Shown: one piece after another, positions 1-12,247 of the stretch
How the letters are laid out: each line of letters opens with the position of its first letter
Position numbering within the stretch: position 1 is the stretch's first letter
IMG/VR virus record: IMGVR_UViG_3300045988_151478
Location: 1-12,247 of that record
Length of the DNA: 12,247 nucleotides
Direction: 5' to 3' (one strand)
DNA from: a virus
Translations under genes and position numbers: made by a program
The notes under the pieces: generated by a model
What the model saw: only the letters and a program-made list of their open reading frames with translations
Told to the model about the DNA's origin: nothing
The model's database searches: none

Positions 1-94
1 ACAATTCTGACAATTATACAAATTGTATGAAAATTAGAAACAATTCTGACAATTATACAAATTGTATGAAAATTAGAAACAATTCTGACAATTA
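1..94 (+). repeat. 39-bp tandem direct repeat, 2 full copies (1-39, 40-78) plus a 16-nt partial third (79-94)
   Basis: The unit acaattctgacaattatacaaattgtatgaaaattagaa occurs twice, then acaattctgacaatta restarts. Each unit begins with the genome's terminal sequence and contains the inverted repeat ATACAA-a-TTGTAT. The right end has only 1 full plus 1 partial copy. Confidence 0.95.
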
Positions 95-132
95 ATCAAT
101 CTGTCTGACTTTAATACTTTTTTGTTAAACTG

Positions 133-161
133 TTGACTTTTATATGCAAAACTGGTACTAT
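133..161 (+). promoter_or_regulatory. Sigma-A-type promoter inside the left ITR, reading inward
   Basis: -35 TTGACT (133-138), 17-bp spacer, extended -10 TGgTACTAT (153-161). It is followed by the first + strand gene, which has a strong RBS. Confidence 0.7.
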
Positions 162-206
162 GATCTTGCAAACAAATAACAGGTCAGCAAGTAAAGGAGA
201 GAAATT

Positions 207-395
207 ATGAAATCAGTCAAGGAAGTATCAAATGAGGAAATGAATGATATAGCATTATATATGAATGATGATCTCAGAGAGACTATCCATCGTGAGTTAG
301 CACCATGCACAAATGAAGAGTTTATCATTGCATATTGCAATATTGAACCAAGTTTTGAAGATACTCTTAATGGATTGTTTAATATTGAATTATAG
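207..395 (+). CDS. Small, strongly acidic early protein (62 aa), function unknown
   Basis: ATG preceded by AAAGGAGAG at 6-nt spacing. First gene after the left ITR promoter. 14 Asp/Glu versus 4 Lys/Arg. Confidence 0.7.
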   Translation: MKSVKEVSNEEMNDIALYMNDDLRETIHRELAPCTNEEFIIAYCNIEPSFEDTLNGLFNIEL

Positions 396-407
396 GGGAT
401 ATATAAC

Positions 408-530
408 ATGAGAATGAATTCATATTACAACAAAGCTACTATGAACTATAAACAACTTGCATGTGATCTTGAAAAGCAAGGGTTAAGATGCGATTATGAT
501 GATAGAAGTATAAAAAAGGAGAACATATAA
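408..530 (+). CDS. Small hypothetical protein (40 aa), not in the supplied ORF track
   Basis: ATG at 408 follows AGGGG (394-398). It translates to MRMNSYYNKATMNYKQLACDLEKQGLRCDYDDRSIKKENI. Its TAA stop overlaps the next ATG (TAATG at 528-532), and it fills an otherwise empty gap in a tightly packed operon. Confidence 0.5.
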   Translation: MRMNSYYNKATMNYKQLACDLEKQGLRCDYDDRSIKKENI

Positions 531-760
531 TGAATAGAAGTAAATCACAGTTTAATGCTATTTATGAATACTACGCAAAGAAGAGAGCGGATGCAGTCAC
601 AGAATTCATGGATTATAACGGTTTATGGGGAGAGTTTAAAGTGTCTGGCTATAAACGTCCGACAATGTTTTTAAAATGGGTAAAGGGTATCGTAGTATAC
701 CCGGATGGTACTTTTGAACAGTCTGATGATTGGATTGCACCAAGGTTCAGAAAGGAGTAG
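530..760 (+). CDS. Hypothetical early protein (76 aa)
   Basis: ATG preceded by AAAAGGAGAA. TAATG coupling to the upstream small ORF. No recognisable motif. Confidence 0.7.
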   Translation: MNRSKSQFNAIYEYYAKKRADAVTEFMDYNGLWGEFKVSGYKRPTMFLKWVKGIVVYPDGTFEQSDDWIAPRFRKE

Positions 761-762
761 AA

Positions 763-1410
763 ATGGCTTTAAAGGGTATAGAAAGAATCACAACCAAGGG
801 TCAGGTTATAAACCCATATAAAATCAATGAAAAAGAATTAGCCAGACTTTATACAAGTCTGGCTAAACGTCTAAATCAGCGTATGTTGCGTTTAGAGAGA
901 GCAGGATTCACTTCTGAATCCGGTGGTGCATACGCTGATTACAATGCAATTCTTAAAAAGTTTGACTATAATAAAAGAATAAGGGAAAAAATAAAGTTGG
1001 ATTACAGCGATCGGAACGTCCTTTATATGCAGATTTCTTCCATGCGTAAGCAGGTACAAATGATGCAGAATGTTCTAAAAGAAAAAAGTTCTACAGTGCC
1101 AGGGTGGAAATCAATCATAAAAAAGAGACGTGAGAAGCTGTCTGAATATGGACTTGAGTTTAAAGATACAAGTGAAATGAGTGCTTTTTTCCAGTCCTAT
1201 GCTTTTGAACTTATAAGTCTTTTATACTCTTCTGAACAGGCTGTAGAATTTGTTGGTAAAGCCTTGCGTGATGGCGACACAATGAGTGAAATAATTAGCA
1301 AATTAGAGGAGTTCAGAGATCGCACGGACATAGACAGAGCAGATGACGTAGCAAAAGAATTAGGTTTCTCAGGAGAAGCAGAAGCATTAAAATATACATA
1401 CAAGGGGTAA
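763..1410 (+). CDS. Candidate terminal protein (215 aa) for protein-primed replication
   Basis: It lies immediately upstream of the PolB gene, as phi29 gene 3 does. It is helical and charged, and its N-terminal KELARLYTSLAKRLNQRMLRLERAGF resembles phi29 TP AEYARLVKNTKAKIARTKKKYG. The start is taken as ATG 763 (RBS AAAGGAG at 751-757), not the TTG at 730 used by the ORF track, because the TTG start would overlap the upstream gene. Confidence 0.5.
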   Translation: MALKGIERITTKGQVINPYKINEKELARLYTSLAKRLNQRMLRLERAGFTSESGGAYADYNAILKKFDYNKRIREKIKLDYSDRNVLYMQISSMRKQVQMMQNVLKEKSSTVPGWKSIIKKRREKLSEYGLEFKDTSEMSAFFQSYAFELISLLYSSEQAVEFVGKALRDGDTMSEIISKLEEFRDRTDIDRADDVAKELGFSGEAEALKYTYKG

Positions 1411-1412
1411 AA

Positions 1413-3539
1413 ATGGTTATAGCAGGTTATCCAGTTGTTTTATATAAAGACTATGATTACATGCGTCTTTTTGACGGTGATTTCATCCGCAAAAGTAATG
1501 CAGGACACTTCCAGTCTTTTTATGAAAAAATCATAACGATTGATACTGAAACATACGTTTCAGATACAGAAGATATAGGATGGGTCACTGATTGGACCAT
1601 AACTATAGAAAATGATTGCTGTTTGTATGGTAATCATGTGCGTAATCTTATCAATACGATTGACCGGATCTGTGATACACTTCATGGTGACAAAGAGCAT
1701 ACAGTTCGTTTTTACATCCATAACCTGTCATATGATTACATGTTTTTAAGGAATCATCTGATAGAAAAGTTTGGAGTTCCAGACCGTAAGTTAGCAGTCA
1801 AAACACATAGATACGTATTTATGCAATGGCAGTCTTTTGGGCTTGAAATAAGAGATTCTGCCATACTCACTCAACGTACTCTTGAACGTCTCTGCAAGGA
1901 CATGGGGACACTTGAAAAAGCTACTGGTACATGGGACTATAAAAAGAAAAGAACTCCGGAATCTGGACGTACTGTAAAGGAAATTACATACGTATGCATT
2001 GATACGATTTGTCTTTGTAAAGCATTACGACTTTATTTATCACAAAGAAATGTGAACGTGGCTACTGCCCCACTGACCAACACTGGCTTTATTCGCAACC
2101 AAGCCAGATCAAGATCACGAAAAGACAAGAAATGGCATAAGCGTTTTATTTCTATGCAACTAAATTTAAAGCAGTATGAATTACTCACTGCTTGCTATCA
2201 TGGCGGTTATGTTCATGCTAACAGGTACTACGTCAATCGGTTAATTACTGAACCGGTGGAGTGCTACGATTTTATAAGTTCTTATCCTGCCAGAATCGTT
2301 TATGAAAAGTTCCCTATGACCAACTTTGTAGAAACAAAGTTATCATTGCAAGATATCATGGAACTAAAAGAAGATTATGCGTTTGCCGGCTATATACGAT
2401 TGAAAAAGCTACGCTTGAAAAAAGACCATCCTATGCCACCGCTTGCTTTTCACAAAGCAAAAGTTTGTGTGTTTCCAGATGCAGATCGTACAAGTAAAAA
2501 GAAAGCTATGGAATTGAATCTTGATAACGGCAAGATCGTAAACGCAGATCTTATTATTTATCCATTTACGGATCCGGATTTACAAGTCATATTTGAAGCA
2601 TATGATTTTGAATGGGCTGACGTTGCAAACGTCATACGTGCAAAGAAAGACTATCTTCCGGATTGGCTGACATCTTATGTGATTGAATTATTTGAACATA
2701 AGAACACATTGAAACATGCAGACCCGGTTCTTTATATGATTTCAAAAGGCGAACTAAACGGAATCTATGGCATGATGGTTCAAAAGATGATACAATCCAT
2801 GTTTGAAGAAGATTACGAAACTGGGCTATGGTCTGATGTTTTAAGTGAATCAGAATATGAAGAAAAGCTACAAAAGTATTACAAAAATCGTAACAGTTTT
2901 TTACCATATCAATGGGGGGTATGGGTGACAGCCTATGCACAGGCTGAGTTATTCGAACTTGGGAAGTGTTGCAAAAAATGGTATTACTCTGACACCGATT
3001 CCGTTAAGGGGGCAGACTGGGATAGAAAAAAACTTGCTGAGTATAATGATAAAGTAATGAAAAAATCAGCAGAGCGTGGACTTGGAACTGTAGTGTTTAA
3101 TGGGGAATCACATACACTTGGTATTGCCGAGTTTGACGGCATTTACAATGAATTTAAAACAATGGGAAGTAAGCGTTACTGTTACCGCGAAAAAGGAAAA
3201 CTAAAACAGACTGTTGCAGGAGTGCCAAAAGACGGTGTTTATTGTCTTGATGATGACATAAATAATTTCGAAAAAGGTTTTATCTATAGGAATAGTCTCA
3301 CTTATCGCAGAAACTACCGCCGTGCGAACGACTGGAAAAAAGGCCCAAGTTGGAAACTTAAAACGGAATATCTGTATAACAAAGGTATTAACAAAATAGT
3401 TGTTGATGGCTGTGAAATAGAGTACGGCTGTGCAATCCGATTATCCGATACAGAGTATGAGTTGGATCATACGATTCCGTATGATAAGGAAACAGGGTTG
3501 CCGTTGCCGTTTGAGACAAAAGACGTTTTATATATTTAA
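1413..3539 (+). CDS. Family-B protein-primed DNA polymerase (708 aa)
   Basis: Exo I ITIDTETY (D44/E46, nt 1542-1550). Exo II HNLSYDYMFL. Exo III YVCIDTICL. Motif A YDFISSYPA (Dx2SLYP). Motif B KGELNGIYG (Kx3NSxYG). Motif C YSDTDS (nt 2985-3002). KxY motif GSKRYCY. Confidence 0.95.
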   Translation: MVIAGYPVVLYKDYDYMRLFDGDFIRKSNAGHFQSFYEKIITIDTETYVSDTEDIGWVTDWTITIENDCCLYGNHVRNLINTIDRICDTLHGDKEHTVRFYIHNLSYDYMFLRNHLIEKFGVPDRKLAVKTHRYVFMQWQSFGLEIRDSAILTQRTLERLCKDMGTLEKATGTWDYKKKRTPESGRTVKEITYVCIDTICLCKALRLYLSQRNVNVATAPLTNTGFIRNQARSRSRKDKKWHKRFISMQLNLKQYELLTACYHGGYVHANRYYVNRLITEPVECYDFISSYPARIVYEKFPMTNFVETKLSLQDIMELKEDYAFAGYIRLKKLRLKKDHPMPPLAFHKAKVCVFPDADRTSKKKAMELNLDNGKIVNADLIIYPFTDPDLQVIFEAYDFEWADVANVIRAKKDYLPDWLTSYVIELFEHKNTLKHADPVLYMISKGELNGIYGMMVQKMIQSMFEEDYETGLWSDVLSESEYEEKLQKYYKNRNSFLPYQWGVWVTAYAQAELFELGKCCKKWYYSDTDSVKGADWDRKKLAEYNDKVMKKSAERGLGTVVFNGESHTLGIAEFDGIYNEFKTMGSKRYCYREKGKLKQTVAGVPKDGVYCLDDDINNFEKGFIYRNSLTYRRNYRRANDWKKGPSWKLKTEYLYNKGINKIVVDGCEIEYGCAIRLSDTEYELDHTIPYDKETGLPLPFETKDVLYI

Positions 3540-3568
3540 AAAGGGATGCAAATTTTGCACCCCTTTAA
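3538..3568. terminator. Bidirectional intrinsic terminator where the two transcription units converge
   Basis: The AAAAAGGGaTGCA / TGCAcCCCTTTAAA hairpin (3540-3550 pairs with 3556-3566, one mismatch, 5-nt loop) is flanked by an A-run on one side and T-rich sequence on the other. It therefore presents a stem plus U-tract on either strand. It sits between the PolB stop (3537-3539) and the last - strand stop (3586-3588). Confidence 0.65.
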
Positions 3569-3586
3569 ATGTTTCACGTGAAACAT
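3569..3586. repeat. 18-bp perfect palindrome ATGTTTCACGTGAAACAT, copy 1
   Basis: Self-complementary 18-mer with a CACGTG core. On the - strand it directly follows and shares one base with the TAA stop of the tail-fibre gene. An identical copy lies at 6466-6483. Confidence 0.9.
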
Positions 3587-4830
3587 TACATTGTAATACT
3601 TCCTCTGTGAATCTGTACCTGTGTTACGTTTGTCAAGGTTCTGTAGTTGTGTTTGTCATCGCTGATGTCATACAAGGCAAGATAAATCTGCCTTGCTCTG
3701 AAATTCAGTTGTGCCGGAATGTGATAAAAATCAGATCCGGATTTTACAATCACAGTTGTTGGATAGCAGGTATAGCCGTTTCCATCACCAACAAAGGAAG
3801 TTGAATAGATTCTTCCGAGATAGTATTCTGTACCATTACAAATAAGTTCGCCGCTGTTTGGAAAACAAACATAATCACTCCAGATAATATTACTGCTGTT
3901 TTCTTTGTAATTCGTAACGAACACCCAACTACTTCCTATAGTTGCTATAAAGTCTCCTGCTTCAAAGTTTGCAGTTACATCATAAAAGGATGGATGGCAA
4001 GAGCCGGTCTTTACTGCTTCCGCAAGGTAGGTAGAAAGTCTTTCCTGTCCGGTCGTGTTTGGATGAAAACCGTCCGACCCCATGAATCCGTCAGCGTGTA
4101 AAATATATTCGCTTCCATTAAGATAGTTCCAATTTTTCCGCTGTGTGTTATACACACTCTTTGCAATTTTGAACCTGTTCCACTGGGTGCTGTCTGCTGA
4201 CCATGCAACCATTGCAACAAAGATTTTAGCATTCGGAAATCGTGTCTGTGCCACCCCATAAAAGGCATTGATTGCATTTTCAATTTCTGAATAAGTACCG
4301 AACTCATTGTATCCGCCAACAACTAAGATCTGCTTTACAGATGGATCAGCGTCAATCTGATTTAGAAGCATAAGGAATGAGTTGTTGGAAGTTGAAAAAG
4401 AAGCACCGCCATTGCTTTTGATCGTTACATTATCAATAGAACAGTAATCCAAAAAGTGTTCTGTCCATGGAGTAATGTTTCCGTCCGGTGTATAACCTAC
4501 TGTGTAGCTGTCACCAATAATGATAGTTCTGCCACTTAAATCAAATAAACCGTATCTTTTTTCAAGGTTAGAAATAAGTTTGCCCTGTTCGGTTACTGTG
4601 CCTTTTAACGGTTCAATTTCATCCGTCAAGATTTTTTTAGTTGCATCATCAACTACTTTTCCAATCTCTCCGGAATCAAGTGAATCTTTAATTGCTTCAT
4701 CAATCTGTTTTTGTGCGGTTCCTTTTATGTCTGACCATTCTTTATGATCCTTTCCTGCCTGCTTTGCTACTTTTAATAAGTAGTCTAAATTCATGTCCTG
4801 CATGGAACTGTGAGGGTACGTACTAATCAT
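3586..4830 (-). CDS. Tail fibre/appendage protein with central SGNH (GDSL) hydrolase domain (414 aa)
   Basis: SGNH blocks: I IIIGDSYTVG (Ser108 codon at nt 4507-4509), III VVGGYNEF, V SDGFHPN (D253/H256). The N-terminal ~95 aa are charged and helical. The C-terminal ~135 aa are beta-rich. It is the last gene of the structural operon, with RBS AAAGGAGAA. Confidence 0.75.
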   Translation of the reverse strand: MISTYPHSSMQDMNLDYLLKVAKQAGKDHKEWSDIKGTAQKQIDEAIKDSLDSGEIGKVVDDATKKILTDEIEPLKGTVTEQGKLISNLEKRYGLFDLSGRTIIIGDSYTVGYTPDGNITPWTEHFLDYCSIDNVTIKSNGGASFSTSNNSFLMLLNQIDADPSVKQILVVGGYNEFGTYSEIENAINAFYGVAQTRFPNAKIFVAMVAWSADSTQWNRFKIAKSVYNTQRKNWNYLNGSEYILHADGFMGSDGFHPNTTGQERLSTYLAEAVKTGSCHPSFYDVTANFEAGDFIATIGSSWVFVTNYKENSSNIIWSDYVCFPNSGELICNGTEYYLGRIYSTSFVGDGNGYTCYPTTVIVKSGSDFYHIPAQLNFRARQIYLALYDISDDKHNYRTLTNVTQVQIHRGSITM

Positions 4831-4848
4831 TATGTGTTCTCCTTTCTA

Positions 4849-5535
4849 TCAATAAACCAGAATCAGTAAGTCACTGGCAAACAATCCGGTGCAATAATCT
4901 ATAAATGATTGCTTCCTTAGTTGTAATTCACTTTCTATCATCTGCTGAGACGTTGTTACACCTATGTTTCCGTGAATCTGCCCGGTATGGGTCGTAGAGC
5001 CTTTTTCCGTATTTTTTTCAGTTCGCCCATACTCAACACTGTTTACGTCCTGTCCGGAAGTCTCTAACTTTGTAGCACTACCATAGGACGTACTTTCTTC
5101 CTGTGATGGCTGATAGTTTGAGGAATCAAAAGCACTCACTTTTTGTTCCCTAGTGTCACTGCCACTGTTTGAAGTGACTGAACCACGTCCGGCTTTTAAC
5201 GTATTTGTGTCACTGCCACCTGTCACTGTATTTCGCTCAATGTCCGGCGAATCCGTCCAAGTCTCCTGTCGGTCATAGTTTTCAATTGGGTTATATTCTT
5301 TCTTTAAAGCAAGAAATACCCGATTAATGGAATCCTGCCATTTTTTTGACCATGCCGGAATAGCTGACTGTTTCATAAAATCACCGTCCGGATAGAGTGG
5401 TTCACAATCACCATAGGATAAAAGCAAGCTGTCAATAAAGTTCTGCTTGTCAGCTTCTGCCGGAAAAGTCATGTTATCGAATAAGGTCTGGTCATATTCA
5501 TAAAGTCCGGCTATCGTAATTCTATACATCCCCAT
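4849..5535 (-). CDS. Lower collar / head-tail adaptor protein (phi29 gp11-like, 228 aa)
   Basis: It lies directly downstream of the portal gene, as in phi29. The motifs NPIENYDR and HGNIGVTTSQQMIESEL are ones I associate with picovirus collar proteins. The start overlaps the portal 3' end, with RBS AGGTG 6 nt upstream. Confidence 0.55.
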   Translation of the reverse strand: MGMYRITIAGLYEYDQTLFDNMTFPAEADKQNFIDSLLLSYGDCEPLYPDGDFMKQSAIPAWSKKWQDSINRVFLALKKEYNPIENYDRQETWTDSPDIERNTVTGGSDTNTLKAGRGSVTSNSGSDTREQKVSAFDSSNYQPSQEESTSYGSATKLETSGQDVNSVEYGRTEKNTEKGSTTHTGQIHGNIGVTTSQQMIESELQLRKQSFIDYCTGLFASDLLILVY

Positions 5536-6448
5536 TTTTTACACCTGCCTTTTTGTAGTCTCTGATTTTTACGTCCAGATTCAGAGTGGGATAAAGTCTG
5601 TTTGCCATGTCAATTCCTGCCTGCATTGTTTCTAACCATGTAGTAAGTCGTGTCACTGATTCTATATCGTTTTTTTCAGTTTCCATAACATTCAATCGCT
5701 CTTTTTTATCAGATCCGACAGACGGAATTCCAACTTCTGTATCAAACTGGTCAAGAAGCTTTTCAAACACTTCAATTAATTCTTTTGATATAAAGTTGTT
5801 TTTCAAATCTTTGTTGAAAAATTCAAACGGTTCTGAACTTTTCCCCCTCATGTTTGCGTTCTCATTTTCTTTGACTGAAACATCATACGCAACCGCAGGG
5901 TTACCCTCCTGCACTTGGTCATAGACTTTTTCCAGTGTTTTCGCGGCACTTTTGTTTTTGGCAGCTATCATAAAAGCTAATTTGCTGTTGAATACGTTCA
6001 TGTCAAATGCGGAAGCTACCAGAGCCAACTTATAACTATAATAACCGATAATGTCAAAAATCCCGCATCTGGATGGACGTAAATAGATGACTGCACAATC
6101 CTCACCAATCTTTAACCCCTGCAAGCTTATATTGGCATTGGTAGCATACGTGTTAATGCTAGCAATTGTTGGTTTGCAGTACATGTTATAACCCTCAAGC
6201 GCAGGATATTGAGCAATAATCCCATATGCAGGAGTATCCGTGATCGCTATGAACCCACCACCAAGTAGGCAATACTTAAAATAGTCGACGTCAAATTTTG
6301 CATTGTATGTTATGTCAAAAATAGAACACACTCTTTCATATAGCATACGATCAAACGTGTCAGTATATAGACTGTCTGCCTTGATTCCCGATGGTTGGAA
6401 GTAATTTGAAATGATATTGATTTTATCGAATCCAATCGGACACCACAT
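5522..6448 (-). CDS. Portal (connector / upper collar) protein, phi29 gp10-like (308 aa)
   Basis: Size matches phi29 gp10 (309 aa). [20 protein letters not shown] resembles gp10 [49 protein letters not shown] resembles gp10 [30 protein letters not shown]. Confidence 0.85.
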   Translation of the reverse strand: [308 protein letters not shown]

Positions 6449-6465
6449 AATTTTACCTCTTTTCT

Positions 6466-6483
6466 ATGTTTCACGTGAAACAT
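6466..6483. repeat. 18-bp perfect palindrome ATGTTTCACGTGAAACAT, copy 2
   Basis: Identical to 3569-3586. On the - strand it again directly follows and shares one base with a TAA stop (tail knob gene, 6483-6485). It lies 17 nt upstream of the portal ATG, just before its RBS. Confidence 0.9.
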
Positions 6484-7838
6484 TATTCATAATAAAAACC
6501 ACTATTCAAGTAGTTATTCACTACTTCTTGATCTCCGGTAAATCCACTAATTTCTATGGATGCGTTTCTGCATCTGAGATAGCCGGAACACGTTGAAATC
6601 TTGCGACTGTTTCCGTCTGCATATCCCTCACCTGCACCGTTTGGCTCTGTGCTCATTCTTGTATAACAGATTACTGATGCATCAAGATTATTTAGGATTC
6701 CCCCCACTGATCCAACCGCACCAATGCTTGTAACTTCTGGAGATAAAATGGTTTGCATAGTGTTAAGTACACCAGAAGATACGCCGAGTGCATTTCCTGT
6801 CATAGCTGAAGAGACGGTGGAAAGTCCACCAATCAATGCATCACCAATGTTGACGTTTGCACCTGCTATGTTTACCGGTACTGTCATCTGACACTGATAG
6901 TGTCCTATTACAGTACTTCCAGATTTTAGCCATACATCAGATATTCCAGAATATGCATCGAAATAGTAATCGGCTAATAACTGACCATTATTTGTCTTTG
7001 TAATATCTACCGGAACTACTCCAATGCAAGGAAGCTGTACAAAGTAACGGCTAAAATTACCATTGTAAAAACGAAAATCTGTATTAGAATAAAGTGGATT
7101 AGTCAGTTCAAGATTGTAGGAAAAATGCACCACCGGACTACTTGAAGCCCCACCAATCAATAAAGCCTGAACACCGGAATCCCAATAGCCCAAATTTACA
7201 TCATTCATTATTCCTATAAAATTACTTGAGCGAAAGGGTAGCCATTTTAAATCAATAATGTATTTTGCAGGATCGAAAAGAAACTTTGTAGTTGCGTTCT
7301 CAATTAGTTCTTGGAAGTTATCAGCCGTATACATGAAACTCACAATCAAACCTAACTGTTTTTCCGTAACATAGTAAGTTTCAACCCCTGCCGCTCCTAC
7401 AATGCGCATGATATAGTTGCCTGCATATCCATTAACAAATACATTAACTGGCTGTGCAACTATAGTATCCTGCTTCTGCCAGTCCTCAGTGGGTAAATAA
7501 AGCGGATCATCAAGCAAAGGGTCTTGATGATCGGATCGTTCAATAAAGCATGTATATTCGCCTATTTCATTTTTATAAGTTGCCAAAACGTCCTCAGTAC
7601 AAGTTATTTCCGTTTGTCCCGCATTGATTGATGTAGTTGCATCAATGAAATAATAGTGGTCAGCCCATTTGCAATAGTTAAATTGTAGCATGTCATTCAT
7701 TGATTTTTGTAAAATAAACGTAGGACTTTGAAATGTAGTTGCAGTTTTTAAAAGACAGGGAACTTCTGTCCCCTGCCCTATAGGACGCTTTGTGCTATTT
7801 TTTCTTTTCGAAAAATGGTACAAAACTATTTCTGTCAT
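6483..7838 (-). CDS. Tail knob / distal tube protein (phi29 gp9-like, 451 aa)
   Basis: FNYCKWADHYYFIDATTSINAGQTEITCTEDVLATY resembles phi29 gp9 [40 protein letters not shown], and the gene sits upstream of the portal. The start is set at ATG 7838, which forms an ATGA overlap with the endolysin stop. The track's ATG at 7901 would overlap the endolysin gene by 67 nt. Confidence 0.6.
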   Translation of the reverse strand: MTEIVLYHFSKRKNSTKRPIGQGTEVPCLLKTATTFQSPTFILQKSMNDMLQFNYCKWADHYYFIDATTSINAGQTEITCTEDVLATYKNEIGEYTCFIERSDHQDPLLDDPLYLPTEDWQKQDTIVAQPVNVFVNGYAGNYIMRIVGAAGVETYYVTEKQLGLIVSFMYTADNFQELIENATTKFLFDPAKYIIDLKWLPFRSSNFIGIMNDVNLGYWDSGVQALLIGGASSSPVVHFSYNLELTNPLYSNTDFRFYNGNFSRYFVQLPCIGVVPVDITKTNNGQLLADYYFDAYSGISDVWLKSGSTVIGHYQCQMTVPVNIAGANVNIGDALIGGLSTVSSAMTGNALGVSSGVLNTMQTILSPEVTSIGAVGSVGGILNNLDASVICYTRMSTEPNGAGEGYADGNSRKISTCSGYLRCRNASIEISGFTGDQEVVNNYLNSGFYYE

Positions 7839-8482
7839 GATAAGTAAACATCTCCTTTTGAAGTAATGGCACAGATCCAACCGGATGGAATACGTACCCA
7901 TAAAGCACCGGATTCATCCTGTTTCATGTCTTTGACCGTAACTTCTGTTCCTTTTTTCAAGCATCCATCGGAATAAGCGTGTTTCATACCATCCCTTGTC
8001 AGCTGTGAGTATTCTTTGATCTGACCCCAAACGGAAAATCGAACATGTAAATGGTCAACCTGTGTTCGATAAGTCCGTCCTACTACGTATGATGGGCTTG
8101 AATCCCATACCCTGCGGACGCAGACAAGATCATGCCGGCGAGTTACCGGAGAGATCACAACTCCTGTGCCTGGGTTATCTGCCGTGTTTTTACGACCGCC
8201 CCGGCTTTCAATCATTTTTCCATATCCAATGTAAATAGCACAGTGATTAACAGGCGACCCGAAGAATAAGAAATCACCGGGCTTCTGCTGACCAACCGGA
8301 ATTGCCACTCCCATATTTGCATAAGTTGCTGCGTTATATCGTCCAACGTCTGAGCCCGCTGTCCTCTGGATCCAGTAAAGCAATCCGGAGCAGTCAAGAC
8401 CATGTGCAGGAGTTGAGCCACCCCACACATAAGGAGTACCAATTAAATTATGAGCGTACACTACAAGTTCATTTGCTGTCAT
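7835..8482 (-). CDS. Endolysin: NlpC/P60 endopeptidase with C-terminal SH3b-like wall-binding domain (215 aa)
   Basis: GTPYVWGG...GLDCSGL (catalytic Cys) and NHCAIYIGYGKMIES (catalytic His) are present. The C-terminal ~70 aa are beta-rich and SH3b-like. It lies directly after the holin candidate. The start is taken as ATG 8482, because the track start at 8500 is a TTG inside the holin gene. Confidence 0.85.
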   Translation of the reverse strand: MTANELVVYAHNLIGTPYVWGGSTPAHGLDCSGLLYWIQRTAGSDVGRYNAATYANMGVAIPVGQQKPGDFLFFGSPVNHCAIYIGYGKMIESRGGRKNTADNPGTGVVISPVTRRHDLVCVRRVWDSSPSYVVGRTYRTQVDHLHVRFSVWGQIKEYSQLTRDGMKHAYSDGCLKKGTEVTVKDMKQDESGALWVRIPSGWICAITSKGDVYLS

Positions 8483-8489
8483 ATTACCC

Positions 8490-8714
8490 CTACTTTCCAA
8501 TCTGTTCGATTAACGTATTCATCTTTTCCAGAGCGATCGTGTTATTTTTGATCACTTCTGAAAGTGTGTCAACTTCGTTTTTATGATCTTCGTTGAGTTT
8601 GTCAACTCGTGCGTTGGTCTGGTCATACATGTACTTAACAAAATATGCCATGGCGATACAACAAACGATAGGAAATGCATAGTTTCCCAAGATAGTTAAA
8701 AATGTTTCCATCAT
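8490..8714 (-). CDS. Holin candidate (74 aa, one N-terminal transmembrane segment plus charged coiled-coil tail)
   Basis: Hydrophobic stretch FLTILGNYAFPIVCCIAMAYFV followed by a highly charged C-terminus. It lies immediately upstream of the endolysin, with a strong RBS (GAGAGGAG). Confidence 0.6.
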   Translation of the reverse strand: MMETFLTILGNYAFPIVCCIAMAYFVKYMYDQTNARVDKLNEDHKNEVDTLSEVIKNNTIALEKMNTLIEQIGK

Positions 8715-8716
8715 TG

Positions 8717-9037
8717 CTAACTCCTCTCAAAATAATTACTATTTATAGGTGCGTCTGGGACATAATCGACAAGCACTGTCGCTTGCGCTTGTACAAGAGT
8801 AGTTCCATTATTAACCATTGAAAATAAAGACGAATCCGGATATCCGTAATAGCTTTCAAAATTCAATTCAACAAATCCGTTGGAACTGTTAAACATAATA
8901 ATTGGGACTCCGTCATAATTTAATGCAATATCATTATGAGGAGAAGATACTATTAATCTTCTTATACCTATTTTTCTAAATGGAAATTTTACAGTTATAG
9001 AACCACCGGCAGGAATAGTTAATAACGCAGCTAACAT
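8717..9037 (-). CDS. Hypothetical protein (106 aa), possibly a minor virion component
   Basis: ATG lies 1 nt after the capsid stop, with a GGAGG-rich RBS inside the capsid 3' end. The protein looks beta-rich. It has no recognisable motif, so function is inferred only from its position after the capsid gene. Confidence 0.6.
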   Translation of the reverse strand: MLAALLTIPAGGSITVKFPFRKIGIRRLIVSSPHNDIALNYDGVPIIMFNSSNGFVELNFESYYGYPDSSLFSMVNNGTTLVQAQATVLVDYVPDAPINSNYFERS

Positions 9038-9038
9038 T

Positions 9039-10238
9039 TTATTTTCCCCCCTCCCCGATCACATAAAGGATTCCGTTATGTGTAAAGTTATTCCAGTAGT
9101 TTTTTCTGGAATGAACATACATGTTATAGTAGCCACCCCGGCTATTGAATGGAGTGGTTGAACTGTAGTCAAACTGCCAGTTAATACCCATTGCACGGCG
9201 ATCATAAAGAACGCCAAGGACATACGGTAAGTTAACCTCTGTTTTTGCCTGTTTTGCATGACCATCCGCTCCAATGATGGATGGTGTAATCTGGATCGCT
9301 GATTCGTTATCAGCGGACTGCCACCAGTTGACAAGTTCCTTATTTTCGATCTGTAAATTTTTATCGTCAAACACATACGGCATGGTCTGTGTTTCTGAGT
9401 TGATCCAGAAACTTGACAGCATCATAAGTCGCTGATTTTCTTTTCTTGTAAATCTCAAAAGGTTTTCAAACCCTGTAATCGTAAATCTGTACTTGGTTGA
9501 TCTCTCTGTCAACTTTTCAGAATCAAGCTTGATTCGAGCAACCACGAACGGCATAAACTTGTCACGGTGTTCAGAAAGCAACTGTTTTCTTGTATACTGT
9601 GTTCCATTCTCTGTGTTGAACTCATGTGCAAGGTCAACTTCCATTCCAAGAGATGATAAGCCTGCCATATAGTTGAGCATGGTAGCACGCCGTTCACTCT
9701 CTCTGTCTGTTTCTATATCGTTACGAAACTCAATCATAACTGCTTCGTAAAATCTGAGAAATTCGTCCTCACTTGAAAATGCAAGAGCCAGCTGGTCACG
9801 AAACCGTGTGATTGATCTCTGTAACAACTTTGTGCCGTAGAACTTGAGTTCAAGTACTTTCGGCTTATGAATCTTGTACATGTCGATGGATTTGCCATCG
9901 TCCAATGTGTTCGGATTCTGCTCTGTATTCCAGTCATCCGACTGCTCTGCGTCCATTGACAGGGACGTAATTTCACGGACAATAGCCCCCCACCGAACAT
10001 TTGTCTGTTCGACGGTCTTTAATTTACCGGTATAAGATTCATTTGAAAAATAAGTATATGCAAATACTGTGCTGATTGCATTCAGTGTGTTTTCTACCCC
10101 AGTACGTAATAAGGTTTCCCCTACGGAAACAAAAGAACTTGTATCAGTCGCTACAAGGTTAGAACGTCCGGTAGCCTGTTTAGCAACGGAATTGATAAGT
10201 GTATAGGCATCCTGCGGGTTTAAACTATTTACTGCCAA
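9039..10238 (-). CDS. Major capsid protein (phi29 gp8-like, 399 aa), TTG start
   Basis: It follows the scaffold-like gene. C-terminal NSRGGYYNMYVHSRKNYW resembles phi29 gp8 RNPRGLYWNYYYHVWQ. Only a TTG (10236-10238) is available near the RBS AGAAAGGAAG. There is an in-frame stop 2 codons upstream, and the first in-frame ATG is about 95 codons downstream. Confidence 0.8.
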   Translation of the reverse strand: MAVNSLNPQDAYTLINSVAKQATGRSNLVATDTSSFVSVGETLLRTGVENTLNAISTVFAYTYFSNESYTGKLKTVEQTNVRWGAIVREITSLSMDAEQSDDWNTEQNPNTLDDGKSIDMYKIHKPKVLELKFYGTKLLQRSITRFRDQLALAFSSEDEFLRFYEAVMIEFRNDIETDRESERRATMLNYMAGLSSLGMEVDLAHEFNTENGTQYTRKQLLSEHRDKFMPFVVARIKLDSEKLTERSTKYRFTITGFENLLRFTRKENQRLMMLSSFWINSETQTMPYVFDDKNLQIENKELVNWWQSADNESAIQITPSIIGADGHAKQAKTEVNLPYVLGVLYDRRAMGINWQFDYSSTTPFNSRGGYYNMYVHSRKNYWNNFTHNGILYVIGEGGK

Positions 10239-10255
10239 TTTAATTCACTTCCTTT

Positions 10256-10549
10256 CTAATTCATGATTTTCATCATATCGTTAATAATGTCTGATTCTGT
10301 TCTTGGGGGATTTGTCCCCGTGTTCCCTGTGTTCTGGATATTTGAAGCCTGAATCGTAGCTGTTAATTTATTGATAGCATCAAGAACCATATCATTCTGA
10401 TTCTGGTTCTGGTTCTGATTCTGGTTCTGGTTCTGATTCTGGTTCTGGTTCTGATTCTGGTTCTGGTTCTGATTCTGCCCTGCAAATCCAAGAATTTCAG
10501 ATTTTGAAAAACCTGCATTTGCGAGTGCAACTACTTCTTCGATTTTCAT
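10256..10549 (-). CDS. Scaffolding-like protein (97 aa) with internal (Gln-Asn)14 repeat
   Basis: It lies immediately upstream of the capsid gene, and its size matches phi29 gp7 (98 aa). Short helical N- and C-terminal segments are joined by 28 residues of QN repeats. Confidence 0.5.
   Translation of the reverse strand: MKIEEVVALANAGFSKSEILGFAGQNQNQNQNQNQNQNQNQNQNQNQNQNQNDMVLDAINKLTATIQASNIQNTGNTGTNPPRTESDIINDMMKIMN
10394..10477 (-). repeat. In-frame hexanucleotide microsatellite, 14 units (CAGAAY on the coding strand) with an 18-nt higher-order period
   Basis: On the + strand the pattern is attctg attctg (gttctg gttctg attctg)x4, 84 nt in total. It encodes (QN)14 in the scaffold-like gene. 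Confidence 0.95.
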
Positions 10550-10702
10550 TTTTTGTTTTTTCTCCTTTCTATTGAGAAAAACGGATGTTAAGGGAAATAT
10601 ATGAAGGAAAGAAAAAATTAAGGGAAAAACTTACGGGTAATCATCCCTATAGCATCCGTTTCCGACGGTTGATGAAGCTGTTTTTCCCTTAAAATAAAAA
10701 TA
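10550..10702 (-). ncRNA. Structured non-coding region: candidate packaging-RNA analogue or riboregulator/attenuator
   Basis: This is by far the largest non-coding gap in the right-hand (- strand) transcription unit. A 13-bp perfect complement joins 10618-10630 (ttaagggaaaaac) and 10680-10692 (gtttttcccttaa). A 9-bp complement joins 10579-10587 (aaacggatg) and 10653-10661 (catccgttt). The two helices interleave. A second ttaagggaaa copy at 10588-10597 can compete for 10683-10692. On the - strand RNA, both helices are followed by U-runs. Confidence 0.35.
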
Positions 10703-11758
10703 TCACAAATTAAAAATTTTTTCAAGATAAAATTTTACAGTTAGGTTCTGATAGAAAATTCTATTACTAATAATATAGTTATATATCCATGAATAATAGT
10801 ATTTAAACTGTGATTTACCCAACTCACTGTCTGGAAAAACATCTTTGCACGTTCCGGAAATATGATCGCTTATGTAAAGTTTAGCTTCTTTTTTGTGTTC
10901 GTAAACTCCAATAGTTCCAATTACACAAATCAACCTGTAGTTTCTCAAATCTTCTGACTTTATAGAACTCGTATCATCATATGCAAAATCATTGTCAAGA
11001 GACATTTTTTCAAAATCTGTACTTCCGGTAAGAGCCTTATAAAGTGCTGTCTTTCTTTTCTTTTCTGAAATGGGGCTTTTATTAATCAAAATAATGATGA
11101 TTCCACGGTCTTTTAACATGGAAAACTCCTGTCCGGACTTCTTCATTTTTTCCAAGTTCGGAAGCAATCCGAAAGACTGAATAAGCGGGGAATCAAGTGT
11201 ATTACTATTTGAGACAACCCACCAACGAAAAGGCTTCTGACCAAGTAACTCACGGTTGGCAGAAATTGTTTCCACTCCGTTTAAAAATGCATCCTCTTCT
11301 CCTTTGATTCTTTTGTCAAGCTTCTCCGGGATAAACTCGTCATAGATTCCTTCCGAAAAACCGGATCCAGAAAAACCACGATTATTCATTAAACTGGTAA
11401 GACTAAACGCTTCCCCATGATAAACTTCCTCTCCTGCTTCATTGATCTCTTGCAAGGATACCCGGCTTTTTTCACCCTTTACCCTTTTAAAAAAGAAATT
11501 TTTGTGAAGATCATGATTTATGTCTATCCAAGGATTCATTGTATCGACCAGTACAGAATCTATTTGAGTAGTTTTTCTTCTCATATAGATTACTTTTTCA
11601 TCCTTTGAAAAAACATCCTCGATGAAATGTTTGAAGATTCCATATGTTTTTCCAGTACGTCTTGCACCTATGATAAAAATAAAATTTATATCGTTTTTTT
11701 CACATGTATTCACGATTTTAGGGATATCCAACCATCCATTTTTTTCGTATATATTCAT
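10703..11758 (-). CDS. DNA packaging (encapsidation) ATPase, phi29 gp16-like (351 aa)
   Basis: Walker A IIGARRTGKTYG resembles gp16 VIGARGIGKSYA. VIYMRRK resembles FIYVRRY. Walker B IYDEFIPEK resembles VFDEFIREK. VVSNSNTLDSP resembles CLSNAVSVVNP. EKMSLDNDFAYDD resembles GEMSLDNQFIGDN. The start is set at ATG 11758 (RBS AAGGTG 7 nt upstream). The track start at 11827 would overlap the upstream gene by 50 nt. Confidence 0.9.
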   Translation of the reverse strand: MNIYEKNGWLDIPKIVNTCEKNDINFIFIIGARRTGKTYGIFKHFIEDVFSKDEKVIYMRRKTTQIDSVLVDTMNPWIDINHDLHKNFFFKRVKGEKSRVSLQEINEAGEEVYHGEAFSLTSLMNNRGFSGSGFSEGIYDEFIPEKLDKRIKGEEDAFLNGVETISANRELLGQKPFRWWVVSNSNTLDSPLIQSFGLLPNLEKMKKSGQEFSMLKDRGIIIILINKSPISEKKRKTALYKALTGSTDFEKMSLDNDFAYDDTSSIKSEDLRNYRLICVIGTIGVYEHKKEAKLYISDHISGTCKDVFPDSELGKSQFKYYYSWIYNYIISNRIFYQNLTVKFYLEKIFNL

Positions 11759-11777
11759 TTTGATACACCTTATAGTT

Positions 11778-12074
11778 TTATGAAAACTGCTGTTTATTTG
11801 AGTTATCAGAATCCTTGCTGACTTCATTGTATTTTTTAATACAAGCTTCTTCTAACTGACCTGTAAACTCCTTATCCATTGAGTAAATTGAGTTGTAATA
11901 TTTCCCGTCTTTTCCTTTTGAAGATGGAAAAGAAAGAAATAACCCTTTTGACCCCTCTATAAGCGTCATACCTTTAATGACAAGCGTATTATCAAGGGCT
12001 AATTCGATAAAAGCTTTTGTTTTGCTGTTGCCATCATAAGGACGGCAGGTTATTTTGATAGATGATTTTAACAT
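11778..12074 (-). CDS. spoVG: SpoVG-family nucleic-acid-binding protein (98 aa)
   Basis: It aligns along its full length with B. subtilis SpoVG (97 aa). KAFIELALDNTLVIKGMTLIEGSKGLFLSFPSSKGKDGKYY matches [41 protein letters not shown]. It is the first gene after the right ITR promoter, with RBS AAAGGAGA. Confidence 0.75.
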   Translation of the reverse strand: MLKSSIKITCRPYDGNSKTKAFIELALDNTLVIKGMTLIEGSKGLFLSFPSSKGKDGKYYNSIYSMDKEFTGQLEEACIKKYNEVSKDSDNSNKQQFS

Positions 12075-12107
12075 GTTTTAATCTCCTTTACATATTTTGC
12101 TATTTAT

Positions 12108-12247
12108 TTATTTGTTTGCAAGATCATAGTACCAGTTTTGCATATAAAAGTCAACAGTTTAACAAAAAAGTATTAAAGTCAGACAGATTGATTAATTGTC
12201 AGAATTGTTTCTAATTTTCATACAATTTGTATAATTGTCAGAATTGT
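12108..12247. repeat. Right inverted terminal repeat (140 bp)
   Basis: Its reverse complement is identical to 40-179. It has one full 39-bp unit plus the 16-nt partial unit. Confidence 0.95.
12126..12154 (-). promoter_or_regulatory. Sigma-A-type promoter inside the right ITR, reading inward
   Basis: Exact mirror copy of the left promoter: -35 TTGACT (revcomp of 12149-12154), 17-bp spacer, -10 TACTAT (revcomp of 12126-12131) preceded by TGg. Confidence 0.7.

Follow-up and report, generated by a model that had tools for sequence, protein, structure and literature searches.

Gene content of the two arms

The window, i.e., the whole stretch of 12,247 nt that was analyzed, holds genes of phi29 type between inverted terminal repeats (ITRs), arranged as follows.

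1-179: left ITR, with two perfect 39-nt units (1-39, 40-78) and a degenerate third (79-117), truncated at its outer end
133-138 and 156-161, inward: left ITR promoter, sigma70-type consensus match (TTGACT, 17-nt spacer with TG, TACTAT)
207-395, + strand: predicted AcrIC5 anti-CRISPR family protein, 62 aa, acidic, first gene after the left ITR promoter
408-530, + strand: 40-aa ORF (g40), with longer homologs in relatives
530-760, + strand: 76-aa early protein (g76), conserved in 29 related loci
763-1410, + strand: terminal protein candidate, 215 aa, all-alpha, stopping 2 nt before the PolB start codon
1413-3539, + strand: family B DNA polymerase (PolB), protein-primed type, 708 aa (PF03175, E 8e-12; phrog_1907, E 1e-50)
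3541-3586: stem-loop between the convergent PolB and fiber genes, then a palindrome (3568-3586)
3586-4830, - strand: tail fiber/appendage, 414 aa, SGNH/GDSL esterase domain (phrog_31573, E 6e-30)
4849-5535, - strand: lower collar (tail tube), 228 aa, gp11 homolog (profile search and portal-collar synteny)
5522-6448, - strand: portal/upper collar connector, 308 aa (PF05352, E 1e-12; phrog_2038, E 1e-19)
6466-6484: palindrome, second copy, lying between the stop codon of the knob gene and the start codon of the portal gene
6483-7838, - strand: tail knob, 451 aa from the ATG at 7838 (Foldseek; exactly DAO34515.1)
7835-8482, - strand: endolysin, NlpC/P60 cysteine peptidase, 215 aa from the ATG at 8482 (PF00877, E 3e-18; gene call of the related contig L152)
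8490-8714, - strand: holin candidate, 73-74 aa, one transmembrane segment and a coiled coil (phrog_4898, E 2e-4, weak)
8717-9037, - strand: 106-aa hypervariable protein, at the position of phi29 gp8.5
9039-10238, - strand: major capsid protein (MCP), phi29 type (Phi29_MCP PF25622, E 6e-12)
10256-10549, - strand: scaffold candidate, 97 aa, containing a low-complexity (NQ)n repeat; its gene immediately precedes that of the MCP (cf. phi29 gp7)
10620-10690, - strand: three-way-junction RNA, 71 nt, candidate mini-pRNA, with its own promoter-like site and a U-tract after it
10697-10725, - strand: promoter-like site (TTGAAA, 17-nt spacer with TG, TATTTT) that overlaps the stop codon of the ATPase gene
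10703-11758, - strand: gp16-type packaging ATPase (PF05894, E 3e-17; phrog_2150, E 5e-36)
11778-12074, - strand: SpoVG-family DNA/RNA-binding protein, 98 aa, first gene after the right ITR promoter (PF04026, E 4e-17)
12154-12126, inward: right ITR promoter (consensus match), identical to the left one
12108-12247: right ITR, with one perfect and one degenerate 39-nt unit, truncated

The ATPase likely starts at the ATG at 11758, giving 351 aa; the mechanical ORF extends to 11827, and homologs align only from residues 20-24 on. The portal matches phi29 gp10 with an hhalign probability of 96.5%, and a local jackhmmer search over the ORFs of 123 loci linked the lower collar to phi29 gp11 (E 2e-17). 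For the tail knob, the eight best Foldseek matches were all knobs of phi29 (gp9), C1 (gp12), and Andhra (E 7e-6 to 3e-4), with an AF2 model of low confidence (pLDDT 53.5) and TM-scores of 0.17-0.25. The fiber matches PF13472 at E 2e-6 and 28.9 bits, just under the cut-off of 32.9, and its GDS, GYN (GxN), and DGFH (DxxH) motifs are visible; the gene closes the tail module, following that of the collar, which suggests the fiber role. The endolysin has a putative C-terminal SH3-like domain, a label read from the sequence. The scaffold, holin, and fiber roles are proposed mainly from position; the scaffold-candidate family occurs in 104 loci, with no homology found to phi29 gp7, and the holin-candidate family in 110 related loci. 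The 106-aa protein is only 33-54% identical in most relatives, versus 93-97% for the adjacent MCP, and has no family match in Pfam or PHROG. It is possibly a capsid decoration protein.

In the early arm, the product of the first gene is a predicted AcrIC5-like anti-CRISPR family member (PF22147, E 6e-8, 33.1 bits against a cut-off of 27). Its identical copies bear the same precomputed Pfam tag. Clustered at 90%, it falls in a set of 79 members whose contigs are at most 13.2 kb long. The homolog of g40 in the co-linear lineage lies at the opposite genome end and on the other strand, and g76 has no match in Pfam or PHROG. Aligned to the phi29 DNA polymerase, PolB shows ExoII, ExoIII, YxGG, and motifs A, B, and C, plus inserts at the TPR1 and TPR2 positions.

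A preliminary description of this DNA had announced a full phi29-type gene set. This stands for PolB, ATPase, capsid, portal, lower collar, knob, endolysin, and SGNH-esterase fiber; the holin has a weak PHROG match, and the scaffold and terminal protein are placed by position only. The description also listed missing functions. The head fiber, gp13-like lysin, and p6 are indeed not detected in the window, nor are the p4, p5, p16.7, and p17 of phi29. The list is partly wrong, however, because it included DNA-binding proteins and regulators, and SpoVG is present at 11778-12074; the name is also carried by DAO34504.1, and the family occurs in 57 related loci. SpoVG and the AcrIC5-family protein had both been overlooked, and the list left out the phi29 packaging RNA, for which the window holds a candidate.

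Noncoding signals

The stem-loop at 3541-3586 reads as a putative bidirectional terminator, and a consensus terminator scan of the window did not list it. The perfect 18- to 19-nt palindrome at 3568-3586, ATGTTTCACGTGAAACAT, is kept at the PolB-fiber site in the window lineage only. The promoter-like site at 10697-10725 has its predicted start at the 5' end of the 71-nt RNA, and distant relatives have the consensus TTGACA-17-TATAAT in the same place. Across the window, promoter- and terminator-type consensus matches are no commoner than in shuffled sequence.

Terminal repeats and completeness of the genome

The ITRs are 100% complementary over 140 nt (40-179 versus 12108-12247). At full length each would begin AAACTAGG..., followed by 39-nt tandem repeats in which TGACAATT is frequent and, at the inner end, by the inward promoter. 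The two ends are unequal, the left one having an extra perfect copy of the 39-nt unit (1-39 = 40-78), and the window breaks off within the tandem repeat. Neither end is a physical terminus. Contig L152, with an identical first gene, extends 84 nt further left and begins AACTAGGCATGACAG; seven contig ends of relatives, like a near-identical strain, continue 46-84 nt beyond the window, to a conserved end AAACTAGGCATGACAG. The ends all start with AAA, as in phi29. The motif GGCATGACAGTTCG... was found only 1-7 nt from contig ends (9 ends, in 7 IMG/VR contigs from 3 metagenome data sets). The extension in L152 and the motif at contig ends therefore indicate that each end of the window is short of ~50 nt and of repeat copies, with no loss of coding capacity. 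The earlier claim of a complete tailed-phage genome between two ITRs thus holds for the ITRs and the phi29-type gene set, but the outer ends are missing.

We consider the window to represent, nearly in full, the linear genome of a lytic, phi29-like podophage common in human-gut metagenomes, with a probability of about 0.9. The true length of this protein-primed, phi29-type genome is ~12.3-12.4 kb. That the contig is a fragment or misassembly of a larger phage genome, with terminal repeats made by the assembler, is very improbable. The ends do differ in their number of 39-nt units and stop exactly at a repeat boundary, which is an assembly effect, and the window is shorter than its sister contigs of 12.2-13.05 kb. 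Yet the missing sequence amounts to only ~50-90 nt per end, nine contig ends terminate at the same base to within 6 nt, and all functions expected of a phi29-type phage are present. The exact layout of the window recurs in 24 independent loci from several metagenomes, and no contig with its proteins exceeds ~13.6 kb among the clusters listed. The window is neither a fragment nor a chimera.

The genome falls into a group of miniature phi29-like phages that had been catalogued before. Related contigs of 11.5-14.6 kb number in the hundreds; 80 related loci span 7.7-14.6 kb, and the complete-looking ones 11.5-14.6 kb. A TPA MAG in GenBank (DAO34504-DAO34520) has exact matches to those proteins of the window that were checked. 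Phi29-like genomes of 10-15 kb are abundant in gut metagenomes, this one is not special, and the group was reviewed in 2024 (PMC11476376). Isolates representing such small genomes are Amedibacillus phages AD70P2/P3, Clostridium phage CI55P1, and Astrithrvirus. The nearness to the lower size limit of tailed phages that the preliminary description had claimed is only loosely true: cultured relatives span 10.4-14.9 kb, including those of 10.4-11.9 kb.

The candidate terminal protein and a conserved small RNA

The 215-aa protein is a terminal protein candidate by positional inference. Its family is present in 103 related loci, and in the 13 diverse lineages checked, including AD70P3 and astrithr (gp02), a relative infecting Gram-negative bacteria, the gene immediately precedes PolB. 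Neither Pfam, PDB sequence, hhalign, nor Foldseek linked it to phi29 gp3, and it has no detectable similarity to any solved structure. Priming could instead be carried out by g76, by g40, or by a different mechanism, an explanation that we find unlikely. It would accommodate the lack of sequence or structure similarity to any known terminal protein and the moderate confidence of the AF2 model (pLDDT 64.5). It fits poorly with the recurrence of the family upstream of PolB, with a size and all-alpha character like those of known terminal proteins, and with the presence of g76 in only 29 loci. The family also has a near-invariant Ser157 and an SSTxxG motif, and in the model this serine and the S-S/T-T motif would lie in a flexible loop, which again favors the 215-aa protein.

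The main new result is the conserved 71-nt RNA between the ATPase and scaffold-candidate genes. Helix P1 pairs 10690-10680 with 10630-10620. P2a pairs 10679-10678 with 10652-10651 and is followed by an internal loop (10677-10669); P2b pairs 10668-10665 with 10659-10656, closing the pentaloop CGGAA (10664-10660). P3 pairs 10647-10645 with 10637-10635 around the loop AUGAUUA (10644-10638). In total, 99-100% of cells are paired, versus ~40% in slid controls, with compensatory changes at 9-12 pairs. The internal loop is complementary to a hairpin loop, and this loop-loop complementarity covaries over 17 lineages (0/20,000 permutations). The element has no match in Rfam, including the pRNA family (RF00044), or in the searched literature. 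Its helix order and topology are the same as in the phi29 pRNA, and it resembles a shortened version of that DNA-packaging RNA, for which it is a candidate.

The RNA could alternatively act in cis as a 5' leader for the late operon, such as an attenuator or terminator, an mRNA-stabilizing cap structure, or a put-like antitermination element, rather than a trans-acting packaging RNA. We regard this as the less probable reading, though a serious one. In nearly all genomes the RNA directly follows a promoter and precedes the late genes. In L092 and L103, where the structural operon is inverted, it stays with the operon and not with the ATPase gene, and in CI55P1 it heads a unit of ATPase plus late genes. 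In some genomes the next ribosome-binding site follows without an obvious terminator. The loop-loop pairing would then be an intramolecular tertiary contact, as known from other three-way junctions, e.g., purine riboswitches. If both loops had to meet in one molecule, however, the lengths of P2a and P3 should track each other across lineages, and they do not. The U-tract after P1 in the window lineage would release a discrete RNA, and in L108-L123 a tRNA-Gln gene begins 1-2 nt after the element, which implies precise 3' processing into a separate molecule. These points and the exact match of helix order to the phi29 pRNA argue against the leader reading.

Layout and proposed life cycle

The preliminary description had seen a gene order rearranged relative to phi29, with a promoter-proximal ATPase. 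The ATPase does come first, but this and the order MCP-knob-portal-collar are family-wide rather than peculiar to the window. In this family, ATPase, capsid, knob, portal, collar is the ancestral order, and it accounts for most of the "rearrangement." The only lineage-specific change is the inversion, relative to sister lineages, of the whole block from SpoVG and the ATPase through the late genes to the fiber, giving the convergent layout.

Gene set and termini suggest that a terminal protein linked to each 5' end would prime the polymerase, with replication origins in the long ITRs. The two identical ITR promoters may drive convergent units: on the left, the AcrIC5-like protein, two small proteins, the terminal protein, and PolB; on the right, SpoVG and the packaging ATPase. 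The second promoter, at the ATPase stop codon, would start the small structured RNA and then the late genes, in the order scaffold, capsid, variable 106-aa protein, holin, endolysin, tail knob, portal, lower collar, and esterase fiber. Both arms could end at the PolB-adjacent stem-loop. The virion and packaging machinery are of phi29 type, and lysis would probably involve the holin candidate and the NlpC/P60 endolysin.

Comparison with known systems

Phage phi29 (Bacillus, Salasmaviridae, 19.3 kb) shares with the window a protein-primed PolB, gp16 ATPase, MCP, gp10, gp11, gp9, and the sub-order scaffold-MCP-(8.5)-knob-portal-collar-appendage. It differs in having the ATPase last and an ITR of 6 bp, versus >200 bp in the window phage. 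Its pRNA, encoded at the left end, is 117-174 nt long and fits RF00044, which the 71-nt RNA does not. Genomes no larger than the window are found in Astrithrvirus (Salmonella phage astrithr, 11.6 kb), Phanie, DU_PP_III, and Vibrio phage K58 g2 (10.4 kb). Their TP-candidate, PolB, ATPase, MCP, and knob are homologous to those of the window (22-30% protein identity), but they have Gram-negative hosts and a larger portal (425 aa), and the RNA element was not detected in them.

The uncultured human-gut phage MT836115.1 has the same gene set as the window (PolB 67.5% and MCP 61.5% identical), ITRs of ~143 nt, and the same RNA. Its lineage is co-linear, with genes all on one strand and the g40 homolog at the far end, whereas the block from SpoVG to the fiber is inverted in the window lineage. 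MT836115.1, the IMG/VR sister contigs, and the TPA MAG records carry no functional description. Two groups of the size class of the window were cultured from sewage on gut bacteria: AD70P2/AD70P3 (Amedibacillus, 12.2-12.3 kb, filed under Guelinviridae) and CI55P1/CI130P1 (Clostridium_AQ, 14.2-14.9 kb). Both have its order of TP-like gene, PolB, ATPase, capsid, knob, portal, and collar, in a co-linear layout unlike that of the window. Proteins of AD70P2/AD70P3 are only ~25-37% identical to those of the window, with no SpoVG homolog detected in AD70P3; for CI55P1/CI130P1 only the ATPase was compared (22-24%). In the Clostridium phages the RNA has ~105 nt and a long closing helix, and it precedes the ATPase gene. 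Since this kind of three-way-junction RNA thus also occurs in cultured phages of Amedibacillus and Clostridium, the element is open to experimental testing.

A convergent member of a known phage group

As such, the genome adds little, since it belongs to a catalogued group and had been deposited before, as a TPA MAG; its value lies in the parts list that so small a genome exposes. The parts worth following are, above all, a candidate miniature packaging RNA (pRNA) and, of secondary interest, an immediate-early AcrIC5-family gene, a phage SpoVG and the inversion of a whole module, with identical ITR promoters on both arms. The window's proteins match exactly those of the GenBank entries DAO34504-DAO34520, in which no names are given other than "DNA polymerase B" and "SpoVG". 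The preliminary description was right to see a phi29-type minimal phage, as Pfam, profile and Foldseek matches to phi29-type proteins attest. It also presented the genome as exceptional, which does not hold: this is a deposited member of a known and abundant group, the phi29-like gut phages of 10-15 kb. Related contigs measure 11.5-14.6 kb and cultured relatives 10.4-14.9 kb, and a 2024 review lists more than 2000 phi29-like entries, with many gut MAGs of 12-15 kb among them (PMC11476376). Kinship at the family level (Salasmaviridae/Guelinviridae) was gauged from pairwise protein identities alone, which are 22-26% to the phi29 group and ~25-37% to Amedibacillus phages filed under Guelinviridae.

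The window is densely coding, with a convergent layout.

Features of the window
both ends, inward-facing: promoter-like site in each terminal repeat (TTGACT, 17-nt spacer with TG, TACTAT)
207-395, plus strand: 62-aa acidic protein of the AcrIC5 family
408-530, plus strand: gene
530-760, plus strand: gene
763-1410, plus strand: 215-aa protein, terminal-protein candidate
1413-3539, plus strand: PolB
12074 down to 3586, minus strand: 11 genes, among them the following four
11778-12074, minus strand: SpoVG homologue
8717-9037, minus strand: 106-aa protein after the MCP gene
8490-8714, minus strand: holin candidate
6483-7838, minus strand: tail knob

In IMG/VR, 26 contigs share the layout, their PolB being 91-95% identical. 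In a sister lineage with PolB ~67% identical, which includes the uncultured phage MT836115 from human faeces, all genes lie on one strand. Loci with both PolB and the ATPase are mostly co-linear (77 of 101); the other 24 are convergent and all belong to the window lineage. The lineage-specific event is, on comparative grounds, an inversion of the SpoVG-to-fibre block, which would bring both arms under identical, consensus-matching ITR promoters. Mis-assembly of the late module was ruled out, as 24 loci have it inverted. The position of the ATPase gene at the start of the module, earlier taken for a rearrangement, is a family trait: the order ATPase, MCP, knob, portal, collar is kept in nearly all 101 loci. 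A third arrangement, with PolB and ATPase on one strand and the structural operon on the other, occurs in three related loci (L086, L092 and L103).

Genome ends and repeats

A perfect 140-nt inverted repeat links the two ends of the 12,247-bp window (40-179 with 12108-12247). An extra 39-nt unit is present at the left end only, where 1-39 equals 40-78, and a third, degenerate unit of the 39-nt type is next in line at both ends. The ITRs hold these tandem repeats together with 9-nt iterons, CAGACAATT / CTGACAATT (window 1-117 and 12131-12247; the right end of the related contig L023; the ends of L014, L021 and L028). Repeat copy number varies between strains, L023 having many copies. A protein that acts in replication or organises the ends may bind to the repeats and iterons. 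A search of IMG/VR with the 39-nt repeat specific to the window gave no match.

Several related contigs begin outside the window. Four of them (L013, L027, L009 and L023) start with AAACTAGGCATGACAGTTCG..., ~51 nt outside its first base, and L021 starts at AGGCATGACAG, 5 nt further in than these. In an exact search, every occurrence of the motif AAACTAGGCATGACAGTTCG lay 1-7 nt from a contig end (9 such ends, from 7 contigs in 3 metagenome datasets); the genome end of the sister lineage is AAACTTGGCAAGACAA. Contig L152, whose 62-aa first gene and leader are identical to those of the window, extends 84 nt further left, starts with AACTAGGCATG and has three 39-nt units; from this extension, the physical terminus at both ends would be AAACTAGG. 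Because L152 and the related contigs reach further out, the window stops within the ITR tandem repeats, and these alignments put the real genome length at ~12.3-12.4 kb. The claim of a complete genome with ITRs was thus slightly overstated, the ends being cut short, while the ITRs and the phi29-type gene set are real. The window is not a fragment of a larger genome, and no contig with its proteins is longer than ~13.6 kb in the listed clusters of 90% identity. Every end compared begins with AAA, as does phi29, which would be compatible with sliding-back initiation.

Within the genome, a perfect 18-19-nt palindrome, ATGTTTCACGTGAAACAT, lies at 3568-3586 and 6466-6484, directly after the fibre and knob stop codons. 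The window lineage keeps both copies in place, and the palindrome's 14-nt core has no exact copy in the co-linear sister-lineage loci checked.

Replication, virion and early genes

PolB matches PF03175 (E 8e-12) and phrog_1907 (E 1e-50). Aligned to phi29 DNAP, it has ExoII, ExoIII, YxGG, motif A (DFISSYP), motif B (KGELNGIYG) and motif C (YSDTDS), with inserts at both the TPR1 and TPR2 positions, and by these motifs it classes as a family-B polymerase of the protein-primed type. The 215-aa protein encoded before it is a terminal-protein candidate by position only. Its family occurs in 103 related loci and, in the genomes with coordinates checked, immediately precedes PolB; these genomes include the cultured Amedibacillus phage AD70P3 and Salmonella phage astrithr. 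No link to phi29 gp3 was found by Pfam, PDB sequence search, hhalign or Foldseek; the AF2 model is all-alpha, of moderate confidence, and has no meaningful Foldseek match. Just two positions are near-invariant over 14 diverse lineages of this family, the Gly of SSTxxG (residues 108-114) and Ser157. The SSTxxG motif is in a predicted flexible loop, and it and Ser157 are candidate DNA-linking sites.

The phi29-type MCP, gp10 portal, gp11 lower collar and gp9 tail knob are all present, together with a gp16-type single-subunit packaging ATPase (PF05894, E 3e-17, above the cut-off). The capsid protein matches PF25622 (Phi29_MCP) and the portal PF05352. In hhalign comparisons of local family alignments with single phi29 proteins, the portal alone was significant (96.5% to phi29 gp10). 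The 228-aa protein after the portal, whose family occurs in 117 related loci, was tied to phi29 gp11 by a local iterative profile (E 2e-17). The 451-aa protein before the portal gave an AF2 model of low confidence (pLDDT 53.5; ~80 for residues 1-95), AF2 alignments being shallow, as two of three large protein searches yielded almost only near-identical sequences. The best 8 PDB matches of this model in Foldseek are all tail knobs, namely those of phi29 (gp9), C1 (gp12) and Andhra (E 7e-6 to 3e-4). PDB sequence searches with the knob, collar, fibre, terminal-protein candidate and PolB gave no matches. The knob has two allele classes, ~90-96% and ~56-58% identical, and the 106-aa protein is 33-54% identical in most relatives, compared with 93-97% for the MCP; this variation suggests that diversifying exchange acts on determinants that are surface-exposed or set the host range.

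The NQ-repeat protein before the MCP gene is a positional scaffold candidate. Its (NQ)n tract comes from a tandem repeat of 18-nt period (10382-10483, minus strand), and relatives have other low-complexity tracts in the same place, e.g., a PAPV-rich one in locus L083. The last gene encodes a 414-aa protein with a GDSL/SGNH domain (GDS, GxN and DxxH motifs). The endolysin is of the NlpC/P60 type (PF00877); its relatives in bacterial genomes were only generic NlpC/P60 matches in Neobacillus and Bacillus, and this route to the host was dropped as uninformative. For the holin candidate, the PHROG match is weak. Its family (one transmembrane segment and a coiled coil) is kept in 110 of 123 related loci, including gp05 of astrithr, which infects Gram-negative bacteria, and the position of its gene differs between genomes. 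Such conservation is unusual in a holin, so the protein may serve some other function.

Each arm opens with a gene that the preliminary description had overlooked. The one after the left ITR promoter encodes the 62-aa protein, which by its Pfam score falls in the AcrIC5 anti-CRISPR family (PF22147, residues 11-45, E 6e-8, 33.1 bits against a gathering cut-off of 27 bits). It was absent from the first 29 related loci, and its 90% cluster has 79 members, from other ~13-kb contigs. On the right arm, the ITR promoter is followed first by a gene for a SpoVG homologue (PF04026, E 4e-17), present in 57 related loci; the ATPase gene comes next. The reported absence of a DNA-binding protein or regulator thus needs correcting, since the phage SpoVG could fill the missing DNA/RNA-binding or regulatory role.

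A conserved small RNA between the ATPase and scaffold genes

The sole sizeable non-coding gap of the window (10550-10702) holds a three-way-junction RNA with its own promoter. This element is still alignable in the sister lineage, to which whole-window megablast elsewhere aligned just the lysis region (7648-8743).

Three-way-junction RNAs with their own promoter
window, 10620-10690, minus strand
related locus L002, 6296-6368, minus strand
related locus L162, ~4764-4870, plus strand
related locus L081, 1360-1433, plus strand

The elements follow in the order helix P1, helix P2a, 5'-side internal loop, helix P2b, CGGAA pentaloop and helix P3. Over 21 distinct sequences, 99.8% of the cells are paired in the proposed structure, compared with ~40% in slid controls; 9 pairs have compensatory changes, and covariation backs P1, P2a and P2b. 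A first fold, pairing C21-G39 and A22-U38, is broken in loci L078 and L058, and these bases fit a loop-loop helix.

A covariance model found the RNA in every tested member of the lineages with ATPases 63-95% identical. In much more distant relatives, whose ATPases are 27-38% identical, there is a consensus promoter after the ATPase gene, and its start coincides with the 5' end of an RNA of the same architecture. A descriptor anchored on the C[CG]GAA pentaloop placed the RNA in 83 of 124 loci, compared with 14 of 248 control strands, and also gave one chance match within the window's ATPase gene; a sequence-free three-way-junction descriptor was rejected as too permissive, with many chance matches. 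The relatives span 60-110 nt and occur in most small gut phi29-like phages retrieved. AD70P3 has the RNA between the ATPase and scaffold genes. In the cultured Clostridium_AQ phages CI55P1 and CI130P1 it precedes the ATPase gene and measures ~105 nt, its closing helix being long and its loops UACCA:UGGUA.

In the window lineage, P1 leads into a U-tract. No tRNA gene was detected when the window was scanned; in one distant lineage (loci L108-L123) a tRNA gene begins 1-2 nt after the RNA.

tRNA genes after the RNA
L108, 4952-5026
L115, 4899-4969
L117, 5105-5179
L112, 5089-5160

ARAGORN assigned tRNA-Gln in three of these four loci, L108 being unassigned. This adjacency would imply co-transcription and RNase P-type processing, and the tRNA and the U-tract together suggest a discrete processed RNA.

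A candidate miniature packaging RNA

In 17 lineages, 3-6 nt of the internal loop are complementary to the P3 loop, and the pairing changes jointly between lineages: AUCA:UGAU, ACCA:UGGU, GGCA:UGCC, AGAC:GUCU, GAGC:GCUC, GCAC:GUGC, GCUG:CAGC, GGUCA:UGACC, UGAUCA:UGAUCA and AGCC:GGCU. The longest complementary run averages 3.88 nt within lineages and 2.23 nt between them, and none of 20000 permutations reached the observed total. In the RNA alignment A8, the loop-loop helix is 100% paired, with one compensatory change from U-A to C-G.

We give roughly even odds (about 0.5) that the 71-nt RNA and its 60-110-nt relatives are a miniature pRNA. The internal loop of one RNA would pair with the P3 loop of the next to give a ring, and this ring, on the portal, would dock the gp16-type ATPase, as phi29 pRNA does. 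Sequence alone fits loop pairing either within or between molecules. A serious alternative, possible though rather unlikely in our estimate, is that the RNA acts in cis as the leader of the late operon. The RNA always comes first in that operon, and L092 and L103 have it at the front of the structural operon and not beside the ATPase gene. Some function other than these two takes the remaining share of probability. Because cultured phages, AD70P2 and AD70P3 as well as CI55P1 and CI130P1, carry the RNA, the way in which phages outside the Bacillus phi29 group dock a gp16-type ATPase on the portal becomes directly testable.

Packaging RNA has been seen as a property of Bacillus phi29-like phages alone (PMC5066667, PMC11476376), and we found no literature report of a pRNA outside Bacillus phages. 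Rfam scans matched no family to the small RNA; with RF00044 at E<=10, there was no match in the window, L081, L098, L104 (related loci) or the corresponding gap of CI55P1, the phi29 control scoring 145 bits. If the RNA is a pRNA, pRNA-dependent packaging extends beyond the Bacillus phi29 group, and a much smaller natural pRNA is defined. Its confirmation would give a minimal natural scaffold of ~65-75 nt, with a bearing on motor mechanics, on the evolution of RNA-dependent packaging and on RNA nanotechnology. The pRNA of phi29 folds in the order A, C, 9-nt 5'-side internal loop with AACC, E and its loop, C', D with a GGUU loop, and A'; its ring arises through pairing of the internal loop of one molecule with the D loop of another (PMC5066667). 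The order of helices and loops is the same in the small RNA, whose predicted fold thus shares with pRNA both this arrangement and a co-varying complementarity of the corresponding loops.

What the first reader, a model, noticed from the sequence alone, without database searches (positions are those of the whole stretch)
10550..10702. A ~150-nt structured non-coding gap directly after the packaging ATPase gene: pRNA analogue or RNA switch?
Most other junctions in the - strand unit are overlapping or under 20 nt, yet 153 nt here are non-coding and rich in long-range complementarity. There is a 13-bp perfect helix (10618-10630 with 10680-10692) and a 9-bp helix (10579-10587 with 10653-10661). Their arms interleave, giving either a pseudoknot or mutually exclusive folds. 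A duplicated ttaagggaaa arm (10588-10597) can compete for the same partner. On the - strand transcript both helices are followed by U-runs, which is terminator-like. Hypothesis A: phi29-family motors need a 120-174-nt packaging RNA, and this element matches that size and sits next to the ATPase gene, which would make it a pRNA analogue in a distant relative. One caveat is that pRNA is only established for Bacillus phi29 relatives. Another is that this portal lacks the basic N-terminus that binds pRNA in phi29 gp10. Hypothesis B: it is a terminator/antiterminator switch that gates read-through from SpoVG and the ATPase into the scaffold, capsid and tail genes. That would supply the temporal control the twin ITR promoters cannot provide.
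Basis: partly seen in the sequence, partly recalled or inferred. Interest (0 to 1): 0.7.

Follow-up and report, generated by a model that had tools for sequence, protein, structure and literature searches.

The report
Mini pRNA-like RNA heading late operon
The 153-base gap holds a strong promoter and a conserved 71-73-nt three-way-junction RNA. The RNA heads the head/tail gene operon in a whole clade of gut and Clostridium phi29-like phages. It has the helix-and-loop layout of the phi29 packaging RNA, so the idea that packaging RNAs exist outside Bacillus phages can now be tested.

Summary
Single-sequence folding is only marginal (z = -1.9); the real support is comparative.

On the - strand the gap contains:
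- a sigma-A-type promoter (-35 at 10720-10725, -10 at 10697-10702), whose predicted start falls on the first base of the 13-bp helix;
- a three-way-junction RNA (10618-10690): P1, a P2 arm with an 8-nt 5'-side internal loop and a CGGAA pentaloop, and a P3 hairpin;
- a U6 tract;
- a leader segment (B') complementary to the RNA core.

Covariation supports every helix: 97.7% of cells are paired, against 31-44% when partners are slid. It also supports a pairing between the internal loop and the P3 loop.

Looser versions occur in at least 11 lineages, including cultured Amedibacillus phage AD70P3 and Clostridium perfringens phage phiCPV4. The RNA always follows a promoter and always heads the scaffold/capsid operon. 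It is not always next to the ATPase gene. In one lineage a tRNA-Gln follows it within 2-4 nt in 79 of 80 genomes, which implies release as a separate RNA.

The helix order matches the phi29 pRNA prohead-binding domain, but the Rfam pRNA model does not match it. Best reading, at about 45%: a miniature pRNA-type packaging RNA made from the late promoter. Main rival: a cis-acting leader.

The parts
10720..10725 (-). -35 box TTGAAA. Relatives have TTGACA or TTGATA. It lies inside the 3' end of the ATPase ORF.
   Evidence: Promoter scan, (10725..10697, 17-nt spacer, TG before the -10). Among 104 distinct homologues, 94 have TTGnnn-16..18-TAnnnT, 87 have a perfect TTGACA, and 89 have a 17-nt spacer.
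10697..10702 (-). -10 box TATTTT, preceded by TG (extended -10), immediately after the ATPase stop codon at 10703-10705.
   Evidence: In 87 of 94 homologues, 6 nt separate the -10 from a 10-bp P1. This puts the predicted start (+7) on the first paired base, about 10690. The start site is inferred, not mapped.
10680..10692 (-). P1 5' arm, UUAAGGGAAAAAC. In a transcript starting near 10690, 11 of these bases are present.
   Evidence: In the covariation count, 10 of 11 P1 pairs carry compensatory changes.
10651..10679 (-). P2 arm. P2a is AGC/GCU (10677-10679 with 10651-10653). The 8-nt 5'-side internal loop UUCAUCAA is at 10669-10676. P2b is CCGU/ACGG (10665-10668 with 10656-10659). The pentaloop CGGAA is at 10660-10664.
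   Evidence: P2a has 3 of 3 pairs covarying and P2b has 2 of 4. The pentaloop C(G/A/C)GAA is kept in all but one (MT836587) of the gut lineages examined.
10635..10647 (-). P3 hairpin, GGG-AUGAUUA-CCC. The loop bases UGAU (10640-10643) are complementary to AUCA (10670-10673) in the P2 internal loop.
   Evidence: The loop-to-loop helix is 99.5% paired with 2 of 4 pairs covarying. Internal-loop type and loop type co-occur without exception in 105 distinct sequences. Across 10 lineages the combined p is 1.3e-5.
10618..10634 (-). J3/1 GUAA (10631-10634) and the P1 3' arm GUUUUUCCCUUAA (10618-10630).
   Evidence: The AA in J3/1 is invariant in alignment A2.
10612..10617 (-). U6 tract directly after P1. 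This is the predicted 3' end of a short RNA, by intrinsic termination.
   Evidence: At least 5 U occur in the 8 nt after P1 in 92 of 104 homologues. The terminator scan did not call it, but only because the 'loop' is a 49-nt folded insert.
10579..10597 (-). B' leader segment, UUUCCCUUAACAUCCGUUU. It pairs with the RNA core: CAUCCGUUU with AAACGGAUG (10653-10661), and UCCCU (10591-10595) with AGGGA (10644-10648). This pairing is mutually exclusive with P2 and P3.
   Evidence: Duplex energy is -23.8 kcal/mol against a shuffled mean of -13.4, p = 0.005. Equivalent segments with different sequences occur in lineages W2, S and D (p = 0.002-0.017), with compensatory changes inside lineage D.
10557..10581 (-). 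Shine-Dalgarno-sequestering hairpin, UUUUUCUC (10574-10581) with GAGAAAAA (10557-10564). It overlaps the SD AAAGGAG (10562-10568). Its 5' strand overlaps B' by 3 nt.
   Evidence: (I13, 8 nt, 100% complementary). It is present in both sub-types of the window's own lineage and not evident in other lineages.
10256..10549 (-). First late gene: a 97-aa scaffold-like protein, start codon at 10547-10549. The major capsid protein gene follows at 9039-10238.
   Evidence: Phi29_MCP. 'Scaffold' is inferred from position and size only; there is no family hit.
10703..11758 (-). Gp16-type DNA-packaging ATPase gene. Its last codons carry the -35 box.
   Evidence: Pfam Podovirus_Gp16, 3e-17. Gene callers start the gene at MNIYEKN, giving 351 aa.

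Best explanation
SHOWN
- The gap is the head of the late (structural) transcription unit.
- It holds a conserved sigma-A-type promoter whose predicted start is the first base of helix P1.
- It encodes a compact three-way-junction RNA of 71-73 nt (window 10618-10690, - strand), made of P1, P2a / internal loop / P2b-CGGAA, and P3.
- A Watson-Crick pairing between the P2 internal loop and the P3 loop covaries across lineages.
- P1 is followed by a U6 tract.
- A downstream leader segment (B') can refold the core.

INFERRED
- Host RNA polymerase starts at about 10690.
- A fraction of transcripts ends at the P1/U6 terminator and yields a free small RNA whose 5' and 3' ends are paired.
- The remaining polymerases read through and make the scaffold-capsid-tail mRNA. 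In that mRNA, B' pairs with the P2/P3 region and unfolds the junction, so the mRNA does not display the functional fold.

INFERRED FUNCTION
The free RNA is a miniature counterpart of the phi29 prohead (packaging) RNA. Its P2 and P3 arms would bind the portal vertex of the prohead. P1 would present the Gp16-type ATPase. Placing the RNA first in the late unit would couple its supply to prohead production.
For: 1. The phage has the phi29-type packaging parts: Gp16 ATPase, phi29 connector and phi29 major capsid protein.

2. The structure is real. In alignment A3, 97.7% of cells are paired against 31-44% with slid partners, 18 of 25 pairs carry double changes, and every helix covaries.

3. The helix order matches the Rfam pRNA consensus: end-to-end helix, C helix, 9-nt 5'-side internal loop, 4-bp E hairpin, D hairpin, with AACC/GGUU loop pairing. 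Here the order is P1, P2a, a 7-10-nt 5'-side internal loop (0-2 nt on the 3' side), a 4-5-bp P2b hairpin, and P3.

4. The loop pairing changes by compensation: AUCA/UGAU, ACCA/UGGU, GCCA/UGGC, AUCC/GGAU, GCUA/UAGC, GUCG/CGAC and AAAAGGAA/UUCCUUUU.

5. A ~75-nt pRNA fragment is sufficient for motor binding and self-association (PMC4201828).

6. The RNA has its own consensus promoter with the start on the first paired base. This resembles the phi29 A1 promoter and pRNA arrangement.

7. The RNA is probably a separate molecule. In the MT836587 lineage, 79 of 80 genomes have a tRNA-Gln starting 2-4 nt after P1 and no U-tract, so RNase P would cut the RNA free. Elsewhere a U-tract follows P1.

8. 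In C. perfringens phages the RNA is 108 nt, with a 13 + 7-bp bulged outer helix and a 10-bp C helix (z = -2.69). Three compensatory changes among phiCPV4, phiZP2 and CPS2 support it.

9. It is present in every lineage examined despite three or more genome arrangements.

10. P2a ranges from 3 to 10 bp while P3 stays at 3-4 bp. This fits a conserved intramolecular docking poorly; that reading is an inference.
Against: - There is no sequence or covariance-model similarity to known pRNAs. RF00044 gives no hit even at E <= 10 in the window or in a 211-nt search of phiCPV4. My models R1 and R2 do not hit phi29 pRNA. The resemblance is therefore architectural only, and three-way junctions with loop-loop contacts are common in RNA.
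- The outer helix is only 6-11 bp in the gut lineages. In phi29 the distal A helix is needed for ATPase binding (established knowledge).
- The junction strands differ. Here J1/2 is 0 nt and J3/1 is 4-5 nt. In phi29 the three strands (A/C, C/D, D/A) are 1, 3 and 0 nt.
- With P2a and P3 both 3-4 bp, the loop pairing could be intramolecular.
- The RNA always sits directly 5' of the late genes.
- In phiCPV4 no terminator or tRNA follows it.
- The portal N-terminus (MWCPIGFDK...) lacks the basic residues that bind pRNA in phi29 gp10.
- No transcript, 3' end or prohead association has been observed.
Confidence: 0.45

Rival explanations
1. The element is a cis-acting leader of the late operon, with no trans role. 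It would work as an attenuator, a riboswitch-like aptamer or a protein-binding operator. The folded junction, perhaps stabilised by a ligand or a phage protein, closes P1, and P1 plus the U-tract terminates transcription. Read-through transcripts are locked in an alternative fold by B', which may also tune translation of the first late gene.
For: - The element is always immediately upstream of the late genes and behind their promoter, in every genome arrangement seen.
- A U-tract follows P1 in most lineages.
- The complementarity between B' and the core is significant in lineages W, S and D. It covaries inside lineage D: GUCACGGG/CCCGUGAC, GUCAUGGG/CCCAUGAC and GCCACGG/CCGUGGC.
- The loops are strongly conserved (CNGAA, and AA in J3/1), as in ligand pockets.
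- The matched heights of the internal loop and the P3 loop would allow an intramolecular, aptamer-like contact.
- In the window lineage, an SD-sequestering hairpin abuts B'.
Against: - B' lies downstream of the U-tract, so it cannot influence termination at P1.
- No alternative pairing for the P1 arms is conserved.
- B' is positioned relative to the core, 8-35 nt after P1. It is not positioned relative to the SD, which lies 4 to about 75 nt further on.
- B' is absent in lineage C, AD70P3 and MT836155.
- The SD hairpin forms in both folds in L007.
- In the MT836587 lineage a tRNA separates the RNA from the mRNA and there is no U-tract. Neither termination nor cis control of translation is possible there, yet the RNA is conserved and shows compensatory changes.
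- No Rfam riboswitch or leader family matches.
- The core pattern is absent from 185,579 bacterial and archaeal genomes.
Confidence: 0.22
2. The element is a discrete trans-acting small RNA with a non-packaging role. It could be a regulatory sRNA that pairs with the B' site of late mRNAs, or a decoy or anti-defence RNA that binds a host factor.
For: - It has its own promoter, paired ends, and a U-tract or tRNA-defined 3' end.
- B' is a ready-made complementary target of 8-13 bp or more, and could be bound in trans as well as in cis.
- It is conserved in all lineages examined.
Against: - The pairing segment of the RNA is buried in P2 and P3 rather than exposed.
- B' is missing in several lineages that keep the RNA.
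- Nothing points to a particular host target.
- This reading does not explain the pRNA-like arm and loop layout or the covarying loop pair.
Confidence: 0.13
3. The region is ordinary punctuation: a terminator for the SpoVG-ATPase transcript, a promoter for the late genes, and a 5'-terminal stem that merely stabilises the late mRNA against 5'-end-dependent decay.
For: - P1 extends by A-U pairs upstream of the predicted start in many W, S and D sequences (an A-tract facing a U-tract, helices of 14-17 bp). That is what a terminator for upstream transcripts looks like.
- The 5' end is buried in a helix.
- Single-sequence folding is only z = -1.9.
Against: - A stabiliser or terminator needs only a hairpin. 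Here a 49-nt insert with two arms, conserved loops and a covarying tertiary or kissing pair is kept over ATPase divergence down to about 25-30% identity.
- The RNA is present where no gene lies upstream: lineage C, where it lies 91 nt from the genome end in L154.
- It is also present where no U-tract follows.
Confidence: 0.07
4. The element is a put-like, cis-acting RNA that binds the transcribing RNA polymerase and makes it resistant to terminators along the ~9-kb late operon.
For: - It is a promoter-proximal, compact, roughly 70-nt multi-helix RNA at the start of a long operon.
- It acts before any processing, so it is compatible with the tRNA lineage.
Against: - There is no similarity to known processive-antitermination RNAs in Rfam.
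- P1 plus the U-tract looks like a stop signal rather than a read-through signal.
- This reading needs neither B' nor the variable loop pairing.
- It is purely an analogy from memory of HK022 put.
Confidence: 0.05

Closest known systems
phi29 prohead/packaging RNA (pRNA; Rfam RF00044 Phage_pRNA)
   Same: - The phage family matches: Gp16 ATPase, phi29 connector and phi29 capsid protein.
- The RNA has its own promoter, and the 5' end is paired to the 3' end.
- It is a three-way junction.
- Arm 1 is a helix, then a 5'-side internal loop of 7-10 nt, then a 4-5-bp hairpin. Arm 2 is a short hairpin.
- The internal loop and the arm-2 loop are Watson-Crick complementary and covary. Lineage D even uses ACCA/UGGU, against phi29's AACC/GGUU.
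- The core size equals the ~75-nt minimal prohead-binding domain (PMC4201828).
   Different: - There is no covariance-model or sequence match.
- The outer helix is 6-11 bp instead of about 25 bp with bulges. The exception is phiCPV4-type RNAs, at 20 bp and 108 nt.
- The junction strand lengths differ.
- The pentaloop CNGAA is strongly conserved, whereas pRNAs keep little sequence.
- It is encoded at the head of the late operon rather than at a genome end behind an early promoter.
- A leader segment (B') can unfold it.
- The portal lacks a basic N-terminus.
- pRNA has so far been regarded as unique to phi29 and related Bacillus phages (PMC11476376, PMC6266182).
Lambda PR'-6S RNA-tR' arrangement (from established knowledge, not tested here)
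   Same: A constitutive strong promoter at the head of the late genes is followed closely by a terminator. A short RNA is therefore made, and late genes require read-through.
   Different: - Lambda read-through depends on the Q protein acting at the promoter, and the lambda 6S RNA has no known function.
- Here the short RNA is a conserved, covarying three-way junction, and no Q-like factor is evident.
Three-way-junction riboswitch aptamers with loop-loop contacts (for example the purine riboswitch)
   Same: - The size is about 70 nt.
- P1 closes a three-way junction.
- Two arms are linked by base pairs between loops.
- It sits in a 5' leader, with a U-tract after P1 and a downstream competing segment.
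   Different: - No Rfam riboswitch matches.
- The competing segment lies after the U-tract.
- The loop pairing is hypervariable rather than fixed.
- A tRNA can separate the RNA from the mRNA.
- It is found only in phages.
Non-coding RNAs matured by an adjacent tRNA through RNase P/Z processing (general principle, from knowledge)
   Same: In the MT836587 lineage the RNA is followed within 2-4 nt by a tRNA-Gln in 79 of 80 genomes. tRNA processing would define its 3' end.
   Different: This applies to only one lineage. The window itself uses a U6 tract instead.

Membership tests
phi29 pRNA (RF00044) | Match to the family covariance model | tested here: not met
   No RF00044 hit in the window at E <= 10. 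None at the gathering score in seven related genomes. None at E <= 10 in a 211-nt search of the phiCPV4 element. As a positive control, phi29 scores 145 bits.
phi29 pRNA (RF00044) | 5' and 3' ends paired in an outer (A) helix that closes a three-way junction | tested here: met
   P1 is 11 bp, and 10 of 11 pairs show compensatory changes. The promoter geometry puts +1 on the first paired base. The ends themselves are predicted, not mapped.
phi29 pRNA (RF00044) | Arm order: C helix, 5'-side internal (right-hand) loop, E hairpin, then D hairpin with the left-hand loop | tested here: met
   Side-by-side table of 12 lineage representatives and phi29, compared with the Rfam consensus structure.
phi29 pRNA (RF00044) | Right-hand and left-hand loops are complementary and covary | tested here: met
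   The helix is 99.5% paired with 2 of 4 pairs covarying. There are no exceptions in 105 distinct sequences. Across 10 lineages, Fisher p = 1.3e-5.
phi29 pRNA (RF00044) | The loop pairing is intermolecular and forms a ring | not testable with these tools
   Covariation cannot separate cis from trans pairing. The only hint is that P2a varies from 3 to 10 bp while P3 stays fixed. Resolving this needs two-mutant complementation or native gels.
phi29 pRNA (RF00044) | Length of 117-174 nt with a long, bulged A helix that binds gp16 | tested here: not met
   The window RNA is 71-73 nt and P1 is 11 bp. The phiCPV4-type relative comes closer, at 108 nt with a 13 + 7-bp outer helix.
phi29 pRNA (RF00044) | Discrete RNA bound to proheads and required for DNA packaging | not testable with these tools
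   The support is indirect only: a U-tract after P1 and a tRNA-Gln 2-4 nt after P1 in 79 of 80 genomes of one lineage.
phi29 pRNA (RF00044) | Connector with a basic N-terminus (RKR in gp10) as the RNA docking site | tested here: not met
   The window portal begins MWCPIGFDKINIISNYF, with no basic cluster. The requirement itself is recalled from the phi29 literature.
Intrinsic (factor-independent) terminator | Stable stem directly followed by a U-tract | tested here: met
   A 13-bp perfect stem is followed by U6. At least 5 U occur in the next 8 nt in 92 of 104 homologues.
Intrinsic (factor-independent) terminator | Short loop (3-8 nt) and G+C-rich stem base | tested here: not met
   The 'loop' is a 49-nt two-arm insert, and the stem base is A-U rich. 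The terminator scan does not call it. Some lineages lack the U-tract altogether.
Transcription-attenuation riboswitch or leader | Mutually exclusive terminator and antiterminator pairings upstream of the U-tract | tested here: not met
   The only conserved competing segment (B') lies 8-35 nt after the U-tract.
Transcription-attenuation riboswitch or leader | Membership of a described RNA family | tested here: not met
   All 4227 Rfam 15 models were searched at E <= 10. There is no hit on the - strand of the gap.

The most novel reading that the evidence does not exclude
Packaging RNAs are not peculiar to Bacillus phages. A reduced pRNA, with a 62-73-nt core (108 nt in Clostridium perfringens phages), is encoded as the first product of the late transcription unit throughout Guelinviridae-like phi29 relatives of gut Firmicutes. 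It is released by its own terminator or by an adjacent tRNA. In read-through mRNA it is deliberately unfolded by an 'anti-pRNA' leader segment (B'). One promoter would then supply both the motor RNA and the structural proteins.
Probability: 0.4. Interest if true: 0.9.

Novelty: new variant of a known kind. Interest (0 to 1): 0.8.

Why it matters
pRNA is the only natural RNA known to form a ring that is part of a DNA-packaging motor. It is a workhorse of RNA nanotechnology. It is currently described as unique to phi29 and its Bacillus relatives (PMC11476376, PMC4201828).

All phi29-like phages share the Gp16-type ATPase. Whether those outside Bacillus need an RNA adaptor has therefore been an open question.

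This element is a concrete candidate. It is supported by covariation, present in hundreds of gut-phage genomes, and present in cultured phages: Amedibacillus AD70P3 and C. perfringens phiCPV4, phiZP2 and CPS2. The question is now testable with Northern blots, prohead RNA extraction and loop-swap genetics.

If the RNA proves to be a cis-acting leader instead, it is still an undescribed, widespread structured RNA that controls the late genes of the smallest tailed phages. It would also give a much smaller three-way-junction scaffold (about 70 nt) with programmable 4-8-bp loop pairing.

Tried and rejected
1. A promoter inside the RNA. The W2 sub-lineage reads TGCTATAAT, a perfect extended -10, between P2 and P3. 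The 66%-identity lineage has TGCCATGGGG there, so I rejected this as lineage-specific.

2. Linkage to the ATPase gene. Rejected, because the RNA is far from the ATPase gene in lineage C, MT835998 and phiCPV4.

3. SpoVG as a dedicated partner. SpoVG is detected in lineages W and S and in phiCPV4. It is not detected in the ORFs upstream of the ATPase gene in lineage C or AD70P3, so there is no strict co-occurrence.

4. Peptide coding. Only 23-35-aa ORFs overlap the gap, and paired indels in the two arms break their frame.

5. B' as a Shine-Dalgarno switch. The SD hairpin exists only in the window lineage and forms in both folds. The distance from B' to the SD is not conserved.

6. A bacterial origin or a riboswitch-like distribution. 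The core pattern has 0 hits in GTDB representative genomes and 58 hits in metagenomes, all on contigs no longer than 15 kb (most about 12-13.5 kb); every record title that names a source says human gut.

7. Cp-1. Its mapped late-promoter leader does not fold like this RNA. The 1996 Cp-1 paper, said to report a pRNA (PMC6266182), is not in the library.

8. My covariance models R1 and R2. They detect lineages W, S, D and C, and weakly MT835998 and MT836263. They miss AD70P3, MT835901, MT836155, MT836587 and phiCPV4. I assigned those by promoter position plus fold, then checked them with a script. They are less secure.

9. A contig look-up for transcript-like ends returned only full genomes.
Full report
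CONTEXT

The window is a complete phi29-like podovirus genome of about 12.2 kb with inverted terminal repeats. On the - strand the gene order is:
- a SpoVG homologue (11778-12074);
- a Gp16-type packaging ATPase (10703-11758 or 11827);
- the 153-nt gap;
- a 97-aa scaffold-like gene (10256-10549);
- a Phi29_MCP capsid gene (9039-10238);
- tail, portal (Phage_connector) and lysis genes.

A protein-primed-type DNA polymerase B gene is on the + strand. The closest GenBank record is an unannotated human-faecal contig, MT836115, with 66% ATPase identity. Cultured relatives are the Amedibacillus phages AD70P2 and AD70P3, with 33% ATPase identity.

THE OBSERVATION

- the 13-bp perfect repeat 10618-10630 / 10680-10692;
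- the second helix 10579-10587 / 10653-10661, extendable to 11 of 12 positions;
- the duplicated TTAAGGGAAA;
- the interleaved arm order;
- both U-runs.

On its own the fold is only marginally better than shuffles (z = -1.87 on either strand). No Rfam 15 family matches the - strand of the gap, even at E <= 10. That includes the pRNA family.

COMPARATIVE ANATOMY

I scanned IMG/VR with the ATPase protein and with a core DNA pattern, and scanned metagenomes with the core pattern. Together with the window these gave 107 distinct full-length versions in four lineages:
- W, the window's own lineage (90-95% ATPase identity);
- S (about 66%);
- D (L024 and L102 types);
- C (about 40%).

The consensus fold is P1 (10-11 bp), stacked directly on P2a (3-4 bp). 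Next come a 7-8-nt internal loop on the 5' side only, P2b (4 bp) capped by the pentaloop C(G/A)GAA, a short J2/3, P3 (3-4 bp with a 5-7-nt loop), and J3/1 NNAA(G/C).

On the 55 distinct rows of alignment A3, 97.7% of pair cells are standard pairs, against 31-44% when the 3' partners are slid by 1-3 columns. Eighteen of 25 pairs carry compensatory double changes. No shuffle reaches the observed covariation score (the earlier on A2 agrees).

P1 is almost completely resubstituted between lineages:
- UAAGGGAAAAC/GUUUUCCCUUA;
- AAGGGGAAGC/GUUUCCCCUU;
- UAGGUCAACG/CGUUGACCUA;
- UAGGUCAGAG/CUCUGACCUA;
- UAGGAAAGCA/UGCUUUCCUA;
- AUAGGCAGGA/UCCUGCCUAU.

It joins the P2 internal loop to the P3 loop. The observed states are AUCA (or AUCG) with UGAU, ACCA with UGGU, and GCCA with UGGC. 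One C-lineage genome (L168) has reverted to ACCA/UGGU. Across 105 distinct sequences the two loop types co-occur without exception, and this helix is 99.5% paired.

A PROMOTER SITS IN THE GAP

Directly upstream of P1 is a sigma-70/sigma-A-type promoter.
- In the window it reads TTGAAA-17-TATTTT with a TG extension, at 10725-10697.
- In the S-lineage genome L093 it reads TTGACA-17-TATATT. That is the third-best match in the whole genome, after the two 12/12 promoters in the terminal repeats.
- Of 104 distinct sequences, 94 have TTGnnn-16..18-TAnnnT, 87 have a perfect TTGACA, and 89 have a 17-nt spacer.
- In 87 of the 94, exactly 6 nt separate the -10 from a 10-bp P1.

The canonical start (+7) is therefore the first paired base, about 10690 in the window. 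This start is an inference from geometry; no transcript data are available. The idea that only the ITR promoters drive the late genes does not hold.

THE RNA GOES WITH THE LATE OPERON, NOT WITH THE ATPase GENE

- In lineage S the whole genome is colinear, and the SpoVG-ATPase-RNA-scaffold block is internal.
- In lineage C the ATPase gene sits with the polymerase genes on the other strand and ends in an ordinary hairpin terminator. The RNA lies 91 nt from the far genome end in L154, again behind TTGACA-17-TATTTT (TATATT in some genomes) and directly upstream of the scaffold-like and capsid genes.
- In MT835998 the RNA (R2 model, 24 bits, E = 3e-4) is at 1049-1124. It precedes a small membrane-protein ORF, then scaffold and capsid genes. 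The ATPase gene is 8 kb away on the other strand.
- In C. perfringens phage phiCPV4 the RNA lies in a 213-nt gap between the SpoVG gene and the scaffold-like gp22 and major head protein genes. The terminase gene is elsewhere.

MORE DISTANT MEMBERS

My covariance models do not reach every relative. However, the region after the promoter folds into the same layout in AD70P3, MT836263, MT835901, MT836155 and MT836587. Each has a fresh complementary loop pair:
- AUCC/GGAU (AD70P3);
- GCUA/UAGC (MT835998);
- GUCG/CGAC (MT836155);
- AAAAGGAA/UUCCUUUU, 8 bp (MT835901);
- GCCA/UGGC (phiCPV4).

Shuffling both loops in each of 10 lineages gives a combined p of 1.3e-5.

The phiCPV4 version is larger, at 108 nt from the predicted start. 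It has:
- an outer helix of 13 + 7 bp with an internal loop;
- a 10-bp first-arm helix;
- a 5-nt 5'-side internal loop;
- a GGG-GUGGAA-CCC hairpin;
- a GGG(U)-UGGC-(A)CCC hairpin.

Its minimum free energy is -51.8 kcal/mol with z = -2.69. Among phiCPV4, phiZP2 and CPS2, three substitutions are compensatory: A31-U59 to G-C, G13-C96 to A-U, and C30-G60 to A-U. These distant assignments rest on position plus fold, and are less secure than lineages W, S, D and C.

THE 3' END

P1 is followed by at least 5 U in the next 8 nt in 92 of 104 sequences; the window has U6. The element fails a standard terminator scan only because its 'loop' is the 49-nt two-arm insert.

In the MT836587 lineage there is no U-tract. 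Instead a tRNA-Gln starts 2-4 nt after P1, in 79 of 80 IMG/VR genomes. The SD and the scaffold-like gene follow the tRNA. Within that lineage P2b and P3 show compensatory changes (CACU/AGUG to CGCU/AGCG; GUCG/CGAC to GUUG/CAAC and GUCA/UGAC), while the tRNA sequence drifts. tRNA 5' processing would release the upstream RNA. At least there, the RNA cannot act as a leader attached to the mRNA.

THE SECOND HELIX (B-B')

It cannot coexist with P2 and P3.

Its energy beats 1000 leader shuffles in six representatives:
- window, p = 0.005;
- L007, p = 0.002 (about 25 bp; the minimum-energy fold of the full leader prefers it);
- S lineage, p = 0.016;
- three D-lineage representatives, p = 0.002-0.017.

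The partner segment differs by lineage. In W it covers the P2 3' strand through the P3 5' strand. In S, MT835998 and MT835901 it covers the P2b loop (GCCGGAAG/CUUCCGGC). In D it covers P2a-3'/J2/3/P3-5'. Inside lineage D it changes by compensation: GUCACGGG/CCCGUGAC, GUCAUGGG/CCCAUGAC and GCCACGG/CCGUGGC.

It is absent or not significant in lineage C, MT836263, MT836155 and AD70P3. B' always lies after the U-tract and keeps its distance to the RNA rather than to the SD. It therefore cannot be an antiterminator and is a poor candidate for an SD switch. The simplest reading is that it refolds the RNA in read-through transcripts.

COMPARISON WITH pRNA

I ran Rfam on phi29 itself to obtain the curated consensus:
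- A helix;
- 1-nt junction;
- C helix of 9 bp;
- 9-nt internal loop on the 5' side only (GAUUAAACC, whose AACC is the right-hand loop);
- E helix of 4 bp with a 6-nt loop;
- UUU junction;
- D helix of 6 bp with the loop UGGUU (GGUU is the left-hand loop);
- A helix 3' strand.

The present RNA has the same elements in the same order, and its two loops covary as the pRNA loops do (PMC12670572 describes that covariation for Bacillus phages). A ~75-nt pRNA fragment folds independently, binds the motor and self-associates (PMC4201828); the core here is 62-73 nt. As in phi29, where promoter A1 sits at 328-356 and the pRNA match begins at 318, a promoter fires at about the first paired base.

Against membership:
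- no model or sequence similarity in either direction;
- a short outer helix in the gut lineages;
- different junction strand lengths;
- no basic portal N-terminus;
- a position at the head of the late operon.

The literature I could search treats pRNA as restricted to phi29 and related Bacillus phages, and reports none for Guelinviridae (PMC11476376). A pRNA has been claimed for Cp-1, but a covariance model could not confirm it (PMC6266182).

VERDICT

Shown:
- a real, covariation-supported, phage-specific structured RNA with its own promoter at the head of the late operon;
- it is widespread in gut and Clostridium phi29-like phages;
- it is absent from Rfam and from 185,579 prokaryotic genomes.

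Inferred, at about 45%: it is released as a small RNA and serves as a reduced pRNA-type packaging RNA. A purely cis-acting leader (about 22%), another trans-acting role (about 13%), plain terminator-plus-promoter punctuation (about 7%) and a put-like antiterminator (about 5%) remain possible.

Hypothesis B is largely not supported.

Noticed in passing
window 10395-10477 (- strand, codons within gene 10256-10549): A perfect 18-nt tandem repeat (4.6 copies) encodes an (NQ) run of about 27 residues in the middle of the scaffold-like protein. Homologues carry different low-complexity repeats at the same place: TQP repeats in L024 and AAP repeats in MT835998.
   Followed up: partly
window 1-179 and 12108-12247: The terminal inverted repeat is 140 nt at 100% identity but is offset: 40-179 pairs with 12108-12247. 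The left end carries an extra 39-nt direct duplication, with promoter-like sites at 7-34 and 46-73. This is either a real terminal duplication or an assembly artefact.
   Followed up: no
L236 (MT836587) 8489-8564 and L244-L323: A tRNA-Gln (anticodon UUG, rarely CUG) sits between the RNA and the scaffold gene in 79 of 80 genomes of one lineage. The tRNA sequence varies much more than the adjacent RNA.
   Followed up: partly
L093, L154, L232, L237 compared with the window: At least four genome arrangements exist in this clade. The polymerase module is inverted or colinear, and the ATPase gene travels either with the late genes or with the replication genes. The block of promoter, RNA, scaffold and capsid stays intact throughout.
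   Followed up: partly
L007-L014, position equivalent to window 10646-10654: The W2 sub-lineage has an AU insertion that creates TGCTATAAT, a perfect extended -10, inside the RNA between P2 and P3. It is not conserved in other lineages.
   Followed up: yes
window 781-872 (+) and 838-866: There is a weak RAGATH-23 match (25.6 bits, E = 0.19, far below gathering) and a 12-bp hairpin with a T-run on the - strand. Both lie inside ORF 730-1410.
   Followed up: no
L238 (CPS2) 176-298: The CPS2 GenBank record annotates a 40-aa 'hypothetical protein' (CPS2_5) over the conserved RNA region. It is probably a spurious ORF.
   Followed up: no
L232 about 1163 onward; L233 about 7916 downward: In MT835998 and MT836263 the first gene after the RNA is a small hydrophobic protein (MEEISTIIQQVGFPIAAFLLMW...), not the scaffold gene.
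   Followed up: no
window 11758-11827: The longest ATPase ORF (374 aa) overlaps the SpoVG gene. Independent gene calls and all homologue alignments start at MNIYEKN (351 aa, window 11758).
   Followed up: partly
window 11778-12074; L237 16344-16655: A SpoVG homologue lies immediately upstream of the RNA (phiCPV4) or upstream of the ATPase gene and then the RNA (lineages W and S). It is not detected in lineage C or AD70P3, so a specific SpoVG-RNA partnership is not supported.
   Followed up: partly
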